DNA from: Candidatus Marinacidobacterales bacterium
Lineage (GTDB): Bacteria > Acidobacteriota > Vicinamibacteria > Marinacidobacterales > DATDRI01
Direction: 5' to 3'
Length of the DNA: 64,000 bases
NCBI GenBank assembly: GCA_965219415.1
Contig: CBDCNP010000002.1
Span: 384,001 to 448,000 of the forward strand
The notes beneath the pieces were generated by a model. The model was not told the DNA's origin and did not search any database. It was given only the letters and a program-made list of their open reading frames with translations. Each line of letters begins with the position of its first letter. Positions within the stretch are counted from its first letter, which is position 1. This document shows positions 1 to 64,000 of the stretch, piece by piece. The position numbers and the translations under genes are program-made.

Positions 1-1676
1 TCAACGCTCGGAGCTCCGAGAGCTTCCCTTCCATCGCTATCGAAGAAGAGGGCGTCTTGGAGACGTTCGCCGCTGCACTTCGTCTCACGATGACCGAGCT
101 TTCGACTCGATACAAGATCGGCGAGGACGTCCGTGGACCGCGCGCGGCGCGCGAATGGGCGGAGCGCGCCATGAAAGCGACCTTCAAGATGGCGCAACCG
201 GCTCCAAAAGAAGAACCCGTACCCGCCCCCCCGAGGCTGGTGCTTCGTCAACGGCGGATCCAGCGTCAGCGACGGAACCACCACCCGCGACCGTGCTCCG
301 GGTGCGAACGCCCTCATCGCCTCGGACCAAGCTCGGGTCCGCCCCGGCGGATCCGCCATCCACAGAGTCACCCGCGCCGTCCGCATCAGCCGAAGCTCAG
401 GATCCCATGGCAGCCCAGGCACTCGTCAACAGCTACGCCGAGGCGGCAGCCGGACTCACCGACCATTTGGGCCGACTCCGCGAGGAGAGGGACGAGGCGA
501 ACCGAAGGCTGGAAGAACTCTATGCCGTGGCCGACATTGGGCGCAGCCTACTTCATGCCTCGCGCGATCGAGCCAAAGTGTTGCTGGAGGGCGTGGTGAA
601 GAAGATGTCGGAAATCTTCCGCACTTCGCAGGCTTCGCTATCCCTCATGCGACCGGACGGCGAGTTGGAGGTCGTCGTTCACCAAGGGATCGAAGACGAT
701 CCTATTGTCTACGGAACTTCGTCCGAAGGTCATTCACTCGGCCCATCACTTCTGGAAGCTGGACAACTTCGCCTCGAGCTGCGCGGAGCGGCCGGTCCCC
801 TCGGTGAAGCGATCGAGCGAGTCGGTTCGCAGTGTGTCGCGGTCCTGGTGCTTCCACTCCAGACACCGGCTCGCCCCATCGGGATGCTGGTTTTCTATCT
901 CCCCGAGGAAGCGTCGATCCCGACCGAGTTCGAAATGGAGCACCTCGAGCGCTTGGCGCTCGGGCTGACGTTGACGCTGGAGGTCGCCTCCGAGGCAGTC
1001 TCGACCGACCGTTTGGAAACGATGACCAAAGCGGTGCTCGCCGGACAGCTTGCGCAGCATGTTTTTCGCTCCGCAGACGCGCCCATCGACCAAATCGTGT
1101 CCGCCCTTTATCGACTTCGCTCGCGCCCCGGTTCACCGGCATGGATCACCGACGGCCTCGGCCAGATGGAAGACACGATCTTCCAGCTCCAGAAATTGAG
1201 TCGGGGGGTGGCGGCATTCGGGGACGACGAGCTCCCTCCCGCCGACCGCGTCTCCTTGGAGGAGCTCCTCGGCGAAATCGAGGCTGACTTTCGCGTGCCA
1301 TTGGCCGAGGCGGGGATCACCTTTCAAATCGAGAACAAGGCCGGCGGTGCTTTCATGAAAGCGGAGCCAGTCCTGCTCCGCGCCCTCGTCGGGGGATTGG
1401 TAGAGAACGCTCGCCGGGATCACATCCGGAGGCATGATACGGGTGATCGCACAATTGTCCGACCGAACCGTGCGGCTCGCCATTTTCCATAACGCCGGCG
1501 CGTTGGTTGCTAGGAGAGCTCCCGCGCAAGCCCTGTCATGGCCGTTCGAACGGCGTCTATCCGACATCAACCTGAAGCTGGTCGAAACTATGGTCTCCTA
1601 TTTTCAAGGCGAGCTGACGACCGAAACCCGAGAGAAGGTCGGTACGATGACGACGCTGGCGCTACAAAGCGAGTGA
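1..1676 (+). CDS. 5'-truncated multidomain protein: C-terminus of MglA-like small GTPase, Pro-rich linker, GAF domain, degenerate histidine-kinase/HATPase region; two apparent frameshifts (~230, ~1430)
   Basis: Frame from nt 3 reads NARSSESFPSIAIEEEGVLETFAAALRLTMTEL, matching the MglA C-terminal helix pattern. ORF 155..1492 has a GAF-like core (VLVLPLQTPARPIGMLVF) and an N-box (LVENA). ORF 1434..1676 supplies the HATPase-like end. Confidence 0.6.
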
Positions 1677-2846
1677 ACTAGGGGTCGGTCGAGGAAGTCG
1701 CGCGCGCCACCGATGCTCGGCCCGATCCCACCGCAAGACCTGAACCAGCCGGGACCATCCCCAAGCCATGACCTGGCACAATCGACGGAGATAAAACCAG
1801 CGAGTGGCACCGCCCGGAAACACTTCGCGCAGGACGTTGTGGCGAGGAAAAGTGAACTCCCACAAGTAGCCCAGCTTTCCGAGAGCCGAGGGGATCGAGA
1901 AAACCACCAAGAGCTCTCCCGTCGCCTCCGCAGCCCGCCTAGCCACGACCGCATCCACGAACTTGCATTCCATGCGATTCAGGCGCGGCAAAGAGACCCT
2001 TACTCCGGGTGGAATCTTCACCGAGAGCAGTTGCTCCATCGCCGAGACCGCATAGGCGACGGAACGCTGGGTCCCGGTTTTCTCGGCTTCGAGCAAGAGC
2101 TCTTCCCAGTCCAGCCGCCGGGAAACCAAGACTAAATCGACCAACCAGATGAGTCGGGAGAACGAGTGCTTCTGCGCGTGCACCGCGAGATGGAGAAACT
2201 GATGAGCGGGTGGCAGAGTCAGCAAGCTTTCGTCACCGGGATCCAAGGGCACCGCCTTGGCCCAGACCGCTTCGGCATCGAACCGAAACGCGAGAACCCG
2301 TCTGCGGATTCGAGACGCGTTGATGAGGTCGGTATGGAGGTCGAACATCACCGGCCCCTTCGTGAAAAGCGTCCCCGATGAGCCCGGGGAACGGAAGCCC
2401 CGCTGAAAGAGCGTATCCCGTACTCGGGGAAGGTCTATCTCTTTCACCAGGAGATCCAGGTCGCTCAAAGGGCGTAACCCCAGCTGGCCTCCGTAAGCGG
2501 TGGTGGTCAGCGCGTCGCCTTTGAGAAGAATGATCCGAAACCCTTCCTTCTGGAGAGCAGCACGAAGCGCAAGTAGCTCTGCGAAATGGCTTCCGTTGGA
2601 GACGAAAATCTCATGGAGCGCCTTGGAGAAAGGCTCCAAGGGAAGCTTCAAACCGTCGATTCTTGTGAGCTGCTCGAGCTGAAGCGCCAGCACACCGCTC
2701 ATGCCTTCTTGCCCCGCCAGCCCGAGCAGACCCGCCCAGTCCAAGGACGGACCGATGCATTCGAGAGCCTCCTCCTTCTCGGCGTTGCCGAGGAAGAGAC
2801 GCCCCGCGGCGAGGAGCAGGTCTAGCTCTGGGCTTCTAGCAACCAC
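1662..2846 (-). CDS. Nucleotidyltransferase family protein (NTP_transf_5-like, type found in lasso/RiPP clusters)
   Basis: LLKGDAL...RPLSDLDLLV, FDLH, HLAVHAQKH and RLIWLVDL motifs; overlaps the upstream RRE gene. Confidence 0.85.
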   Translation of the reverse strand: MVARSPELDLLLAAGRLFLGNAEKEEALECIGPSLDWAGLLGLAGQEGMSGVLALQLEQLTRIDGLKLPLEPFSKALHEIFVSNGSHFAELLALRAALQKEGFRIILLKGDALTTTAYGGQLGLRPLSDLDLLVKEIDLPRVRDTLFQRGFRSPGSSGTLFTKGPVMFDLHTDLINASRIRRRVLAFRFDAEAVWAKAVPLDPGDESLLTLPPAHQFLHLAVHAQKHSFSRLIWLVDLVLVSRRLDWEELLLEAEKTGTQRSVAYAVSAMEQLLSVKIPPGVRVSLPRLNRMECKFVDAVVARRAAEATGELLVVFSIPSALGKLGYLWEFTFPRHNVLREVFPGGATRWFYLRRLCQVMAWGWSRLVQVLRWDRAEHRWRARLPRPTPSSLAL

Positions 2847-3372
2847 AATTGTTGGCAGCCTGACCCGGATTCATGCAGATGCCGTTGCAGCATCGCCACG
2901 TCGGGGTGCAGTCTCCGCCCGGGTTCGCGCACGGTGTACAGTCGGCGAGACCGGAACAGTTAGAATTCGGAATGCAGCTCTGGGCGTGTGCCGGAGTGGG
3001 TGCAACGATCGAGCTCACCACGGGTAGCATTACCGAGGCCGCGAGGCCGACTTTCTTCAACCGACGAATGAAGTCACGCCGAGAGTACGCCTCGATGAAC
3101 GCTTCGTCTTCCAGCAAGCCGACGCGCGCGAGGCGGCCCAAGGCATAGCGCACGACCTCTCGGTCGGCAGGTTCGTCGAGCTCACTCGCCAAGATGCGGG
3201 CCAACTGACTGACGGTCTTCTTGCCATCGCTCCGGCGCCATACGATCGCGGCGGCACGATTGAGACGATGCGCTCGATGGTTTCTCAAGTCATAGACCAG
3301 AACTTCGTCGAGAAGGTTCTGCACCGCTAGATCCTTTTTCCTCCGACGAGGTTTGTCGCGTCCTCTGCGCAT
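2836..3372 (-). CDS. PqqD/RRE domain fused to twin-arginine-like leader and Cys-rich peptide
   Basis: N-terminal DEVLVYDL...HRLNRAAAIVWRRSDG...LARVGLLE (PqqD fold), then SRRDFIRR, a hydrophobic segment, APTPAHA|QS and 10 Cys in the last 47 aa. Confidence 0.85.
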   Translation of the reverse strand: MRRGRDKPRRRKKDLAVQNLLDEVLVYDLRNHRAHRLNRAAAIVWRRSDGKKTVSQLARILASELDEPADREVVRYALGRLARVGLLEDEAFIEAYSRRDFIRRLKKVGLAASVMLPVVSSIVAPTPAHAQSCIPNSNCSGLADCTPCANPGGDCTPTWRCCNGICMNPGQAANNCGC

Positions 3373-3389
3373 GTTCGCTCCTTGCCAAA

Positions 3390-4226
3390 CTAGGCGGCGC
3401 TATCGAACTCGGCCAGCATTTTCTCCAGTACCTCATCCACTTCGCCTCGCGCACCGATCAAGACCGGCGCCCGACGGACGGCGCGCTTCAACATCTCGAG
3501 CGCCCGTTGAGGCGCCAGGCGGGCCGAGGCGGTGTTGGCCAACAGCGCGAGCGCCGCTTGACCGGGAGATAGCGTCTGCGGACTCCAACTTGCTCCCGGC
3601 TTGTACTCACTCACAATGACCAGCCCGACGGGTAGCGGTGGCCCCCCGGCCGTCACACCCAGTTCCTCAACCAACCCAGATATGGAAGGCCTGTCCCCCT
3701 CGAGGGTCCCAGTTGGGTGGGGAAAAGCGTGTACGCGGCCGCGTGAATCGAAGACCGCATATTCGTGGGAGTAATACGTTGCGCCCGCCCTGACCAATCC
3801 GGCGACCAGAGTGCTCTTGCCGCTGAAGGTCTTGCCCGGCAAAACGATTGCCCGGCCGTGCCATCCGACCACCCCGGCGTGGACGAACACTCGTGTCTCC
3901 GAGGTTTCGGCAACAAAGAGCCGCATGTCCGACGCGAAAACCTGAAGTAGATCGTCGAGGTCCATCGTCCTCGAGATCCGTTCCGTATTGGCATAGAGAA
4001 GGTTGTACCAGCGGACCCGCTCGGGGGAGCCTGTTGCCTGGTTGGACCCCACCCGGAGCGAATACAAACGATCCACGACGCGGGATCTCGCCGGTTTCCA
4101 ACCAGGAGAGAGCAACGGCTCGAGACGCTCGAGCACTTCCGCTTGGTTGACGCGAATCCCTACACGAGTACCGTAGACTTGATAGGCGATCCCCGCTTCC
4201 CAACCCAACCGATCGAGCTCCTTCAT
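3390..4226 (-). CDS. HPr kinase-like P-loop protein (RiPP kinase type); probable start MKELDRLGW
   Basis: FVHAGVV, Walker A GKTFSGKST, YYSHEYAV and HAFP motifs; start chosen within ORF 3390..4361. Confidence 0.8.
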   Translation of the reverse strand: MKELDRLGWEAGIAYQVYGTRVGIRVNQAEVLERLEPLLSPGWKPARSRVVDRLYSLRVGSNQATGSPERVRWYNLLYANTERISRTMDLDDLLQVFASDMRLFVAETSETRVFVHAGVVGWHGRAIVLPGKTFSGKSTLVAGLVRAGATYYSHEYAVFDSRGRVHAFPHPTGTLEGDRPSISGLVEELGVTAGGPPLPVGLVIVSEYKPGASWSPQTLSPGQAALALLANTASARLAPQRALEMLKRAVRRAPVLIGARGEVDEVLEKMLAEFDSAA

Positions 4227-4510
4227 GGATGGCGAGCCACCGTCGAGCCGTGGCAGAAGCGAACGTGCCAAGCGATTCTCTCCCTGTTCGAGTTTAGACC
4301 CCGGCGCCTCGGAGACACAGTGTTCCCAGAGAGTCCGACGAAAACCCGTTGTGATGAACACTTAAATTTATCTGTTACTTGTATCAACAGGTTACCAAAA
4401 GTACTCGACCGAGGCAAGAACCGCCCACGCGCAGATCTCGTTTGCGCTAGCGACCGCCGCTATATAGCCTGGGCCGCACGAAAAAGGCGGTTTTACAGGA
4501 GTCAGGGGCA

Positions 4511-5278
4511 TTGGGTGTTCTCGAGGGAAAGCGGGCGCTCATCACAGGTGCGGCTTCCGGCATCGGAAAGGCCGCCGCACTTCTTTTCGCCAAGGAGGGC
4601 GCCGCGGTCTCGGTGACCGACCGGGATACGGCGGGTGGACTGGAGACGGTGCGAGAGATAGAGGGACAAGGGGGCCGGGGCCTTTTCGTTGCTGCCGATG
4701 TAACCCGCGCGGAAGACTGTGAAAGCGCTGTGCAGCAGACCGTCGCTTGGCTCGGAGGCCTGGATGTGCTCTTCAACAATGCCGGGATCATCATTCGCCG
4801 CTCGGTCGTGGAACTCGACGAGGCCGATTGGGACCGCGTGATGGCGGTCAACGTGAAATCTATCTTCCTTATGTCGAAGTATGCGATTCCGATTATGCAG
4901 GCGGGTGGCCAAGGCACCATTATTAATATGTCCTCCGGATGGGGCTTGGTGGGAGGCCCGAAGGCGGCCGCGTACTGTGCAAGCAAAGGAGCCGTCGTTC
5001 TCCTGACGAAGGCGATGGCCGTCGATTGTGGTCCGGACGGCATCCGCGTCAATTGTCTATGCCCGGGCGACACCGATACTCCATTGCTGCGAGTCGAGGC
5101 ACGTCAACTGGGAACGAACGAGCCGGAATTCCTGGTCGAAGCCGCGCGAAGGCCGCTCGGGCGCGTCGGTTCCCCGGAAGATATTGCACGTGCGGCACTC
5201 TTCCTCGCCAGTGACGCCTCGAGCTACGTGACCGGAACCACACTGGTCGTCGATGGCGGCGGCCTCGCCGCCGGCTAG
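4511..5278 (+). CDS. SDR family oxidoreductase
   Basis: TGAASGIG, NNAG and YCASK motifs. Confidence 0.95.
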   Translation: MGVLEGKRALITGAASGIGKAAALLFAKEGAAVSVTDRDTAGGLETVREIEGQGGRGLFVAADVTRAEDCESAVQQTVAWLGGLDVLFNNAGIIIRRSVVELDEADWDRVMAVNVKSIFLMSKYAIPIMQAGGQGTIINMSSGWGLVGGPKAAAYCASKGAVVLLTKAMAVDCGPDGIRVNCLCPGDTDTPLLRVEARQLGTNEPEFLVEAARRPLGRVGSPEDIARAALFLASDASSYVTGTTLVVDGGGLAAG

Positions 5279-5293
5279 CTAAGAAGGAGGATT

Positions 5294-6091
5294 ATGATGA
5301 CAGTCAAACGATCTCTGTGGCTCTTCATGATGCTGGCCGGCTTTTCCTGCTCGCCACCTCCCGCAGCTCCACCCGAGCTGGAAATGCCCCGAGCCATCGT
5401 GGACCTGTCGCCCACTATAGGGGAGGACATGCCAACCAAGTCTCTCGGCGTCACGGCTCTCGAAGCCTTCGGTGTCCCGGTCACGACGACCTTCGAAGTC
5501 AAGGTCACCGAAGAGCCTTTCTATATCGCCGATGCCCTCATCACTTTGTTCAATCACGTGGGGCCCCATCATGATCCTCCCAGTCACCTCATAAAAGGGG
5601 GAGAGTCCGTAGATCAGGTTCCACTCGATCGGTTTTACGGTCCAGCTAAGTTTTTTGATTTTCGCTCCAAAGCAAAAGACGACCCCCTCCTTCCCTCGGA
5701 CTTCGAGAACCGCGGCATCGAAGCGGGCGACATCGTGCTCGTCTTCGTCGACTACGAGCAGCCCGCCGACGGGGAGCTCCCCTCCTACGCGTACTTGTCG
5801 GGAGACGCGGCCGAGTACCTTGCCAATGTCCCCATCAAGGCCTTCGCCTCGAACATGCCGAGCCTCGGAAACGTGAAGCGGTACTTCCAGTTGATCGAGG
5901 AGGGACGCACCGGCTCGGAGAACATTTTCCCCGAGCACTATGCGTTCTTGTCCCGCGACATCCCGAACATCGAGGGGTTGGCGAATTTGGAAAGCCTATT
6001 GGGAGAGGAGGAGATCGTCTTCGTCGGCTTTCCGTTAAAGATCAAAGACGGGAATGGCGCGCCCCTGCGCGCGGCGGCTCTCGTGTATTGA
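5294..6091 (+). CDS. Cyclase family (kynurenine formamidase-like) metallohydrolase, probable lipoprotein
   Basis: HVGPHHDPPSH, IEGLANL and PLKIKDGNGAPLRA motifs; hydrophobic N-terminus ending AGFSC. Confidence 0.85.
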   Translation: MMTVKRSLWLFMMLAGFSCSPPPAAPPELEMPRAIVDLSPTIGEDMPTKSLGVTALEAFGVPVTTTFEVKVTEEPFYIADALITLFNHVGPHHDPPSHLIKGGESVDQVPLDRFYGPAKFFDFRSKAKDDPLLPSDFENRGIEAGDIVLVFVDYEQPADGELPSYAYLSGDAAEYLANVPIKAFASNMPSLGNVKRYFQLIEEGRTGSENIFPEHYAFLSRDIPNIEGLANLESLLGEEEIVFVGFPLKIKDGNGAPLRAAALVY

Positions 6092-6106
6092 TCAAGGAGA
6101 AAGACA

Positions 6107-7289
6107 ATGAGCTCACACGCTCGACTCACACTTCTTGTTGGATGGATTCTGGCGTCTCTAGCCGGAGTCGCGGCGCCTCTGGCGGCTCAGGAGTACTATC
6201 CCGCGGCCCACCCAATGGAAGATGCGGTCACCGGAGGAAGTCGGAATGGACTCAGCCCTGCTCGACGAAGCCGTCCGATTCATCAAGGCATCCGAGAATG
6301 AGAACCCTCGGGATCTCGGTGAGTACCTCACGGTCAGACTCACGAGCGAACCCCATAGCGAGATCGTCGGCCCGGTCAAAGAACGCGGCGACGTGAGCGG
6401 CGTCATTCTTCGTCACGGCTACATCGTTGCCGAGTGGGGTGACCCACAACGGGTGGATATGACCTTCAGCGTGACTAAGAGCTTCCTCTCGACGACCGTT
6501 GGGTTAGCCTACGACCGTGGTCTCATTCGAGACGTACAAGATCCCGTCCAAGAGTACGTTCCTCTGGAGCATTTCGACTCGGAGCACAACTCGAAGATCA
6601 CTTGGGACCACCTTCTGCGGCAGACGAGCGACTGGAAGGGAACGCTTTGGGGTAAGCCCGACTGGGCCGACCGTCCCGGCGACAACCCCGCGGAGTGGCT
6701 CACCCGAGCACGACACGAGCCGGGTACCGTCTACAAGTACAACGATGTCCGTGTGAACGTCCTGGCCTTGGCGGCGCTCGAAGTCTGGCGCCGACCTCTG
6801 CCGCAGGTTCTGAAGGAATACGTCATGGATCCCATAGGAGCCTCCAACACGTGGCGCTGGCACGGCTACGAGAACTCTTGGGTCACCATCGATGGATTGA
6901 AGATGCAATCCGCGAGCGGGGGCGGACACTGGGGCGGCGGCATGTTCATATCCGCCCGCGACCAAGCTCGGTTCGGTTACTTCACGCTGCGGCGTGGCAA
7001 ATGGAAGGGCCAACAACTCCTCTCGGAAGAATGGTTCGACATGGCAACCACGCCTACCAAGGCCCGGCCAGGCTATGGCTTCATGAACTTCTTTCTCAAC
7101 ACCGATCGAGAGATGCTACCGAGCGCCCCGGAAAACGCCTTCTGTCACTTGGGCTCGGGGACAAACATGGTTTGTGTGCTTCCGGACCAGGACTTGGTGG
7201 TCGTGGCGCGCTGGATCAAGAGGGATATCGAGGACGGCATCATTCAAAGGGTGCTGGCTTCCCTCAAGCCATCATCGACGACGAACTGA
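6107..7289 (+). CDS. Secreted serine hydrolase (beta-lactamase/class C-like); apparent frameshift near 6215
   Basis: Signal peptide in ORF 6107..6301; SVTK (SxxK), YND and HLGSG in ORF 6222..7289. Confidence 0.85.
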
Positions 7290-7293
7290 GGGA

Positions 7294-8499
7294 CTACCGG
7301 CGGCGGTTCCGAGTCGGGAACTTCTGGAATTTCTGGGTAGCGGCGATTTCGTTCAAGCCCTCGCGGACGAGCGATTCGATATCCGAACTCGGCTTCAAAT
7401 CGAGCGCATCCATTAGGTGCTGGTAGGCGGCGGTCGGCTCTCGGAAGGCGTGAAGCTGCAGGAGACCGGCATAGGCGTGGGCCTCAGCCGCGCCCTTATC
7501 CGCCGGATAGTCGCGAAGATGGCGCTGGTAGATAGTGAGCGCGGCCTTGGCGTGCCCGTTCCTCGCAAGCCAATTCCCCAGCGAGATCGAATCATCCGGA
7601 TCCAAGAGACGGCGAGTCGCGTTGGACGGTAGCTCGAAGTAGAGTTTCCCTGCCTCTTCGAACCTCTGTTCTCGAATCGCGTCGGCGACCTTTTTCCGAA
7701 TGGGCGGTGCCTCCGCTGCCGGTGCCCGTCGAGCGCGAAACTCTTCCGGTCGCGAGCGGACCTCGCGAAGACCGGCGATCCATGCCACCAACACTCCCGC
7801 TAAGAAACCCCCGATGTGCGCACCATGCGCCACACCGCCACCGCCACCTCGTGAGATCAGAAAGGGGAAGATATTCTCGAGTACGAGATAGACCCCCAGC
7901 ACCAGGCGCGAACGCAATAGCATCGTTTGCATGATGAACGGAAAAAAGAAAATGAAGACCCGCACTTTGTTGTGAGGAAACCATAGGAAGTAGAAACCGA
8001 GCACTCCGGAAATGGCTCCCGATGCCCCCACCAGCGGAAGCGGTGACCGGCCGGAGAACATTCCGTAGAACAGAGTCGCCGCGACACCGGTGGCCAAGTA
8101 CCAAAAGAGATACTTGAAGGATCCCAGTCGGTGCTCCACGTTGTCTCCATAAATCCACAGGAACAGCATGTTTCCGAAGAGATGAATGAAGCCGCCGTGG
8201 AGGAACATCGCGGTGAAGAGGGTGACCAGAGAAGGGTCTATGCTTCGAAAGCCCCATGAGAAGACAACCAGGTCGTAGGCTGATATTTGTTGAATCACCT
8301 GGGACGGTGAGACGCCCGGCGGCAGGCTTTCACTCACCGCGTTCACATACTCCTGCACGCGCGGATCCTGCGGGTCGGCGGCATTGAAACTGAGTGGCAA
8401 CGAGATGAGAACGTAGACCGCGACGTTCATCGCAATGAGAGCGTAGTTTACGTACGGAACGCCTTGGGGATTAGGCTCATCTCCTAGTGGCAAGAACAT
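7294..8499 (-). CDS. Rhomboid intramembrane serine protease with C-terminal TPR-like domain
   Basis: FLHGGFIHLFGNM, GASGAISG and AHGAHIGG motifs. Confidence 0.92.
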   Translation of the reverse strand: MFLPLGDEPNPQGVPYVNYALIAMNVAVYVLISLPLSFNAADPQDPRVQEYVNAVSESLPPGVSPSQVIQQISAYDLVVFSWGFRSIDPSLVTLFTAMFLHGGFIHLFGNMLFLWIYGDNVEHRLGSFKYLFWYLATGVAATLFYGMFSGRSPLPLVGASGAISGVLGFYFLWFPHNKVRVFIFFFPFIMQTMLLRSRLVLGVYLVLENIFPFLISRGGGGGVAHGAHIGGFLAGVLVAWIAGLREVRSRPEEFRARRAPAAEAPPIRKKVADAIREQRFEEAGKLYFELPSNATRRLLDPDDSISLGNWLARNGHAKAALTIYQRHLRDYPADKGAAEAHAYAGLLQLHAFREPTAAYQHLMDALDLKPSSDIESLVREGLNEIAATQKFQKFPTRNRRR

Positions 8500-8567
8500 G
8501 GCGTGGGTTCGTCGTTTTCGACGTTATTGTCAGGGGGACTATACCACTTGGAAACGCGCCCGAACGC

Positions 8568-10066
8568 CTACCGATAACGCCCCAGCACCGGCCGGCCGGG
8601 CTGGGCGCCGGGAACGGTTTTCCCCTCTCGCACCACGAAGGTGCCATGGACCAGTACGTGCTCGATTCCCTGCGAAAAGCTCAGCCCGTTTTCGAACGTA
8701 GCGGTATCGAGTATCTTGTCCGGATCGAAGACGGTGATGTCCGCGTCGGCGCCCACCTTGATCCGCCCCTTGTTCTTCATGGACGGAGCAATCCCCTCTA
8801 GCCGTCGAGCCGGCATGAGCGTCATCTTGCGCAGGGCTTCCATCAAGGTCAGGACGCCTTGTTCGCGGACGTATCGGCCGAGCACACGGGAGAAGGTCCC
8901 GGCGCCACGAGGATGGGCCCCGGGCGCGTACGGCATACCATCCGACCCAATCATTACGAACGGCGTGCGCATCGCGAGCTCTATCCATTCTGGTTTCATC
9001 ATGTGGATGATGACGACGCCGCCTTTCTCGCGGTATGTCTCAAAAGTCTCCTGGGTGAGTCGCTCTCCCGTATCTTGCCACTGCAGATCCCGGTACGAGA
9101 TCTGCATACGCTCTCGCCATCCTTCGTCGAAGATCGCCGATTGCAAGAACGTGGAAGCGGCGGTGTAAGGGTAGGCTTCCGTAGTCACGTCCAAACCCCT
9201 CTGTTGCGCCCCCGCAATCAACTCCAGAACCGTCGGCAGCGCGCCAAGACTCATGCTGTTCACGTGGACGATGTGGAGCGAGGCGCCGGTGGCAGCGGCG
9301 TTGGCGATCACCTCTTGCATCGCATCGATCCGCATCGCCCGGACGTGCGTGAAGATCGGAACCTCCCAGCCTTCGGCCATTTCAAACACTCGATAGATCT
9401 CCTCGTGGGTCGCGCCCGGGAAGTATTGATGCTCCATGCCAATTCCGAGGGCACCTTCGCGGAGACCCGACTCAAAGCTTTCCTTCAGGCGAGCGAGTCC
9501 CTCGAGACCCAGCCTCTCGTAGGCACCTTTCATCAGCGCCAAATAGTCGGCGTCCCCGAAGGGGCGACTCTCCAACTCCGCTCGAAGTCTGTTTCCGATC
9601 TCTTGGAACTCCGGCATCACCGTCGTCCGCAGCATGCCGTGGCCGGCGGTGGCACCGAAGTTGATGAGCGCCTTCCCCGCCCGTGAACGGATGAAGGCGC
9701 CGACGAACGGCATCCCCCCTTCGAGCTCGAGCGCGGTGGTGACTCCGTCGTGAACCTGAAACTCATTGGCTTCGTTGGTTTGGCCGTGTGCGTGCAGATC
9801 GATGAAACCTGGGGCGACCACCAAGCCCCGGACATCGACGATAGTTGTCCCCTCGAGAGGTTGGGTAGAAATCTCAGAAATCCGGTCACCTTGAATGCCG
9901 ACGTAGCGCACCGCATCGAGACCGCTCTCTGGATTCATCACCCGCCTCCGGCCAGAACGATGTCGAACCGAGTGGCCGCGGACTGGGAGTAGACTTCACA
10001 CCCCGGCAACGCACACAAGCTGAGGAGCGCCAAAACGTAAACGTAGCGACGGGTGAGACTCTGCAT
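8568..10066 (-). CDS. D-aminoacylase/dihydroorotase-like amidohydrolase, probable lipoprotein; apparent frameshift near 9940
   Basis: PGFIDLHAH, GSDG, HPRGAGTFSRVLG and GADADITVFD motifs; the N-terminus (MQSLTRR...LPGC...DIVLAGG) lies in adjacent-frame ORF 9938..10129. Confidence 0.85.
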
Positions 10067-10074
10067 CTTGGTTC

Positions 10075-11644
10075 CTAGTTCAAATCGGAGAACGTGTTCT
10101 CGGCTTTTTCGATGAACGGCGGCCGCCAATTCGGGAACCGGTCTCGAAAAATATGGTCCCGTCCGTAATGCTCCTCCAAGAGACGTCCCTTGGCGGTCCC
10201 TCCGTTCCAGAGGTCGTACTCGGGGACCGCGTACCTCTCGAAGAAAGCGTTCAATCTCTCGTCGAGCGTCCCCACGACCTCTCGGTAGGCGGGATCGGCT
10301 GCTAGGTTGATGGTCTCGCCGGGATCGGCCTCCATATCAAAGAGAGTATCCGGCTCCTCTCGATCGAAACGCTTCATGTACTTCCACTTGGGCGTTCGGA
10401 TCACTCGGAGAGTGACGAACTCGAAGAAAGCGGCGTCCTCCCAGCCCATGTCTTCTCCACTTAGGAGCCCCGCATAGGTCTTCCCCGGCGTGTTCTCGAT
10501 CGTCACGTCACCCATCCCGAGATAGTCGAGGACCGTCGGGAAGAAATCGTATTGCCCGACGAGTCGATCGGTCTCGGCGCCGGCTGGAATACGCCCAGGA
10601 TGCCGAAAGATCATAGGGATCTGCATGTGGACGTTCAACACCGTAAAGGGAAACGACCAGGAGGTGTTCCCCCAGAAGCCATGCTGCCCGTATGAGGCCG
10701 CCTGATCGGAGGTGTAGATGACCAACGTATTGTCATCGAAGCCGTGCCGGCCCAGCGCCTCCATCACTCTGCCCACGCCATCATCCACCATGGTCGTCTC
10801 GGACGCGGTGTTGACGACCGCCGCTCTGTTCGTCAGCGCATCGATGGCCTTCGCCGCCGTCGTTCCTTCGTCGATCATCAAGTCCGAGGGTCCCCTGCCT
10901 CGCGCCCACCTCATCACGTAAGGATGGGGCGCCGACTCCCGGGCGAAGTCGGGCGTATGCGCCTCGTAATGGGCCGCGTGACGGGTTCGCGGTTCCATGT
11001 TCACGGTGGGTGGCAACATGTAGGGACCGTTGTAAGGAAAGATACAAGAAGAAAGGTCTGTCGTCGGTCTGGCGCGAAATGAAGTCGATTGCCTTATCGG
11101 TCCAGAAGTCGGTGAGATGATTCTTCACCGTGTACGCCTCGCCGTTGTCGATGACCGACTGGTCATAGAAAGTCGTGGTGTGGCCAGAGGGAAACGTCAC
11201 CCAATACTGGAAGCCGAGCTGCGGCTCGGCAGCCTCGCCTAGATGATACTTGCCGACGAGACCAGTGGTATAGCCGGCCTCGGACAAGGTCTGGGGCAAC
11301 GAGCGGAATTCCTCGACGGCCGACCAGCCGGAGACGCCGGTGACACCGGGGAGCGCTACGTGGATACCGGTCTGAGAAGGGATGAGTCCAGTTAGTAAAG
11401 TCGCACGTGTCGGAGAGCACACGCCGTTCACGGCGAAAGCGCGATTGAATCGAATTCCTTCCTCCGCCAGGCGATCGATGTTGGGGGTTTTGACCTGAGT
11501 ATTCCCATAGGTCCCGAGTAACGAATGACTCTGGTTGTCCGAGACGATGAGAAGCAGATTGGGGGGACGAGACGAGTCTTCCCCAGCGCAGCCGATGGCC
11601 CCAACCGCGATTGCAAGAGAGAGTACGTCTCGTATTCGTAGCAC
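10075..11644 (-). CDS. Formylglycine-dependent sulfatase, split by an apparent frameshift near 11035
   Basis: PNLLLIVSD, CSPTRA and GKYH in ORF 10781..11677; YTSDQ and LFDMEADPGE in ORF 10075..11019. Confidence 0.88.
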
Positions 11645-11760
11645 TTGAGCGCTTCCTTGGCATTCATGCGCGACCACCGTAATGGTCGCGCATGAGCGCG
11701 CAGAATACTCGCCAGCCTCTACGGTAGCAAGTTGGTTTGGAGGAAGGCGCTCGAACAGAT

Positions 11761-12213
11761 CTAACTGAGGAAATCGGCTGGGTCGACCCGCTGCACTTCA
11801 TCCACGACGTCGAAATCGCTATCGGTAGACAAGAGACGACGTAGCCCACCCTCTTCCATCGCAGCGATGTGGATGGCGTCGCGGGCGGTGATGCTTCCGT
11901 ATCGGAGCAAGAGCTCGCGGGCCCGAGCGGTGGTTCGCTCCGATACCGGGAGTACCTCGTCGCACAACTGAGTCGCCGCGCCGTAGACCTCGCGAGCAAC
12001 GTCGGGCTTCTGAAGTGTGAAATAGCGGTGCAGAATCTCCTGCAGGACCTCCGAGTCCGTTACCAGGCTCACGCGTTGATCGATTGCCGCCTGTAACGCG
12101 GCTCGGCAAGACTCGCGGAGAGAATGAGGCCCACCCGCGGCGTAAATCAGAACATTGGCGTCGAGAAAGTAGGCGTCAGGCTTTGTCTTTCCTGATGTCC
12201 GTCTTGAGACCAC
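11761..12213 (-). CDS. vapC: PIN-domain toxin (VapC family); start uncertain
   Basis: FLDANVLIY, EVLQE, RDAIH and STDSDFD acidic PIN residues. Confidence 0.9.
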   Translation of the reverse strand: MVSRRTSGKTKPDAYFLDANVLIYAAGGPHSLRESCRAALQAAIDQRVSLVTDSEVLQEILHRYFTLQKPDVAREVYGAATQLCDEVLPVSERTTARARELLLRYGSITARDAIHIAAMEEGGLRRLLSTDSDFDVVDEVQRVDPADFLS

Positions 12214-12445
12214 CGTACTGCTGCTTCCAATCGCCGTAGATTTCAGGAGCCGCCGTCGGTGCGAGCGAGAGAAGCTTCTGCAACGCTCGCCGCTTGACCC
12301 GTTCGGCCTCTGGCGTCAGGCAATACTTCTGGATTGACTCCCGGACCAATCCCGCGAGCTTCTTGCCGTCTCGGCGCGCGATACGCGACAGTTCTTGATA
12401 CTGCGCTTCGTCCAGCGTCACCTGGATCTTCTTGGTTTTGGGCAC
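12176..12445 (-). CDS. Ribbon-helix-helix antitoxin (VapB/CopG-like)
   Basis: KIQVTLDEAQYQELSRIA...LAGLVRESI pattern; directly upstream of and overlapping the PIN gene. Confidence 0.8.
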   Translation of the reverse strand: MPKTKKIQVTLDEAQYQELSRIARRDGKKLAGLVRESIQKYCLTPEAERVKRRALQKLLSLAPTAAPEIYGDWKQQYGGLKTDIRKDKA

Positions 12446-12454
12446 TTTACTCTC

Positions 12455-12500
12455 CTATTAATAAGTGTATAAATTAATAACACATGTGTTAATAATTTTG
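12455..12500 (-). promoter_or_regulatory. AT-rich vapBC promoter/operator
   Basis: Perfect palindrome TAACACATGTGTTA (12478..12491) and three TTAATAA copies just upstream of the antitoxin. Confidence 0.6.
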
Positions 12501-12724
12501 TGTCATACCGAACATAAGGAAACCAAGGGAAATCCAGAGCCTGAACGAGGGAGGCAAGTGGCAGGAAGCGAAGTCGTTTTTTATTAGGAAGATAGGCGGA
12601 TCGGCTGACTGCGTCCGGCCGGTCGGCGTTTTCTCAAGCCTTGTGGTACGATTTAGGAGTGGAAGGTCCGACCCTAGGCCCGCGCGCCGCGAGACAAATA
12701 AGCCGCTGAAAGCAGCCTTCTAAA

Positions 12725-13423
12725 ATGGCAGCCATCCCTAGGCGAATCGATCTACCCGTCCCTTACCCGGTGCTTTTGAAATCGGCCCTCAACTCCGGCC
12801 GGGGACAGCTGGTCAACGTCTCTTCAGATGGTGTCTATGTGGCCACGCCGATGCTTCTCCTCCCCCAAGCGCAGGTGAGTATGCTCATCATCCTGCCGGA
12901 GATGAAACCGGTGAAGGCCGAGGCGATCGTCACCTGGGAGAACCGGGGTACCGTGCGTCGCGGAGGCCTACCGGAGGGCTATGGCCTGCGCTTCATCAGG
13001 CTCCCCGAGGAGACCGCGCACAAAATCCGGGAGCTCCTAGACACCGCCACGGATCCGACGCCGACCATGCCCTTGGGACAAAAATACAGCGACTACTTTC
13101 AAGCCGAAGAAGAGCAACCCGAAGGACCTCCCTATCCACTCCAGGAGGACTCGCTCCTCCACCACGCTCCGGACCGGCCCGGAATATTCTCACTCTCTTA
13201 CGATCGGGCCCAGGAGGCTTGGATTGGCCGGGCGGACCACAGCCTTCGAGGGACCCTCGCGAGTTTCGTCGGCGAGTATGCTTACTTCTACTGTGAGGTC
13301 GTCGAGGACGAGACGGAGCGCTTCTATAGCGAGTGCAAGTCCTATCACCGCATGGGTGGCGAGCGGGGACAGCTCGACAACCCCGAGCATCCCACAGCGC
13401 CTTCACGTTCGGGCCTCGAATAG
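12725..13423 (+). CDS. PilZ domain fused to a degenerate GIY-YIG-like domain
   Basis: NVSSDG, AIVTW and GYGLRF (PilZ); C-terminal PGIFSL...WIGRAD..LRGTL...ECKSYH..GG...LDNPEHP. Confidence 0.65.
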   Translation: MAAIPRRIDLPVPYPVLLKSALNSGRGQLVNVSSDGVYVATPMLLLPQAQVSMLIILPEMKPVKAEAIVTWENRGTVRRGGLPEGYGLRFIRLPEETAHKIRELLDTATDPTPTMPLGQKYSDYFQAEEEQPEGPPYPLQEDSLLHHAPDRPGIFSLSYDRAQEAWIGRADHSLRGTLASFVGEYAYFYCEVVEDETERFYSECKSYHRMGGERGQLDNPEHPTAPSRSGLE

Positions 13424-13444
13424 TCCCGTCTGCGTGCCAGTCTA

Positions 13445-14044
13445 ACGGGCCCGGGCATCAATCCAGCGCGCGTGGCGCCCCACCCCCCCACGCGCGGCGG
13501 CGCCCAGTGCCAAGGCCTTGAAGATGTCGGTTCCGCGGCGGAATCCACCATCGATCAGAACCGGGAGCCGACCTTGAACCGCTTCCACTACTTCCGGCAG
13601 GCATTCGATAGTCCCTCGGTTGCTCTCTTCTCCGGGATGTGGCGCCTCGGGCCGAAGCCAACTCCCCTTCCGGATGCATGGGGCGTTGCAACCCTACCGG
13701 GGCCAGGATGATCGGCGTCTCATGGGTCTCCCCGAACAACCGCACGCTCGTGTCGACGTTGCTCACGTCCACGAGTCTTCGAACACGCAGTTGCAACCGG
13801 TCGAAGGCCTCGCGATGGCGCGCATTGTTTTTTCATCGTCGGATCCACCGGCGATGAAGTCATAGAATGGCTTGGGCAGCTTCCCGCGTGCCACGGGCTC
13901 GAGCTGGAAAACATTGATGGCGTCCCCAGCGGTGCCCGGAAGCTTTTCCTCGAGCGCATTTGCGACACCGGTGGCGAAGTAGCCAATGAGAGGCGAGTAG
14001 GCCAAGAATCGCAGGAATTCTCTACGCGGGTTGACGTCCATCAA
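13445..14044 (-). pseudogene. FMN-dependent alpha-hydroxy acid oxidase remnant (frameshift plus large internal deletion)
   Basis: N-terminal RREFL leader, YDFIAGGSDDE and [15 protein letters not shown] join almost directly to C-terminal [33 protein letters not shown]; total ~600 bp versus ~1.2 kb expected. Confidence 0.8.
13467..13496. repeat. REP-like hairpin, GCCCCACCCCC family (diverged copy)
   Basis: Arms CGCGCGTGG / CCACGCGCG enclose CGCCCCACCCCC. Confidence 0.55.
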
Positions 14045-14068
14045 TCTCCTTTTGACCAGCCGGCTCGC

Positions 14069-14821
14069 CTATCGACTAGCCAGTCCGCCGGCCGTTTCTC
14101 CACCATCCATCGTATAGACATGTCCGGTAATGAAGGCAGCATCGTCCGAAGCTAGGAAAGAGAACAGGGCGGCGATTTCCTCTGGCTTGGCGTGGCGGCC
14201 GAGCGGTATCTTTTGATTCACCTCTTGCAGCTCCACGTCGGAGTATTCGGCGCGCTGCATCGGCGTCAGGACGTAGCCCGGGGAGACGGCGTTGACTCGC
14301 ACTTTCGGCGCCAGCTCGAGAGCCATCGAACGCGTGAGCGCAATCACACCGGCCTTGCTCACGTTGTAGTCGGCATAGTTGGGATAGCCGAAGCGGCCGC
14401 TGGTCGACGCGGTGTTCAGAATCACCCCCCCCTCGCCCTCGACCATGCTGCGCGCCGCGGTCTGCGCCACGTAGAACATGCCGGTGAGATTTACCGCCAA
14501 CACCCGATCCCATTCCTCCGCGGTGATGTCCAAAAAAGAGTGGCGGATACTGATACCCGCGTTATTGATCACGACGTCGACGCCACCCATGACCTCATTC
14601 GCCTCCGCGAAGGCGGCTCGAACCTGTTCTAGGTTGGAAACGTCGCACGCGATTGAGCCAGCGAGCTCCGGGAGATCTTCGGCGAATTTCCTTCCCGCCT
14701 CTTCGTCGCGATCCAGAATCGCCGTCCGCGCCCCTTCATCGAGGAAGCGATGGGCGGTTGCCGCGCCGATGCCGCTCGCACCGCCGGTGATCAAGACCCT
14801 CTTTCCCGTCAAGCCTAGCAT
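14069..14821 (-). CDS. SDR family oxidoreductase
   Basis: TGGASGIG, NNAG and YNVSK motifs. Confidence 0.95.
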   Translation of the reverse strand: MLGLTGKRVLITGGASGIGAATAHRFLDEGARTAILDRDEEAGRKFAEDLPELAGSIACDVSNLEQVRAAFAEANEVMGGVDVVINNAGISIRHSFLDITAEEWDRVLAVNLTGMFYVAQTAARSMVEGEGGVILNTASTSGRFGYPNYADYNVSKAGVIALTRSMALELAPKVRVNAVSPGYVLTPMQRAEYSDVELQEVNQKIPLGRHAKPEEIAALFSFLASDDAAFITGHVYTMDGGETAGGLASR

Positions 14822-14836
14822 ATCACCCCTGCCCGC

Positions 14837-16168
14837 TCAGTCCGCGCGGGACAGATCGTCCAACGCCTCGCCGATAGCAACCACCGTGGCGTCGATGTCG
14901 GCGTCCTGGTGGGCGAGACAGGTTACCGAGTGAAGAGCGGCGGAAGGGCTGATGTAAACGCCCCGCCGAATCAGACTGTGGGCGAAGCGCTTGAACTTGG
15001 CCGCATCTACATGTGCACAGTAGTCGCGATAGTTGCGAATAGCAGGTTGTTCCGTGAACATCACCTGAAGCATGGGGCCGACGCCCTGAACGATCGCCTT
15101 CACCCCGCTAGCCTCGATGGCATCAGCGATTCCCCTCTGCAGCCTCTCCCCCAACTCATGAAGACGTCGAAAGCCACCGTTCTCGTCTCGCGTCAGCTCG
15201 TCGAGACTCGCCTGCACGATGTGCAGCCCGAGCCGAGGGGCATTCTGCGTGCCGTAGTGAAGCACGCCTCCCCATCGAAGGCCATCCATGATCTCGACTG
15301 CGCCGCTGATCGCGGCCACCGGGTAGCCGCACCCAAGCGCCTTACCAAAGATCGTGATGTCCGGTCGAACGTCGTAGAGCTCGGCGCAACCACCTGCAGC
15401 GACGCGAAAGCCGGTCACCGTTTCGTCCATGATCATGAGGATCTTGTGATCCTGCGTCAGTTCCCGAACGTGTTTCAAGAAGCCTGGCTCCGGCGGAATG
15501 ACTCCGATGTTCGCCATGATCCCTTCGGTGATCACCGCAGCAAGCTGCCCCAAGTGAGAATCGATCGCGCGCTCGAGGGCGTCGGAGTCGTTCCAAGGAA
15601 CGACGACGGTGTTGGCGAAGGCTTCCGAAGGCACGCCCGAGCTGTCGGGAATCGTCACCGGATCATGAGGATGCCCGAGGGACGTGATGGGATGAGGGTG
15701 AGAGCTGAGCAGAAAATCATCGTACCAACCGTGGTAGTGCCCCTCGAATTTGATGAATTTGCTCCGCCCGGTGATGCCGCGCGCCAGTCGAATGGCGGCC
15801 ATGGCGGCCTCGGTGCCGGTGTTCGCGAACCGGATCCTCTCCGCACCGGGGACCATGCCGACGAGCTTTTCTGCGACTTCGACTTCGACCGCCGACGCGG
15901 TGGCGAAGAGACTTCCCCCGGCGATGGTGTTGCGGACCGTCTCGACGATGCGCGGATGGGCATGCCCTAAGGGCAAGGCTCCATAAGAAAGCATGAGATC
16001 GATGTACTCGTTGCCGTCCACATCGTAGAGTCGGCATCCTTCGCCCCGATCCATAAAGATTGGATAGGGCTCGTAGTTGACGCGCCCCCGCGACGGTGAG
16101 CTTACGCCCTCGACCAAGACCTCGAGCGCGCGCGCATACCACTCGGCCGATTTGTTCGTTGAAACCAT
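14837..16168 (-). CDS. Class III PLP aminotransferase (glutamate-1-semialdehyde aminomutase-like)
   Basis: DVDGNEYID, GTEA, FEGHYHG, DETVTGFR and FGKALG motifs. Confidence 0.9.
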   Translation of the reverse strand: MVSTNKSAEWYARALEVLVEGVSSPSRGRVNYEPYPIFMDRGEGCRLYDVDGNEYIDLMLSYGALPLGHAHPRIVETVRNTIAGGSLFATASAVEVEVAEKLVGMVPGAERIRFANTGTEAAMAAIRLARGITGRSKFIKFEGHYHGWYDDFLLSSHPHPITSLGHPHDPVTIPDSSGVPSEAFANTVVVPWNDSDALERAIDSHLGQLAAVITEGIMANIGVIPPEPGFLKHVRELTQDHKILMIMDETVTGFRVAAGGCAELYDVRPDITIFGKALGCGYPVAAISGAVEIMDGLRWGGVLHYGTQNAPRLGLHIVQASLDELTRDENGGFRRLHELGERLQRGIADAIEASGVKAIVQGVGPMLQVMFTEQPAIRNYRDYCAHVDAAKFKRFAHSLIRRGVYISPSAALHSVTCLAHQDADIDATVVAIGEALDDLSRAD

Positions 16169-16185
16169 TGCACTCCCCTCGATGT

Positions 16186-16315
16186 CTACCTAGTCTGCTT
16201 CAAATAGGTATCGAAGCAGCGACGCAACTCGCTCGCCGCGGCCTCGACCTCCTCGAACCGCATCCGCGGCCAATCGTACCGCAAAACTCTTGCAGTATAC
16301 GCACCGTCTTGTCGG
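16186..16315 (-). repeat. Direct repeat copy A: displaced 3' end of the 23093..24256 gene
   Basis: By-eye alignment to 23093..23223 gives 12 mismatches and 1 gap, with a 72 bp identical core; translates ...RFEEVEAAASELRRCFDTYLKQTR*. Confidence 0.95.
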
Positions 16316-16340
16316 GACCTAACCCCCTCCCGCTCGGCCA

Positions 16341-19300
16341 TCAGCGGGAGTCGAGATCTCCGTCATCAAGGTCCTCCGCGACTCGCGCCGGCTTCCCATA
16401 GCGAAGGAAAAGAGCGGGCACCACGACCATGTTGAGAGCGGTGGAGCTCAGAAGTCCTCCCAGCACCACTATCGCCATCGGGGACTGGATCTCTTTTCCA
16501 GCCTCACCGCCGCCGATAGCGAGTGGAACGAGCGCGAGTGCCGTCGTCAAGGCGGTCATGAGAATGGGGTTCAGACGTTCGAGCGAGCCGCGGAAAACCG
16601 CTTCCCGGCGAGGCTCGCCTTCGAGCATCAGGCGATTGTAGTGGCTCACGAGCAGGATGCCGTTGCGCACAGCGATGCCGAAGAGCGTGATGAAACCCAC
16701 CAGGGAAGCAACGTTCAGTACACTACCCGCCGCGAGAAGCGCCGTCACGCCGCCGATCAGAGCCAGCGGTAAGTTGACCATGATGAGAAGCGCGGTGCGG
16801 GCACTTCCGAACTCCTGGTAGAGGATCAGAAAGATGGCGAGAATGGAAGCGGCGGAAAGAACGAAAATCGCGCGGGCCGCGGCCTCCCCGCTTTCGAACT
16901 GACCGCCATACTCGACGTAGTAGCCCTCGGGAAGGTCGATGCTCGCTTCGATTCTCTCGCGGAACTCCTGGACCACGCTCGCCACGTCACGGCCGCTGAC
17001 GTTCGCTTGCACGACAATCTTTCTCTGTACGTTCTCCCGGCTGATCGTGTTGGGCCCACGGTCCTCCGCGACCTCGGCGAGCCATGCGAGCTTGACCTTC
17101 GCGCCGAGAGGCGTATCGATGACCGCGTTCCGTATCTTCTCGGCACTTCCACGGTGCTCCTCATCGAAGCGCACGACGAGGTCGAAGGCGTTTTGTCCCT
17201 CGAGCACCTGGCTGACGGGCTCTCCATAGAAGGCCACATCGATGGCCTCCGCAAGAGTCCCCGGAGTCACGCCGTACTTGCTCATGGCGTCGCGGTCGGA
17301 CACGACGCGAAGTTGGGGTACGTCCGCCTGCTGCTCGACCGTCAGGTCTGCTACCCCGGGGACGTCCTCCACGGCCGCCCGCACAGACTCCGCGAGCCGG
17401 CGGAGCTGGTGGAGGTCGGGTCCGAAGATCTTGACGGCAATCGCAGCACGAGTGCCGGAGAGCATATGATCGATGCGATGGCCAATCGGTTGACCAATCG
17501 TGATGTTGGTTCCGGGAACGGCAGCGAGGTCGACCCGGAGCTCGTCCATGACGTCTCCGAGCTCGCCCTGGGAAAGATCGAGGAGAACGTCGATCTCCGC
17601 GGCGTTCACACCCTGAGCGTGCTCGTCGAGCTCGGCTCGCCCCGTGCGCCGCGCCGTCGAAACCACCGCAGGGTGCGCTAGCATTTTTCGCTCGGTCAGC
17701 CGACCGAGCTCGTCCGATTCTATGATGCCCGTTCCTGGCATGGTCACCGCGGACACGGTCAGCGTTCCCTCCTGAAACTCGGGTAGAAAACCTCGTCCCA
17801 GAAACGGGAAGACGACTATCGTCACCGCGACGAAAGGCACCGCCGCCATCGTGACCGCCGTCGGGTGCTTCAGAACGACTGCGAGCGTCCGCGCGTAGGC
17901 TCCCTTCAAGTGTTCGACTAACCAGCTCTCACGCTCCCGGTCGATGAAGGCCGCCCGGGGAAGTAAGAACGAGCAGAGGACCGGGGTGATGGTAACCGCC
18001 ACCCCGAGGGAAGCGAGGATGCTGACGATGTAAGCAAAGCCCAGAGGCTGCAGCATGCGGCCCTCGACTCCGGAGAGGAAGAACAGAGGAACGAAGACAA
18101 TCGAAATAATGACCGTGGCCTTCACGATGGGAGCACGAATCTCTCGCGCTGCGTCGTAGACGACGAGAAGAGCCCGCCGTCGCCCTCCTTCCGGAAGGCG
18201 GCGGTTCTCCCTCAGGCGGCGGAAGGTATTCTCGACGCCGATGATCGCATCGTCCACGAGAGCGCCCATCGCGATCGCCATCCCGCCCAAAGTCATCGTA
18301 TTGATCGTGATTCCGAGGAGCATCATCGTGATGACGGCGACAGCGAGCGACAACGGGATCGCGAGGACGGAAACCGCGGTGGTGCGGAAGTTCCAGAGGA
18401 AGAGGAACAGGATGACGACGACGAGAACGGCGCCGTCACGAAGCGCCTCGACGACATTGTCTATCGCCAAAGAGATGAAGTCGGCTTGCCGGAAGATCCC
18501 CCGGTTGATGGCGATCCCCTCGGGGAGGCTCTCCTTCAGCCGGTCGAGCTCTTCGTCGATCCGGTCCGTCAGTTCGAGCGTGTTCGCGTTCGGCTGTTTC
18601 TGGACGGAAAGGACGACGGCCGGCTCGGCGTTGACGGAGGCGGTCCCGAAACGAGGCTTGGCGCCGACCCGCACGTCGGCGACGTCGCCGATGCGGACGG
18701 GAGTGCCGTTTACGAGGCGCACCACTGTTTTCTCGATGTCCGCGAGTTGCTGAACGCGGCCCAGGCCCCGGATGAGGATTTCCTGCCCGCTCTCGAGATA
18801 GACACCGCCCGAGGCAACCGCGTTGGAGCTCTCCGCGGCGCGGAGCACGTCCGATAGCCCCACGCCGTAGAATCGCATGCGGTCCGGGTGAACCAGCACC
18901 TGATACTGCTTCACGGCGCCTCCGATGGGAACAACTTGAGCCACGCCCGGAATCGCGAGAAGCCGTTTCCTTACCACCCAGTCGGCGACGGTTCGCACCT
19001 CCATCGGAGGGAGACTGTCGCTCGTCATACTGTCGGTCGGAGTCAGGCCCACGAGCAAGATCTCACCCATGATGGAAGTGATAGGCGCGAGAACCGGTGG
19101 GCTCGTGCTCCCGGGGAGCTGGGCGGCGACGAGCTGAAGCTTCTCACCTACGATCTGGCGCGCACGGTAGATGTCCTCACCCCAGTCGAACTCGACCCAG
19201 ACGATGCTGATGCCTTGGGCGGACGACGAGCGCACCCGCCTCACGCCGGCGGCACCATTGACTGCTGTCTCGATGGGGAAGGTGACGAGCAGCTCGACCT

Positions 19301-19478
19301 CCTCGGCCGCCATGCCGTGCGCTTCGGTGAGCACGGTCACAGTGGGCGCGGTCAGGTCCGGAAAGACGTCGATCGGGATCGTTACAGCCGAATAGATGCC
19401 TCCGGCCAGGACAGCGGCGGCGCTGAAAAGCGTGACGAGCCGGTTCTGCAAGGACCAACGGATGACTTTGTCCAGCAT
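16341..19478 (-). CDS. Heavy-metal efflux RND permease (CusA/CzcA family); start MLDKVIRWS
   Basis: IDVFPDLTAPTV, NTMTLGG..A.GALVDDAII and RLNPILMT motifs; ~1045 aa. Confidence 0.95.
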   Translation of the reverse strand: MLDKVIRWSLQNRLVTLFSAAAVLAGGIYSAVTIPIDVFPDLTAPTVTVLTEAHGMAAEEVELLVTFPIETAVNGAAGVRRVRSSSAQGISIVWVEFDWGEDIYRARQIVGEKLQLVAAQLPGSTSPPVLAPITSIMGEILLVGLTPTDSMTSDSLPPMEVRTVADWVVRKRLLAIPGVAQVVPIGGAVKQYQVLVHPDRMRFYGVGLSDVLRAAESSNAVASGGVYLESGQEILIRGLGRVQQLADIEKTVVRLVNGTPVRIGDVADVRVGAKPRFGTASVNAEPAVVLSVQKQPNANTLELTDRIDEELDRLKESLPEGIAINRGIFRQADFISLAIDNVVEALRDGAVLVVVILFLFLWNFRTTAVSVLAIPLSLAVAVITMMLLGITINTMTLGGMAIAMGALVDDAIIGVENTFRRLRENRRLPEGGRRRALLVVYDAAREIRAPIVKATVIISIVFVPLFFLSGVEGRMLQPLGFAYIVSILASLGVAVTITPVLCSFLLPRAAFIDRERESWLVEHLKGAYARTLAVVLKHPTAVTMAAVPFVAVTIVVFPFLGRGFLPEFQEGTLTVSAVTMPGTGIIESDELGRLTERKMLAHPAVVSTARRTGRAELDEHAQGVNAAEIDVLLDLSQGELGDVMDELRVDLAAVPGTNITIGQPIGHRIDHMLSGTRAAIAVKIFGPDLHQLRRLAESVRAAVEDVPGVADLTVEQQADVPQLRVVSDRDAMSKYGVTPGTLAEAIDVAFYGEPVSQVLEGQNAFDLVVRFDEEHRGSAEKIRNAVIDTPLGAKVKLAWLAEVAEDRGPNTISRENVQRKIVVQANVSGRDVASVVQEFRERIEASIDLPEGYYVEYGGQFESGEAAARAIFVLSAASILAIFLILYQEFGSARTALLIMVNLPLALIGGVTALLAAGSVLNVASLVGFITLFGIAVRNGILLVSHYNRLMLEGEPRREAVFRGSLERLNPILMTALTTALALVPLAIGGGEAGKEIQSPMAIVVLGGLLSSTALNMVVVPALFLRYGKPARVAEDLDDGDLDSR

Positions 19479-19494
19479 TTTGCAGTCTTCTTTC

Positions 19495-19611
19495 AGTGCT
19501 CGCTCACTCGGCGTTCGCTCGCTGGCCGCGCTCCTCGCGCGGCCTCCCCGGCCCATTCGGGCCGTGCTCGCTCCGCTCGCGCAGGGTGCGTCGCATCTGT
19601 TAGCACCCTGC
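19495..19611. repeat. Composite palindromic intergenic element between MFP and RND genes
   Basis: Three hairpins (19524..19544, 19549..19564, 19581..19611) plus repeated GCTCGCT units. Confidence 0.6.
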
Positions 19612-21116
19612 TAGTGGGGATGGCCGTGATCCGCGATCTTCGACGCGTTGAGCGACGCGAGACGGACCTGATACGCGCCCTCGCTGACGACGCGCTCGCC
19701 AGATCGGATGCCGCTCGCCACGAGAGTCCACTCGCCATCGGAGGGTCCGAGAGTGAGCACACGCCGCTCGAAGCTCTCTCCACCGACCTGCACGTACACA
19801 ACGTCGAGCGCATCCTCTTTACGCACCGCTCGTGACGGGACCGCGACTCCTTCGGCGCTGGCCGGGAGGAAGAGCCTGGCTTCGACGAGCATCCCGACTT
19901 TCAGGCTTCCATCTCGATTGCGCGCTTCGAGAAGCACCGGAAGCGTTCGCCTTTCAGGGTCGATGGCGGCGCCGACAGAGACGAGCCGGGCACCTCCGTA
20001 CACTCGTGGGCTCCCTTCCACGGTGAACGACGCGCTCGAAGCCTTGGACACGAGGGCCGCCTCCCGAGCGGGAACTTGGATTCGTAGCCAGAGCATTGCC
20101 GGATCGACGATACTGAAAAGGCGCTGGCCTGCGGCAACCCTTTCGCCCAAGGTCAGATTGCGCTCCGTCACGAGACCGTTGATGGGGGCGGTGAGCGTCA
20201 GCTCGTAACCCTCGCCGTCCACGTTGCCGACGGCTTCGAGGGCGGCGCGGCTCACTTCCAGATCGTGCCGCGCTTCGACGAGCCGTCTCTCCGGGATGGC
20301 CTCGACCGCGCTCAGTCGCTCGGCACGCTCGACTTCGCGCTCCAAGCGCTCCACCTTGGCTCGCAGCGCCGCGTAGGCGTTCTCCTCGGGGACGGGGGAC
20401 AAAACGGCGATTCGTTCTCCCGCTTCCACCCAATCACCGGGAATGGGTGCACCGAGGTTGTGCTTCGCGCGTACGAGTCCCTCGACAGGCGCCGTCACAC
20501 GGGCGACGGCGTTCGGGACAGGAACGATTTCACCGTTCGCCGATATCGACCGCTGGAGCTTGCGCTCGACCGCGGGCGCGGTGGCGAAGGGAATGATCCA
20601 CTGCTGTTCCTTCAGGAAAGAGATGCGCGCGGCGGGAGCGTCGTCCATGTTCGGGAGCTCCGCACTCGAGCCGAAGACGCGGATCTCGCCCACCGGAATC
20701 TCCTCGTCTCCTCTGGGGCTTTCCAACGTCATGGCGAGCTGGTAGGCCCCTTCCTTCGGAAGCGAAGGAGCCGGCGTGAAGATCCCGTCTCGTGCCGAAG
20801 TTTCGGCGACCGTCGTGTACTCTTTCCGATCCGGCCCGACGAAGCGAAGCGTCAGCTTGCCTCCTCTCACGGGCTGAAAGTCTTCCAGAAAGGTCAGATG
20901 GACGGCCCAGGGTCCTCCGGCTTCACCCGCCACCATAGGGGGATACTCGAAAAAGAGCTCCACGCTCTCTGTCCACAGCGTGACCGCGGCGCCGCCCCCG
21001 TGCTGGTAGTCCTCCTCCCGGTGGGTCTCACCGCTCGGCCCTGGTTCGACGCAGCTCGCAAGGCACGCCAGGAGGACGACGACAAGATGCCACGTTAATC
21101 GATACGCTGTCTTCAT
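19611..21116 (-). CDS. RND periplasmic adaptor (CzcB/CusB-like) lipoprotein; start MKTAY
   Basis: LASC lipobox, ISFLKEQQW, lipoyl-like halves, C-terminal DHGHPH. Confidence 0.9.
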   Translation of the reverse strand: MKTAYRLTWHLVVVLLACLASCVEPGPSGETHREEDYQHGGGAAVTLWTESVELFFEYPPMVAGEAGGPWAVHLTFLEDFQPVRGGKLTLRFVGPDRKEYTTVAETSARDGIFTPAPSLPKEGAYQLAMTLESPRGDEEIPVGEIRVFGSSAELPNMDDAPAARISFLKEQQWIIPFATAPAVERKLQRSISANGEIVPVPNAVARVTAPVEGLVRAKHNLGAPIPGDWVEAGERIAVLSPVPEENAYAALRAKVERLEREVERAERLSAVEAIPERRLVEARHDLEVSRAALEAVGNVDGEGYELTLTAPINGLVTERNLTLGERVAAGQRLFSIVDPAMLWLRIQVPAREAALVSKASSASFTVEGSPRVYGGARLVSVGAAIDPERRTLPVLLEARNRDGSLKVGMLVEARLFLPASAEGVAVPSRAVRKEDALDVVYVQVGGESFERRVLTLGPSDGEWTLVASGIRSGERVVSEGAYQVRLASLNASKIADHGHPH

Positions 21117-22468
21117 GGGTTCCTTTCCCCTGTCGTTGCGGCGATGGGGGATTTCTCGAATGCCGCGGGGCCCCACCCCCACGGCTCGCCCTCCGGCGAC
21201 TTCGCGCCTACTGACGGGCTGACGGCTCCACCCATCGCCCGCTCGAGGTCGTAGTAACGAATCCAGTGCTCCGACTTCAGTTGCGACTCCATGATCTGTG
21301 ATTCTCTGAACGCCTCGGCGGCATCGAGGAGCTCCAGCAGAGACATCTCGCCCTCGCTGTAGCTGACGCGCGCGATCGCAAGTAAGTCGTCGACCCCCGT
21401 CAGAAGCTGATTGCTAATCAACGCGATGCGTTCGGAGACGGAAGCATACGTCGCCAGCGACCTCCGCACGTCGTTCTCGATGGAGCGCCGGGTCAGATGG
21501 GCCCGAGCGACCGCGGCAGGTAGACCAGCCTCCGCGGCTTCGAGGTCCCCTTTCCGACTGTCGAACAACGGAAGCGGCACGTTCACTGCCAAGAAATAGC
21601 CGTCGAGCCCATCGGATTGCCGCTTGTAGCCTCCCGTCAACGTGACATCCGGCCCCGTGAAGGTCGAGAGATACCGGATGGAAGCGTTGGCCGCGGCCAT
21701 CCGCGCCTCAGCGCTTCGCATCTCCGGCCGCCGCTCGAGAGCGAGGGCGATCGCGGCCTTCTCTTCCAGTTCCCGAACGGACGGAGGTGCGTCCTGGGCC
21801 GCCGCCGTCGGGGCGATCTCCTGGAACTCTTGCTCGGGCTCTGCGGGCAGAATCAAGAACGCGAGCCTTAGACGCGCGTTCCTGAGATCGATTTCGGCCG
21901 ACGCGCCGAGGTTTTCGTAGCGCGCTCGCTCGATGCGAAGTCGTCGCGCGTCGTACCCTGATAGGTCCCCCTCTCGGAAACGCTCCCGGCCGCTATCCTC
22001 TGCCATCCGGAAAACCGTGCGGACTTCTTTGACAACGGCCTCCCGTTCCTCCGCGGCCGCGGCTTCAACGAAAGCCCGCTTCACCTCGAACGCGAGTCGT
22101 CGTCGCTCCGCATCCAGCCTGAATTTCAACGCGGCCGCCTCCTCGTCCGACGTCTCTGCTCGCGCCTCACGTCGTCCTGGCCACTCCAGCCGCTGGCTGA
22201 GGGTGAAGTAACTTTCCGAGTAGTCGAGCCCACTCTCAGACAAACCCTCGTGGCTGACTCCCGCCACCGGATTGGGATGGGTTCCGGCCTGCTTGGCGAA
22301 ACCGAGTGCCTGGTCACGCTCGGCCGCGACGACGCGCAGCTCAAGGTTGTTCGCTTCGAACATCTGTAACGCCTGCTCGAGTGTGATTCGTTGGATGGAC
22401 TCTTCCGCCGACGCGTGGGTCAGGACGGTAACAACCGCAGCCATCGCCGCAAGAACCTTCTGGGACAT
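21113..22468 (-). CDS. TolC family outer membrane efflux protein (CzcC-like)
   Basis: Signal peptide, ALERRPE, VPLPLFD and YSEGEMSLLELLDA motifs. Confidence 0.92.
   Translation of the reverse strand: MSQKVLAAMAAVVTVLTHASAEESIQRITLEQALQMFEANNLELRVVAAERDQALGFAKQAGTHPNPVAGVSHEGLSESGLDYSESYFTLSQRLEWPGRREARAETSDEEAAALKFRLDAERRRLAFEVKRAFVEAAAAEEREAVVKEVRTVFRMAEDSGRERFREGDLSGYDARRLRIERARYENLGASAEIDLRNARLRLAFLILPAEPEQEFQEIAPTAAAQDAPPSVRELEEKAAIALALERRPEMRSAEARMAAANASIRYLSTFTGPDVTLTGGYKRQSDGLDGYFLAVNVPLPLFDSRKGDLEAAEAGLPAAVARAHLTRRSIENDVRRSLATYASVSERIALISNQLLTGVDDLLAIARVSYSEGEMSLLELLDAAEAFRESQIMESQLKSEHWIRYYDLERAMGGAVSPSVGAKSPEGEPWGWGPAAFEKSPIAATTGERNP
21152..21185. repeat. REP-like hairpin inside the TolC 3' coding region
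   Basis: TTTCTCGAATGCCGCGGGGCCCCACCCCCACGGC, near-identical to 50116..50148. Confidence 0.75.
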
Positions 22469-22555
22469 GCACGTCCCTCCTATGCGGGCGTCAACCCGCG
22501 AATAATTCGAAAAAAGGAAAGTGAGGGTGCCTCTAGGAAGGCAGAGTTACTTGCC

Positions 22556-23005
22556 TCAGCAAGTGGAGGGTGGGGCGCGGACAGGCTTTCGGAAGAGAAG
22601 CGGCGGCGGGCGATAGACGTCAAATCGAGCGTCTGAGAGGGCAAGACACGTAGTCGATGAGGAAGTAAGCTGGACCTTGGACGCGAGGGCGAGGAGGGAA
22701 CTCGATGGCCGCTCGACGCGTGGCGAGTCCATCCGACCGTGCGAGATGTTCAGAGAATCGTGGTGGCTCTCGCCCTGGCTGCTGGGATCATCAGTGGACT
22801 CTTGGTTCGAGCCGTGCGGGTGGCTGTCTAGATGAGAATGAAATGTGATCCCGTAATGCGGCGGGCGCTCCCCGTGACTTTCGTAATGATCGAAGTGACC
22901 ACGATCGCCTTGATGAAGATGAGCAAGAGGAGCGGCAGCCGAGAAAAGGATCAGCGCAGCCGTCTGGAGGCTTGCGATGACAATCCTAAGGACATGGCCC
23001 TTCAC
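22556..23005 (-). CDS. His-rich exported leader protein ending in RAPP (CzcI/DUF2946-like position)
   Basis: Hydrophobic N-terminus, His cluster, C-terminal RPPPLLFRKPVRAPPSTC; 87 bp upstream of the TolC gene. Confidence 0.7.
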   Translation of the reverse strand: MKGHVLRIVIASLQTAALILFSAAAPLAHLHQGDRGHFDHYESHGERPPHYGITFHSHLDSHPHGSNQESTDDPSSQGESHHDSLNISHGRMDSPRVERPSSSLLALASKVQLTSSSTTCLALSDARFDVYRPPPLLFRKPVRAPPSTC

Positions 23006-23092
23006 AGCGCTTGATTCTCGCCGCAGCCTCGCGCGAAGTCAAGCGCTCGATGCCGAGTCGCTTTCTCGAAGATCTTGAGTCCCGCCCGCCCC

Positions 23093-23223
23093 CTAGCCCG
23101 TTTGCTCCACATAGGTATCGTAGCAGCGACGCAACTCGCTCGCCGCGGCCTCGACCTCCTCGAACCGCATCCGCGGCCAATCGTACCGCAAAAACTCTCG
23201 CAAGATACCTACCGTCTTGTCGG
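23093..23223 (-). repeat. Direct repeat copy B: current 3' end of the 23093..24256 gene
   Basis: Matches 16186..16315; identical core 23122..23193 = 16215..16286. Confidence 0.95.
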
Positions 23224-24256
23224 TGAAGACGACCGTTCCATCATCTTCAATCGATTCGATGCCGTCCCATCGATGAGAGGCACGATTCACATCGACCGCA
23301 TCGTCTTTTCGCCAGGTGGGCGGGAGATCCAAACTCACCGCTCGGTCTTTCACAACCACCGGATAGCCACCCGGCAAGCCCGCGGGGGCGGGAAGGTGCA
23401 TGTGCGTCGGCCTCTCGGGCGACTCCACAAAAGCGCGAATGGCCGAGATGAAGGTGCCGACGGTCAGGAACTGAAACTCCAGTCCGGCCGGCAATCGGTA
23501 CTCCCCTAGCAAGATCGACCGCAGATCCGAATCCGGCCCGAAGCATCGACCGTCCACTTCGACCCTCACGAGGAACGGCGGAGGTTCGGCTCGGTTTTGC
23601 GATCGAGTCAACACGTAGGGCTGGAGGGCGTGATGCGCGGCAAGCCATACTCGCACTGTCGTTGGTTCAACCGATAGCCGATCGGCGATCAAACACTGGA
23701 GCTTGGGAATGAGCTCGCAGACGTTCCCGACACCACCCGTCGGCGCCAGCCCTTGCGTTGCCAGGATCGGGTTGACGACGTCCGGGTAGGGGGCCGAAAG
23801 GATCGGCGTATCCAGCTCCGATTGTCTCCAGACTTTCATGAAACGGATCATCGGTAGCAACTGGAAGGGCAGCCACGCACCGAACCCCGCCGATCGAAGG
23901 GGGTCGGCCAAGCGTGCCTCGACATGATCTAAGACCCACCAGGACTGCAGGCTGGGGGCGGCGAGCGTCACGTCGGGTCGAAGGGCGGCAAGGGTTTCCG
24001 CGGAAACCGCGATATCGTTCAGATCGAAGTCGACCACTCGAAACGACGGGAAGAAGCCCTCGGCGGCGGCCCCCATACGAGCGAGGTGGACGGCGGGCCG
24101 AGCGCGCGACGGATTCCGCGTGGCAACGATGATCTCGCCGATTCCCGGCCGCCGAGCCAGGATCTGAAGGAGTAGGCCGTTCAGCTTTCCGAGACTCACC
24201 AACAGGATGCGACTTGTCCGCTCGCTGGTCACGTCTAGCTCAAAACTCACATTCAA
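23093..24256 (-). CDS. Uncharacterised Rossmann-fold protein (saccharopine/lactate dehydrogenase-like)
   Basis: ILLVSLGKLNG N-terminal strand-helix, YPDVVNPIL, GVGNV, HHAL and PAGLPGGYPV motifs. Confidence 0.6.
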   Translation of the reverse strand: MNVSFELDVTSERTSRILLVSLGKLNGLLLQILARRPGIGEIIVATRNPSRARPAVHLARMGAAAEGFFPSFRVVDFDLNDIAVSAETLAALRPDVTLAAPSLQSWWVLDHVEARLADPLRSAGFGAWLPFQLLPMIRFMKVWRQSELDTPILSAPYPDVVNPILATQGLAPTGGVGNVCELIPKLQCLIADRLSVEPTTVRVWLAAHHALQPYVLTRSQNRAEPPPFLVRVEVDGRCFGPDSDLRSILLGEYRLPAGLEFQFLTVGTFISAIRAFVESPERPTHMHLPAPAGLPGGYPVVVKDRAVSLDLPPTWRKDDAVDVNRASHRWDGIESIEDDGTVVFTDKTVGILREFLRYDWPRMRFEEVEAAASELRRCYDTYVEQTG

Positions 24257-25833
24257 TTCACTCTAGCCTCGGCAACGAGCGCATCCGCACCGTGGCGAGC
24301 CGCGAACACCGCCGCGGTAAGTAGCCCACATATCAAACCGAAGAGCGCGATGCCTAATAGCTGGAGCCAATCCGAAACGCCCTCAGGCTGAAATAGCACG
24401 ACAAGCGGCGTCACGATGTCGAAAGAGCCTGCCTCGGCCCTCATAGCCTTGAGGGCAGCGAGCGCCGCCGCCACCACGGTGGCACTTGTCGCACCGGCGA
24501 TACCCCCTAACAACCCTCTGATCGAAAGCTGTTTGACGGAGAGAGGCTCGAGGTGCGATGGTGCTCTGACCTCGAACTTTGGCTCACGGACTCCGAAAGG
24601 AACGAACCGCGACAGCAACACCAGCCCTGGGATCGAGCAGGGTATCGTGAACAAGAAGAACATCCTCCAACCCATCGCATCGACGAGAAAACCACTGATC
24701 GGTCCGGCGAGGAGCCGGGGCAGGCCGAAAAGGCTGGTAAACAGCGCGTACTGAGTTGCGGAAAAACGCTTCTGGGTCATGCGAAGGAGCAGAACCGAGT
24801 AGGCTCCCGTCCCCATACCGGAGGTCAGGAGCTCGAAACCGGTTGCTCCGTACATCAGCGGGCGACTCAACTCGCTCCCCGCTAGGATGAAATAGCCGAT
24901 GTTCGAGAACGCCTGAAGAAGCCCGAAGACCCATAGCGAAGGCCCCAGACCGATCACCGTGGTCACCGCACCACCGAAGAATGCGCCCACCATCGTAGCG
25001 ATGGCTCCCACTGAAGCGAGTGCCACACCTCGATCGAAAGCGTCGTACCCCATGTCGATCAGAAACGGTCGGGTCAGAGACTGAGCCAACTGATCGGCGA
25101 ACTTGTAAAAGAAAACGAATGCGAGGATCTCGAGCGCCCGGTGTCGGCTCAGAAATCCCAGGAAAGGTAACCAGACCGCATCGCGGAGCGTTCGCGGGGC
25201 AACCAATTTTTCCTCGAGCTCCGGTGCCTTCCACGTGATGACGAGCATCGGCAGATAGGCCAGTGCCAGGCCGATGTTGACGAGCGACCAGGAGTAGGCG
25301 GCCGCCAGCGTGATGCTCAGACCGCCGGCCACGAACATGGCGGCCCGGTAGACAGCGATGCGGGCGCCCACCGCCACACCCTGCTCGGCCGGACGGAGGA
25401 CGTCCACCGCGTAGGCATCGATGGCGATGTCTTGGCTCGCCGACGCGAAGGCGATGGCCAGTGCCAGAGCCCCCACGACCCAAACCGAGTCCGGTTGATC
25501 ACCCACTCCGGCCAGCATCAACGTCGTGGCAAACAACGCGACCTGCGCGATAGCCGTCCATCCTCGCCGGCGACCGAGGAACGGAGGGACGTACCGGTCC
25601 ATGAGGGGCGACCAGAGAAACTTGAAGGTCCACGGTGCTTGCGCCAGGGTGATGAGGCCCACGACACGGATATCGACACCGATATCTCGCATCCAGTCGG
25701 GAATGGCGAACCAGACGAGCCCAAGCGGCATCCCGGAAGAGAAAGAGAGAAGGGAAACGAAAAGCGTGCGTCGCGACTTCGCGGCCGCGATCAGACTGTC
25801 CCAGGTCCGGAGTCGGTGCCGGTTCTCGCTCAC
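24253..25833 (-). CDS. ampG: AmpG-like muropeptide MFS permease
   Basis: SFSSGMP, PWTFKFLWSPLMD, GRRRGW, SASQDIAIDAY and SATQYALFTS motifs. Confidence 0.88.
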   Translation of the reverse strand: MSENRHRLRTWDSLIAAAKSRRTLFVSLLSFSSGMPLGLVWFAIPDWMRDIGVDIRVVGLITLAQAPWTFKFLWSPLMDRYVPPFLGRRRGWTAIAQVALFATTLMLAGVGDQPDSVWVVGALALAIAFASASQDIAIDAYAVDVLRPAEQGVAVGARIAVYRAAMFVAGGLSITLAAAYSWSLVNIGLALAYLPMLVITWKAPELEEKLVAPRTLRDAVWLPFLGFLSRHRALEILAFVFFYKFADQLAQSLTRPFLIDMGYDAFDRGVALASVGAIATMVGAFFGGAVTTVIGLGPSLWVFGLLQAFSNIGYFILAGSELSRPLMYGATGFELLTSGMGTGAYSVLLLRMTQKRFSATQYALFTSLFGLPRLLAGPISGFLVDAMGWRMFFLFTIPCSIPGLVLLSRFVPFGVREPKFEVRAPSHLEPLSVKQLSIRGLLGGIAGATSATVVAAALAALKAMRAEAGSFDIVTPLVVLFQPEGVSDWLQLLGIALFGLICGLLTAAVFAARHGADALVAEARVN

Positions 25834-25840
25834 TAAGGAA

Positions 25841-27487
25841 TCAACTCCGGCACCGGTAGATTTCCTTCATTTGGTCGAGCTCGGATGACATCTTGGAATC
25901 GTCCCAATTCAGCTCGCCAGCCATGATGGTGGCACACGATTTCAAGCACTCGCCTCCCGGGTGCCCGGCCGAGCCAAGCTCGGTGCGTCGCATCACGACG
26001 CTGGCTAGGTCCGTCGCCTGCTCCTCCCGGATCGCATGAATCACTTCCGCTCTCAAGACAGGTGCACCTTCTTTCACGGGTTGGGCGCATGCCGGTTCTT
26101 CATCGATGTACGCCAGGATTCGTCGGTACTCCGAGCCATAGGTGTAAACGAGATGACGGACGCACTCATCGTCCAAACCATGGGGCCTTCGTTTCGTCTC
26201 CCGATCTAGGAAGTCTGAGAAACTCTCGATCGCCCCTCCAAAAACGGGAGTGCTGGCGGTGCGGCATGGCGGCGGCTCCTTCCCAAGCACCTGGAAGACC
26301 TGCGTGATCGCCTTTTCCGCCACGTCGCGCGCCGTGGTGTACTTGACGCCCACCATGCTAACGAGTCCTTCCAAGCCCTCTCGGCGGTGATCGTGAATCC
26401 GATACTGCTTGACGAGCTTGACTGGCGCGACGCCGTTGTTGTTTTTGTCCGGCGGCACCATCGGGAGGAGTCCCCGGTGTACGAGGCGGACATCCTCGCG
26501 GCGTAGTTTGCCGGCCGGATAGCCACTATTGACTTCGTCCAAGAGCTCTTGGACGTCCTCTTCCTTCGCCTCGAAGTCGTCAACATCCCCGTCATAGACG
26601 GCGTGCCTCGTACCGACCATCGACAAGCCCCGCCACGGTATGACGAATAGAATCTGATTATGCTTGCTGGTCACCCCAACCGCGACATCTTTTACGATGG
26701 GCCGGGTGACTAGATTCGTCGCCTTCGAGAAATAGAAGAATCGGGGTAGATTCGTCCCCTCCAAACCATCGAGCATGCGATCGACCCATGGACCCGCGGC
26801 GTTCAAGACGACGCGTCCTTTGATCTCGAGCTCCGTTTGTCCGATGCGATCTTTGGCCGAGATTCCTCGTACTCGGTCTCCATCGCGAAGGAAGCCGGTC
26901 GCTTCGACATAATTAGCAACGCGTGCGCCTGCCTCGTCGGCCGACAGGACGAACGATAGTGTCAAACGGTCGGAGTTATAGATCTGGGCGTCATACCAAA
27001 GCGCAGCTCCGGTCAACCCTCGTTCCTCGACGCCGGGGACCCATCGCTGGCACTCGGCGCGTGAGATGGTCCTGCCCGGAGGAAGGAATTTCTCGGAATC
27101 GAGATTTCGGTTCCGATCGAAACTCACCACGTCGTTCAAGAAGAGAGCGGCTGCCAGGATGGAACGACGGCGGAGCCCTTTGCGGTAGGTCGGCAAGAGA
27201 AACGGTAGCGGATGGACGAGATGTGGGGCTATCCGCATTAGGGTGCGTCGCTCCCGGACCGACTCGCGCATGCGGGGCAGATCGGCGTGTTGAAGATAGC
27301 GGAGGCCGCCGTGAACCGTCTTTAGGTTGTTGAAGGAAGTGGCCCCGCCGAAATCCCCCTTATCCACCAGGGCAACCGAGAGCCCCCGGAGAGCGGCATC
27401 CCATGCCGCAGCCGCTCCGTATACACCGGCCCCGACAATTACCAGATCGAACTCCTGGTTTTCGAAAGTAGCGAGGTCTCGCTGCAT
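25841..27487 (-). CDS. FAD-dependent glycerol-3-phosphate dehydrogenase/oxidase family protein
   Basis: GAGVYG, DFGGATS, HGGLRYL, GVKYTTAR and RRTELG motifs. Confidence 0.9.
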   Translation of the reverse strand: MQRDLATFENQEFDLVIVGAGVYGAAAAWDAALRGLSVALVDKGDFGGATSFNNLKTVHGGLRYLQHADLPRMRESVRERRTLMRIAPHLVHPLPFLLPTYRKGLRRRSILAAALFLNDVVSFDRNRNLDSEKFLPPGRTISRAECQRWVPGVEERGLTGAALWYDAQIYNSDRLTLSFVLSADEAGARVANYVEATGFLRDGDRVRGISAKDRIGQTELEIKGRVVLNAAGPWVDRMLDGLEGTNLPRFFYFSKATNLVTRPIVKDVAVGVTSKHNQILFVIPWRGLSMVGTRHAVYDGDVDDFEAKEEDVQELLDEVNSGYPAGKLRREDVRLVHRGLLPMVPPDKNNNGVAPVKLVKQYRIHDHRREGLEGLVSMVGVKYTTARDVAEKAITQVFQVLGKEPPPCRTASTPVFGGAIESFSDFLDRETKRRPHGLDDECVRHLVYTYGSEYRRILAYIDEEPACAQPVKEGAPVLRAEVIHAIREEQATDLASVVMRRTELGSAGHPGGECLKSCATIMAGELNWDDSKMSSELDQMKEIYRCRS

Positions 27488-27550
27488 GATTTCAGGGGCG
27501 CCTTCTTCTGATAAACAGATACTATAATAAAGTCGACACTGGGAGGTTGA

Positions 27551-28342
27551 ATGCCGTCGGAGACCGCCACAACGATCGATCCCACTTCACCGCTGGGACG
27601 AGTCCAGAAATATTGGAACGAGCGGATCCATGACCTCGAGATGACCTCCCACGAGCCCGGGAGCCGGGACTTCTTCGCCGACCTCGACGAATATCGATTC
27701 GATAAATTACGCTATCTCCCCAAGCTGGTGGATTTTTCCGGCTATAAGGGGAGGCGTCTACTCGAAGTCGGTTGCGGAATCGGAACGGACTTGGTTCGCT
27801 TCGCCAAGGGAGGAGCGCACGCGGTCGGAGTCGATTTCTCCAGTACCGCTCTAGGTCTTGCCCAGAAGAACGCCGATTGCTCGGAGGTCTCGGTCGAGCT
27901 TCACCTTGCCAACGGGGAAGATCTCCCCTTCGATGACGGCTCCTTCGACATCGTTTATGGCCACGGCGTCTTGCAGTACACGGCCAATCCCGAAAAGATG
28001 GTCGCAGAGTGCCGCAGGGTCTTGGTGCCCGACGGCCAGGCCATCTTCATGGTCTACAACCGAGTCTCTTGGTTGAATGCGCTCTCCAAACTCATGAAAG
28101 TTCCGCTCGAGCACGAGGACGCACCGGTGCTAAAAAAGTATTCGATCGGGGAGTTTCGGCGGCTATTGAGCGGCTTCGGTAGAGCCCGCATCGTTCCCGA
28201 ACGGTTTCCGGTACGCTCGCGCCTTCATGGCGGATGGAAGGGCTTCGTCTACAACAACCTCTTCGTTGGCCTCTTCCAGTTCCTCCCAAGACCCATGGTT
28301 CGGCCGTTAGGCTGGCATCTGATGGCGTTTTGTCGACGTTAG
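27551..28342 (+). CDS. Class I SAM-dependent methyltransferase
   Basis: LEVGCGIG and LPFDDGSFDIV motifs. Confidence 0.92.
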   Translation: MPSETATTIDPTSPLGRVQKYWNERIHDLEMTSHEPGSRDFFADLDEYRFDKLRYLPKLVDFSGYKGRRLLEVGCGIGTDLVRFAKGGAHAVGVDFSSTALGLAQKNADCSEVSVELHLANGEDLPFDDGSFDIVYGHGVLQYTANPEKMVAECRRVLVPDGQAIFMVYNRVSWLNALSKLMKVPLEHEDAPVLKKYSIGEFRRLLSGFGRARIVPERFPVRSRLHGGWKGFVYNNLFVGLFQFLPRPMVRPLGWHLMAFCRR

Positions 28343-28353
28343 CCTGCCCGCCG

Positions 28354-29058
28354 CTACTCCTTTACTTGGAACGACGGTCCATTTTTTATAGCGAAAGTCT
28401 GCCCGTCGAAACTCGCCTCGACCGAGTGATCCTGTCGATAGGATACGTCGTCGCCCTTGACCGTGAACCAGCGGTCGGCGGTGAGACGAACCGAGTCCCC
28501 GTCTCGAACGAACGTACCCGATCCGGCCATCGCCTCGCCTTCCGGTGTGGCCACCAAGATAAAGTGGTCGTCGGTCAGAGCCAGATATCCGTGGTCGAGA
28601 TTCACGATTTGAGCGGATCCATCGTCTACCCTCTTGAACTTCTGGATGGTGCTGGTGCCGAACGTCACGGTAAGCTCGTCGCTGGCTCGCTCTACCACCA
28701 AATCGTGTTGCCCCTCGCGATTCTCGGCGAGCGGCTTCTCAGCATCGGGGAACACTACCAGGCCCAAATCGGCAAAAAGCTTGAGAGCATCCCCGTCTAC
28801 CCGATAGGAGCCCGCGTGGGCTTGCCCCACCTGATCCTCGAGCGGCCCCGCTCCTCCGATCGCCTGTTGGACGAAGTGTCCGTCGTGAAAAAGGAAGAGA
28901 CCTACGATGGGCGTTTGCTCCTGCCCCCCGGATTGAATCGTCGTATAAGCCCAAAGACCTTGTACCATCTCTTCGACCGACTCCTCTGATTCATGTGCCA
29001 CCGTACTCACCGAGGCCAGCAGCGCCGCGAGCACTACCGTGAGACGCAATCCGTTCAT
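28354..29058 (-). CDS. Secreted beta-barrel protein with lipocalin-like domain(s)
   Basis: Signal peptide, VQGLW, AHAGSYRVDGD and a second GSGTFVRDGD unit. Confidence 0.6.
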   Translation of the reverse strand: MNGLRLTVVLAALLASVSTVAHESEESVEEMVQGLWAYTTIQSGGQEQTPIVGLFLFHDGHFVQQAIGGAGPLEDQVGQAHAGSYRVDGDALKLFADLGLVVFPDAEKPLAENREGQHDLVVERASDELTVTFGTSTIQKFKRVDDGSAQIVNLDHGYLALTDDHFILVATPEGEAMAGSGTFVRDGDSVRLTADRWFTVKGDDVSYRQDHSVEASFDGQTFAIKNGPSFQVKE

Positions 29059-29172
29059 TAGGCCTCCCTTTCGCTGCTTTCAGCGCGGACCTTAACAGCG
29101 ACGCTCCGCCGGTGTCAATCCCTTTTAAAATGCTCGTTTCGGCTATAAGATGAGCCCGGAAGAGGAGGTGTC

Positions 29173-29586
29173 ATGAAGAAGTTAGTGCTCATCGCTGTTC
29201 TCGTTCTATTTTCCCAAACATTGGAAGCCTCGGGCAACAAGCTCGTCGGCGCCTGGGACACGCATAGTTATGTCATCGAAGGCAAGACCCATGCACTGGA
29301 CGGTATTATCATTTTTACTGAGAACTACTTCGCAGGCACCGCCTACTCGAGCTTCTCCGGTGGAGAAATGGACGACTCCAACGCCAACGCCGGAACTTAC
29401 ACCATCGAGGGAAACAAGGTCACTTTCCAGCAGCAGGTGCAGATCCACATCCGCCCCGGCGACAAGAAAGAACCGATCTTCTATGGGAAGGATGTGCCAG
29501 AAGAAGCGACCTTCAAGGTCGACGGCGACAATCTCACCATCTACTTCCCGTCAGGCACCAAGTACCTGGCTAAACGCCTGGAATAG
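29173..29586 (+). CDS. Secreted lipocalin-like domain protein
   Basis: GAGGAGG RBS, signal peptide, LVGAW and AGTYTIEGNKV. Confidence 0.7.
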   Translation: MKKLVLIAVLVLFSQTLEASGNKLVGAWDTHSYVIEGKTHALDGIIIFTENYFAGTAYSSFSGGEMDDSNANAGTYTIEGNKVTFQQQVQIHIRPGDKKEPIFYGKDVPEEATFKVDGDNLTIYFPSGTKYLAKRLE

Positions 29587-29595
29587 CGCACATTT

Positions 29596-29636
29596 TTAGA
29601 TCCGACCCCTGTTATATAACAGGGGGTCGGATCTAA
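29596..29636. terminator. Near-perfect 41 bp palindrome between convergent genes (terminator or REP)
   Basis: TTAGATCCGACCCCTGTTAT / ATAACAGGGGGTCGGATCTAA, one unpaired G. Confidence 0.65.
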
Positions 29637-29652
29637 TAGTGTGACACTTTTG

Positions 29653-30184
29653 TTACTTTTGGTTACGAACCGTTAGCGCTTCCTTCGCAGCAGCCACCTC
29701 GGCCACCGGGACGTCCGCCTCTCCCCATAAGGAAAGAAACTGCTCGTACATCGCCTTGGCCTCGGCACGCCGCCCCATCTGTTCGTACAGTTTTCCGAGT
29801 TGATAGTGGGCCTTGACGTAATGGATGGGTATGTCGAGTCGGGCATCGGTGAGCTCGATCAGGCGGACCAACTCCTTCTCGGCTTCTTCGTGCCTGCCCG
29901 ATGCAGCATAGGCACGAGCCAGCGTCTCCCTATAGAGAGGATGGTCGTAGGATTGAATCGCCAGGGGGAAATTGACGAGCGCGTCCTCAGCACGGCCGCG
30001 CGCCAATAGGATTTCCCCGTTGAGATGATAGAAGCGCCGAATGTGGGGCGCGAACTCTTCCTGCAGCGTGGCATCACCAATGATCCTCAATTGATTGCCA
30101 GCCTTGTGCAGTCGATCCTGCTTGATCTCCAACAGTCCCATCAGGTGTTGCAGATCGAGATTGAGGTCGCTCACCGAATGCACA
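29653..30184 (-). pseudogene. C-terminal TPR part of the creatininase-TPR gene, cut off by IS256
   Basis: TPR helices (AHYQLGKLYEQMGRRAEAKAMYEQFL); rejoins the upstream part in frame when the IS is removed. Confidence 0.85.
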
Positions 30185-31584
30185 GAGTTATAACCAGAAG
30201 TTGTGGATCGCCTGAATGAGAAAGGCGGCGTATCCTTCCATGTAAGACAAAGGCCAAACCGGTTTTAGCGAACCGGAGGAAGGAAACGCCACCGATGCTG
30301 AGGATACAAGATCCACCGAAGGAAACGAAACATGAGGAAGTCGGGACTGCGCTCGATGAGCTGGCTCGTGAGGGGGCGCGTCGAATGTTGATGACGGCGC
30401 TGGAGGAGGAAGTCGGAGACTACATCGAAAGCCACTCTCCGGAACGAGACGAGAACGGACACGCGAGCGTAGTCCGCAACGGTCGAGCTCGAGCCCGCAA
30501 AGTGACGATGGGCTGCGGAACGATGGAAGTCGAGGCGCCGCGAGTCAACGACAAGCGGGTGATCGATGGAGAACGTCAGCGCTTCACGAGCAGCATCTTA
30601 CCTCCGTATATGCGTCGCTCCCCGAAGGTGAGTGAGGTTTTGCCGTTGCTGTACTTGCGCGGATTGTCGACGAACGATTTCGGGCCTGCGCTGAAGGAGC
30701 TGCTGGGCGAGGAGGCTTCGGGGCTTTCGTCGACGGCGATCACGAGGCTGACGGCGAAATGGCAGTCGGAGTACGAAGAGTTTCGGAAACGAGACTTGAG
30801 CCGCGAGGATTACGCGTACATCTGGGTCGACGGCGTTCACTTCAATGTTCGTCTCGAAGACGACAGGCTTTGCACCCTTGTCGTTCTTGGTGTTCGGGCG
30901 GATGGGACGAAGGAGCTGCTCGCGGTGGAGGACGGTTATCGAGAGAGCGAGGAGAGCTGGGCGTACGTGCTGAGGGAACTAGATCGCCGCGGGATGAAAC
31001 CTCCTCTTCTCGCCATCGGAGACGGCGCCTTGGGATTCTGGGCTGCGGTTCGAAACGTATGGCCGGAAACCCGTCACCAGTTGTGCTGCGTTCACAAGAC
31101 AAAAAACGTCCTCGACAAGCTACCGAGGCGTCTTCATGGCCGTGTGAAGGGTGCCCTGAACGAGATCGTCAAGGCTGAGACCAGGGAGCAGGCGGAAGAA
31201 GCTCTTGAGCGGTTCGAATCGGACTACGGGGCCAAGTACCCCAAGGCTGTCGCATCCCTGACCAAGCACCAGGACAAACTCCTGACGTTCTACGATTTCC
31301 CCGCCGAGCACTGGGAGCACATCCGAACCGCCAACCCCATCGAGTCGGCGTTCGCCACGGTGCGACTCCGGCAGAGAGTTACCAAGGGAGCAGGCTCCCG
31401 TTCGAAAACCCTCCTCATGGCCTACAAGTTACTCGACATGGCGAGCCAACGATGGCGCCGGGTGAACGCCCCCGCACTTGTCGCTCGGATACTTGAGGGA
31501 GAGAAGTTCGTCGACGGATTAAACGAAGAAGCGAGGAACGCCGCTTGACTCAGAAAGTTGATCCACAACTCTTGACAATATCTC
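30185..31584 (+). mobile_element. IS256 family insertion sequence, 1400 bp
   Basis: Terminal inverted repeats match 19/25 (GAGTTATAACCAGAAGTTGTGGATC vs reverse complement of the right end); 9 bp target duplication GAATGCACA (30176..30184) / GAATGCGCA (31585..31593). Confidence 0.93.
30295..31548 (+). CDS. IS256 family (Mutator-like) DDE transposase
   Basis: RNG, LYLRGLST, WVDG, GDGALG, QLCCVH and RTANPIES motifs. Confidence 0.96.
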   Translation: MLRIQDPPKETKHEEVGTALDELAREGARRMLMTALEEEVGDYIESHSPERDENGHASVVRNGRARARKVTMGCGTMEVEAPRVNDKRVIDGERQRFTSSILPPYMRRSPKVSEVLPLLYLRGLSTNDFGPALKELLGEEASGLSSTAITRLTAKWQSEYEEFRKRDLSREDYAYIWVDGVHFNVRLEDDRLCTLVVLGVRADGTKELLAVEDGYRESEESWAYVLRELDRRGMKPPLLAIGDGALGFWAAVRNVWPETRHQLCCVHKTKNVLDKLPRRLHGRVKGALNEIVKAETREQAEEALERFESDYGAKYPKAVASLTKHQDKLLTFYDFPAEHWEHIRTANPIESAFATVRLRQRVTKGAGSRSKTLLMAYKLLDMASQRWRRVNAPALVARILEGEKFVDGLNEEARNAA

Positions 31585-32879
31585 GAATGCGCAAGCTGCA
31601 ACGCCTCTCCGTAGGCTTCCGCCACACCCTCTAACTCCCCGATTTCGCTCAGGAAGTAGCCCACGTACAAGAGTCGATGCGCTTCGGCTCTTGAATCGCC
31701 TCTCTTGGACGCTAACTCCCGCCCGGCTTTCTTGCTTGCCGTAGCCTCCTTGAAGCGTCCCTGGTACAGCTCGATGAGCGCTAGCTCGTCGTAGGCTTTT
31801 TCGCGGGTCTCGGACGCTTGTCGTCGGAGGAGCGGCTCCACCGTCCGGCGCGCTTCGTCGAACTCACCTTGCAAGACCGCGGTTCGCGCCAGTTCGATTC
31901 GCGCCTCGATGTCGTCCGGGTGCCCTTTCAGCCTTTCGTCGAAGAGGACGCGCGCCCCGTCAAAATCGGCTTCGCGCCTCGAGAGAATCCCAGCCGCCAA
32001 GGCACCGCTCGGTTCTGGCAGCCCGCCATACGGAACATCGGTCGGGGGCGAGACCTTCCACTGCTCTCGGCCCTTTTGGACGAAGTCTGCGAGTGTCGTC
32101 GCGAGGGCGTTCAGATACTCACGACCCGCCTCGGCGGTCGTCGCCCGCGGATCCCCAAAGACCCCGTTCGGCGTTACACTCTGAGTCCCCTCTGCGTTCG
32201 TTCTTTCACCCGCACCGTACGCGTCTCCCATGAACCCAATCTCGGCCTCGCTCATTCGTACAAGATCCGGTCTCGCTGCGAGCACCATGGAAGTTTCCGA
32301 CCCTCCCGCATGAGAACCGGCGACTGCCGGGTCGATACCCAACCGCTCGGTCGTTGATGTCAGTGCGCCGATGTAGCTGGTCGCATCGGTGAAGGCCATG
32401 AGGTTCAAGTGTGGGTAGAAGTTCGAAAGCTCACGAGCTGCCCGTTCTACGGCGGTAAAGTTTCCACCGTGAGTCGGAATGAGGGCGACGTGACGGAACC
32501 CATGCCATGCCAGGCTATGAACATACTCTCGCAAGAGTGCGACGAGCACGTCGTTTCGCACGCTGAGCGTGCCGGGGAAGTAAAGATGATGAGAAGAGGC
32601 CCCGATACGGATATTGGGTGCCACCACGGCTCGCCCGATCCGCTTGGCGATCTCTGAGCCGATGAAATCGCCGGTGACCGAGTCACTCGCCAAGGCGATC
32701 TGAGGGCCGTGCTGTTCGGTCGCACCGATGGTGATAATCACCGTATCCACGCCGGCATCGATCGCATCACGAACCTCGGGCCAGGTCATCTCCTCGAGAA
32801 GAGCCCCCGATGTTTGCCCGTGCGCCATCGGTGATGACACCGTCAGGATTCCTACGGTCAGCGCAATAACAAATCTCAT
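31585..32879 (-). pseudogene. Secreted creatininase-family amidohydrolase with TPR extension, interrupted by IS256; start MRFVIAL
   Basis: EEMTWPE, GATEQHGP..D, HGGN and HAGGSETS motifs; ATGA overlap with the upstream MFS gene. Confidence 0.88.
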
Positions 32880-34141
32880 TTCGAAACCTCCTCCAGGTCG
32901 ATCGGTTCTATGCGGCGAATAATGAAAGCAACCGCGGCAGCCGCGCACAAAGGCAAAAGCCCCGCAACTACAAATACCGGCTGATAACCGAAATGATCGA
33001 CCAACCATCCGGTGGCGAGCGTGAAGGTCATTCCCCCGAGGCCGGCGCCCATGCTCGAAAGACCGGTGACGGAGCCCACCGCACCGCGGGGAGCGATATC
33101 GGCAGCGACGGTGAGCATGTTGGTAGCCCACGCACCGAAAGACAAAGTCGCAAAGGCGATCAGAGCGAGATTGGCGGCGGGGTCCTCAACGGAAACCGCG
33201 GGGAGGGCGGTCGTCATCCCAACCGCGCTTGCATAGAGGACGGTCTTTCGAGCCCGATCCACGGTGAATCCTTTTCGTATGAGATAGCTTGAGAGAAACC
33301 CGCCTCCCACGTTGCCAATATCTGCGGTGAGAAAAGGGATCCACGCGAAGTAGCCGATCTGTTCCAGGGTATAACCGCGTGCGCGTACCAAATACTCCGG
33401 AAGCCAAAACACAAAGAACCACCACGTCGGATCGGCACCCATGCGGGCGAGCACAGCTCCCCATACCTTCCTCTGGCCGAGGAGCAAGCGCCAGGGCGGG
33501 CGTTCACGGGATACGGGCTCGACTTCCTGGAGCATCGTCTCCTTGTCCGCCGTTGTGAGTCGAGGATGTTCCTGAGGCGGCCAGTAGATGGTCAACCAGG
33601 CCAAGAGCCAAAAGAACCCGAGCGCTCCGGTGATTAGAAAGGCGGCCCGCCATCCCCATCGCAGGGTGATGAAGACCACGATAGGCGGAGCCACCATCGC
33701 GCCCACGCTGGTGCCGGACCCGAAGACACCGATCGCCGATGCGCGGTCACGGGCCGGGAACCATTCCGTAACGGCTCGGGTCGATGCGGGCCAACTGCCG
33801 GCCTCCCCCATCCCCAAGAGAAACCGGAAGAACGCGAAGCCGGCCGCACCGCGGACCGTGGCATGGAGCATGCCGGCTATGGACCACCAAATAATAGAAA
33901 GCGTGAAGCCCCGACGAGTTCCCCACCGATCCATCAGCCAGCCGGATCCGGCCAGCATGAAAGTGTAGGCAAGCAGGAAAGAAAAGACGATGCGCGAGTA
34001 GTCGACGTTGGAGAGCCCTAGCTCGTCACGAATGATGGGCGCGTTGACGGAAAGGACCTGCCGATCGATGTAGCTGATGACGGTGGCCAGGAACAACATC
34101 GCCACGATCACCACCCGGCTGTTGCGGATCGTCGCTCTCAT
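32876..34141 (-). CDS. MFS transporter (ACS/ExuT-like)
   Basis: ISYIDRQ, DRWGTRRG, RFLLGMGEAG, EWFP and FWLPEYL motifs. Confidence 0.92.
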   Translation of the reverse strand: MRATIRNSRVVIVAMLFLATVISYIDRQVLSVNAPIIRDELGLSNVDYSRIVFSFLLAYTFMLAGSGWLMDRWGTRRGFTLSIIWWSIAGMLHATVRGAAGFAFFRFLLGMGEAGSWPASTRAVTEWFPARDRASAIGVFGSGTSVGAMVAPPIVVFITLRWGWRAAFLITGALGFFWLLAWLTIYWPPQEHPRLTTADKETMLQEVEPVSRERPPWRLLLGQRKVWGAVLARMGADPTWWFFVFWLPEYLVRARGYTLEQIGYFAWIPFLTADIGNVGGGFLSSYLIRKGFTVDRARKTVLYASAVGMTTALPAVSVEDPAANLALIAFATLSFGAWATNMLTVAADIAPRGAVGSVTGLSSMGAGLGGMTFTLATGWLVDHFGYQPVFVVAGLLPLCAAAAVAFIIRRIEPIDLEEVSK

Positions 34142-34284
34142 CAGTGACTGGCCAACGTATCACCGACTAGAGAGCGATTCCAGCGTTTTGCATCAGATGT
34201 AGGGAATTCCGCCTCGAATCATACCCAAGGGAGGTATCCTCCCTCAACGGCGCCGAACGCGCGGTAGCTACTGTAGGAGGGGTT

Positions 34285-34519
34285 ATGAACGAGGAATCAA
34301 GCAAGCGAATGGCAAGATGTGCGATACGTCAAAGCGCTGGTCGACAACTGGCCGGAAGCATCCGTCGAACCTCCAGTCTCGGAGGCTCCGGTAGAGGTGT
34401 TGGACTGCGAACCGGACGTGATCGTTAGAGGGGACGCAGAAAAAGGAGATGCGGTTTGTACTCGGACTAATCGCCGCATATCATACCGCACGCCCAGTCC
34501 GTCAGGCGTGCCGGGATGA
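34285..34519 (+). CDS. Small acidic hypothetical protein (~78 aa), probable frameshift near 34297
   Basis: AGGAGG RBS before ATG 34285; protein-like frame QASEWQDVRYVKALVDNWPE... ends 24 bp before the next gene. Confidence 0.45.
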
Positions 34520-34543
34520 AAAGAACGGAGGGAGACACGAGAG

Positions 34544-35269
34544 ATGGCCACTCCTCAGACGTACCTTAGGCCGACCGGAGCCGCTTGGCTCGACACGATT
34601 CGGGTAGAGCTCCTAGAGCCACTTCTAGACACGGTGCGCCACCACTCGGTCGTCGCCGATTCCCATTCCGGCAAGTTACCGCGCGAGGCTTTGATGCGAT
34701 TGTTGGCCGACGTGCTCTGGCTGCTGGTATCGACTCCGAACCACGTGGCCGCTCTCGCTGCCCGCTGCCCCACCTACCGTCACGATCTCAAGACCGAGCT
34801 GCTACAAAACGCTTACAGCGAGCACAATCACCCCGAAGCATTGTCCCGCGCCGTGACCGCTCTCGGTGGCCCCGGTCAGCAGATCCTCGCCGGTCCGGAA
34901 TGGGCTTGGGAGCCGTACTGGGCCACCTGGCACGTTCGTAATTGGCAAGAACTCTGTTGTCTCTCTCGTCCTTTCGTCGACGGGGTGGCCTGTTTCAACG
35001 TCGGTGTCGAGGGAGTGGTTCCTTCCATTTTCCATCCCATTGGTGAGGGACTGGAGGAACAATATGGACTAAGCGGGGCGGCGCTCGACTGGTTTCAGTG
35101 GCACGGAGGCGAAGTCGAGGAAGAGCACGGAAACGAAGGGCTCAAAGTGCTGGCGGAGATCGTGGATCCGAACGATGAGGAGATTCAGTCTCGTTGCCGA
35201 TACATCATCGACCGCACCAGCTCGTTCATCGCCGGTCCCTGGCTCGACGCCTATCAGTCGGCCCCCTAG
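34544..35269 (+). CDS. Heme-oxygenase-like diiron/iron-containing redox enzyme (PqqC/CADD/TenA fold)
   Basis: NAYSEHNH, GVEG and WFQWHGGEVEEEH ligand pattern in an all-helical ~240 aa protein. Confidence 0.75.
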   Translation: MATPQTYLRPTGAAWLDTIRVELLEPLLDTVRHHSVVADSHSGKLPREALMRLLADVLWLLVSTPNHVAALAARCPTYRHDLKTELLQNAYSEHNHPEALSRAVTALGGPGQQILAGPEWAWEPYWATWHVRNWQELCCLSRPFVDGVACFNVGVEGVVPSIFHPIGEGLEEQYGLSGAALDWFQWHGGEVEEEHGNEGLKVLAEIVDPNDEEIQSRCRYIIDRTSSFIAGPWLDAYQSAP

Positions 35270-35275
35270 GCTCCA

Positions 35276-35479
35276 GTGCTCGACTTTCTCCAGTGGTACT
35301 TCCCTTGGTCGCGGATCGATCCGATCTTGAAGATCGAGCTCATGATCTGGTTTGGCTCCGTGGCCGCCGCCTTCCTGATTCCCACCTGGGCACTAGTCCT
35401 CAAGAAAACGTGGCTGCCCATGTCACATCTCCCCCTTCCAGCGAACGAAGACAAGGCGCCCGATTCCGATGCGCATTGA
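35276..35479 (+). CDS. Small single-pass membrane protein (symporter accessory-like)
   Basis: 67 aa with one hydrophobic helix; overlaps the start of the symporter gene. Confidence 0.6.
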   Translation: MLDFLQWYFPWSRIDPILKIELMIWFGSVAAAFLIPTWALVLKKTWLPMSHLPLPANEDKAPDSDAH

Positions 35480-36950
35480 GGCCATCCTCTACGTCGCTTT
35501 CCTAGCGCTCAGTTTCGGGATCGGAGCCTTCGCCGTCCGCCGCGTCAAGACGCTCGCCGATTATTACGTTGCCGGCGGATCGATGCCATGGTACCTCCTC
35601 GCGGGAAGTTTCATCGCCGCCAATGCGAGTGCCGCCCTCTTCCTCGGAGCGACCAATGTCGCGGGCGGTGTCGGCTACACGTTCTGGTGTGGCTATTTCA
35701 CGACCGCAGCCGGCATCCTGTTCGCGATTGGCGTAGTCGGTGTCCTGGTCCGTCGACTCTCCGGCCGATACGAGATCTACAACTTCGCCGACATCCTTGC
35801 CCTTCGGTACCAGAGTCGAGAGAAAACGGTGCGCATTATTACGGCGGTGGTGGTTCCTTGCGTCTATATCCCATACATCGCCGCTCAATTCATTGGGCTG
35901 GCTGCGATCACTTCGGCCGCGTTCGACTTCAACTACTCCCTCGTCCTGATCGGTATTATTTCGCTGATCGTCGGGTACACGTTCCTGGGAGGCATGGTCG
36001 CCGTCGTCTGGACCGATGCCTTTCAATTCTTGGTGCTGTTCTTGGGCATGATCCTCGTTGTCCCCATCGGGATGGAAGTCGCGGGGAACGGTTCCGCTGC
36101 TGCCGGATGGGAGCGGATCGTCGCTTTGGGCCCCGAGATCTTCCAGTGGACGAATGAGTCCTGGCCCTGGTATTTGGTCTTTGGACAGTTCGTTTGGCTC
36201 TTTGCGTTCTCCGCCGAGCCCCACCTGGTCACACGATTTCTCACCGCCCGCGACGAAGCGACGATTCTAAAAGCTCTACCCGTCTGCCTGGTCGCGGTAT
36301 TGATACTCTATTCCTCATCGGTCCCGGTGGGTCTCCTGGGCCGACTCGTCGCACCCCAGCTCGCCGAAGGTGAGTACTACTACATCGAGCTGGCACGTGC
36401 GGCGCTAGGAACCTGGCTCGGTGCGTTCGCTTTGGCCGGCGTAGCCGCCGCCGCACTTTCCACTTGCTCGACCGAGCTTATCGTAAGCTCGCAATCCCTT
36501 TCGCGAGATCTCTATCAAAAACTATTGGCACCCGACGCCCCCGAGAAGCGGGTCCTCTGGGTTGCCCGCTCGAGCGTCGTCGTCATGGGTGCGTTGACGT
36601 TCGTCCTCGCCTACTTCCGTATACTGAGCATTTTCTGGTTGGTGATTCTCTCCGTTTCCTTGCTCACCAGCGCGTTTTTCGTCCCCGTGGTGGGAGGATT
36701 CTTCTGGCCTCGCGCCACCTCGGCTGGCGCCGTCGCATCCATGATCGCGGGGGTAACGGCGGGGGTGTCGGTTTACATCGTCAATCAAATCGGGGGAACT
36801 CACTATTTCATTAGTGAGCTCTATGCGGGCCTCGGTGCGAGTTTGTTGGCCTTCTGGGGCGTCAGCCGTCTCGGAAAACCGACGGACGCGGAGCTGCGAG
36901 TACTGTCGTCGCTGCGAGTCGGGCCGCCACGATCCAGAGAGGCGGCCTAG
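35469..36950 (+). CDS. Sodium:solute symporter family protein
   Basis: DYYVAG, YTFLGGMVAVVWTDAFQ and AAALST motifs; many transmembrane segments. Confidence 0.93.
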   Translation: MRIEAILYVAFLALSFGIGAFAVRRVKTLADYYVAGGSMPWYLLAGSFIAANASAALFLGATNVAGGVGYTFWCGYFTTAAGILFAIGVVGVLVRRLSGRYEIYNFADILALRYQSREKTVRIITAVVVPCVYIPYIAAQFIGLAAITSAAFDFNYSLVLIGIISLIVGYTFLGGMVAVVWTDAFQFLVLFLGMILVVPIGMEVAGNGSAAAGWERIVALGPEIFQWTNESWPWYLVFGQFVWLFAFSAEPHLVTRFLTARDEATILKALPVCLVAVLILYSSSVPVGLLGRLVAPQLAEGEYYYIELARAALGTWLGAFALAGVAAAALSTCSTELIVSSQSLSRDLYQKLLAPDAPEKRVLWVARSSVVVMGALTFVLAYFRILSIFWLVILSVSLLTSAFFVPVVGGFFWPRATSAGAVASMIAGVTAGVSVYIVNQIGGTHYFISELYAGLGASLLAFWGVSRLGKPTDAELRVLSSLRVGPPRSREAA

Positions 36951-36952
36951 CG

Positions 36953-37861
36953 ATGGCGGGCCGGGCCCTCCGGGTCGGCATCGTCGGCTACGGCGAAGCG
37001 GGGGTCTTCCACGCCCGACATCTCGTTGGTGCGGGCGCCGAAGTCGTTGGCGCGGTGACGTCTCGCGCACTCGATTCTGGACGCCGACGTTTCCACTCGG
37101 TCTCCGAGATGCTACCTCACGTGGATGCCGTGACCATCGCGGTACCCAATCATCTCCATGCTGGCCTTTGTATCGAAGTACTCGAGGCGGGAAAACCGGT
37201 CTTCGTCGAGAAACCACTGCTCCAAACATCGGCTGAGCTCGAGGCTCTGGAACCGGTACTGCGGAGCACGCCGCTACCGGTGCATGTTGGCTTTCGTCTC
37301 CATTGGAACCCGACCCTGCGCGCCTTGAAAGAGCGACTGCGTGGAGTGCGTCGCCTCCGATGCAACTACCGTTTGGGGATCGATCAGTTGGCCAAAGACA
37401 AGCCATGGACGCGTCAAAAGAAAACAAGCGGCGGTGCCTTTTTCACGCTCGGGGTACACGCCCAGGAACTCGTGCGTTGGCTCGCTGGCGCTCGCGGAGA
37501 ACCTCTGTCCGATCTCAGTGCCCAAGCAGAACACTACGAAGACAGGACCGACTTCCCCCTCGTAATGTCCATGTTCGGTCACCTACCCAATGGTGTCGAG
37601 TTGAAGTCCGCCGTCGATCTCCGCGGTGATGCCCCCTTTCGGTTGGAGCTCGAAGTGGAAGCGAATTCGGGTACCTATCCCGATCCTTCGCTACCAGGAC
37701 CCGCACCGGAAGAGAAAGGATCCGCGGAGGCCGAGTACCGTGGCTTGATGAGCGACTTCGTGCGTGCCGCGACGAGCGTGGAAGAACAATCCGAGGCCGT
37801 TGAAGAGATTTTGCAAACACATCGCGATCTACTGGCGGCTCGCTCCATCGCCGAACCCTAA
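36953..37861 (+). CDS. Gfo/Idh/MocA oxidoreductase
   Basis: GIVGYG, VPNHLH, GKPVFVEKP and GVH motifs. Confidence 0.9.
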   Translation: MAGRALRVGIVGYGEAGVFHARHLVGAGAEVVGAVTSRALDSGRRRFHSVSEMLPHVDAVTIAVPNHLHAGLCIEVLEAGKPVFVEKPLLQTSAELEALEPVLRSTPLPVHVGFRLHWNPTLRALKERLRGVRRLRCNYRLGIDQLAKDKPWTRQKKTSGGAFFTLGVHAQELVRWLAGARGEPLSDLSAQAEHYEDRTDFPLVMSMFGHLPNGVELKSAVDLRGDAPFRLELEVEANSGTYPDPSLPGPAPEEKGSAEAEYRGLMSDFVRAATSVEEQSEAVEEILQTHRDLLAARSIAEP

Positions 37862-38039
37862 CACTCCCTTGTTCCTACTTGATTGGCACGTCGCCGATTG
37901 TCGTGCTAGGTTAGACGACAAGTGAGCCGACGGATGCTTTCTCAACTTCAAACAATTGAATTGACTCTACAACAAATTGATTTCCGCCGATTCGGCCGAG
38001 CGACCTGCGTACGGAGGGAACGAACCAACGGAGGTTACG

Positions 38040-39519
38040 ATGAGAAAGGTTGGTGTTCCTAAGATCGCTCTGGTGCTCGCAATCGGCACCTTTTCCCTTC
38101 TGCCCGTTGTGGGTTGTTCCGCACCCGCGGAGCAGGCACACAAAATTCCCCTCACGACTTCATCCTCGGAAGCGTTGGATCTTTTTCTCCAGGGTCGTGA
38201 CCTTGCGGAGAAGGTTCGCTTTCCGGAGGCATTGCCGTACTTCCAAAAAGCCGTGGAGCAAGATCCCGATTTTGCCATGGCCCACCTCAACTTGGCGTTC
38301 TCCCAAAACACGGCAGACGGTTTCTTCGAGAGCATAAAGAAAGCCGCCTCGTTGGCGGACGGTGCGTCGGACGGCGAACAGTTTTGGATACGCGGCACCG
38401 AGGCCGGCATCAACGGCCGACCGATGGAGCAGAGGGAGTACTACGAGAAACTCGTCGACGCCTACCCGAACGACGAACGGGCCCATAACCTATTGGGCAA
38501 TCAGTACTTTGGGCAACAAGAATACGGACCGGCGATCGCCGCTACGAGAAATCCATCGACATCAATCCAGAATTTTCTCAACCCTATAACCAGCTCGGCT
38601 ACTCTTACCGTTTCTCCGGCAAGTACGAGAAGGCGCGGGAAGCCTTCGAGAAATATATCGAAGTGCTCCCGGGCGATCCGAATCCACATGACTCTTACGC
38701 CGAGCTCCTTGATGAAGATGGGAGAGTTCGAGCCGTCCATAGAGCACTACAAGAAAGCCCTCTCGATCAATCCGAAGTTCATCCCGTCCTACATCGGTAT
38801 CGCCACCAACTATAACTACATGGGCAAGCATGAAAAGGCTCGCGAAACGCTCGAGACGTTGTACGAAAAAGCGGACAACAACGGCCAGCGCCGTCAAGCG
38901 CTCTTCGCCACCGCCGTCTCATTAGTGGATGAGGGAAAGTTTGGACCAAGCATTGGAGATCTTGTCCGAACGATACAAGCTGGCCCAAAAAGGCGATGAC
39001 GACGACGCCCTTGCGGCAGACCTCAACCAGATCGGCAACATTCTTCTGGAAGCTGGGCAACCAGATGAAGCGCTCGCGAAGTTCGAGAACTCCGTAACCC
39101 TGATTCGGGAATCGAATCGCTCCAAGGACCAGAAGGCAAACGCGGAGCGCCAACACGTCATCAACGTCGCCCGTGTTGCCTTACGTCAGAATGACCTCGC
39201 CACCGCGAAGTCGAAACTTCAGGAGCATCGCGAGCAGATAGCGGCGATCGAGAACCATCCGCAGGCCGGGATCTCCCACCAAGTTGCCGCGATGATCGCG
39301 CTGGAAGAAGGCGACTACGAGACCGCCCTCGCGGAGATCGAAGAGACCAGCCAGCTGAACCCTTACAACGTCTACCGGAAGGCGATGGTCTACGATGCCA
39401 AGGGCAACACCGAAAAAGCATCTTCCCTCTACCGCAAGGCAGCGGAATTCAACGCGCTGAACAATCTCAACTACGCGTTCATCCGAGCCAAGGCGGTCGA
39501 GAGAGCGAACGCCACTTAG
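38040..39519 (+). CDS. TPR-repeat lipoprotein with about three apparent frameshifts (~38545, ~38705, ~38940)
   Basis: VVGC lipobox, TTSSSEAL..F.QG and DPDFAMA; TPR sequence continues across alternating frames into ORF 38929..39519. Confidence 0.75.
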
Positions 39520-39525
39520 TAGGCT

Positions 39526-39627
39526 GCACCAACGAAGTTGGTGCCACTCTTTCGTACCTCTCCCCCGACTGCGGAGGAGAGGTCGTCTGTGGCAGTCCAC
39601 TAGCCCGCAGTTTGGCCTGGGGCGGGC
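39526..39627. terminator. Triple-hairpin region between convergent genes
   Basis: GCACCAAC/GTTGGTGC (39526..39544), ACCTCTCC/GGAGAGGT (39556..39583), GCCCGC/GCGGGC (39603..39627). Confidence 0.5.
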
Positions 39628-39644
39628 CATCCGTCCGCTCCAGA

Positions 39645-40331
39645 CTATTTCTTTCGCTGAGTTTTCTGCCTCGACTTCCTACGCACTCCTCGGCGGTTGC
39701 ATAGCGTGTAGATCCGGCACTCATCGCATAGAGGGCCGATCGGCCTGCAGACCAGCTGACCGTGCGCGACGAGCATCACATTCACTCGCCGTCGCCAACG
39801 CACTGGCACCAAAGGGGTGAGGGCGGACTCGGTTTTCTCAGGTGTCGCTGTCCGAACCCAGCCCAGCCGATTCGAGATTCGGTGCACGTGCGTGTCGACC
39901 GCGATCCTTGGGGCACCGAAGCAGGTTGCGAGAACGAGGTTGGCGCACTTGGGGCCGATACCCGGTAGCGAGAGCAATCCCTCGATCGTGCGCGGCACCT
40001 CCCCCTCTTCGATCAAGCGGCTGGCGATGGCCCGAAGCTGCTTGGCTTTCTGGCGATAGAACCCGGCGCCGTAGAGAATTCGACTCAGACGCGCTTCTGA
40101 GAGCGCGACCAGGGCCTCCGGTGAGGGTGCGACCTCGAAGAGGTTATTGGATATTCTGAGCGTCTGCTCGTCGCGAGTGCGGGTGCTGATGAGGCACGCC
40201 ACCAGGGTTTGAAAGGGCGTGCGTTCTCCCCAGATCCCTTGGTACACGGGGGCGCTTGCGTACCGTCCGCGGCGCGTGTCCCGCGAGAGGATTCGCAGCA
40301 CTTGTGGCAAGTCCTTGACTCTGCGCTGCAT
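39645..40331 (-). CDS. nth: Endonuclease III (HhH-GPD, 4Fe-4S); start MQRRVK
   Basis: LPGIGPKCA, VDTHVHRISNRLG and C-X6-C-X2-C-X5-C motifs. Confidence 0.92.
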   Translation of the reverse strand: MQRRVKDLPQVLRILSRDTRRGRYASAPVYQGIWGERTPFQTLVACLISTRTRDEQTLRISNNLFEVAPSPEALVALSEARLSRILYGAGFYRQKAKQLRAIASRLIEEGEVPRTIEGLLSLPGIGPKCANLVLATCFGAPRIAVDTHVHRISNRLGWVRTATPEKTESALTPLVPVRWRRRVNVMLVAHGQLVCRPIGPLCDECRIYTLCNRRGVRRKSRQKTQRKK

Positions 40332-40353
40332 GGCAACTAGTATAGCCGCCGTC

Positions 40354-41373
40354 ATGCCTTTTACCCGTAGGTCGTTTCTAAGAAGGCTTGCGGCCACGGC
40401 CGCATTCGCCCACTCCTTCCGTGCGCAGGCGGCCGTGGGTACTGAGCTAGAAGAGCTCCTCTCGAAGAGCATCATCATCGACGCCTTGTCCTACTTTCAC
40501 CGGAACCCCGATGTGCGAGGGGCCGACCATTCGACACCGGACTTCGCGATGCTCAAGGAGTCCGGGATCACCATGGTGAGTCCGACTACCGATCGCAGAA
40601 CGGAGAGCCCCGACGCCGCCTATCACGACGCGCTGAAGCGCCTGGCCGAGCTTCAGAGTATCGTCGCCCGCTATCCGGACCGAATGATGCTGATACGCAG
40701 CGGCTCCGATATCGAGATTGCCAAGGAAGAGAACAAGGTCAGCGCTCTACCCAACTTTCAAGATACGACCGCGATCGGGACAACCTGAAGAACCTCGACG
40801 TGTTTTTCGATCTCGGCGTCCGCCAGATTCAGCTCACCTACAACTGGCGGAATCTGGTGGACGATGGTTGCTTGGAGAGAACCGGCGCCGGGTTGAGCTA
40901 CTTCGGAGTCGAGCTCGTCGAGCGCAATGAACGAGCTGGGCATCGCCGTCGACGTCTCCCATAGCGGGCACCGAACGAGCATGGACGCCATCGAAGCCTC
41001 TTCCAAGCCGATCTTGTTCTCGCATACCAACTGCAAGGCTATCTATGACCATCCTCGCAACAAGAGCGACGAAGCGATCAAGGCCCTCGCGAAAAAGGGC
41101 GGCGTGATGGGCATGACGCTCCTAAGTTGGTTCATCAGCGAAAACTCACCCTCGACGTTCGATGACCTGCTCGAGCATTTTGATCACGTCATTCGACTGG
41201 TCGGACCGGACCATGTCGGCATCGGCTCCGACATGGGACTGCCGGGCTGGCGCGTGACCAAGCCGGATCAAACGAGTTTACAAGGAAGCCCTCCCCAGCT
41301 AGCCACGTGTGAAAGGGCTGCCCCCCGATACCGCCGGGTTGCAGTTCGTCGACAACGCCGAAACAAGACCTAA
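40354..41373 (+). pseudogene. Tat-exported membrane dipeptidase (M19), frameshifted and apparently 3'-truncated
   Basis: TRRSFL leader; QLTYN in the middle frame; DVSH, SHTN, HPRNKSD and HVGIGSD; protein-like sequence fades after ~41270. Confidence 0.75.
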
Positions 41374-41455
41374 GACGACCCAACCGACTCCAAGAACGAC
41401 GACTTAGAAGAGGGAGGATGCGTAAGAACATCTGACTTCGGAATTCCGGCCACAG

Positions 41456-41475
41456 CCTCAGGGGATTTTAAGTCC
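41456..41475 (-). repeat. Short tRNA-Leu anticodon-arm remnant (att-like)
   Basis: CCTCAGGGGATTTTAAGTCC matches CCTCAAGGGGATTTTAAGTCC at 42278..42298, 16 bp exact. Confidence 0.7.
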
Positions 41476-41529
41476 TCTGAGGGACCACTCTTGACCACAC
41501 GGAGAGGCAACACAGCTTTAAGCCGTGCA

Positions 41530-41856
41530 TTAGTGAGTCACCGCGCTTCCCAATACGTTATAGGAGTGTCGATATTTTCGTCGGCCGTGGAGGACTCGGT
41601 AAATCCGAATCTGGCGTCGCAACACTTTGTAGAAGATTAGATATTCGTTCTCTATGAGGATGCGGTAACCGCGAGCTCGAAGGACCTCGTCCTTTGGCAG
41701 GACGCCACGTTCGGGCAACTTGGCCAAGCTCTCGATCCTGTCTAGGAGCGCGTCGACCAACCGCTCCGCAGCCTTTGGGCGATCCCGCTGGACGTAGTCG
41801 CGAATCTCGTTGAGGTCCGTTTGGGCCCGGCGAAGAATCCGGACCGAGCGTGTCAT
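41530..41856 (-). CDS. RelE/ParE family toxin
   Basis: AQTDLNEIRDY, LAKLPERG, YLIFY and RVLHGRR motifs. Confidence 0.92.
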   Translation of the reverse strand: MTRSVRILRRAQTDLNEIRDYVQRDRPKAAERLVDALLDRIESLAKLPERGVLPKDEVLRARGYRILIENEYLIFYKVLRRQIRIYRVLHGRRKYRHSYNVLGSAVTH

Positions 41857-42107
41857 CGCCTCAGCAGTTTCCTCATCTTTGCCGCGCTTATGCCCCTATC
41901 GCCAGCGCGGACATCCTCTTCTGCCTCCCCGAGGAGTCGGTAGAGCTCAAGACGAGCCTGATCGCGCTCGTACGTGGCGAGGCTCATGACAACCAAGTCG
42001 CCCTCCCCGTTCTTTGTGATAAAGACGGGCTCGCCAGTATCGTGGCAGACCTGCGAGATCTCAAGGCTCTTGTTCCGCAGGTCCGAGATGGGTCGTATTC
42101 GTGCCAT
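41853..42107 (-). CDS. Phd/YefM family antitoxin
   Basis: IRPISDLRN and EPVFITKNGEGDLVVMS motifs; 4 bp overlap with the toxin. Confidence 0.93.
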   Translation of the reverse strand: MARIRPISDLRNKSLEISQVCHDTGEPVFITKNGEGDLVVMSLATYERDQARLELYRLLGEAEEDVRAGDRGISAAKMRKLLRR

Positions 42108-42132
42108 GCGCTTCCCCTTTTCGATTTCAGCA

Positions 42133-42148
42133 TATCATAATTATGATA
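42133..42148. promoter_or_regulatory. Putative antitoxin operator
   Basis: Perfect palindrome TATCATAATTATGATA 25 bp upstream of the antitoxin start. Confidence 0.7.
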
Positions 42149-42237
42149 CGCGAACAAGAAAACCTCGTGGGCCGGCACCCGCCATCAACTGCAGTTTGGG
42201 GGTGCAGTTCAAAATGTGATGACCCGCTATGACTACC

Positions 42238-42300
42238 TGGTGCCGGGGGCGGGACTCGAACCCGTCACGAGGGGTCACCTCAAGGGGATTTTAAGTCCCC
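42238..42300 (-). pseudogene. tRNA-Leu(TAA) 3' fragment (anticodon arm to CCA)
   Basis: Minus strand GGGGA-CTTAAAA-TCCCC, long variable arm, GGGTTCGAGTCCC T-arm and ...GGCACCA end; no D-arm or 5' acceptor strand upstream. Confidence 0.85.
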
Positions 42301-42432
42301 AAAACGGCCTGGACTTTGGGTATCGAGGGGGCAGGCTGCGGTGGCGCATTATTATTGGGAAGCCCCCATGCGGATTCGTCTCGCTGCCTAAGCCACCGAT
42401 CGAGAAGCCCCTGAGAAATACGAGCCGCTTCC

Positions 42433-42882
42433 CTACTCGACTCGCTTCAAGACGAGTTGCGCCGTCGACGGTAGATCGATGATGACCTTGTCGCTCTCGA
42501 CTGAATATTTGGCACCGTCGAGGCTCGCCTCCGGCCCGTACCAGACCTCGGTCTCCTGAAACTCCTTCTTGGGATCCATGTGGAGCTCCATGTCTACCAC
42601 CATGCTGATCGTTTCCGGCCCGGTAATCTCGTAGGTACCGTGGTGTGCTTCCGAGAAATCCTTCTGTCGGACATCGCGATTGAAGAACGCAACGTGAAGC
42701 CAATGCTTATCTCCAAACATCATGTATCCGTCGGTCTTGTAACGGACTTGGCTATCGGCCTTGACGTAGGATTCCATCCACCAAGTCCCTTTCAAATCCA
42801 AGTTCCCACTCTGCCCGACTCCGACTCCGACCCCCAGCGCTACGAAGACGAGAACTACAGAGAGAGCTATTAGTTTTTTCAC
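42433..42882 (-). CDS. Secreted lipocalin-like domain protein
   Basis: GAGGAGG RBS, signal peptide, LKGTW and HHGTYEI; resembles 29173..29586. Confidence 0.7.
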   Translation of the reverse strand: MKKLIALSVVLVFVALGVGVGVGQSGNLDLKGTWWMESYVKADSQVRYKTDGYMMFGDKHWLHVAFFNRDVRQKDFSEAHHGTYEITGPETISMVVDMELHMDPKKEFQETEVWYGPEASLDGAKYSVESDKVIIDLPSTAQLVLKRVE

Positions 42883-42912
42883 TTCATCCTCCTCGAAGTT
42901 TGGTTGCGATCC

Positions 42913-44331
42913 TTATTCGGATGTTGGAGCAGGAGCCCCTTGAAAGGCCAATTCACCCCGCTCGAAAACCCGACCGTTAAGTATGACGACTTCGATATCT
43001 CGAAGATTCCTGATGTCATCCAAAGGATTCCGATTCAAAAGTACTAGGTCGGCCAGCTTTCCTGCTTCGATGGTACCCAACCGATCCCCGGCTCCGATCA
43101 TCATCGCAGCGTTTCGGGTACCGGCAACGATGGCATCCATGGGGGTCAACCCCGACTGCACCAAGAGCTCGAACTCGCGAGGCACATTGTAGCCTTGCAG
43201 AGAATGAATGACCGCGCCTCCCGCGTCTGTGCCCACGGTGAGCTTGACGCCGGCGTCGAAAAACCTCTTGGTGTTCTCCTTCATGGTTGCCACCGTGTCT
43301 CTCGCCCATTGGATTGAATCCGTTTTCAAGAAACCGTCCATCCCGCCAACCGCCCGCTCGAGGGTCTCTTCGCTCTGCAAGGTTTCGGCGACGAAGTCCG
43401 GTACGGAAGCCTTCAAGATCGGATGTTCCCAAAGCTCGGGCTCATCCATGTAGCGGTAGAAAGACTCGAAGAGAACGAGGGTCGGCGTAACGAAGATATC
43501 CGCCGCCGCCATCTCTCCGGGAAGTAGGTCGTCTGCCGGAAGGGGATCTTCGAGCATGTGCACGATGGCACGAGGCGTGACTGCGAGCGCGTCTCGATAC
43601 TCCTTGAGGTCCATGGCGTGGATCATCAACGGCACCCCACCCTCGCGGCAACGCTCGGCAACGAGTGCCATGAGCTCAGGGTCCATGCGGGGAAATGCGT
43701 TCGATGTCCCCAAGCCATTCTCGTAGATGACTTTCACTAGATCGATATTCGCCGCGAAGTAGTTGTTCAGGCGCTCATCGACTTCCTCGGACGTGGTCAC
43801 TCCGCCTCCGTGGCGGCCTCCCCATCCGTCCGGAGCCGTAAAATGCACTCCCCCGGTGTAGAAGCGGGGAGAGAGGACCTTTCCTCCACGCTCTTTGCTC
43901 CGATGCTCGAGGGCCCAATCGACGTTGGGAGAGGATAAGTTAATCAGGGTCGTGACGCCGTTGTACAGAAACGCTCTCGGATTGTTTTCCAGCGCCCGTT
44001 CCTTCTGCTCGTCGGAGAGGCCAAACCCGTTGGTCGACTCGAGATGCGAGTGGGCGTCGATGAGACCGGGGACCAAATACTTCCCGGTGGCATCCACAAT
44101 CTTTGCGTTCGCCGGCAGAGATGCTTCGGCGGCGTCCACGCTTTCGATGCGATTCCCCCTGATAACAACAATCGAGTCCGCTCGAGGGACCGAGCCCGTG
44201 CCGTCGATGAGCGTCGCCCCCTTGATAACGAGGGCGGGTTCCCCGCTTGCTTGTTCGACCGGTGGGGCGGCGCATGCAGCAGCAACCACAGCGGCGCCTG
44301 CGATGAGAGCCCATTCAGTTCTGTGAAGCAT
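42913..44331 (-). CDS. Amidohydrolase family lipoprotein
   Basis: PGLIDAHSH, GTDAG and GKLADLVLL motifs; AAAC lipobox. Confidence 0.92.
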   Translation of the reverse strand: MLHRTEWALIAGAAVVAAACAAPPVEQASGEPALVIKGATLIDGTGSVPRADSIVVIRGNRIESVDAAEASLPANAKIVDATGKYLVPGLIDAHSHLESTNGFGLSDEQKERALENNPRAFLYNGVTTLINLSSPNVDWALEHRSKERGGKVLSPRFYTGGVHFTAPDGWGGRHGGGVTTSEEVDERLNNYFAANIDLVKVIYENGLGTSNAFPRMDPELMALVAERCREGGVPLMIHAMDLKEYRDALAVTPRAIVHMLEDPLPADDLLPGEMAAADIFVTPTLVLFESFYRYMDEPELWEHPILKASVPDFVAETLQSEETLERAVGGMDGFLKTDSIQWARDTVATMKENTKRFFDAGVKLTVGTDAGGAVIHSLQGYNVPREFELLVQSGLTPMDAIVAGTRNAAMMIGAGDRLGTIEAGKLADLVLLNRNPLDDIRNLRDIEVVILNGRVFERGELAFQGAPAPTSE

Positions 44332-44343
44332 GTCTGCGCCTCC

Positions 44344-45741
44344 TCAGCTCGCCTTGTAGGCAAAATCGGCCCGAGGGTGTACCTGGCCGTCGCGAACGAT
44401 GAGTTCGATTCGTCGTACGTTTTCGATGTCTTCGAGAGGATTGGCGTCGAGAATCAAAAGATCCGCCAGTTTTCCCGCCTCTATAGTCCCTAACTCGTCT
44501 TGGGCGCCGATGAGCTCCGCTCCGACCCGAGTAGCAGCCACCAGGGTCTCCATCGGGCTGAACCCACACTCGACGAAGAGCTTCATCTCCCAAGGCGTGT
44601 TGTAACCCTGAAAATTCCAACCGACCCGTCCCCCGGCATCGGTTCCTATCCCTTGTTTGACGCCTGCCTCGTGCATCTTGGTAATGTTTTCCTTGAAGAT
44701 CGGAATCTTTTCCGCCACCCAATCATAAATCGCATCGCCGGCGATCTTCTGGAAGCGGGCATGCTCTTCTTCCATGAAGTCGGGGCGGCGCATTCGCTCT
44801 AGCAGAAAAGTCGGCACGGTTCCCATCAAAACCGGATCGTCGAACCCTCCCGGCCGCTTGTCATAGTGAAGAAACGCTTCGAAGAGACTAACGGTTGGAA
44901 TGACCGCGACATTGTTGTCCGCCATGTCCTGAAAAAGCGGGTCACCTTCCGGCACGCGCTCCTCCAAACCGTGGACGATGGCGCGAGGTCGAATGGAAAC
45001 CGCCTTTCGATACTCTCTGAGATTGATAGCGTGTACGTAAACCGGTACATCGTCCGCGGCGGCAGCTTCCGCGACGGCCTCGAGCATATCGTCGGGTATC
45101 AATGGAACGAGGCCAGACTTGTCGGCAAGTCCGTCTTCGATCACGATCTTGAAACCGTCAGTACCCCGAGCGATGTAGTCTGCGGCTCGCTGGCGAGCCG
45201 CTTCTGCATCTTTGAGCGCGCCTCCGTGCTGGCTTCCCCATCCGCCCTCTGGAGCGAAAGAGCGTCCCATCGCGTAGATCCTAGGCGAGACGATGCGACC
45301 TTCCCTCTGCGCCGCACGGCGTGCCCAAATCCACTCCTCGGTCGAGGACAAATTGAGAACGGTGGTGACGCCGTTGTAAAGCAGAGAGGTGCCGTTGTGC
45401 TCGATGATCTGTTCTCTTTCCTCTGGCGATATCTGATAGGCGATGGGTGCATCCAAATGGATGTGGGTGTCGATGAGTCCGGGAACGACGAATTTGCCCG
45501 TGGCGTCGACAACCGTAGCCCCACGGGGAGGCTCGAGATCAACCCCTATCGCCTCGATTCGGTTGCCGCGGATCCAGATGTTGGCGCCTTCCCGTGGCGC
45601 TCCACCGGTCCCGTCGATGAGGGTGGCATTCTGGATGAAGACGCCTTCTTGAACCGGCTCCGGCTCACTGCTGCAGGCCCAGAGAGCCCCTACCAAGACG
45701 AGCAAAACACCTAGAAAACTGCTGTCGATCCTCTTCATCAC
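44344..45741 (-). CDS. Amidohydrolase family lipoprotein (paralog of the previous gene)
   Basis: PGLIDTHIH, GTDAG and QGYNTPWE motifs; LWAC lipobox. Confidence 0.92.
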   Translation of the reverse strand: MMKRIDSSFLGVLLVLVGALWACSSEPEPVQEGVFIQNATLIDGTGGAPREGANIWIRGNRIEAIGVDLEPPRGATVVDATGKFVVPGLIDTHIHLDAPIAYQISPEEREQIIEHNGTSLLYNGVTTVLNLSSTEEWIWARRAAQREGRIVSPRIYAMGRSFAPEGGWGSQHGGALKDAEAARQRAADYIARGTDGFKIVIEDGLADKSGLVPLIPDDMLEAVAEAAAADDVPVYVHAINLREYRKAVSIRPRAIVHGLEERVPEGDPLFQDMADNNVAVIPTVSLFEAFLHYDKRPGGFDDPVLMGTVPTFLLERMRRPDFMEEEHARFQKIAGDAIYDWVAEKIPIFKENITKMHEAGVKQGIGTDAGGRVGWNFQGYNTPWEMKLFVECGFSPMETLVAATRVGAELIGAQDELGTIEAGKLADLLILDANPLEDIENVRRIELIVRDGQVHPRADFAYKAS

Positions 45742-45792
45742 GGACTTCCTCCTGTTTCCGCCACGGCGTCCTCACAAAACCGACAAAGGGCG

Positions 45793-47079
45793 TCAGATTC
45801 TAACCTTCTTTTCCAAGAGCGTATATAGCACAACGATAGCGACGAGCGGCATCGTAGCCACCAAGGCAAAGACGGGTGGATAACCAACGTGGTCCACGAG
45901 CCATCCGGTGCCTAGTGTCAAAGCCAAACCACCGAGTCCGGCCCCCATTCCGCTGAGCCCTGTCACCGAGCCCACCGCCTCCCGCGGAAAGGCTTCGCCA
46001 CAAAGCGACATCATGTTGGGGGCCCATAGCCCGAAGCCAAAGGTTGCCACGCTGATTCCAGTGAAGGTGACCAGAATCGGAAACGGGAAGGCGGCGAGCG
46101 CCCCCGCGGTCATCATGATCATCCCCGCCGCCATGACCACCAGACGTGCCTTGATGACTGGAACGCCCCGCTTGATGAAGAGATCGGAGAACCACCCGCC
46201 AAGCAAAATTCCTACTCCCTGAGCTGCAAAGGGAATCCACGCGTAGCGGCCGATCTCGGCGAGACTGAAGCCGGCGTCGCGTTTGAAGTACTCGGGCAAC
46301 CAATAGTGGTAGAACCAGGAATTGGGATCGGCAAACATGCGCGCCAGTATGACGGCCCAAACACTCCGCGAGCGCAACAGCGAGAGATAGGGGATGTGAG
46401 AACTGCTCGAGGGGGCAACGGGCTCGCTCTCTCGAATCACCTCCAGCTCGGACGGTGTGATGCGGGGATGCTGCTCCGGCAGTCGGTAAACCGCCCACCA
46501 AACCAACACCCAGACGATGCCCAATAATCCCGTCAAGATAAAGGCGGCGCGCCAACCGAGCGAGAGCGTGATCCAAGCCACGAACGGCACCGAGACGACC
46601 AGCCCCACACTGGTTCCGGCACCCCAGATCCCGTTGGCCAAGCCGCGCTCGTGCTTGGGCAACCACTCGGAGACCCCTCGTACACATGCCGCCCAACTTC
46701 CTGCCTCTCCGGCCCCCAGGAGAAAACGGAAGATCGAAAAGGACATCACGCCTCTTCCGAAACCATGGAGCATGGCCGCTGCCGACCACCAAAGCATGAT
46801 GACCGCAAAGCCCTTGCGGGTTCCTATGCGGTCGATCATCCAGCCGGTTACCGGCTGCATGATGGTGTAAGCGATGAGGAAGCTGGAGAGGATGCGAGCG
46901 TAGCCGAAGTTGGAGATGCCTAGGTCGTCGCGGAGCGTCGGGGCGACTACCGCGAGCGTTTGCCGATCGACATAACTGATGGCAGTGGCCAGGAACAAGA
47001 GAGCAACGATCCACCAGCGGAGATTAGGTATCTGTCGCACCGGCCCCCTTGCGACCGAATCTGTGCCTCGACTCTGCAA
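45793..47079 (-). CDS. MFS transporter (ACS/ExuT-like)
   Basis: LRWWI, ISYVDRQ, DRIGTRKG and RFLLGAGEAG motifs. Confidence 0.92.
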   Translation of the reverse strand: MQSRGTDSVARGPVRQIPNLRWWIVALLFLATAISYVDRQTLAVVAPTLRDDLGISNFGYARILSSFLIAYTIMQPVTGWMIDRIGTRKGFAVIMLWWSAAAMLHGFGRGVMSFSIFRFLLGAGEAGSWAACVRGVSEWLPKHERGLANGIWGAGTSVGLVVSVPFVAWITLSLGWRAAFILTGLLGIVWVLVWWAVYRLPEQHPRITPSELEVIRESEPVAPSSSSHIPYLSLLRSRSVWAVILARMFADPNSWFYHYWLPEYFKRDAGFSLAEIGRYAWIPFAAQGVGILLGGWFSDLFIKRGVPVIKARLVVMAAGMIMMTAGALAAFPFPILVTFTGISVATFGFGLWAPNMMSLCGEAFPREAVGSVTGLSGMGAGLGGLALTLGTGWLVDHVGYPPVFALVATMPLVAIVVLYTLLEKKVRI

Positions 47080-47082
47080 TGC

Positions 47083-47982
47083 CTACCGGGCTCGTATCAT
47101 TTCTAGAATCGCGACAAACAGCTCGCTATCCGCATCGCCCAGTGACCGGGCGGTCTCGGCATGGTCCATGCCCTTGAGCATGATGAGCTTCGCGTCGACT
47201 CCGCTGCCCTTCAGTTTTTCCATGAACTCCCGAGATGACTCTCCGTAGGGTTCTTCCGTACCGACCGCGACGATGAACCGTGGTGAGGGGTTGTTGATGT
47301 TGAAGAACGGAGCGGCCTGCTCGCGATTTGACTCGTCGATGAATCCGGGAAGCCCGCTTATGTCTTTCAGGTGATAGGGACCGCTGATCGGCGCCACTCC
47401 CTTGATGAGACCAATGGGAACGCCGTGCTTTTCCCCCCACACGCCATTTGCACCGGCGAAACCCGAGAGGATCGCCCCGGCAGAATGCCCGCCGACGTAG
47501 ATGAGCTCGGGGTCGCCACCAAAGGAGGTGATGTTCTCGTGAATCCAAGCCACCGCCGCCGCCACGTCCTCGGACTGAGAGGGGAAGCCGAAACCGTCCA
47601 CGGTCAGTCGGTAGCTCGCCACCGCGGTGATGATTCCGTGCTCGGCAAAAGGAAGGGCGATGCCCCCGTAATGCGCACGGTCTCCCTCGCGGAAGCCTCC
47701 GCCGTGCAGGAACAAGAAGGTCGCCGCTTCGTCCGGCTGCCCTTTGGGTAGATACAGATCGAGCTTCTGCTTCAGGTCTTTCCCAAATGCTAGGTCCAGG
47801 TGGTTTGGCAGTTCCATGCGCGCCTTCGCGGTGTCCGCATCGTTCGCATCGTAGAACGCGACCCAATCGATGCTGAACTCACCGGCGTGGACTTGTGTGT
47901 AGTACTTTGATCGATCCTGCGCCGACATCGAAACGGTCGCGAGGAGATAACCCACCACCGCAAAGATTGCCGTCCTACTCAT
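47083..47982 (-). CDS. Secreted alpha/beta hydrolase (HSL/arylformamidase-like)
   Basis: HGGGF, GHSAG and C-terminal MDH motifs. Confidence 0.9.
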   Translation of the reverse strand: MSRTAIFAVVGYLLATVSMSAQDRSKYYTQVHAGEFSIDWVAFYDANDADTAKARMELPNHLDLAFGKDLKQKLDLYLPKGQPDEAATFLFLHGGGFREGDRAHYGGIALPFAEHGIITAVASYRLTVDGFGFPSQSEDVAAAVAWIHENITSFGGDPELIYVGGHSAGAILSGFAGANGVWGEKHGVPIGLIKGVAPISGPYHLKDISGLPGFIDESNREQAAPFFNINNPSPRFIVAVGTEEPYGESSREFMEKLKGSGVDAKLIMLKGMDHAETARSLGDADSELFVAILEMIRAR

Positions 47983-48027
47983 GAACAAACTCCTTTCCGC
48001 TGTCACGTTGTCCCGTGCGCTCAACCA

Positions 48028-48942
48028 TTATTTCGGTGGAACGTCGATCACCATCGCGTCTTCCGCCAGGATGACTTCTCCCGAGAAATTCTTCTTCGCG
48101 TCTTGAACGATCTTGTCCCAGATTTCTGGCGAGCGACGCTTGCCGTAGTACATCGAGGCCATTTCGATCGCGGCATCGGCCGAGGTGTAGGGTCCAAGAT
48201 GAGTCAATATCAGCGTCTTGACCCCCGCCTCCTGGGCCACTCTACCGGCGCCCAAGGGCCCCGAGTGGCTCCACATCTTGCGTTCTTCGATGATTTCGTC
48301 GAGAAAGGCCGTGTCATGAATGAGATAGTCCGCACCCCGCGCGAGGTCGATCATCCCTTGACAGGGGCTGGTGTCGCCGCTGATCGCGACGACTCCGTAA
48401 GGAGTCTCGACCCGGTAACCGACGGAAGGCAACCCGACCCTCTGATGATGTTCGACATCTCCGACGATGACCTTGAAATTACTCCCTTCGTAGACGAAGC
48501 CGGTCTCGATGTCCTCGACTTCGACGGCCGGAGTGTCCATGGGCTTGTGCTTGATATGGGGCGGCAAGGCCTTTATGTATGCCCTCACGAACGCCACGTC
48601 CGCTTTGTGGGACTCGAAGATCGTCGCACTCGACATATGAGTGGTCCCGTTCGGACCGTAGACTTTGAGTACTTTCCTGCGACCACAGTTCCAGGTGGTC
48701 ATGATCAAGTAACCGTAGTCGCACATGTGGTCCCAGTGCAGGTGCGTGAAAAACAAATAATCGACGTCCATCGGGTTGATCCCGGCTTTCACCAGGTTGA
48801 CGGTGGTTCGCTCTCCGCAGTCAAACAAGAGGATGGTGTCATCGACAATCACCGCCTGGCTCGGATTTCCCCGGTCCGGGTCGGGAACCGCCGAGCCCGA
48901 ACCGAGTATCGCAACCTTCATCCCTTTCAGGCCTTTCGCCAT
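48028..48942 (-). CDS. MBL-fold metallohydrolase (RNase Z/AtsA-like)
   Basis: FDCGE, THLHWDH, SGDT and LILTH motifs. Confidence 0.9.
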   Translation of the reverse strand: MAKGLKGMKVAILGSGSAVPDPDRGNPSQAVIVDDTILLFDCGERTTVNLVKAGINPMDVDYLFFTHLHWDHMCDYGYLIMTTWNCGRRKVLKVYGPNGTTHMSSATIFESHKADVAFVRAYIKALPPHIKHKPMDTPAVEVEDIETGFVYEGSNFKVIVGDVEHHQRVGLPSVGYRVETPYGVVAISGDTSPCQGMIDLARGADYLIHDTAFLDEIIEERKMWSHSGPLGAGRVAQEAGVKTLILTHLGPYTSADAAIEMASMYYGKRRSPEIWDKIVQDAKKNFSGEVILAEDAMVIDVPPK

Positions 48943-48952
48943 GCTCCCTCCG

Positions 48953-49603
48953 CTACCGCTCGTTCATTCGCGCTAGGTAATCCAAGACTTCCTTTAGGGT
49001 GACGACGTCCCCGTACCGTTGATCGATATCGATGAGGTTGGCCTCATTCGCCAGCGGCGACCGATCGCCTACCGCCTCTCGAACAACCAGGGGACGAAAA
49101 CAGTGTTGCGCCGCATCAACCGCCGAGGCCCTCACGCAACCGCTGGTCACGCATCCGCAAATCAGCAGCGTGTCGATCCCGCGCTCCGAAAGCTCTGCAG
49201 CCAGCTCGGTACCGAAAAAAGCCGAGCCCTGCTGCTTCGGGACGACGAGGTCGGTATCCCGACGCGGCAAGCGAGGGTCGACCCGAGTCCAACGAGAGCC
49301 TTTCTCGAGGACGGCAACCCGGGGCGACTTCACTCCTAGCAAGATCTTTTTCCCTTCATCGCCAACGTATTCAACCGTCGTGAAAACTGTGGAGATTCCA
49401 CATCGCTCCGCCGCCTTCAAGATCTGGACCGTCGCCTCGATTTCATCGTCCCAGTCGCCTCCGAGCGGGGACTCGCTGCTGGTGAAACCCTCGATGAAAT
49501 CAACGACCAGCACGGCGGGGGCTTTACCGGCACCCATGCGAGGCGCGCAGGTGTAAGGGTAGTGAGTCCGAATCCCCGCTAGCAGGTCTTCTTTTGTCAT
49601 CAA
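48953..49603 (-). CDS. Isochorismatase-family cysteine hydrolase (N-carbamoylsarcosine/maleamate amidase-like)
   Basis: VVDF, K..GSAFFGT, TSGCVRAS and YGDVV motifs. Confidence 0.9.
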   Translation of the reverse strand: MMTKEDLLAGIRTHYPYTCAPRMGAGKAPAVLVVDFIEGFTSSESPLGGDWDDEIEATVQILKAAERCGISTVFTTVEYVGDEGKKILLGVKSPRVAVLEKGSRWTRVDPRLPRRDTDLVVPKQQGSAFFGTELAAELSERGIDTLLICGCVTSGCVRASAVDAAQHCFRPLVVREAVGDRSPLANEANLIDIDQRYGDVVTLKEVLDYLARMNER

Positions 49604-50100
49604 TCCTTGCGTTCGGGAGGGTCAATCCCCTGTATGCGCAGAAGGATGTAAACCTGGCCGCGGTGATGCGCTTCCTCCTGCACGATGCTCCATAACAAGC
49701 GCTCGATGGAAAGCTCGACCCGGAACGCAGGGAGTTCCTTTTCCAGATCCGCCGGCATGAGGTCGGCATAGGCTTTGACGGTGGTTTCGTGGACCTTGTG
49801 CAAAAGCTTGATGCAGTCGTCAACAGTGGGAGCGTCTTCGGGCGGAAAGACACTCCCAGTCAGTATGTCCTTCGGCTCGTTGTCCAAAATGATCTTGTCG
49901 ATGATGTAATGCTCGACGTAGGCGATGTGTCGAAGCGTGTCGTTGATACTCCTCCGCCCGTTCTCCGGGATCCAGTTGAATACCGACTCGACTTCCTCGG
50001 GAGTCTTTTCCGCTCTCAATTTTTCCACGACTCGTTCCAGTCCATCGAACAGCTGTTTTCGCTCGCGCTCCCAGTAGGGGTAGAGATCGTCTATCTTCAT
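49600..50100 (-). CDS. DinB family protein; start MKIDD
   Basis: SINDTLRHIA and EAHHRGQ motifs; AGGAG RBS. Confidence 0.85.
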   Translation of the reverse strand: MKIDDLYPYWERERKQLFDGLERVVEKLRAEKTPEEVESVFNWIPENGRRSINDTLRHIAYVEHYIIDKIILDNEPKDILTGSVFPPEDAPTVDDCIKLLHKVHETTVKAYADLMPADLEKELPAFRVELSIERLLWSIVQEEAHHRGQVYILLRIQGIDPPERKD

Positions 50101-50115
50101 GAGTATGAGTGCTCC

Positions 50116-50150
50116 TTTCTCAATGCGGCGGGGCCCCACCCCCACCGCCG
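50116..50150. repeat. REP-like hairpin, GGGGCCCCACCCCC family
   Basis: TTTCTCAATGCGGCGGGGCCCCACCCCCACCGCCG, near-identical to 21152..21185. Confidence 0.75.
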
Positions 50151-50206
50151 TCCCTTCGCCGGCAAGCGGCTTCGGGACAGCTGATGGCTCCTCGCGCAGG
50201 GCGTAG

Positions 50207-50836
50207 TCAATTCTTGAGCCCCCTGCTAGTGCCATACTGGTTGTGGAATGTCTTTTCGTGAATAGGAATACGAAGGCTTTCGGTGAAACGAACCTCGTTG
50301 GCGGCGACGCCCAGAGCAACGAATGAGACGATGCGGAGCCCTTCGGGGATGTGTAGTATATCCCGCACCTGGGGAACGCGGGCCAGCCTGGCGATCCAGG
50401 TACTTCCCAGGCCCATGCAGGTAGCAGCGAGCAAGAGGTTCTGGATAGCGGCGCCCATGGACATCAGGAAGAGATCCTCTTGCCCTTGGGTCGGGATCTC
50501 GGAGGCGTCGACGTAGGATTCCTTGCTCCCGACGTTACCGCAGACGGCGATGAGGAGCGGCACGGTAATGAGATCGGCTTGTTTCCTGGACACGGTCTGA
50601 TAGTGAGCATCGTGGAACAACGACTCCTCCAGATAAGCGTCCCGGAGCTCGCGCTGGATCTTCTCGTCGTCAATGAGAATGAGCTCCCATGGCTGGGTGT
50701 TGGCCGCCGACGGCGCCCACCGTACCGCCTCCAGCATCGTATCAATGGCTTCCGAAGATACCGCTCCCGGGCGGTAGGCCCTGCTGGTTCGCCTCCTCTT
50801 GATGACGTCCAGAAGGTACGCCGGTCCTTCGTTCAT
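50207..50836 (-). CDS. Nitroreductase family protein
   Basis: RRTSR, APSAANTQPW, QNLLLAA and GLGSTW motifs. Confidence 0.92.
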   Translation of the reverse strand: MNEGPAYLLDVIKRRRTSRAYRPGAVSSEAIDTMLEAVRWAPSAANTQPWELILIDDEKIQRELRDAYLEESLFHDAHYQTVSRKQADLITVPLLIAVCGNVGSKESYVDASEIPTQGQEDLFLMSMGAAIQNLLLAATCMGLGSTWIARLARVPQVRDILHIPEGLRIVSFVALGVAANEVRFTESLRIPIHEKTFHNQYGTSRGLKN

Positions 50837-50841
50837 AATGA

Positions 50842-52281
50842 CTAATTCATCGCTCGGGCGCTGGTCGTCTGTCCCGGCGAGGCGCGATCCACGAGCTCGC
50901 CATCTACCACGAAAACGATGCCTCCCTTGATGACGTGTGACACACGATGCTGCAGAATGGATATATCGAACAACGGATCGCCATCCACCACGATGATGTC
51001 GGCAAGCTTCCCCACCGAAATCGTACCCAGCTTGTCGTCGACGCCTTGCATTTGAGCAGGGCGAAACGTAGCGGCTTGAATCGCCTCCATATTCGTCAAA
51101 CCCGCGTCCGCCAGGTTCTCGATCTCGCGCGCGAGGGGACTGTGGAAGTTGAGCGGCGCTCCGGTGTCGCAGCCCGCCACGACCTGTTCACGCCCACCCG
51201 CGGCGATGTACCGCTTCAGCTTTCGCTTCGCCACCTTGATGCGCTCGGGAGCGCCGATCCCCCAGGGAATGGCGGACGGGTTGCGCCATGTCTCGACCAG
51301 CGCCGCATAGATGTCGGGAGCGAATTGCTTCTCCAGTCGAGGGTGGTCGACCGCCTCCGGAAAGTTGAGGGCGCGCACGTAGGCGTTTCGCATCTCAATG
51401 GTGGGCACGATGTACGGGCCACGCAGAATGTTGGCCGACGGACCCAAAGCGACCGGCTTGGCGCCTCGCACCAGAAGGCGGAGATCCGCATCGCTATAAT
51501 CAGAAAGAGCATCGGCGGTGAACACATGATGCATTCGGTCCACACCAGCATGAACCGCGGTGCGATACGCCTCGATATGCCGCACGTCGGCGTCCACGCC
51601 TATGCCAGCGCGGTGCGCGGCATCGGTCACTGCCTCGAGCACCGGTCGATCCCAGAAGCCATAGACCTTGATCTGATCCACTCCCATCGCGATGATGCGC
51701 TCGGCGGTCGTGCGGGCATCCTCCGCCGTGCTGACCGAGTACTCACCCGGCGTTCTCCCGATACTCCGGGTAATCTGATTCATGATGGGACCGGCGAAAT
51801 ACATTCGAGGGCCGACTTTCTCGCCTGCCTCGATTTGCGCCCGCAGTTCCTGCTGTTTCTTCAACGGCCCACCGGTGTCGCGGAAGCTGGTGACCCCCGC
51901 CAACAGATTGGTCTGCGCAGTTGAGGTCATTACCTCGATCTCACGCCCCGCGAAATCGCGCGGCAGCATCGCTGGATCGCCTTCCCCGACATGCCACAAG
52001 TGACCATGCGATTCCCAAAGTCCGGGCATAACCGTCATGCCGTTAGCATCCACGATCTGAGCTCCGCTCGGAACATCGACAACGCCAATCGGTCCCACCG
52101 CGACGATTCGGTCCCCTTGGACGAGAACGACGGCGTTCCTCAGTGGCTCCCCCCCATAACCATCGATGACACTACCTCCGACGATCGCCAAGGTGGCGGT
52201 CCCCTGACTCTCCGCGGGAGGCGTTCCCAATAACAGGAGAAGAGCTACTGCCAAGCCGGCTTGAGCAATTGTTCTTTTCAT
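50842..52281 (-). CDS. Secreted amidohydrolase family protein; start MKRTIA
   Basis: PGLWESHGH, GCDTG and GKLADII motifs. Confidence 0.88.
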   Translation of the reverse strand: MKRTIAQAGLAVALLLLLGTPPAESQGTATLAIVGGSVIDGYGGEPLRNAVVLVQGDRIVAVGPIGVVDVPSGAQIVDANGMTVMPGLWESHGHLWHVGEGDPAMLPRDFAGREIEVMTSTAQTNLLAGVTSFRDTGGPLKKQQELRAQIEAGEKVGPRMYFAGPIMNQITRSIGRTPGEYSVSTAEDARTTAERIIAMGVDQIKVYGFWDRPVLEAVTDAAHRAGIGVDADVRHIEAYRTAVHAGVDRMHHVFTADALSDYSDADLRLLVRGAKPVALGPSANILRGPYIVPTIEMRNAYVRALNFPEAVDHPRLEKQFAPDIYAALVETWRNPSAIPWGIGAPERIKVAKRKLKRYIAAGGREQVVAGCDTGAPLNFHSPLAREIENLADAGLTNMEAIQAATFRPAQMQGVDDKLGTISVGKLADIIVVDGDPLFDISILQHRVSHVIKGGIVFVVDGELVDRASPGQTTSARAMN

Positions 52282-52306
52282 ATCAAGTCTCCTAACACGC
52301 GGTTGA

Positions 52307-53698
52307 TCAATTCCATGACAAACCGTCGTAACGCACGCCATCCTTCAGCACGAAATGGATTCGATTCCAGGCCCAGCGCTCGGTGAGTGGGTCGGCCCGG
52401 AGCGAGATCATATCCGCCCGCTTTCCAACCTCCAAGGTTCCCAAGCGATCCCCGTAACCGAGGTTCTGAGCGGCTACCGCCGTCGCGGCACGGATCGCAT
52501 CCATAGGTGAAAACCCTCCTTCGATAAGAAACTCGATGGAGTTGCCGATCCCACCGTAGTACAGCGTATCCAAGCCAAGGCTGAGCGGGACGCCGGCGCG
52601 ATGGGCGGCGAGCGCCTGGCTCTGCTGCGTCCGGATGGACGGGAAGAAGTCCCGCCCGGCACGATTGGCCTCATTGTCCTGATAGTCACGGTCCACGGTT
52701 TCGACGTCCGGGTTTTCTTTTCGATAGTCGAAGTAGTGCTGACGGCCATAGTCGATCCAATCACCGGGCGACTTGGCACCGGTATCCATGAACTTCCAGG
52801 TGCTCTTGTCGGGACGCAGGCCGACGTAGACCAACGGGGTGAAGCTCACCGTGGTCCCGTGCTCCACCATCATTTGAATGATCTCGTCCGTCATCGGCCG
52901 AGCGTGCTCGATATTATCGGCACCGGCGAGTATCGCGGTCTTCATCGATGAACCCCAACGGCCCGTTGCATGCACGGTAACTTTGATTCCCAAGCGATGC
53001 GCCTCATCGACTAACGCGGTGAGCTCCTCGAGCGTAAACATCGTGGCTTCCGGTGAGCGATCGATCAACGTGACCTTGACCCATTCCGACCCGTGGTGAA
53101 AGTTCTCCCTTACCTGCCGCCTGGCTTCCCAGGGACTATCCACCCAGTCCTTGGGATCGACAAAGTGTCCACCCGTCGGGGTGATGATCGGCCCTCCCAG
53201 GATCAAACGCGGGCCGGGAACCATACCTTCCCGTATCGCGCTACGCAAATGGAGGTCGTTCCAATGAGCTTCTCCGGTCATACGCGATGTCGTGATACCA
53301 CAGAGCAACTGCACACGCGCGTTGCGGACGATACGAAGCATCTGGATCGCGTCCGGCTGCATGAGTTGACCAACGAGTCCTTCCACTCCGACTCCGACGT
53401 CGATGCCGTATCGCAAACTGAGATGGGTGTGAGTGTCGATCAACCCAGGAAGCAACGTTTCTCCTTCTAAATCAATAACTTCCGCGCCTGACGGGATGGT
53501 AACCCGGGAAGCCGGACCAACCGCCTCGATGGTGTCGCCACGCACCACGACCACTCCGTTCTCAATGGGCGCCCCACCGGTCCCATCGATAATCTGTCCG
53601 GCCCTGACAGCGATGACCGCGATGACTCTTTCTTGAGCGGCGACGCCCATGGAAAGCGAGAGAAAGAAAACCATGAATGGAACGTTTCTGAGTTTCAT
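52307..53698 (-). CDS. Secreted amidohydrolase (Xaa-Pro dipeptidase-like)
   Basis: PGLIDTHTH, TGGH, VTVHA, IEH and GKRAD motifs. Confidence 0.9.
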   Translation of the reverse strand: MKLRNVPFMVFFLSLSMGVAAQERVIAVIAVRAGQIIDGTGGAPIENGVVVVRGDTIEAVGPASRVTIPSGAEVIDLEGETLLPGLIDTHTHLSLRYGIDVGVGVEGLVGQLMQPDAIQMLRIVRNARVQLLCGITTSRMTGEAHWNDLHLRSAIREGMVPGPRLILGGPIITPTGGHFVDPKDWVDSPWEARRQVRENFHHGSEWVKVTLIDRSPEATMFTLEELTALVDEAHRLGIKVTVHATGRWGSSMKTAILAGADNIEHARPMTDEIIQMMVEHGTTVSFTPLVYVGLRPDKSTWKFMDTGAKSPGDWIDYGRQHYFDYRKENPDVETVDRDYQDNEANRAGRDFFPSIRTQQSQALAAHRAGVPLSLGLDTLYYGGIGNSIEFLIEGGFSPMDAIRAATAVAAQNLGYGDRLGTLEVGKRADMISLRADPLTERWAWNRIHFVLKDGVRYDGLSWN

Positions 53699-53700
53699 TC

Positions 53701-54774
53701 CTACCCTTTCTTATCAGGGTCGTCGGAAACGAGGGTTTCTGAGAAAAAAGGAAATACCTTCTTTTCGAGTCGCTCCCCAATGCGGTTGGTATGATCGCCC
53801 TGATACTGTTCGAAAGAGTGCTCGATGTCTCGTGCAGCGAGTGCCTGCGACAATGTGCGGCTACCCAGCGGGATGTGAGTGATCGGATCGGTATCGCCAA
53901 CATCGAAGCCGATGCCCCGTAAACGGGCGAAGCCTCCTGCCAATGCATCCATGGACTCCGCCGGGAAGCGAGTTATCCACTCCTGATAAATTCTTTCGTC
54001 AGGAACCACCGAGCCATTCGCCAACCTGAACGGAAAGTCCACCAGGAAAGGGTTGTTCCCCGGGTTCGGCGACATCGCCGCGGCCACCGAGACGAAGGCG
54101 TTCGGATACATCCCGGCACCCACGAGTTCCTTTCTCTTGCTGAGCTGAAGCGTCGGGATCCAAGCGGGGTTGGACGCCATCACATCCCCCTCCATGCTGA
54201 GACAGCAGGCGCTCAGTCCGTAGATCACCGAGTAGACATCCGAATGTCGTGCCGCCAAGAAAATTGCGCCGTAGCCCCCCATCGAATGGCCCGCGATGCC
54301 GCGGCTCTCGCTTCTGGCTAGAGTGCGATACGTCTCGTCTACGAACTCGACGAGATCCTTGGTGATGAAGTCGCCCCAATTACCGGTAACGGAGGAGTTG
54401 ATGTAATAGCTACCCCCATACGCGTTTCGCCCATCCGGCATGACCAGGATCATTTCTTGGATTTTGCCGTCCTCGATCAGCCGGTCCATTACAGTCTGAA
54501 CGTTGAATCCCTGGAAGAAACCATCTCGCCAGATCGTATTGGTGTCGTCATAGCCATGGAGAAGATAGACCGCCGGGTACCGTATTTCGCTCTCGTGATA
54601 CCCGGGCGGAAGATACACGATGACACTCCGGTAGGCGGGGTCACCCAGGAGGTTGTTCTTTAAGGCGTCACTGTAAACACTCTGGTAGACGAGCTCGCTC
54701 TCACCGGCGGCGACGAAGGCGACACCTGCCGACGCCGACACGCACAGCGCGATGAGGACGGCCCCAAGTCTCAT
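53701..54774 (-). CDS. Secreted esterase (alpha/beta hydrolase)
   Basis: VYLPPGY, YLLHG, GHSMGGYG and GDH motifs. Confidence 0.9.
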   Translation of the reverse strand: MRLGAVLIALCVSASAGVAFVAAGESELVYQSVYSDALKNNLLGDPAYRSVIVYLPPGYHESEIRYPAVYLLHGYDDTNTIWRDGFFQGFNVQTVMDRLIEDGKIQEMILVMPDGRNAYGGSYYINSSVTGNWGDFITKDLVEFVDETYRTLARSESRGIAGHSMGGYGAIFLAARHSDVYSVIYGLSACCLSMEGDVMASNPAWIPTLQLSKRKELVGAGMYPNAFVSVAAAMSPNPGNNPFLVDFPFRLANGSVVPDERIYQEWITRFPAESMDALAGGFARLRGIGFDVGDTDPITHIPLGSRTLSQALAARDIEHSFEQYQGDHTNRIGERLEKKVFPFFSETLVSDDPDKKG

Positions 54775-55484
54775 AGACGTCTTGCCATTTCCTTCCTGGG
54801 CGAAGGAAAGGCCCGCTTGCTCTGCGCTAGATCCATCCTAACGAGCATCTCGCACATTCGTATTCCCGCGACCCCGGCATCGATTACCGGGATGCCTAGC
54901 GCTTCTTGCGCGCCGCTGGCAAGCCCGATCATTCCCGTGCAACCTAAGATGAGCGAGTCTGCGCCATCTTCATCGATCGCCTTCCGCCCCTCGGCGATGG
55001 TCTTGTCCAGCACCGCGTTGTCTTTCTCCAGCTCTACGACGGGGACTTCGATCGACCGGATCGAGGCCATGCGATCCTCGAGCCCGGTCAGCCGGATCTT
55101 ATCCAGCATGAAGCCGTTGCCCCGGCTGAGAGGAGACAACCAAGTGAATCTCCGACCGACGAGGCATGCCAGTGCCACGGAAGTTTCCATGATCCCGACC
55201 ACCGGGATCTCCAAATGCTCCTTAGCGGCTGCGACCCCCGGATCTGCCGCGCAGAAAACGATCAGGCCGTGGTACCGCATCTGATCCGTGTTCTCGATTT
55301 CCTGGATCAGATAGGTCATTTGGATGTCTTCCCAGAAATGCTGCTCTGGAGACTCGATTCCCTGTTTGAGGAAGACCCAATCGAGTTCGGTCTCGGGATC
55401 GTGGGCATCCGCGTATCCGTCTTTCATGCGCGGAAGCCAGTCCACGGTCGTGACGATGACTGGATTGATGACTTTTATTTTCAT
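54771..55484 (-). CDS. Asp/Glu/hydantoin racemase; start MKIKV
   Basis: Catalytic Cys pair in CAADPG and LGCTGM; IPVID. Confidence 0.9.
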   Translation of the reverse strand: MKIKVINPVIVTTVDWLPRMKDGYADAHDPETELDWVFLKQGIESPEQHFWEDIQMTYLIQEIENTDQMRYHGLIVFCAADPGVAAAKEHLEIPVVGIMETSVALACLVGRRFTWLSPLSRGNGFMLDKIRLTGLEDRMASIRSIEVPVVELEKDNAVLDKTIAEGRKAIDEDGADSLILGCTGMIGLASGAQEALGIPVIDAGVAGIRMCEMLVRMDLAQSKRAFPSPRKEMARRL

Positions 55485-55501
55485 GCTGGCCCTCCCCACG
55501 G

Positions 55502-56920
55502 TTAGTTCCAACTAAGCGTGTCGTAACGCCTGCCGCCCTTCATTATTAGTCGAATCCTATGGAGGGCCCGGACGTCGGCCCGGGGATCGCCCTCGACGGA
55601 GATGATATCCGCGGCTCGCCCCGGTCGAAGCGTGCCGACGCTGTCATCGAAACCGCTGATTTGCGCGGCGGAGCCGGTGGCGATGTGGATGACGTCCTTT
55701 AGAGGAATACCGGCCTCCACGAGCCACTCCATGCTAAGCGTAATACCTCCGTAAATCGTGTCCAACCCCAGGCTCATCGGGATGCCGGCCCGAAACGCAT
55801 TCAATACATCGGCCTGTCGCTTCTTGACCGCCGGGAAGTGATCCCGACTCGCCCGGTTGGACTCGTTATCGGCGTACGGACGATCTTCTGTCTCCCAGTC
55901 GGGATGCTCACGCCTCCACGTCACCATGATGTCGCGCATGAAGTTGATCCACTGCTCCCCCGTCTCCACATCATGGTCCAAGTAGCGCCACCACTCCGGA
56001 GTCGGACGAAAACCGATGTAGACGAGAGGAGTCAGGCTCACCGCGGTCCCGTTGTCCTTCAAGAGCTGAATGATTTCGTTGCTGAGGGGACGAGCATGCT
56101 CGATGCTATCCGCGCCCGCTTCTACCGCGACCCGAATCGAAGAGCCCCAGTTACCCGTGCAGTGGGCAGTCACCGGAATGCCCGAGGCGTGAGCGACATC
56201 GACCGCGGCCTTTGCCTCTTCGACGGTGAGCTGACTCTTGGTGGGAGAAAGGTCCATCATCGATAGCTTGATCACACGCGCCTCGTGTTCGAAGTTTCTG
56301 CGGACGATCTTCACCGCTTCCCAGGGGCCGTCGACCTCGAGAATGAAGGGCGAGCCATGTCCACCGGTACCGGTGATGCCTTCTCCCGAAGGGATGATCC
56401 GCGGACCGGCGATCATGCCGGAATCAATCGCACGCTTAATGGCGAAGTCCAGACCTTGCACCTCCCCCGTCATTCTCATAGTCGTGATTCCGCAGAGAAG
56501 CTGGGTCCGCGCGTTCTTGGTGAAACGCATCCCCAGCGCCCCGGCGTTCCCCGCCGCCTGTGCACGCCTCCCCGCGGCACCTCCCCCGGCATAGCGATAG
56601 CGGAGATGCCCGTGCGTATCCCAAAGCCCGGGCATGAGGGTGTGGTCCCCGAGATCGAGGGTCTCCACGTTCGCCGGTATTCTCACGTCCGAAGCGCGGC
56701 CGACCGACTCGATGACCCCGTCCCGAACCAACACCACCGCGTCGGCGATGGCCTCGGCACCGGTCCCGTCGTAGAGCAAGGCCGCTTTAACCGCGAGAGG
56801 GCGCTCGGCTTGTGCCGCGTCACCCTTTAATGGCGCCACCGGAACGATGCCGAGACCCAAGAAAAGGGTCCCTAACCAGAGCCTGTGCGGTACCGTCATT
56901 TTGTCCTCCATGGACCTCAT
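55502..56920 (-). CDS. Secreted amidohydrolase (paralog of 52307..53698)
   Basis: PGLWDTHGH, TGGH, VTAH, IEHARP and LGLDT motifs. Confidence 0.9.
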   Translation of the reverse strand: MRSMEDKMTVPHRLWLGTLFLGLGIVPVAPLKGDAAQAERPLAVKAALLYDGTGAEAIADAVVLVRDGVIESVGRASDVRIPANVETLDLGDHTLMPGLWDTHGHLRYRYAGGGAAGRRAQAAGNAGALGMRFTKNARTQLLCGITTMRMTGEVQGLDFAIKRAIDSGMIAGPRIIPSGEGITGTGGHGSPFILEVDGPWEAVKIVRRNFEHEARVIKLSMMDLSPTKSQLTVEEAKAAVDVAHASGIPVTAHCTGNWGSSIRVAVEAGADSIEHARPLSNEIIQLLKDNGTAVSLTPLVYIGFRPTPEWWRYLDHDVETGEQWINFMRDIMVTWRREHPDWETEDRPYADNESNRASRDHFPAVKKRQADVLNAFRAGIPMSLGLDTIYGGITLSMEWLVEAGIPLKDVIHIATGSAAQISGFDDSVGTLRPGRAADIISVEGDPRADVRALHRIRLIMKGGRRYDTLSWN

Positions 56921-58869
56921 GGCAACCTCAGAGCAATCAATTCTGCAGGCTCCGACGCCCCGCCGATCGCCACCACGATGTACTGCTTGCTATCGACCAT
57001 GTAAGACATCGGCGCACCGGTGGCGTTGCCGGGAAGCGGAACTTCCGCGACCAGCGTTCCATCGTTGGGGTCGAACGCCATAAGCGTGGGCTCGACGTTG
57101 GTCAGCTTCAAACCACCGACGTCCCCCTGCGGGGTTCGCTGTGAGCTCCGGTCACCCTGTTGAGCCACGAAGAGCAACGTCTTGGTCGCCAACGGAAAAG
57201 CGCGACGAGGCCAGCCCAAGCGAGGCAGGTCCAGACCCTCGAGCGCCGGATGGTCTAGCGGCCCCTTGCCAAGCGTCGCCATCCACTTGTGCTCCCCGGT
57301 GCTCAGATCGATGGCCGTAACGCGAGCGTAAGGGGGTTTGAAGAGTGGAAGCCCCTGTGGCCCCTCCGGCATCGATACGTTGCCCATGCGCTTCATGTCG
57401 GAGCGCTCGGGATCGGGCACCATCAGCTTTACCGACGTCGGAGACAAGATGGAAGGGACGTAGAGGATTTCGGTTTCAGGATCGAAGGCGGCTCCCGCCC
57501 AGCTCGCGCCGCCCGCCCAACCGGGCAAGACGATCGTCATCCGTGCGGTCGGCGGCGTGTACAGAGAACCATATTCGTATTGCTCCAGGATGGCCTTGCC
57601 TTCGGAACGAAGCTCCGGAGTGAAATCGATCAATTGGTCGACGGTGACGCCTTGCGGATCGAAGGGCGGCGGCTTGGTCGGAAATGGTTGCGTGGGAGAA
57701 GACTTCTCGCCGGAAACGGTCGACTGCGGAACGGGACGCTCATCGATTGGCCAGACCGGCTCTCCGGTCACACGATCGAGAACGAACGTGAAGCCCTGCT
57801 TCGTGACTTGTGCAACGGCTTTGACCTCCTGCCCGTCCACCGTAATGTCGACCAAGTTAGGGGCGGCGGGAAGGTCATAATCCCAGAGACCGTGGTGCAC
57901 AATCTGGTAATGCCACACCCGTTCCCCAGTCGCGGTGTCCAGGGCCACCAACGCCTCGCCGAACAAGTTATCACCTTGGCGATGTCCTCCGTAGAAATCG
58001 TTGGTCGGCGTGCCGAAGGGAAGGTAAACGTAACCGAGCTCATCGTCGCAACTCATCAATGTCCAGACGTTGGTATTGCCAGTAGATTTCCAGGACTCGT
58101 TCTCCCACGTTTCGACTCCGGTCTCTTCCTCCTGAGGCACCGAGTGGAACGTCCAGAGCTTCTTGCCAGTCGTGGGATCGAATCCCCGCACGTCTCCAAC
58201 CGGCATCTTCGTGCTAGGCTCGAAGTCGGTCATCGAGGACCCCACGACCACGACGTCGCCGCAGACAATCGGTGGCGAGGTCATGGTGTAGACATCGCGT
58301 CGATGTGGACCGCGTAGCCCTTCGACCAAATCGACCCGCCCGTTTTCACCGAACCCCTCGATCGGCGAGCCCGTCTCTGCATTGAGCGCAACTAGATTCG
58401 CATCTCCGGTGGCGATGAATACTCTTCCCTTCCAATAGTCCACACCCCGGTGAATGAACCACTTCGAGGGAGTGTCATTCCTCCAAGACTCCGGATCGAA
58501 AGACCAGATGGTCTCGCCGGTCTGCGCGTCGATGGCCGCGACTTGGCTCAGCGAAGTGCTGGTGTAGAGAACGCCATCGATCATCAAGGGCGTGGTTTCC
58601 CAGGCCCATGACCAAAGCTCCGGATTCCCATCGAGCACTTTTTTCTCGACCGAAAGCCAGCGCCATGCGATCTGTAACTCGTTCACGTTCTGGGCGTGAA
58701 TCTGATCGAGGGCGGCATACTTGGAGCTCGCCTTGTCCGCACCGTACGACCGCCATTCAATATGGTCAGGCGGGCTCGACGTATCCGCGGGCGGCTCCGC
58801 GCTCCCGCAGGAGGCGAGTATCCCGCAAAAGCAAATGCACGCCAATAGAGCAGCAGCAGTGTGAGTCAC
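56917..58869 (-). CDS. PQQ-dependent dehydrogenase (glucose/quinate/shikimate family) lipoprotein
   Basis: ETTPL, TSPP, HHGLWDYD, KQG and KPPY motifs; LASC lipobox. Confidence 0.92.
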   Translation of the reverse strand: MTHTAAALLACICFCGILASCGSAEPPADTSSPPDHIEWRSYGADKASSKYAALDQIHAQNVNELQIAWRWLSVEKKVLDGNPELWSWAWETTPLMIDGVLYTSTSLSQVAAIDAQTGETIWSFDPESWRNDTPSKWFIHRGVDYWKGRVFIATGDANLVALNAETGSPIEGFGENGRVDLVEGLRGPHRRDVYTMTSPPIVCGDVVVVGSSMTDFEPSTKMPVGDVRGFDPTTGKKLWTFHSVPQEEETGVETWENESWKSTGNTNVWTLMSCDDELGYVYLPFGTPTNDFYGGHRQGDNLFGEALVALDTATGERVWHYQIVHHGLWDYDLPAAPNLVDITVDGQEVKAVAQVTKQGFTFVLDRVTGEPVWPIDERPVPQSTVSGEKSSPTQPFPTKPPPFDPQGVTVDQLIDFTPELRSEGKAILEQYEYGSLYTPPTARMTIVLPGWAGGASWAGAAFDPETEILYVPSILSPTSVKLMVPDPERSDMKRMGNVSMPEGPQGLPLFKPPYARVTAIDLSTGEHKWMATLGKGPLDHPALEGLDLPRLGWPRRAFPLATKTLLFVAQQGDRSSQRTPQGDVGGLKLTNVEPTLMAFDPNDGTLVAEVPLPGNATGAPMSYMVDSKQYIVVAIGGASEPAELIALRLP

Positions 58870-58871
58870 TA

Positions 58872-59849
58872 CTAGTAAATGTCCTGGTCTTTGGACGACA
58901 CGAGTGGACCTTGGTAACCGAATCGGCGGATTTCTTTGACGTTCGCTTCGGGGTCGTCGCTGTAGTTCTGCTCGTGATACAGAACGAGCAAGCTTGGTCG
59001 CACCTTGTCCGCCAACCGAGCCAGCTCTTCGGTTGAGGTGTGATAGAGGCCCATCGATTTCTTCTTGCTTTCGACGTCATCCCCGCCCCAGGGCGCGTTG
59101 GCCAACCCGTCCAGACCATAGACTTCGTGAACCAAGACATCCGCGTCCCGACTCGCGGCCTCGATACCTGCACAGGGCACGGTATCGCCAGAGATGGTAA
59201 CGACTCGATCCGGTGTCGTGAATCGGTAGGCCACCGTCAACGGGAAGCCGGCGTGCTTGGTCTCGAACGCCTCCACCTCCACGTTGTCGTCCTCGTAGAC
59301 CAGGCCCGGACCACTAACTACATGGCCGACGGATTTCCACGCGTTATCACTTTTTTGGGCCGGGCCGTGGACGAACTCGTCGATCGCCGGCCGGTATGCC
59401 TTGAGGATGTAACTCACCAAATCGGGGGTCCCCGGAGGTCCGTACACTTGAGCCGGTTCGAGCCGCACCTGCTTGCCCATTGACCAAGGGTGGAGGAGTA
59501 TCGCCGGCAGGCCGATGATGTGATCGACATGAAGGTGGGTCAGAAAGAAGTGACCGAGGTTGGGTGCGGCCAGCGCCGCGACCTCACCACCGAAACGCGG
59601 GGTCGCCGCGCCGGTCGCCCTCCAAATGCCTTCTCCCGCATCGACGATGTAGGGGCGACCGTTGACGATCACCGCAACGGCTGGGCCACGGCGGTGGGGA
59701 TCGGGAAGGGGCGTGCCCGAGCCCAGGATCACGACCTTGGTGACATCCGAGGGTGAGTATTCTCCGCCCCATGCGGGCGGCACCCGGTAGCTCTCAGTTG
59801 CGACGATGAGCGCCGCTACCGCAAGGGTCGCCCGAATCGGATCTCTCAT
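58872..59849 (-). CDS. Secreted MBL-fold metallohydrolase (RNase Z/AtsA-like)
   Basis: LGSGTP.PDP, THLHVDH, SGDT and YHTS motifs. Confidence 0.9.
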   Translation of the reverse strand: MRDPIRATLAVAALIVATESYRVPPAWGGEYSPSDVTKVVILGSGTPLPDPHRRGPAVAVIVNGRPYIVDAGEGIWRATGAATPRFGGEVAALAAPNLGHFFLTHLHVDHIIGLPAILLHPWSMGKQVRLEPAQVYGPPGTPDLVSYILKAYRPAIDEFVHGPAQKSDNAWKSVGHVVSGPGLVYEDDNVEVEAFETKHAGFPLTVAYRFTTPDRVVTISGDTVPCAGIEAASRDADVLVHEVYGLDGLANAPWGGDDVESKKKSMGLYHTSTEELARLADKVRPSLLVLYHEQNYSDDPEANVKEIRRFGYQGPLVSSKDQDIY

Positions 59850-61213
59850 GATTCGATGAGTATCGACCGGGCGCGTGCGAGCTCGTCCAGCGCGTCTCGG
59901 GTCGAAGTTGCTCTCGAGAAAGCCGACTCTCCAGCCTCACGGATGAAACGTTCGGCCCTTCGCAATCGCCCCACGGCGATGGGATGAAGGTGCACCCCGT
60001 CCAGAACGATGATGGCGTCCTCCGTCTCGTACCCTGCCCGTCGGATCAGCTCTCGTGCTCGCTCGTTCTCGAAGAGACCCTTTTCCAAGCTGGTCTCCAG
60101 AAGCTGGGTGGTTTCTCGAATGTTTTCGAGTGCGTTGATGACCCTAAGGAACCCACCGATCGCCAGTACCTCGCTCGCCGACAAGTTCGTATCGGTGCCG
60201 AACCGCGTGCTCAATGCGATTCCCACCGGGGCATTCTTGAAGGTATCGAGGTTATAGACGTCCACCGCCTCCTCGACCGATTTGACGAAGCCGCTGTGAA
60301 ACAGGGGGCCCGCGTCCGCCGCTTCGACGACGGGAGGCACATTGAATTGGTGGGTGTCGCCGAAACCATTGTCCAGGGGAATGAGCTCGGTCGGTTTGCC
60401 AGGGGCGAACTCCTCCCCAGTGGCATGGACGATGCTACCCAGGTTCTCGGTGCGTCCGTCCGAGATGGCCACCGCGCTGAGCGATGACGCCCCCCCGTGG
60501 AAGTGACAGACATTGCAGCGGCCGTTTTGCTGGTCCTTGTCGATGAAGAGCTCCTGACCGCGGAGGGCAAGCTCACCCTTCAACGGCAGGGGAAGCTTTA
60601 GTTCTTCCTGGCGTCCTAGAGTCAGCATGAACGCTTCGAGCGCGTCTAATTCCTCTTCGGTGGGACGTCTAAAATCCACAGCAGGTTCGCGATTCAGTGT
60701 CTTGGGCATATGCTGCATGATCGCGCCAATAGCGAAAGACCGGAGGCTCCCGTCGCCGGGGGCACCGTCACCGGCCCATCCGGTGAGTGGCCCCATGAAG
60801 TCGAGTCGGTTCTCGGCGCCTTCAAACTCCATGCCCTGAATCGAGGTACGGACCGAGCGCAGTGATTGAACAGTGTGCATCACGAAGTCGTTCTCCAGAT
60901 CACCAAAGCCATTCGGGTTCCCCAGAACCAAACCGTACTCTCGCAAAAGTTCTGATTTTTCGAAGTTCTCCTTCAATGCGGGAACGAACTCATGGACGAA
61001 GAGCGGATCGTCATCCGGCAACGTGGCAATGAAGGCCGGCGTGATCCGCCAGTTGTCTTCGGGGCGATGGCACGTCGCGCACGTTCTACCGTTGCCATCG
61101 AAGGTCTCGTTGAAGAAGATCTCCTCCCCCTTGGCAGCCAGATCGACTTTAGGAGTCGAAAAGATGGAAACGGCAAATACAAGTAGAACACCACTCGCCA
61201 AAACTATCTTCAT
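59846..61213 (-). CDS. Secreted di-heme c-type cytochrome (peroxidase/MauG-like); start MKIVLASG
   Basis: GNGRTCATCH and GRCNVCH heme motifs, FNVPPV and PLFHSG; ATGA overlap with the upstream gene. Confidence 0.8.
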   Translation of the reverse strand: MKIVLASGVLLVFAVSIFSTPKVDLAAKGEEIFFNETFDGNGRTCATCHRPEDNWRITPAFIATLPDDDPLFVHEFVPALKENFEKSELLREYGLVLGNPNGFGDLENDFVMHTVQSLRSVRTSIQGMEFEGAENRLDFMGPLTGWAGDGAPGDGSLRSFAIGAIMQHMPKTLNREPAVDFRRPTEEELDALEAFMLTLGRQEELKLPLPLKGELALRGQELFIDKDQQNGRCNVCHFHGGASSLSAVAISDGRTENLGSIVHATGEEFAPGKPTELIPLDNGFGDTHQFNVPPVVEAADAGPLFHSGFVKSVEEAVDVYNLDTFKNAPVGIALSTRFGTDTNLSASEVLAIGGFLRVINALENIRETTQLLETSLEKGLFENERARELIRRAGYETEDAIIVLDGVHLHPIAVGRLRRAERFIREAGESAFSRATSTRDALDELARARSILIES

Positions 61214-62202
61214 GATTCCTCTCCCTGTGGAAGAAGCAAGAGCTTTCCCACGGTCTCTCGACTCTCCATGAGCCGATGGGCTTCGGGTGCGCGGTCGAGA
61301 GGTAGTCGTTGCGTAATCATCGATCGTATCTTTCCTGCTTCGTAAAGCCCCAGCAGCTCGTTCCATGAGGGGTCGATGAGCTCGTGGCGCTCGGCAAAGA
61401 AGACACTCAGGTTGAGCGCCGCGAATGTCGAGCTCGTACGCAGCAGATCGTAGGGGTGCACCGCTAGGCCTTCGCCGCTCGCTATCCCGAAGAGAACGAG
61501 ACGTCCGAGAGGGGCGAGACACGTGGCGGCCTCTTTGAAAACGCCTCCGCCGACCGACTCGAGAACGAGATCCGCACCCCGGCCTTCGGTGCAGTCTCGC
61601 ACGTATGCTGCGAGGCTCTGCGATCGATAGTCGACCGAGTACTCGACGCCGAGCCCTTTCAAAACCTTGAGCTTGCCTTCGGAGCCCACGCCCCCGATGA
61701 CGCGAAGCTTCTGGGCCAAGGCCAATTGAACCAACGCCGTCCCTACTCCTCCCGCGGCTGCCGTGATCACCACCCACTCGCCCGCTTGCGCTCCGCCGAG
61801 CGTGTTCAGCGCGTGGTAGGCGGTGAGAAAGACGTGAGTGAAGGCAGCGCCGTGTCCGAAACTCATCGAGGGAGCGAGTGGGAGCGCGTAGTTTTCCGGG
61901 ACCGCCACCCACTCTGCGTAAGTCCCACCGCGAGGGGAATAAACGCCGACCCGATCTCCCACCCGGAACCGTGTGGTTTCCTTTCCGACTTCCTCCACCA
62001 CCCCACTACCTTCGCAGCCGGGAATAAGAGGCGGCGGCGTCATCCCTGGATGGCTCGCGGTCCGACACAAGATGTCGGCGAAGTTGACGCCACTCGCTTG
62101 AACATTCACCAGCACTTCGCCACGCGCGGGTTTGGGCTTCGGCGCATCGACAAACATCAGCGCCTCGGGTCCACCGGCCTCCTCAACGCGAATCGCCTTC
62201 AT
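61210..62202 (-). CDS. NADPH:quinone oxidoreductase family (MDR)
   Basis: GVNFAD, PGCEGSG, AAAGGVG and GKLLL motifs. Confidence 0.93.
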   Translation of the reverse strand: MKAIRVEEAGGPEALMFVDAPKPKPARGEVLVNVQASGVNFADILCRTASHPGMTPPPLIPGCEGSGVVEEVGKETTRFRVGDRVGVYSPRGGTYAEWVAVPENYALPLAPSMSFGHGAAFTHVFLTAYHALNTLGGAQAGEWVVITAAAGGVGTALVQLALAQKLRVIGGVGSEGKLKVLKGLGVEYSVDYRSQSLAAYVRDCTEGRGADLVLESVGGGVFKEAATCLAPLGRLVLFGIASGEGLAVHPYDLLRTSSTFAALNLSVFFAERHELIDPSWNELLGLYEAGKIRSMITQRLPLDRAPEAHRLMESRETVGKLLLLPQGEES

Positions 62203-63926
62203 GCGTCAATCCCGGGTTGATTCCGTAGACGGTTGGTTGCCTGATTGTCTACGTTGTCGTCCACGAGTGCGACCTTATAGGTTTCACGAGCCGCGTCGCG
62301 GGTGACGTAACCGTCGAGAACATCCTCGAGAACGCTCGATGGCTCCCGTTCTGTCGGATCGCCATATCCCCCTCCACCCGAGGTGAGGTTCCGACAGCAG
62401 TCTCCGGCTTCGACGCGGACGCGCCGCGTCCCCACGCGTTTCTCGCGCTCCGTCTCGGGGAAGAGAATCATTCCGTTCGACGACGGTTCCGAGCCTCCCG
62501 CCAGCGCCCAGGGCAACGTCTTGGTTTTCTTCCTGACGGAAAGAAACTCGCCCGGAGAGATGAAACGGATGTCCCTCCTGAGGCCAAGCCCCCCGCGCGA
62601 CCGACCGGCGCCACCGGAGTCGGTGCGCAACTCCAACCTCTCGAGAAACATTCCGGTCTTCAGCTCCAATACCTCGATCGGTGTGTTGCGAACCATGCCC
62701 TGGTTGGGATGGTTCATCGCGTTGCCGCCGTCGTGGGTCGTCGTCGCGCCCCATCCCACCGGATCGTTATTGCTGACCGCGAAGAAGCGGCGCGTGTCTG
62801 GGTGTGTTCCAACCATCATGAAGCCGGGCACATCACCGCCGGAGGATGCCTGAAGCCGTTCGGGCATGCCTTGGGTCAACGCCTTGAAGATGAGCTCGAG
62901 CTGCGCGTTAGACGTCCACAGGGTGAACGTCGCGGACGGATACGTTGCGTGGAAGAGCGTTCCTGGTGGGGCAACGACCTCTAGAGGGCGGAAGTTGCCG
63001 GCGTTGGTCGGCGAACCGGGGGTGGTGAGGGCCTTGAAAACGACGCGGGTCGTACCCAAGGTGCGACCGTACGGCAAATTGACCGGCCCCGGTACCGCCG
63101 GAGACGAGCCAGTGAAATCGACGAGAAAACGATCGTCGTCGATGGTGACGGTCACCTTCATCGGGATCGTATCGTCGGAGACGCCGTCGTCGTCCAGCAA
63201 ATCCTCGGCGGTCCAGGTGCCATTGGGAAGAGATCGCAGAGCTTTACGCGCAAGCTGCTCCCCGTGTTCCAAGAGCCGGACGACCGCCGCATCATAGCCT
63301 TCGGGCCCGAACTTGCGCCGTATATCGACCAGCCTTTTCTCTCCAGTACGAGTAGCCGCGACTTGAGCGTTCAGATCTCCGAGCACCGAATCCGGCATGC
63401 GCGAGTTGAAACGGATGATGTCGATGATCTCCGGATCCGGTTTTCCCCTCTTGTAAACCTTGGTACCGGGAAAAATCAGCCCTTCCTGGTGCATGTCGGT
63501 GGAGTCGAGAACGTAGCCGGCATCCTTGGCGCCGAGATCCATCCAGTGCGCCCTGATGCACGTGTAGGCGAAGGGCCGATCCTCACCCGGGGCAAAGGCC
63601 GGTGCGAAAAGCGTGACATCGAGCGTATGGGCCGAGCTCCAGTACGGATAGTTGAGTAACACGATGTCGCCGGGCTCGAGATTCCCCTCGCCGACGTAGT
63701 CGACGCCTTTGCGGATGGCGTAGTCGTTCGAGCCAAGGAACGACAAAAGGCCCGGCGCCTCCGTCACCAGCTCGAGCTCACGACTGTAGATCGAGATGCC
63801 GAAGTCCAAGATTTCGTAGACGACCGGATTGAAGGCGGTGCGGATCAGCGTACGCCGCATCTCCCCGGCGGCAGAGAATAGGTAGCTCCGGATGACCTCT
63901 ACCGTCGCTCCGTCCAACTGTTTCAT
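62199..63926 (-). CDS. Hydantoinase B/oxoprolinase family protein
   Basis: RTAFNP, HTLD, AHWMDLG, QEG, DSGGAG..RGG and GGGGYGDP motifs. Confidence 0.93.
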   Translation of the reverse strand: MKQLDGATVEVIRSYLFSAAGEMRRTLIRTAFNPVVYEILDFGISIYSRELELVTEAPGLLSFLGSNDYAIRKGVDYVGEGNLEPGDIVLLNYPYWSSAHTLDVTLFAPAFAPGEDRPFAYTCIRAHWMDLGAKDAGYVLDSTDMHQEGLIFPGTKVYKRGKPDPEIIDIIRFNSRMPDSVLGDLNAQVAATRTGEKRLVDIRRKFGPEGYDAAVVRLLEHGEQLARKALRSLPNGTWTAEDLLDDDGVSDDTIPMKVTVTIDDDRFLVDFTGSSPAVPGPVNLPYGRTLGTTRVVFKALTTPGSPTNAGNFRPLEVVAPPGTLFHATYPSATFTLWTSNAQLELIFKALTQGMPERLQASSGGDVPGFMMVGTHPDTRRFFAVSNNDPVGWGATTTHDGGNAMNHPNQGMVRNTPIEVLELKTGMFLERLELRTDSGGAGRSRGGLGLRRDIRFISPGEFLSVRKKTKTLPWALAGGSEPSSNGMILFPETEREKRVGTRRVRVEAGDCCRNLTSGGGGYGDPTEREPSSVLEDVLDGYVTRDAARETYKVALVDDNVDNQATNRLRNQPGIDA

Positions 63927-64000
63927 GAACTCCTGAGCGACCTCGTTTTTTCCTCGTCGACTCCGTTTCCCGCAAGCACGACCTTATATGTTTCTCTAGC
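63923..64000 (-). CDS. 3' end of another hydantoinase B-like gene (partial)
   Basis: Reads ARETYKVVLAGNGVDEEKTRSLRSS*, matching ARETYKVALVDDNVDNQATNRLR of the next gene; ATGA overlap. Confidence 0.75.
   Translation of the reverse strand, partial: ARETYKVVLAGNGVDEEKTRSLRSS

Follow-up and report, generated by a model that had tools for sequence, protein, structure and literature searches.

Lasso peptide clusters in which the product is phosphorylated are the closest described systems. In the sections of two sources used here, such clusters carry an accessory set made up of an RRE, an HPr-kinase homologue and a nucleotidyltransferase (PMC8498205, PMC10368454). The lasso kinases reviewed in the first of these sections act on a C-terminal serine, which is the acceptor in paeninodin, and pseudomycoidin, once phosphorylated, has hexoses added to it by the nucleotidyltransferase (PMC8498205). 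For the Bradymonas lasso pathway, the section of the second source reports that BsfB1, the RRE, strongly boosts the phosphorylation carried out by BsfK, an HPr-kinase-like enzyme (PMC10368454).

We analysed a window of DNA from an acidobacterium, a whole stretch of 64,000 nt, that contains a kinase, a fusion protein and a nucleotidyltransferase gene, all on the minus strand. As with paeninodin PadeK, pseudomycoidin PsmK/PsmN and Bradymonas BsfK/BsfB1/BsfN, the locus combines genes for an RRE, a kinase and a nucleotidyltransferase. We think it somewhat probable (roughly 55%) that the trio is a cyclase-independent module for the maturation and export of a ribosomally made mini-protein. Its features are:

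3390..4226, minus strand: kinase, 278 aa counted from the ATG at 4226
3378..3383, minus strand: Shine-Dalgarno sequence AAGGAG of the fusion gene, 5 nt ahead of the ATG, by direct reading of the sequence
2836..3372, minus strand: fusion protein, 178 aa, ATG start, with RRE, twin-arginine-type signal and Cys-rich tail
3103..3351, minus strand: PqqD/RRE domain of the fusion (PF05402), residues about 8-90
2983..3084, minus strand: twin-arginine-type signal of the fusion, residues 97-130, with SRRDFIRRL, the hydrophobic stretch VGLAASVMLPVVSSIVAP and TPAHA, which holds an AxA motif
2839..2982, minus strand: variable Cys-rich tail of the fusion, residues 131-178, 48 aa including 10 Cys and presumed to be the mature peptide
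1662..2846, minus strand: nucleotidyltransferase PF14907 (NTP_transf_5), 394 aa, GTG start

The ORF calls confirmed the tight linkage of the three genes claimed in the preliminary description. Between the end of the kinase stop at 3390 and the fusion's start codon, an ATG at 3372, there is a 17-nt gap, while the fusion stop (2836-2838) falls inside the GTG-started nucleotidyltransferase ORF, giving an 11-nt overlap. Read at its longest, the kinase ORF spans 3390-4361, being open upstream of the ATG to a GTG at 4361. Because the Met starts of four kinase homologues align with the ATG at 4226, we take this as the better start, in agreement with the end coordinate given earlier. Promoter and terminator scans of the locus gave no signal above shuffled expectation and thus do not define the limits of an operon. 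Kinase, fusion and nucleotidyltransferase genes were contiguous in 12 of the loci examined, among them the window and L055, which is its closest public relative, and this shared order, which spans several families, confirms that the neighbourhood of the trio is not due to chance. With thresholds of E<=1e-25 for the full-length fusion and E<=1e-15 for the kinase, 31 of 401 Acidobacteriota genomes carried the fusion, all of them among the 37 kinase-bearing genomes, and 0 of the 364 kinase-less genomes had a full-length fusion; these counts come from related genomes in which one family (f41) is dominant and are not independent. Kinase and fusion co-occur strictly, even if unlinked. The shuffled-level scans would suit three functionally unrelated genes that are neighbours by chance, but the gap, the overlap, the repeated order and the strict co-occurrence speak against such a reading; we reject it as contradicted by the comparative data and give it almost no credence.

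The fusion family comprises 2302 clusters at 50% identity with E<=1e-30. The three-gene design is common in metagenomes, yet we found no description of it. Fusion matches numbered from 1 to 6 per genome, some in tandem (triple tandems in L035 and L036), and 16 of 20 genomes gave a single kinase match. In three genomes (L056, L057 and L059) the kinase adjoins the nucleotidyltransferase with no fusion gene between them and fusion genes lie elsewhere, which suggests that one enzyme set serves several substrates.

The preliminary description had assigned the proteins to the PqqD, NTP_transf_5 and HPrK families. Profile searches bore this out for PqqD and PF14907, both above cut-off. For the kinase, the Pfam search assigned no family, and the NCBIfam model TIGR04352 (HprK-related kinase A; E 2.2e-12) matched only residues 135-215, with 46.7 bits against a cut-off of 200. 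TIGR04352 and the PqqD peptide chaperone model TIGR04353 belong to HPr-rel-A, a catalogued cassette with, to our knowledge, no assigned function. Although the two models rank first or close to first among the NCBIfam matches here, both window proteins stay far under the cut-offs (18.7 bits against 35 for the fusion), and unlike the 74-position TIGR04353 model, the PqqD protein of the window has a signal and a tail. Among 28 fusion homologues, 19 matched TIGR04353 at E<=0.1 (best 1.5e-6). The kinase sequence contains the Walker A motif GKTFSGKST, and G131, G136, K137, H116, S153 and E155 are invariant in 18 sequences. A Foldseek search with the AF2 model (pLDDT 87.6) returned 21 matches with E<=0.001, including PEPCK (1j3b_B, E 8.9e-5) and HprK/P (1kkl_A, E 6.9e-4, target-normalised TM 0.54). 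By its Walker A loop and its modelled fold, the protein is an HprK/PEPCK-fold P-loop kinase.

The fusion, for which we found 51 homologues of similar length, was modelled by AF2 with a mean pLDDT of 85.3. PF05402 (PqqD) matches residues 23-86 with 31.2 bits (cut-off 23.4), and the two top fold matches of this RRE are lasso B1 proteins solved with leader peptides: 6jx3_B (VIA-align Z 9.1, rmsd 2.4 over 83 residues) and TbiB1 5v1u_A (Z 8.7). In this the locus resembles the lasso set. Tat substrates carry the motif S/T-R-R-x-F-L-K, followed by a hydrophobic stretch and AxA. The signal of the fusion recalls theirs in its S-R-R-x-F, its weakly hydrophobic stretch and its final AxA; R98, R99 and P125 are invariant in 28 sequences, an RR-led signal is present in 33 of 36 locus copies, and a conserved P-x-P-A-x-A motif closes the hydrophobic segment. 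TatC (PF00902) is found in the genome of the window with 231.6 bits, on contig C1. The description of this protein as an RRE-Tat-Cys fusion holds for its architecture, which is real and conserved in relatives, but less well for the Tat assignment. The twin-arginine model TIGR01409 scored 14.2 bits on residues 97-130, narrowly missing its cut-off of 16.7, and matched only 4 of 28 family members at E<=0.1. Moreover, the signal is internal: it begins at residue 97, after a folded domain of 96 residues, and this is unusual for Tat substrates, whose signal is N-terminal.

Such a layout invites another interpretation. Many single-pass regulators consist of a cytoplasmic domain of about 95 aa, a single hydrophobic segment and a small ectodomain that varies. 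The fusion, which matches this layout, could be a single-pass membrane adaptor or sensor and not a substrate, in which case the signal would be an uncleaved anchor, the Cys-rich part would lie outside, and the cytoplasmic RRE/winged-helix domain would bring the kinase to the membrane for signalling or for other clients. The RRE fold is a winged helix, and DNA-binding domains of the ToxR, CadC and OmpR type were matched at Z 4.2-5.1; the peptide-binding lasso B1 proteins, however, rank well above them. The P-x-P-A-x-A motif after the hydrophobic segment is typical of a cleaved signal, and AF2 models that segment without a helix, drawing its VSSIV as a strand. We consider an adaptor or sensor unlikely, also in view of the tail.

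Over 630 pairs, mean identity was 42.8% in the N-domain, 42.1% in the signal and 26.2% in the tail. The same was seen in eight pairs of tandem paralogues, with identities of 43-85%, 45-96% and 25-44%, respectively. These comparisons support the view that the tail behaves as a variable core after a conserved leader, and a hypervariable ectodomain encoded by tandem multi-copy genes would fit products better than sensors. Of 84 family tails, 77 have an even number of Cys other than zero, and 73 have 6, 8 or 10; in 62 of the 84, S or T stands directly ahead of the first Cys. The tail of the window's fusion has a pLDDT of 80-92 in the AF2 model. Several relatives' tails share the spacing C-x6-C-x6-CC-x3-C-x5-C, which we take to be knottin-like, while the window's tail has 10 Cys. 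In knottin (cystine-knot) mini-proteins, six Cys follow the pattern C-C-CC-C-C and the disulfides form a knot. Unlike lasso kinase acceptors, with their C-terminal Ser, the tails end differently across the family, the window's in Cys and many others in residues other than Ser.

A complex model of kinase and fusion gave a score of 0.75, compared with 0.23 for the best of three controls. The docking mark was attained by 58 of 80 solved complexes and by 2 of 110 mismatched pairs, counts that are only roughly valid for this calibration because our own alignments were used. At least 65% of contacts agreed between runs, with a partner pLDDT of at least 77. The predicted interface pairs kinase residues 103-107 and 220-251 with fusion residues 16-38 and 120-129, which correspond to the RRE sheet and the end of the signal. 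It includes or adjoins the invariant fusion residues E23, Y27, A34 and P125, and the invariant W214 and P216 of the kinase lie just ahead of it. Neither the kinase P-loop nor the fusion tail takes part, so the model lends no support to a catalytic geometry; like the varied tail ends, this weakens the earlier idea that the enzymes act on the tail. A predicted contact through the RRE and a membrane-proximal segment, but not the tail, would also suit a membrane adaptor. The model supports binding between kinase and fusion without showing it.

The trio could also be the tailoring half of an ordinary lasso pathway, with the cyclase, the B2 peptidase and a short precursor encoded elsewhere in the genome. 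An RRE, an HPr-kinase homologue and a nucleotidyltransferase are, after all, the accessory set of phosphorylated lasso clusters in the sections cited (PMC8498205, PMC10368454). Against this, the 96% complete genome of the window has no Transglut_core3 (PF13471, B2) match above cut-off, the best reaching 22 bits against 26 on contig C1. A search for an orphan lasso cyclase, as suggested earlier, returned a single PF00733 (Asn_synthase) match of 354 bits, like an ordinary AsnB and on another contig (C1). These whole-genome searches agree with the earlier remark that the window holds no lasso cyclase or B2 peptidase. B2-type peptidases above cut-off were found in 7 of 20 module-bearing genomes, all on another contig or more than 1 Mb away, and two of the genomes with the module (G137 and G362) lack any B2 match. 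Both are among three relatives whose nearest PF00733 genes lie 17-24 kb from the module, with at least 296 bits. No lasso cyclase or B2 peptidase was seen near any homologous trio examined, which upholds the idea of a conserved cassette without a cyclase and runs counter to the refuting case named earlier, homologous trios accompanied by a cyclase and a separate precursor. We therefore regard a split lasso pathway as highly improbable. The module differs from the lasso set in having no lasso cyclase, B2 peptidase or short Gly1/Asp-Glu precursor, in an RRE that is fused to the presumed substrate and is not a separate protein, in a leader that contains an export-type signal, and in a core that is a Cys-rich mini-protein of 27-50 aa.

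ORFs within 12 kb of the trio encode an SDR, a PF04199 'putative cyclase', a beta-lactamase-family protein, a rhomboid, an amidohydrolase and a sulfatase. The PF04199 protein is not a lasso cyclase. No ABC exporter was found among these ORFs, and a crude scan for signature motifs across the 64 kb turned up a single weak match, in a frame of 145 aa. Elsewhere, an ORF of at least 900 aa flanks 13 of 32 fusion modules, compared with 35 of 448 among the background ORFs of these loci; these giant neighbours are secreted proteins with a DUF4214 or Peptidase_C25 domain at the C-terminus. The trio of one genus lies within a block of sugar-transfer/epimerase-like genes, as read by eye from the sequences.

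The third gene matches PF14907 over residues 34-274 (E 6.1e-40, 137.8 bits, gathering score 31.2) and contains the Asp motif LSDLDLL, read by eye. The lasso 'N' proteins PsmN and BsfN may be members of the same family. PF14907 was likewise found for the third gene of the relatives' trio in all three loci scanned. It is nevertheless less tightly linked to the module and occurs in other contexts too: some kinase-fusion pairs (L038, L047) have no nucleotidyltransferase among the adjoining called genes, and a second copy in the window's genome adjoins a large multi-pass membrane protein.

TorD, DmsD and NapD are signal-binding Tat proofreading chaperones. The fusion recalls such chaperone-signal pairs in that a peptide-binding domain is predicted on the end of the signal; it differs in that the signal is internal, the 'chaperone' acts in cis and the curated Tat model is not reached. 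The RRE might accordingly be a cis export chaperone only, masking the signal until the peptide is ready, while the enzymes act elsewhere, for example on the giant DUF4214/C25 surface proteins or on a sugar or lipid carrier. The excess of such neighbours, their C-terminal domains, the sugar-gene block of the one genus and the occurrence of PF14907 outside the module are in line with this. However, giant and sugar genes are absent within 12 kb of the window's own trio, the strict co-occurrence of kinase and fusion extends to unlinked genes, and docking between the two is predicted by a model that passed its controls. We hold a chaperone-only role to be quite unlikely, less plausible than an adaptor or sensor.

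A maturation and export module would have parallels among large-leader or enzyme-fused RiPP precursors, such as those with NHLP and Nif11 leaders and the borosins, in which the core is fused to a methyltransferase. As in these, a folded domain is followed by a short variable core in one chain, and several precursor genes can share one enzyme set. In contrast to them, it is the recognition element that is fused here, not an enzyme or an enzyme-derived leader, and an export-type signal stands between domain and core.

The chemical steps, export route and cleavage that we infer for this module would be as follows. The fusion would be the precursor, with a two-part leader (lasso-B1-type RRE and twin-arginine-type signal with AxA) and the hypervariable tail as core. 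In the cytoplasm, the RRE would hold, in cis, the final part of the signal on the same chain (residues about 119-129) and recruit the single-copy HprK-like kinase through the conserved C-terminal subdomain of the latter. The kinase would then phosphorylate a Ser or Thr of the pre-protein, candidate acceptors being the conserved S/T in the hydrophobic stretch of the signal (S121) and the S/T before the first Cys (S132). Given the lasso precedent, in which hexoses are added to a phosphorylated peptide, the PF14907 nucleotidyltransferase would decorate that phosphate or a neighbouring residue. The chain would next be exported, probably via Tat, with the signal cut after AHA, and its Cys would pair into disulfides to give a secreted, compact, possibly modified peptide. 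Overall, the earlier interpretation of the trio as a whole is partly supported. The peptide is probably exported, and kinase and nucleotidyltransferase probably modify it. We hypothesize that the module represents an uncharacterised RiPP class.

The trio consists of three minus-strand reading frames spanning 1662–4361, with the following features:

3390–4361, minus strand: kinase ORF call in its longest reading, from a GTG at 4361, with an ATG at 4226
3378–3383, minus strand: Shine-Dalgarno sequence AAGGAG before the fusion gene, read from the sequence
2836–3372, minus strand: fusion gene, 178 aa (RRE domain of the PqqD type at about 8–90, twin-arginine-type signal at 97–130, Cys-rich tail at 131–178)
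1662–2846, minus strand: nucleotidyltransferase gene (PF14907)

The kinase stop ends at 3390 and the fusion ATG lies at 3372, leaving a gap of 17 nt, while the fusion stop (2836–2838) lies inside the nucleotidyltransferase ORF (GTG start at 2846), an overlap of 11 nt. Kinase homologues in four related loci (L039, L040, L051 and L058) begin at a methionine aligned with the ATG at 4226, in agreement with the kinase end given in the preliminary description. A separate short precursor was considered and rejected: the sole small upstream ORF (4223–4417, 64 aa) is unsupported and overlaps the upstream open frame of the kinase. An internal start yielding a free signal peptide was likewise rejected, as the family as a whole keeps the fused ORF, which here has no methionine between residues 1 and 115. 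Promoter and terminator scans did no better than shuffles (1 versus 0.6, and 4 versus 3.7).

The genes flanking the trio are unrelated to it. On one side lies an apparently frame-shifted sensor kinase, converging; on the other is a divergent SDR and, beyond it, genes for a PF04199 protein, a beta-lactamase-family protein, a rhomboid, an amidohydrolase and a sulfatase. Compared with a 724-aa orthologue in locus L055, the sensor-kinase-like gene (3–1676, plus strand) falls into three reading frames, switching near 233–275 and 1407–1414; either the gene has become a pseudogene or the assembly is wrong here. The sulfatase (10075–11677, minus strand) is split into two overlapping ORFs, an N-terminal part with PF00884 (10781–11677) and a C-terminal part with SGSH_C (10075–11019); with two apparent frameshifts inside 12 kb, the assembly may contain indel errors. 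The window covers C3:384001–448000 of a genome (G000; 8.05 Mb, 3 contigs) that is 96% complete with 8.5% contamination. A single-protein genome search returned one close public relative, L055, from a MAG labelled Candidatus Marinacidobacterales; its fusion protein is 77% identical, and the same trio lies between the same flanking genes as in the window. This relative places the genome in the phylum Acidobacteriota.

The fusion protein matches PqqD at residues 23–86 (Pfam, 31.2 bits, cut-off 23.4), and scores 18.7 bits against TIGR04353 (NCBIfam, cut-off 35). Fifty-one database proteins match it at E ≤ 1e-3, with lengths of 100–228 aa, mostly 160–195 aa. Positions that never vary among 28 aligned sequences include P8, R11, E23, Y27, D28, A34, L37, G50, L81 and L86, together with R98, R99 and P125. 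Behind the PqqD domain comes the consensus SRRxxxRRLxxxGLAAxxALPVVSSIVAPTPAHA, and after it a Cys-rich stretch with hardly any conserved column. Searching 1.84 billion representatives with the fusion profile yielded 11192 proteins at E ≤ 1e-3, 6190 at 1e-10 and 2302 at 1e-30, the last figure counting clusters at 50% identity. The best 150 matches are all 157–274 aa long and match in one stretch each, starting within the first seven profile positions and extending at least to position 141 of 182. From these counts and single-stretch matches it follows that the fused architecture belongs to a large family and is not a local accident.

Structure prediction with the alignment (AF2, mean pLDDT 85.3) gave an N-domain of three strands and three helices, with a helix across the RR motif, and a tail that forms a small confident domain (pLDDT 80–92). 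With VIA-align, lasso B1 proteins, the RRE proteins of lasso pathways, came out on top (6jx3_B, Z 9.1, rmsd 2.4 over 83 residues; 5v1u_A, Z 8.7), followed by other RRE domains and then winged-helix regulators at about Z 5. Foldseek placed TbiB1–leader complexes first, with no match at E ≤ 0.001, and a profile search of solved structures returned only weak PqqD matches (E 0.016). Residues 97–130 reach 14.2 bits against the NCBIfam Tat signal model (cut-off 16.7). The SRRDF motif, mild hydrophobic stretch and AHA would fit Tat, and TatC is present in the genome. The fusion might instead be a membrane-anchored adaptor or sensor, a reading that we regard as unlikely; in the model, residues 119–123 (VSSIV) form a strand and not a membrane-type helix.

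An AxA-site heuristic parsed 84 tails, namely 33 of the 36 copies from the loci and window (three locus copies remained unparsed) and all 51 database proteins, the window and L055 each being counted twice. An even, non-zero number of cysteines was found in 77/84: 6 in 31 tails, 8 in 10 and 10 in 32, with 2, 4, 12 and 14 in one tail each. Six tails hold an odd number, several of which look truncated or frame-shifted (e.g. database proteins P0009, P0028 and P0041), and one holds none. The even numbers would be compatible with fully paired disulfides outside the cytoplasm. Serine or threonine immediately precedes the first cysteine in 62 of the 84. Several relatives share the spacing C-x6-C-x6-CC-x3-C-x5-C, which may be cystine-knot-like; fold searches with the fusion model had their matches taken up by the RRE domain. 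Over 630 fusion pairs, mean identity is 42.8% in the N-domain, 42.1% in the signal and 26.2% in the tail, and eight tandem-paralogue pairs show 43–85%, 45–96% and 25–44%, respectively. Judged from sequence, this gradient is a conserved-leader, variable-core pattern.

Profile searches matched PqqD and PF14907 (the latter at E 6.1e-40 in Pfam); the kinase scored 46.7 bits against TIGR04352 (NCBIfam, HprK-related kinase A), far below the cut-off of 200. The kinase carries a Walker A motif (GKTFSGKST), and residues invariant among 18 sequences include H116, G118, P130, G131, G136, K137, Y151, S153, E155, W214, P216 and R260. Its model (pLDDT 87.6, pTM 0.84) has 21 structure matches at E ≤ 0.001, among them the ATP-dependent PEPCK 1j3b_B (E 8.9e-5, TMq 0.49) and the HprK/P catalytic domain 1kkl_A (E 6.9e-4, TMt 0.54). 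Against solved structures, sequence searches drew a blank for the kinase, whose best match was a fumarase at E 0.53, and for the nucleotidyltransferase, in which an Asp motif, LSDLDLL, could be read by eye. Both enzymes have second copies in the genome (G000) outside the window. The second kinase copy (C3:541376–542128) is 45–50% identical in two matching pieces (residues 2–197 and 225–277) and isolated, with a 417-aa ORF, transposase-like by eye, about 0.8 kb away and no fusion or PF14907 gene close by. The second PF14907 gene (C3:1754029–1754967; its N-terminal part matches in another frame, C3:1753866–1754967) and the end of a 590-aa multi-pass membrane protein overlap; the ORF that comes next, of 477 aa, reads by eye like a response regulator with an ATPase domain, and no fusion gene lies close by.

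We ran the fusion profile over 401 Acidobacteriota genomes (the unpublished G152 is counted in tallies only). Some match occurred in 152, mostly to the PqqD domain alone. At E ≤ 1e-25 the fusion was found in 31 genomes, nearly always across most of the profile (the matches in G069 and G190 are partial or in pieces). The kinase profile (E ≤ 1e-15) matched 37 genomes, including all 31 with the fusion, and none of the 364 genomes without a kinase match had a fusion at E ≤ 1e-25. This association is strong but does not amount to a statistical test, the genomes being related, with family f41 dominating among the ten represented. The kinase has one match in 16/20 genomes; the two in G190 belong to a single gene, matched in pieces, and two loci are present in each of G000, G009 and G378.

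We clustered the ORFs of 35 further loci, which together with L055 make 36. Kinase, fusion and PF14907 gene are contiguous in 12 loci, counting the window (L039–L046, L048, L055, L063 and the window), PF14907 being confirmed by Pfam in L043, L039 and L037. The kinase adjoins the nucleotidyltransferase without the fusion in L056, L057 and L059, whose genomes hold fusion genes elsewhere, and fusion and nucleotidyltransferase occur without the kinase in L037, L060, L065 and L067. Other fusion genes stand alone or in tandem (three in L035, three in L036, two in L054, and others). That the trio is a chance adjacency seems to us scarcely credible. The three fusion genes of L035 (G386:C5) and of L036 (G346:C9) lie within 2–3 kb and have tails that are all different; those of L035 are directly adjacent to each other. 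In genus g92 of f41 (L041, L043–L046, L048, L063), the trio sits within a fixed gene block: polyprenyl-phosphate sugar-phosphate transferase-, glycosyltransferase- and epimerase-like ORFs flank it on one side, TsaB- and RimI-like genes on the opposite one (names by eye).

Complex prediction for kinase and fusion gave a score of 0.75, against 0.23 for the best of 3 controls, and supports binding of the modelled pair. The mark applied is reached by 58/80 solved complexes and 2/110 mismatched pairs, rough figures obtained with our own alignments. The runs share at least 65% of contacts, with partner pLDDT of at least 77. The predicted interface sets kinase C-terminal helices 220–251 and residues 103–107 against RRE strands 16–38 and signal residues 120–129 of the fusion, and takes in or adjoins residues invariant in both alignments. 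It involves neither the P-loop nor the tail and therefore says nothing on the acceptor site. We know of no solved kinase–RRE complex, so it seems unlikely that the predictor merely reproduced a known structure.

The preliminary description had proposed a cyclase-less operon, for which homologous trios accompanied by a cyclase and a separate precursor would be adverse; across 20 module-bearing genomes no set of B2 peptidase (PF13471) and cyclase (PF00733) lies near a module. The orphan-cyclase search that it suggested gave a single PF00733 match in the window's genome (354 bits, on a different contig), and PF13471 had no match above cut-off in the whole genome. B2-type peptidases above cut-off occur in 7/20 genomes, in no case on the same contig within 1 Mb of the module. 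Several adjoin a weakly scoring PF00733 gene, and such pairs look like true lasso clusters away from the module. The PF00733 genes closest to modules (G137, G362 and G221) lie 17–24 kb off and score at least 296 bits; G137 and G362 have no B2 match whatsoever. We thus consider it very improbable that the trio is part of a split lasso pathway.

Giant ORFs (900–2800 aa) often flank fusion genes (L038–L040, L049, L054, L060–L062, L064–L066, L069), not in the window. All six that were scanned end in a DUF4214 or Peptidase_C25 domain, and some also contain CarboxypepD_reg or cadherin-like repeats. Giant neighbours occur in 13/32 fusion-containing modules versus 35/448 background ORFs of the same loci, an excess that is only a lead because the loci are related. 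The fusion RRE could be an export chaperone while neighbouring products, for instance these giant proteins, are what the enzymes act on, a reading that we hold to be improbable.

Published work supplies a precedent for each enzymatic step. The HPr-kinase-like BsfK phosphorylates its precursor at core residue Ser3, a reaction that the RRE BsfB1 greatly enhances (PMC10368454); other lasso kinases place phosphate on the C-terminal Ser of the linear precursor, and in the pseudomycoidin pathway the nucleotidyltransferase puts one or two hexoses on the phosphorylated peptide (PMC8498205). By analogy, the RRE would offer the chain it is fused to for phosphorylation by the kinase, with extension of the phosphate by the nucleotidyltransferase. 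Since both steps require ATP or NTP-type donors, they would precede export, which suits post-translational transport, for instance by Tat. Cleavage by signal peptidase would then release the 48-aa tail, and its ten cysteines would pair. We give this whole sequence a probability of roughly 0.55. Its weakest links are the Tat assignment (the curated model is not reached and the position is internal), the acceptor residue and the looser linkage of the nucleotidyltransferase.

In its workings the module would correspond to the tailoring section of phosphorylated lasso pathways, but both defining lasso features are missing from it. It also resembles the NCBIfam HPr-rel-A cassette, yet its kinase and PqqD protein fall far below the curated cut-offs. 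The literature yielded no account of an RRE–signal–core fusion or a cyclase-free kinase–RRE–nucleotidyltransferase module (subscription journals and supplements lay outside the scope). We rate the module as probable RRE-guided peptide maturation, a known kind, with a new precursor design. More tentatively, and with the odds against it, it may represent a new class of ribosomal natural product, whose leader is a folded RRE plus a Tat signal and which is modified before export and released as a disulfide-knotted mini-protein. The RRE would grip its own signal peptide in cis and keep the pre-protein in the cytoplasm long enough for a dedicated kinase and nucleotidyltransferase to add a phospho-linked group, sugar or nucleotide. 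Export would come after, so that the design would include its own checkpoint ('modify before you export'), and the hypervariable sequence of the modified product would point to roles in competition or signalling.

If the proposed maturation is true, RRE-guided peptide modification would not be bound to the known RiPP core enzymes and could be wired straight to protein export through a precursor with its own recognition domain. A very large family of unannotated small proteins would gain a function, and so would the kinase and nucleotidyltransferase pair, for which we found no role described outside lasso clusters. The family would also open a new supply of peptides that are compact, disulfide-rich and possibly phospho- or glyco-decorated and, should it form a new class, would rank among the larger peptide families still unexplored (2302 clusters at 50% identity, E ≤ 1e-30).

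What the first reader, a model, noticed from the sequence alone, without database searches (positions are those of the whole stretch)
2836..3372. RRE fused in cis to its own twin-arginine leader and a 10-Cys core
Seen: a ~90 aa PqqD fold, an internal SRRDFIRR, a hydrophobic stretch, an AHA|QS cleavage-like site, then a 48 aa tail with 10 Cys, two DCTP and two NPG repeats, and six Ser/Thr. RREs normally bind a leader in trans and Tat signals are normally N-terminal. Inference: the RRE masks the Tat leader until the core is modified, like an intramolecular proofreading chaperone. The tail may be hypervariable across homologs.
Basis: partly seen in the sequence, partly recalled or inferred. Interest (0 to 1): 0.8.

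Follow-up and report, generated by a model that had tools for sequence, protein, structure and literature searches.

The report
Peptide precursor with built-in recognition domain
This gene belongs to a very large, unstudied family in which a peptide-recognition domain, an internal export signal and a fast-evolving cysteine-rich peptide sit in one protein, next to a kinase and a nucleotidyltransferase, so it looks like a new, self-contained way of making secreted modified peptides.

Summary
The 178-aa ORF at 2836-3372 (-) has a PqqD/RRE domain, then SRRDFIRR, a hydrophobic stretch, AHA|QS and a 48-aa tail with 10 Cys.

It is not a one-off. A profile-free search gave 5588 protein clusters at E<=1e-3, named in databases only as "PqqD family" or "hypothetical".

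In 290 non-redundant relatives:
- The two Arg are present in 289 and 288.
- The leader (LPVVxSIVAPxxAxA-x-S/T-C) is as conserved as the RRE.
- The tail is hypervariable: mean pairwise identity 0.17 against 0.47 for the RRE.
- The tail has an even number of Cys in 275 of 290.

Gene order is kinase > fusion > nucleotidyltransferase, with an HprK-like kinase and an NTP_transf_5 gene. It holds in at least 44 of 69 testable genes across several phyla, and fusion genes occur in tandem copies.

Best reading (about 0.5): a RiPP-like precursor that carries its own RRE, is modified by the kinase and transferase, is exported by Tat or Sec, and is cleaved to a disulfide-rich peptide.

Docking of the leader on the RRE in cis is suggested only by an AlphaFold strand. 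Masking or proofreading is untested.

The parts
3390..4361 (-). HprK-related P-loop kinase gene. The longest ORF is 323 aa. The real start is probably the ATG at 4226 (residue M46), which gives about 278 aa.
   Evidence: NCBIfam TIGR04352 HprK_rel_A matches at E 2.2e-12, 46.7 bits against a cut-off of 200. The AF2 model has pLDDT 85.8. Foldseek places it with PEPCK (1j3b, E 1.5e-4) and HprK/P (1kkl_B, E 7.8e-4). The Walker A G181 and K182 are invariant in 54 of 54 sequences, and 45 of 54 homologues start at M46. The window copy has H199 where 53 of 54 have D, and L220 where 52 of 54 have R.
3378..3383 (-). Shine-Dalgarno AAGGAG, 5 nt before the ATG of the fusion gene
   Evidence: Read from the sequence. 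The stop of the kinase gene (3390-3392) lies 17 nt upstream of the ATG, consistent with one operon.
2836..3372 (-). Whole fusion gene, 178 aa plus stop: RRE, then Tat-like leader, then Cys-rich core
   Evidence: Relatives number 51, 5588 clusters at E<=1e-3, and 1375 at E<=1e-10 among the 8000 candidates scored. It is single copy in its own genome.
3109..3330 (-). PqqD-type RiPP recognition element (residues 15-88; three strands and three helices)
   Evidence: Pfam PF05402 is above its cut-off and matches 150 of 150 family members. The AF2 model has strands 15-19, 24-28 and 33-37 and helices 39-47, 54-65 and 71-83 at pLDDT 89-96. The best Foldseek matches are lasso-peptide B1 RREs bound to their leaders (5v1u, 5v1v, 6jx3), TM on the target 0.71-0.77, E 7e-3 to 9e-2.
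3049..3087 (-). Twin-arginine n-region (residues 96-108, YSRRDFIRRLKKV)
   Evidence: S/T97 in 266, R98 in 289 and R99 in 288 of 290. TIGR01409 aligns to 97-130 at 14.2 bits, below its cut-off. It matches 35 of 150 family members at E<=0.1, best 2e-5. The AF2 model shows helix 98-108.
2983..3048 (-). Conserved hydrophobic leader and AxA site (residues 109-130, GLAASVMLPVVSSIVAPTPAHA)
   Evidence: P117 in 285, V/I119 in 288, S/T121 in 280, P125 in 283, A128 in 225 and A130 in 256 of 290. This is far more conserved than an ordinary signal-peptide core needs to be. The AF2 model has strand 119-123.
2839..2982 (-). Cys-rich core (residues 131-178, 48 aa, 10 Cys). The conserved S/T132-C133 sits at +2/+3 of the putative cleavage site.
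   Evidence: S/T132 in 270 and C133 in 222 of 290. Tail Cys number is even in 275 of 290 (6 Cys in 108, 8 in 71, 10 in 69). Mean pairwise identity is 0.17. AF2 pLDDT is 81-95, with a hairpin at 160-167 and helix 169-176. Pfam Stig1 matches only at E 0.036.
1662..2846 (-). NTP_transf_5 nucleotidyltransferase gene (394 aa). Its GTG start overlaps the end of the fusion gene by 11 nt.
   Evidence: Pfam PF14907 matches at E 6.1e-40. D129 and D131 (SDLDLL) are invariant with G110, R125, H171, H223 and D237 in 48 of 48 aligned homologues. Homologues lie downstream of the fusion gene in 59 of 79 loci.

Best explanation
The gene encodes a self-contained, RiPP-like precursor.

Shown:
- It has an N-terminal PqqD/lasso-B1-type recognition domain, a conserved internal twin-arginine signal-like leader ending in AxA, and a hypervariable tail with an even number of Cys.
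- It sits in a conserved three-gene cassette: HprK-like kinase, fusion gene, NTP_transf_5.

Inferred:
1. In the cytoplasm the RRE binds the conserved leader strand (VVSSIVAP) of its own chain. This holds the hydrophobic signal and presents the start of the core to the kinase.
2. The kinase phosphorylates a Ser/Thr. The best candidate is the conserved S/T132 at +2 of the cleavage site. The nucleotidyltransferase then decorates that phosphate. The precedent is the K/B1/N module of phosphorylated lasso peptides.
3. The leader then acts as an export signal. An invariant RR and a TatC gene in the genome favour Tat, but Sec is not excluded.
4. Signal peptidase I cuts after A130. The roughly 48-aa core is released outside the cytoplasm and forms five disulfides. 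The RRE and signal stay behind.

The function of the released peptide is unknown. Hypervariability and tandem copies point to an antagonistic or signalling peptide.
For: Architecture and family size.

Conservation:
- RR is invariant, and the leader is as conserved as the RRE but the tail is not.
- In all 16 paralogue pairs compared within a locus (11 loci) the tail is less conserved than the N-part.
- The two tandem copies in L006 are 100% identical in DNA over the first 420 nt, then fall to 0.87, 0.55 and 0.19.
- No split forms: 94 of 94.

Extracytoplasmic core: even Cys number in 275 of 290 tails.

Cassette:
- Kinase and NTP_transf_5 clusters each occur in 59 of 79 loci, in the order K > fusion > N on one strand.
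- Both flank at least 44 of 69 genes that had enough flank.
- One to three tandem fusion genes occur per kinase, for example L007.

Structure and enzymes:
- The RRE is closest to leader-bound lasso B1 structures.
- AF2 places a strand at 119-123.
- The NTase DxD motif is invariant and the kinase Walker A is invariant.
- TatC is present in the genome.

Literature (passages read):
- PMC10368454: the HPr-kinase homologue BsfK phosphorylates Ser3 of a lasso core, the RRE BsfB1 strongly enhances this, and a nucleotidyltransferase gene is in the cluster.
- PMC8498205: the nucleotidyltransferase of pseudomycoidin adds hexose to the phosphoserine.
- PMC11626156: bufferins are RiPPs exported by a Sec signal peptide.
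Against: - No modification, cleavage or export has been shown for any family member.
- The window's own kinase carries H199 where 53 of 54 homologues have D, and L220 where 52 of 54 have R, so it may be impaired here.
- The Tat model scores below its cut-off for this protein (14.2 against 16.7 bits). It matches only 35 of 150 members at E<=0.1.
- The c-region carries no basic residue, and a disulfide-rich cargo suits Sec plus periplasmic oxidation better than Tat.
- The tail folds with high confidence without any modification (pLDDT 81-95), so it may need none.
- 16 of 69 family genes have neither enzyme gene nearby.
- Lasso kinases mostly target a C-terminal Ser, whereas this protein ends in Cys.
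- Cis docking rests on one moderate-confidence strand, with no coordinates seen.
Confidence: 0.5

Rival explanations
1. Secreted disulfide-rich mini-protein with no modification of the core. The signal and AxA site work as in the best explanation. The PqqD domain is only a cis-acting holdase or export regulator for the hydrophobic signal. The kinase and transferase act on the PqqD domain or the leader, for instance on the conserved S121, as a switch that releases the signal. They do not decorate the product.
For: The tail is predicted as a confident small fold on its own and has an even Cys number. S/T121 inside the leader is conserved in 280 of 290. 110 of 283 tails have a C..C..CC..C..C spacing typical of unmodified cystine-knot peptides.
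Against: RRE domains are known as leader binders that recruit modifying enzymes (PMC7470986 and PMC11626156, passages read). The nearest characterised kinase/RRE pair modifies the core (PMC10368454). S/T132 at the start of the core is conserved in 270 of 290 without an obvious need for it in cleavage.
Confidence: 0.2
2. Uncleaved N-in/C-out membrane protein. The RR-hydrophobic segment is a signal anchor. The RRE is tethered at the inner face of the membrane, where it serves the kinase and transferase on some other substrate. The Cys-rich tail is a periplasmic sensing or binding module.
For: Basic residues precede the hydrophobic segment (positive-inside). The signal is internal, as in type II anchors. 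In some lineages envelope and polysaccharide genes lie nearby: Wzz/tyrosine kinase, Wzy_C and TPR proteins.
Against: The -3/-1 Ala pair and the helix-breaking P125 are conserved (A128 in 225, A130 in 256, P125 in 283 of 290), which an anchor does not need. The tail is hypervariable in length and sequence, and the gene is tandemly amplified. No separate leader-bearing small ORF was found in the 79 loci or in the genome itself.
Confidence: 0.13
3. Lipoprotein route. The conserved A-x-S/T-C is a lipobox, so signal peptidase II cuts before C133 and the product is a lipid-anchored Cys-rich peptide.
For: C133 follows small residues in 222 of 290. A RiPP that co-opts the lipoprotein pathway is in print (PMC13056109, search listing and abstract start only).
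Against: Counting C133, the Cys number is even in 213 of 222, so lipidating C133 would leave an odd Cys. Only 38 of 290 fit a lipobox rule, which I recalled from PROSITE and did not check. Thr at -1 occurs in 85 of 290 and is atypical.
Confidence: 0.04
4. The peptide is not exported. The RR-hydrophobic stretch is purely an RRE/enzyme recognition leader, and the Cys-rich tail binds metal or an Fe-S cluster in the cytoplasm.
For: The leader is more conserved than signal peptides usually are. The Tat model is below its cut-off for this protein.
Against: The stretch has the full n/h/c organisation with AxA. 35 of 150 members hit the TAT_signal_seq model and 26 of 150 hit formate_TAT. The Cys number varies from 4 to 16 but is almost always even, which suits disulfides better than a fixed metal site.
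Confidence: 0.06

Closest known systems
Tailoring module of phosphorylated/phosphoglycosylated lasso peptides: HPr-kinase homologue K, RRE B1 and nucleotidyltransferase N (paeninodin, pseudomycoidin, bsf cluster)
   Same: The same three protein types sit together. The RRE fold is closest to lasso B1 proteins. In the bsf system the RRE boosts the kinase, which phosphorylates a Ser near the start of the core (PMC10368454, passages). Here S/T132 is conserved at +2 of the core.
   Different: No lasso cyclase, B2 protease or ABC exporter is among the conserved neighbours. The RRE is fused to the substrate itself. The leader is a signal-peptide look-alike. The core is a disulfide-rich peptide of about 27-80 aa with no conserved C-terminal Ser.
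Haft's HPr-rel-A system (NCBIfam TIGR04352 kinase A and TIGR04353 PqqD chaperone)
   Same: These are the best-scoring NCBIfam models for the kinase (E 2.2e-12). TIGR04353 matches 94 of 150 family members at E<=0.1.
   Different: Both scores are far below the curated cut-offs (46.7 against 200 bits, and 18.7 against 35 bits). The gene is a relative, not a member. I did not examine canonical systems.
Bufferins and other RiPPs with general-secretion signal peptides
   Same: Cys-containing precursors appear to be exported and trimmed by the general secretion machinery rather than by a dedicated protease and transporter (PMC11626156, passages).
   Different: Bufferin signals are N-terminal Sec signals, and the partner protein is separate. 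Here the signal is twin-arginine type, lies about 95 residues into the protein, and follows a fused RRE. The enzymes also differ (kinase and NTase, not MNIO).
Tat signal-binding proofreading chaperones (TorD, DmsD, NapD type) and internal Tat signals of dual Sec-Tat membrane proteins
   Same: The idea of a cytoplasmic domain that holds a twin-arginine signal until the cargo is ready is recalled knowledge, not from a call. Internal RR signals exist in actinobacterial Rieske proteins (PMC3471235 and PMC5449189, search listing only).
   Different: Those chaperones are separate proteins of other folds. The known internal Tat signals follow Sec-inserted membrane helices, not a soluble RRE domain.
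Inhibitor-cystine-knot (knottin) peptides
   Same: 110 of 283 tails have C..C..CC..C..C spacing. A few tails hit conotoxin or spider-toxin Pfam models weakly, with every E-value >= 4e-4.
   Different: No Pfam hit reaches significance, and disulfide connectivity is unknown. The window's tail has 10 Cys and no match among solved structures.

Membership tests
PqqD / RiPP recognition element (PF05402) | Profile match above the curated cut-off | tested here: met
   31.2 bits against 23.4, residues 23-86. 150 of 150 family members match at E<=0.05.
PqqD / RiPP recognition element (PF05402) | Winged-helix fold of three strands followed by three helices | tested here: met
   AF2 secondary structure at pLDDT 89-96. 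Foldseek to TbiB1 and TfuB1 gives TM on the target 0.71-0.77, probability 1.0, but E only 7e-3 to 9e-2.
PqqD / RiPP recognition element (PF05402) | Binds a leader peptide as an extra strand beside beta-3 | tested here: inconclusive
   The AF2 model has a strand at 119-123 (pLDDT about 70) whose only possible long partners are the RRE strands. No coordinates were seen.
Twin-arginine (Tat) signal peptide | S/T-R-R-x-hydrophobic-hydrophobic motif, uncharged h-region and AxA c-region | tested here: met
   SRRDFI, 108-130 uncharged, AHA. Of 283 parsed sequences, 190 have SRRxhh and 41 have TRRxhh.
Twin-arginine (Tat) signal peptide | Located at the N-terminus of the precursor | tested here: not met
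   RR is at residues 98-99. The median RR position in the family is 101.
Twin-arginine (Tat) signal peptide | TIGR01409 score above cut-off | tested here: not met
   14.2 against 16.7 bits for this protein. 35 of 150 family members match at E<=0.1, best 2e-5.
Twin-arginine (Tat) signal peptide | Tat machinery present and export TatC-dependent | tested here: inconclusive
   A TatC gene is present in the genome (231.6 bits). Dependence of export on it is not testable here.
RiPP precursor peptide | Conserved leader, variable core, next to modifying-enzyme genes, often in several copies | tested here: met
RiPP precursor peptide | Post-translational modification and leader removal demonstrated | not testable with these tools
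   No experimental data. No RNA run was listed.
HPr-rel-A system (TIGR04352/TIGR04353) | Scores above the equivalog cut-offs | tested here: not met
   46.7 against 200 bits for the kinase and 18.7 against 35 bits for the PqqD part.
Lasso peptide gene cluster | Lasso cyclase (C) and leader peptidase (B2) genes beside the RRE | tested here: not met
   The window's neighbours are an SDR, a cyclase-family protein, a beta-lactamase-family protein and a rhomboid. No such gene cluster recurs in the 79 loci. This was judged from clusters found in at least 4 loci, and only some of those were scanned against Pfam.
Knottin / inhibitor cystine knot | Six Cys in C-C-CC-C-C order with knotted 1-4, 2-5, 3-6 disulfides | tested here: inconclusive
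   The spacing is present in 110 of 283 tails and only weak Pfam hits were found. Connectivity is not testable. The window's tail has 10 Cys.
Bacterial lipoprotein signal | Lipobox directly before the first Cys | tested here: not met
   38 of 290 fit a recalled PROSITE-style rule. Cys parity argues against lipidation.

The most novel reading that the evidence does not exclude
The family is a new biosynthetic logic for secreted peptides. The precursor carries its own RRE as a single-use, cis-acting proofreading chaperone. The RRE hides a twin-arginine signal and releases it only once the HprK-like kinase and the nucleotidyltransferase have marked the first residues of the core. Export through Tat is thereby gated by modification. 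General secretion and signal peptidase replace the dedicated protease and transporter of classical RiPPs. The products would be thousands of different phospho- or nucleotidyl/glycosyl-tagged cystine-rich (partly knottin-like) bacterial peptides from Acidobacteriota, Gemmatimonadota and other soil phyla.
Probability: 0.2. Interest if true: 0.9.

Novelty: new variant of a known kind. Interest (0 to 1): 0.78.

Why it matters
RiPP biosynthesis is understood as a short precursor recognised in trans by an RRE, then cut and exported by dedicated proteins. A family with thousands of members in which RRE, leader, export signal and core are one polypeptide would be a new architecture.

It would matter in three ways:
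- It gives a natural one-to-one RRE-leader pair for studying recognition.
- It suggests that a Tat-type signal can double as a RiPP leader.
- It points to a large, untapped reservoir of hypervariable disulfide-rich peptides in poorly cultured soil phyla.

It would also assign a role to two widespread uncharacterised enzyme families: HprK-related kinases outside lasso clusters, and NTP_transf_5. Current genome-mining tools that look for short precursors next to RREs would miss every member.

Tried and rejected
Complex prediction. Complex prediction with the RRE (1-95) against the leader (96-140), both cut from alignment A3, gave no verdict: score 0.03 against a mark of 0.32, and the controls were not folded. 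It counts neither for nor against binding.

Coevolution. I ran my own mean-field DCA on 376 sequences (Meff 276).
- The nine strongest pairs were all inside the RRE and fit its strand and helix packing.
- RRE-leader pairs were weak. The maximum was 1.47, inside the 0.98-1.94 range of 12 half-shuffled controls.
- 27 of the top 60 pairs were inter-region, against about 45% expected by chance.
- The clustering statistic was 10, against 6-18 in the shuffles.
- The mean of the top 25 pairs (1.25) exceeded all 12 shuffles (0.83-0.99), but shared phylogeny can do that.
- I therefore draw nothing from the tempting S97-Y76 / F101-A40,A77 / R104-E72 pattern.

Split or shorter forms. The search for homologous proteins with 'shorter' gave one 77-aa candidate, probably a fragment. 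I did not run 'longer'. Hits of 240-292 aa show that longer-tailed forms exist.

Solved structures by sequence. Nothing useful was found for the kinase, the transferase or the tail.

Expression. The look-up of sequencing runs listed no RNA holder.

Literature. Searches found no paper on a PqqD-Tat-Cys-rich fusion or on HprK-related kinases outside lasso clusters. Subscription journals and supplements were not searchable, so the family may be in print unseen.

Rows left out.
- A3 took the first 150 of 183 proteins of 150-230 aa, after dropping P0009, P0028 and P0044 for aberrant tails.
- A4 used 53 of 62 kinase-cluster ORFs of 250-380 aa.
- A5 used 47 of 61 NTase-cluster ORFs of 330-440 aa.
- Context counts used the 69 of 92 genes with at least 1.1 kb upstream and 3.5 kb downstream. 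They are lower bounds, because over-long ORF calls hid some adjacencies.
- All family statistics describe the nearer part of the family: the best 150 of 5588 hits, 51 plus 120 listed hits, and 92 genes in loci.
Full report
THE OBSERVATION

The window holds a 178-aa ORF at 2836..3372 on the minus strand. It starts with ATG, 5 nt after an AAGGAG Shine-Dalgarno and 17 nt after the stop of the gene upstream.

- a PqqD domain (PF05402, residues 23-86, E 2.8e-7, above the Pfam cut-off);
- SRRDFIRR at 97-104;
- an uncharged stretch at 108-130 ending in AHA;
- a 48-aa tail with 10 Cys, two DCTP, two NPG and six Ser/Thr.

NCBIfam's Tat-signal model aligns to residues 97-130 but scores 14.2 bits against a cut-off of 16.7.

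IT IS A FAMILY, AND A LARGE ONE

- A word-indexed search gave 51 relatives of 100-230 aa.
- An exhaustive phmmer search of 1.84 billion cluster representatives gave 5588 hits at E<=1e-3 and 2980 at E<=1e-10. The best 150 are nearly all 150-220 aa.
- A profile search gave 1375 hits at E<=1e-10 among the 8000 candidates it scored.
- Where a source names them, they are "PqqD family protein", "Coenzyme PQQ synthesis protein D" or "hypothetical protein".
- Genome hits are in MAGs of Acidobacteriota (Vicinamibacteria, Blastocatellia/Pyrinomonadaceae), Gemmatimonadota, Methylomirabilota/Rokubacteria, Armatimonadota, Binatia and Nitrospinota. 168 relatives were found, of which 79 loci were kept.
- The window's own genome (8.05 Mb, 3 contigs) has one copy.

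ANATOMY ACROSS THE FAMILY

I aligned 290 non-redundant sequences to a family HMM. Counts are out of 290.

| Position | Residue | Count |
|---|---|---|
| 97 | S/T | 266 |
| 98 | R | 289 |
| 99 | R | 288 |
| 117 | P | 285 |
| 119 | V/I | 288 |
| 121 | S/T | 280 |
| 125 | P | 283 |
| 128 | A | 225 |
| 130 | A | 256 |
| 132 | S/T | 270 |
| 133 | C | 222 |

Mean pairwise identity by region in the 150-sequence alignment A3:

| Region | Mean pairwise identity |
|---|---|
| RRE | 0.47 |
| Linker | 0.09 |
| RR n-region | 0.41 |
| h-region | 0.44 |
| c-region | 0.59 |
| Tail | 0.17 |

So the leader is as conserved as the folded domain. That is much more than a signal peptide needs, and it implies a second constraint on this stretch.

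The tail varies in length (median 44 aa, 5th-95th percentile 27-79) and in sequence. It is 15% Cys, against 1.5% in the N-part. The Cys number is even in 275 of 290 tails: 6 Cys in 108, 8 in 71, 10 in 69 and 12 in 11. That parity is what fully disulfide-bonded extracytoplasmic peptides show.

110 of 283 tails have a C..C..CC..C..C spacing. A few give weak, non-significant hits to conotoxin or spider-toxin Pfam models. I treat "knottin-like" as a lead only.

35 of 150 members match TAT_signal_seq at E<=0.1 (best 2e-5), and 26 of 150 match the formate-dehydrogenase Tat model.

MODULAR EVOLUTION

Several loci have two or three tandem fusion genes behind one kinase gene: L005, L006, L007, L022, L027, L031, L035 and L037. 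In every paralogue pair compared within a locus (16 pairs in 11 loci), the tail is less alike than the N-part.

In L006 the two copies are 100% identical in DNA for the first 420 nt. Identity then drops to 0.87, 0.55 and 0.19 in successive 60-nt windows.

Fusion is obligate in the material I had. Of 13,786 stop-to-stop frames in the 79 loci, 94 hit a leader-only HMM and 94 hit an RRE-only HMM, and they are the same 94. The caveat is that the loci were found with patterns from both parts. The window's genome has no second leader hit.

CONTEXT

The gene upstream (3390-4361, minus strand) is an HprK-related P-loop kinase.
- TIGR04352 matches at E 2.2e-12, far below the equivalog cut-off.
- The AF2 model has pLDDT 85.8.
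- Foldseek places it with ATP-dependent PEPCK and HprK/P.
- Its real start is probably M46, at 4226.

The gene downstream (1662-2846, minus strand) is an NTP_transf_5 nucleotidyltransferase (E 6.1e-40). It has an invariant DxD motif (D129 and D131 in 48 of 48).

All-against-all clustering of ORFs around the 79 loci found only three clusters that recur across phyla: the fusion (79 loci), the kinase (59) and the transferase (59). They lie in the order kinase > fusion > transferase on one strand.

Of the 69 family genes with enough flanking DNA:
- 47 have the kinase upstream;
- 50 have the transferase downstream;
- 44 have both;
- 16 have neither.

These numbers are lower bounds. Other neighbours are lineage-specific.

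STRUCTURE

AF2 with the 150-sequence alignment gave mean pLDDT 86.2 and pTM 0.69.
- The RRE part is a three-strand, three-helix winged helix.
- Its best PDB matches are lasso-peptide B1 proteins crystallised with their leaders (5v1u, 5v1v, 6jx3). TM on the target is 0.71-0.77, though Foldseek E is only 7e-3 to 9e-2.
- The RR n-region is a helix (98-108).
- VSSIV (119-123) is a beta-strand at pLDDT about 70.
- The tail is a confident small fold (pLDDT 81-95).

A five-residue DSSP strand needs a partner, and the only strands that long are those of the RRE sheet. The model therefore most likely docks the leader on the RRE as RRE-leader complexes do. I could not see coordinates, so this is an inference.

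HOW IT MOST LIKELY WORKS

The closest characterised relatives of this gene trio are the tailoring genes of phosphorylated lasso peptides.
- In the bsf cluster an HPr-kinase homologue phosphorylates Ser3 of the core, and the discrete RRE BsfB1 strongly enhances this. A nucleotidyltransferase gene is also present (PMC10368454, passages read).
- In pseudomycoidin the nucleotidyltransferase adds hexose to the phosphoserine (PMC8498205, passages read).
- RiPPs that use a general-secretion signal peptide in place of a dedicated protease and exporter are known from the bufferins (PMC11626156, passages read).

Putting these together, I propose that the protein is a precursor with its own RRE, working in three steps:
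1. The RRE holds the leader and presents the start of the core.
2. The kinase and transferase modify a Ser/Thr. S/T132 is the obvious candidate.
3. The leader then serves as the export signal, and signal peptidase I cuts after A130. The core oxidises outside the cytoplasm.

What is shown is the architecture, the conservation pattern, the cassette, the fold and the Cys parity. Binding in cis, the modification, the export route, the cleavage site and any gating are all inferred.

Tat is favoured by the invariant RR and by a TatC gene in the genome. Sec is favoured by the lack of a basic c-region and by the nature of the cargo. I put Tat at a little over one half.

EVIDENCE AGAINST, AND RIVALS

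- The window's own kinase has His at a position where 53 of 54 homologues have Asp, and Leu where 52 of 54 have Arg.
- The only other kinase paralogue in the genome is truncated and solitary. In this organism the cassette may therefore be partly decayed, or the calls may be sequencing errors.
- The tail may need no modification.
- 16 of 69 genes are orphans.

The rivals are an unmodified secreted mini-protein whose RRE is only a holdase or switch, an uncleaved signal-anchored protein, a lipoprotein route, and a cytoplasmic metal-binding peptide. Each is set out with its evidence in its own section. The lipoprotein route is disfavoured by Cys parity (213 even against 9 odd when C133 is present) and by a poor fit to the lipobox rule (38 of 290).

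KNOWN OR NEW

The parts are known kinds: RRE, Tat-type signal, HprK-like kinase, NTP_transf_5 and Cys-rich peptide. I found no description of their combination in six literature searches or in database names. That combination is an RRE fused in cis to a leader that doubles as an internal export signal, followed by a hypervariable disulfide-rich core.

Internal twin-arginine signals are in print only for polytopic Sec/Tat membrane proteins (PMC3471235 and PMC5449189, listing only).

I therefore class it as a new variant of a known kind (RiPP-like biosynthesis). Subscription-journal literature and supplements were not searchable.

Noticed in passing
window 3390-4361 (-), kinase residues 199 and 220: The window's HprK-like kinase has H199 where 53 of 54 homologues have D (YYSDEY becomes YYSHEY). 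It has L220 where 52 of 54 have R. Each is a possible single-base change, and the enzyme may be impaired in this genome. By my recollection of HprK/P, which I did not check, D199/E200 sit where its catalytic acidic pair lies.
   Followed up: partly
window 4226 versus 4361 (-): The longest ORF of the kinase begins at GTG 4361. However, 45 of 54 homologues begin at the residue aligned to M46, and residues 1-22 have pLDDT below 50. The true start is therefore probably ATG at 4226.
   Followed up: partly
window 7294-8499 (-); L003 4-1056; L002 3-161; L001 4189-5391: A rhomboid intramembrane protease with a TPR tail (PF01694, E 3.2e-32) is syntenic with the cassette in all four Vicinamibacteria-type loci. 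In L003 and L002 it lies directly upstream of the kinase on the same strand. In the window and L001 an SDR gene (with more genes in the window) on the other strand separates them. It could be a processing protease for the membrane-embedded leader, or mere local synteny.
   Followed up: partly
Loci L016, L017, L019, L020, L023, L028, L033, L039, L057, L059 and others (Blastocatellia/Pyrinomonadaceae): In this lineage the fusion genes lie near large Peptidase_C25 proteins (17 loci, some flanking orphan fusion genes), a TPR protein (20 loci), a Wzz/tyrosine-kinase protein (14 loci) and a Wzy_C O-antigen-ligase-like protein (10 loci). Different lineages thus have different proteases next to the cassette.
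   Followed up: partly
L005, L007, L010, L038, L058, L064 (Gemmatimonadota): The cassette sits between an rpoC-like gene (cluster c20) and an EF-G gene (cluster c24). Some loci carry an extra 383-aa gene with only a weak CxxCxxCC hit (E 0.0035) between the fusion gene and the transferase.
   Followed up: no
window 2836-3372 (-), residues 36 and 48: Most family members have Cys at positions 36 (202 of 290) and 48 (255 of 290) of the RRE. The window's protein has R36 and S48, and is one of 18 of 290 that lack both.
   Followed up: partly
own genome, contig C3 541376-542128 (-), outside the window: A second HprK-like kinase paralogue (E 1e-95 to the family HMM) keeps the Asp but lacks about 28 residues. 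It stands alone, with no fusion or transferase gene beside it. A second NTP_transf_5-like ORF lies at C3 1753864-1754964, and a weak stand-alone PqqD-like ORF at C3 1815636-1815929. They lie about 61 kb apart.
   Followed up: partly
proteins P0146 (272 aa) and P0199 (292 aa): A few family members carry an extra region of about 130 aa after a short Cys-rich segment. It was not analysed.
   Followed up: no
window 2836-2846: The GTG start of the NTP_transf_5 ORF overlaps the last 11 nt of the fusion gene. The true start was not checked against homologues.
   Followed up: no
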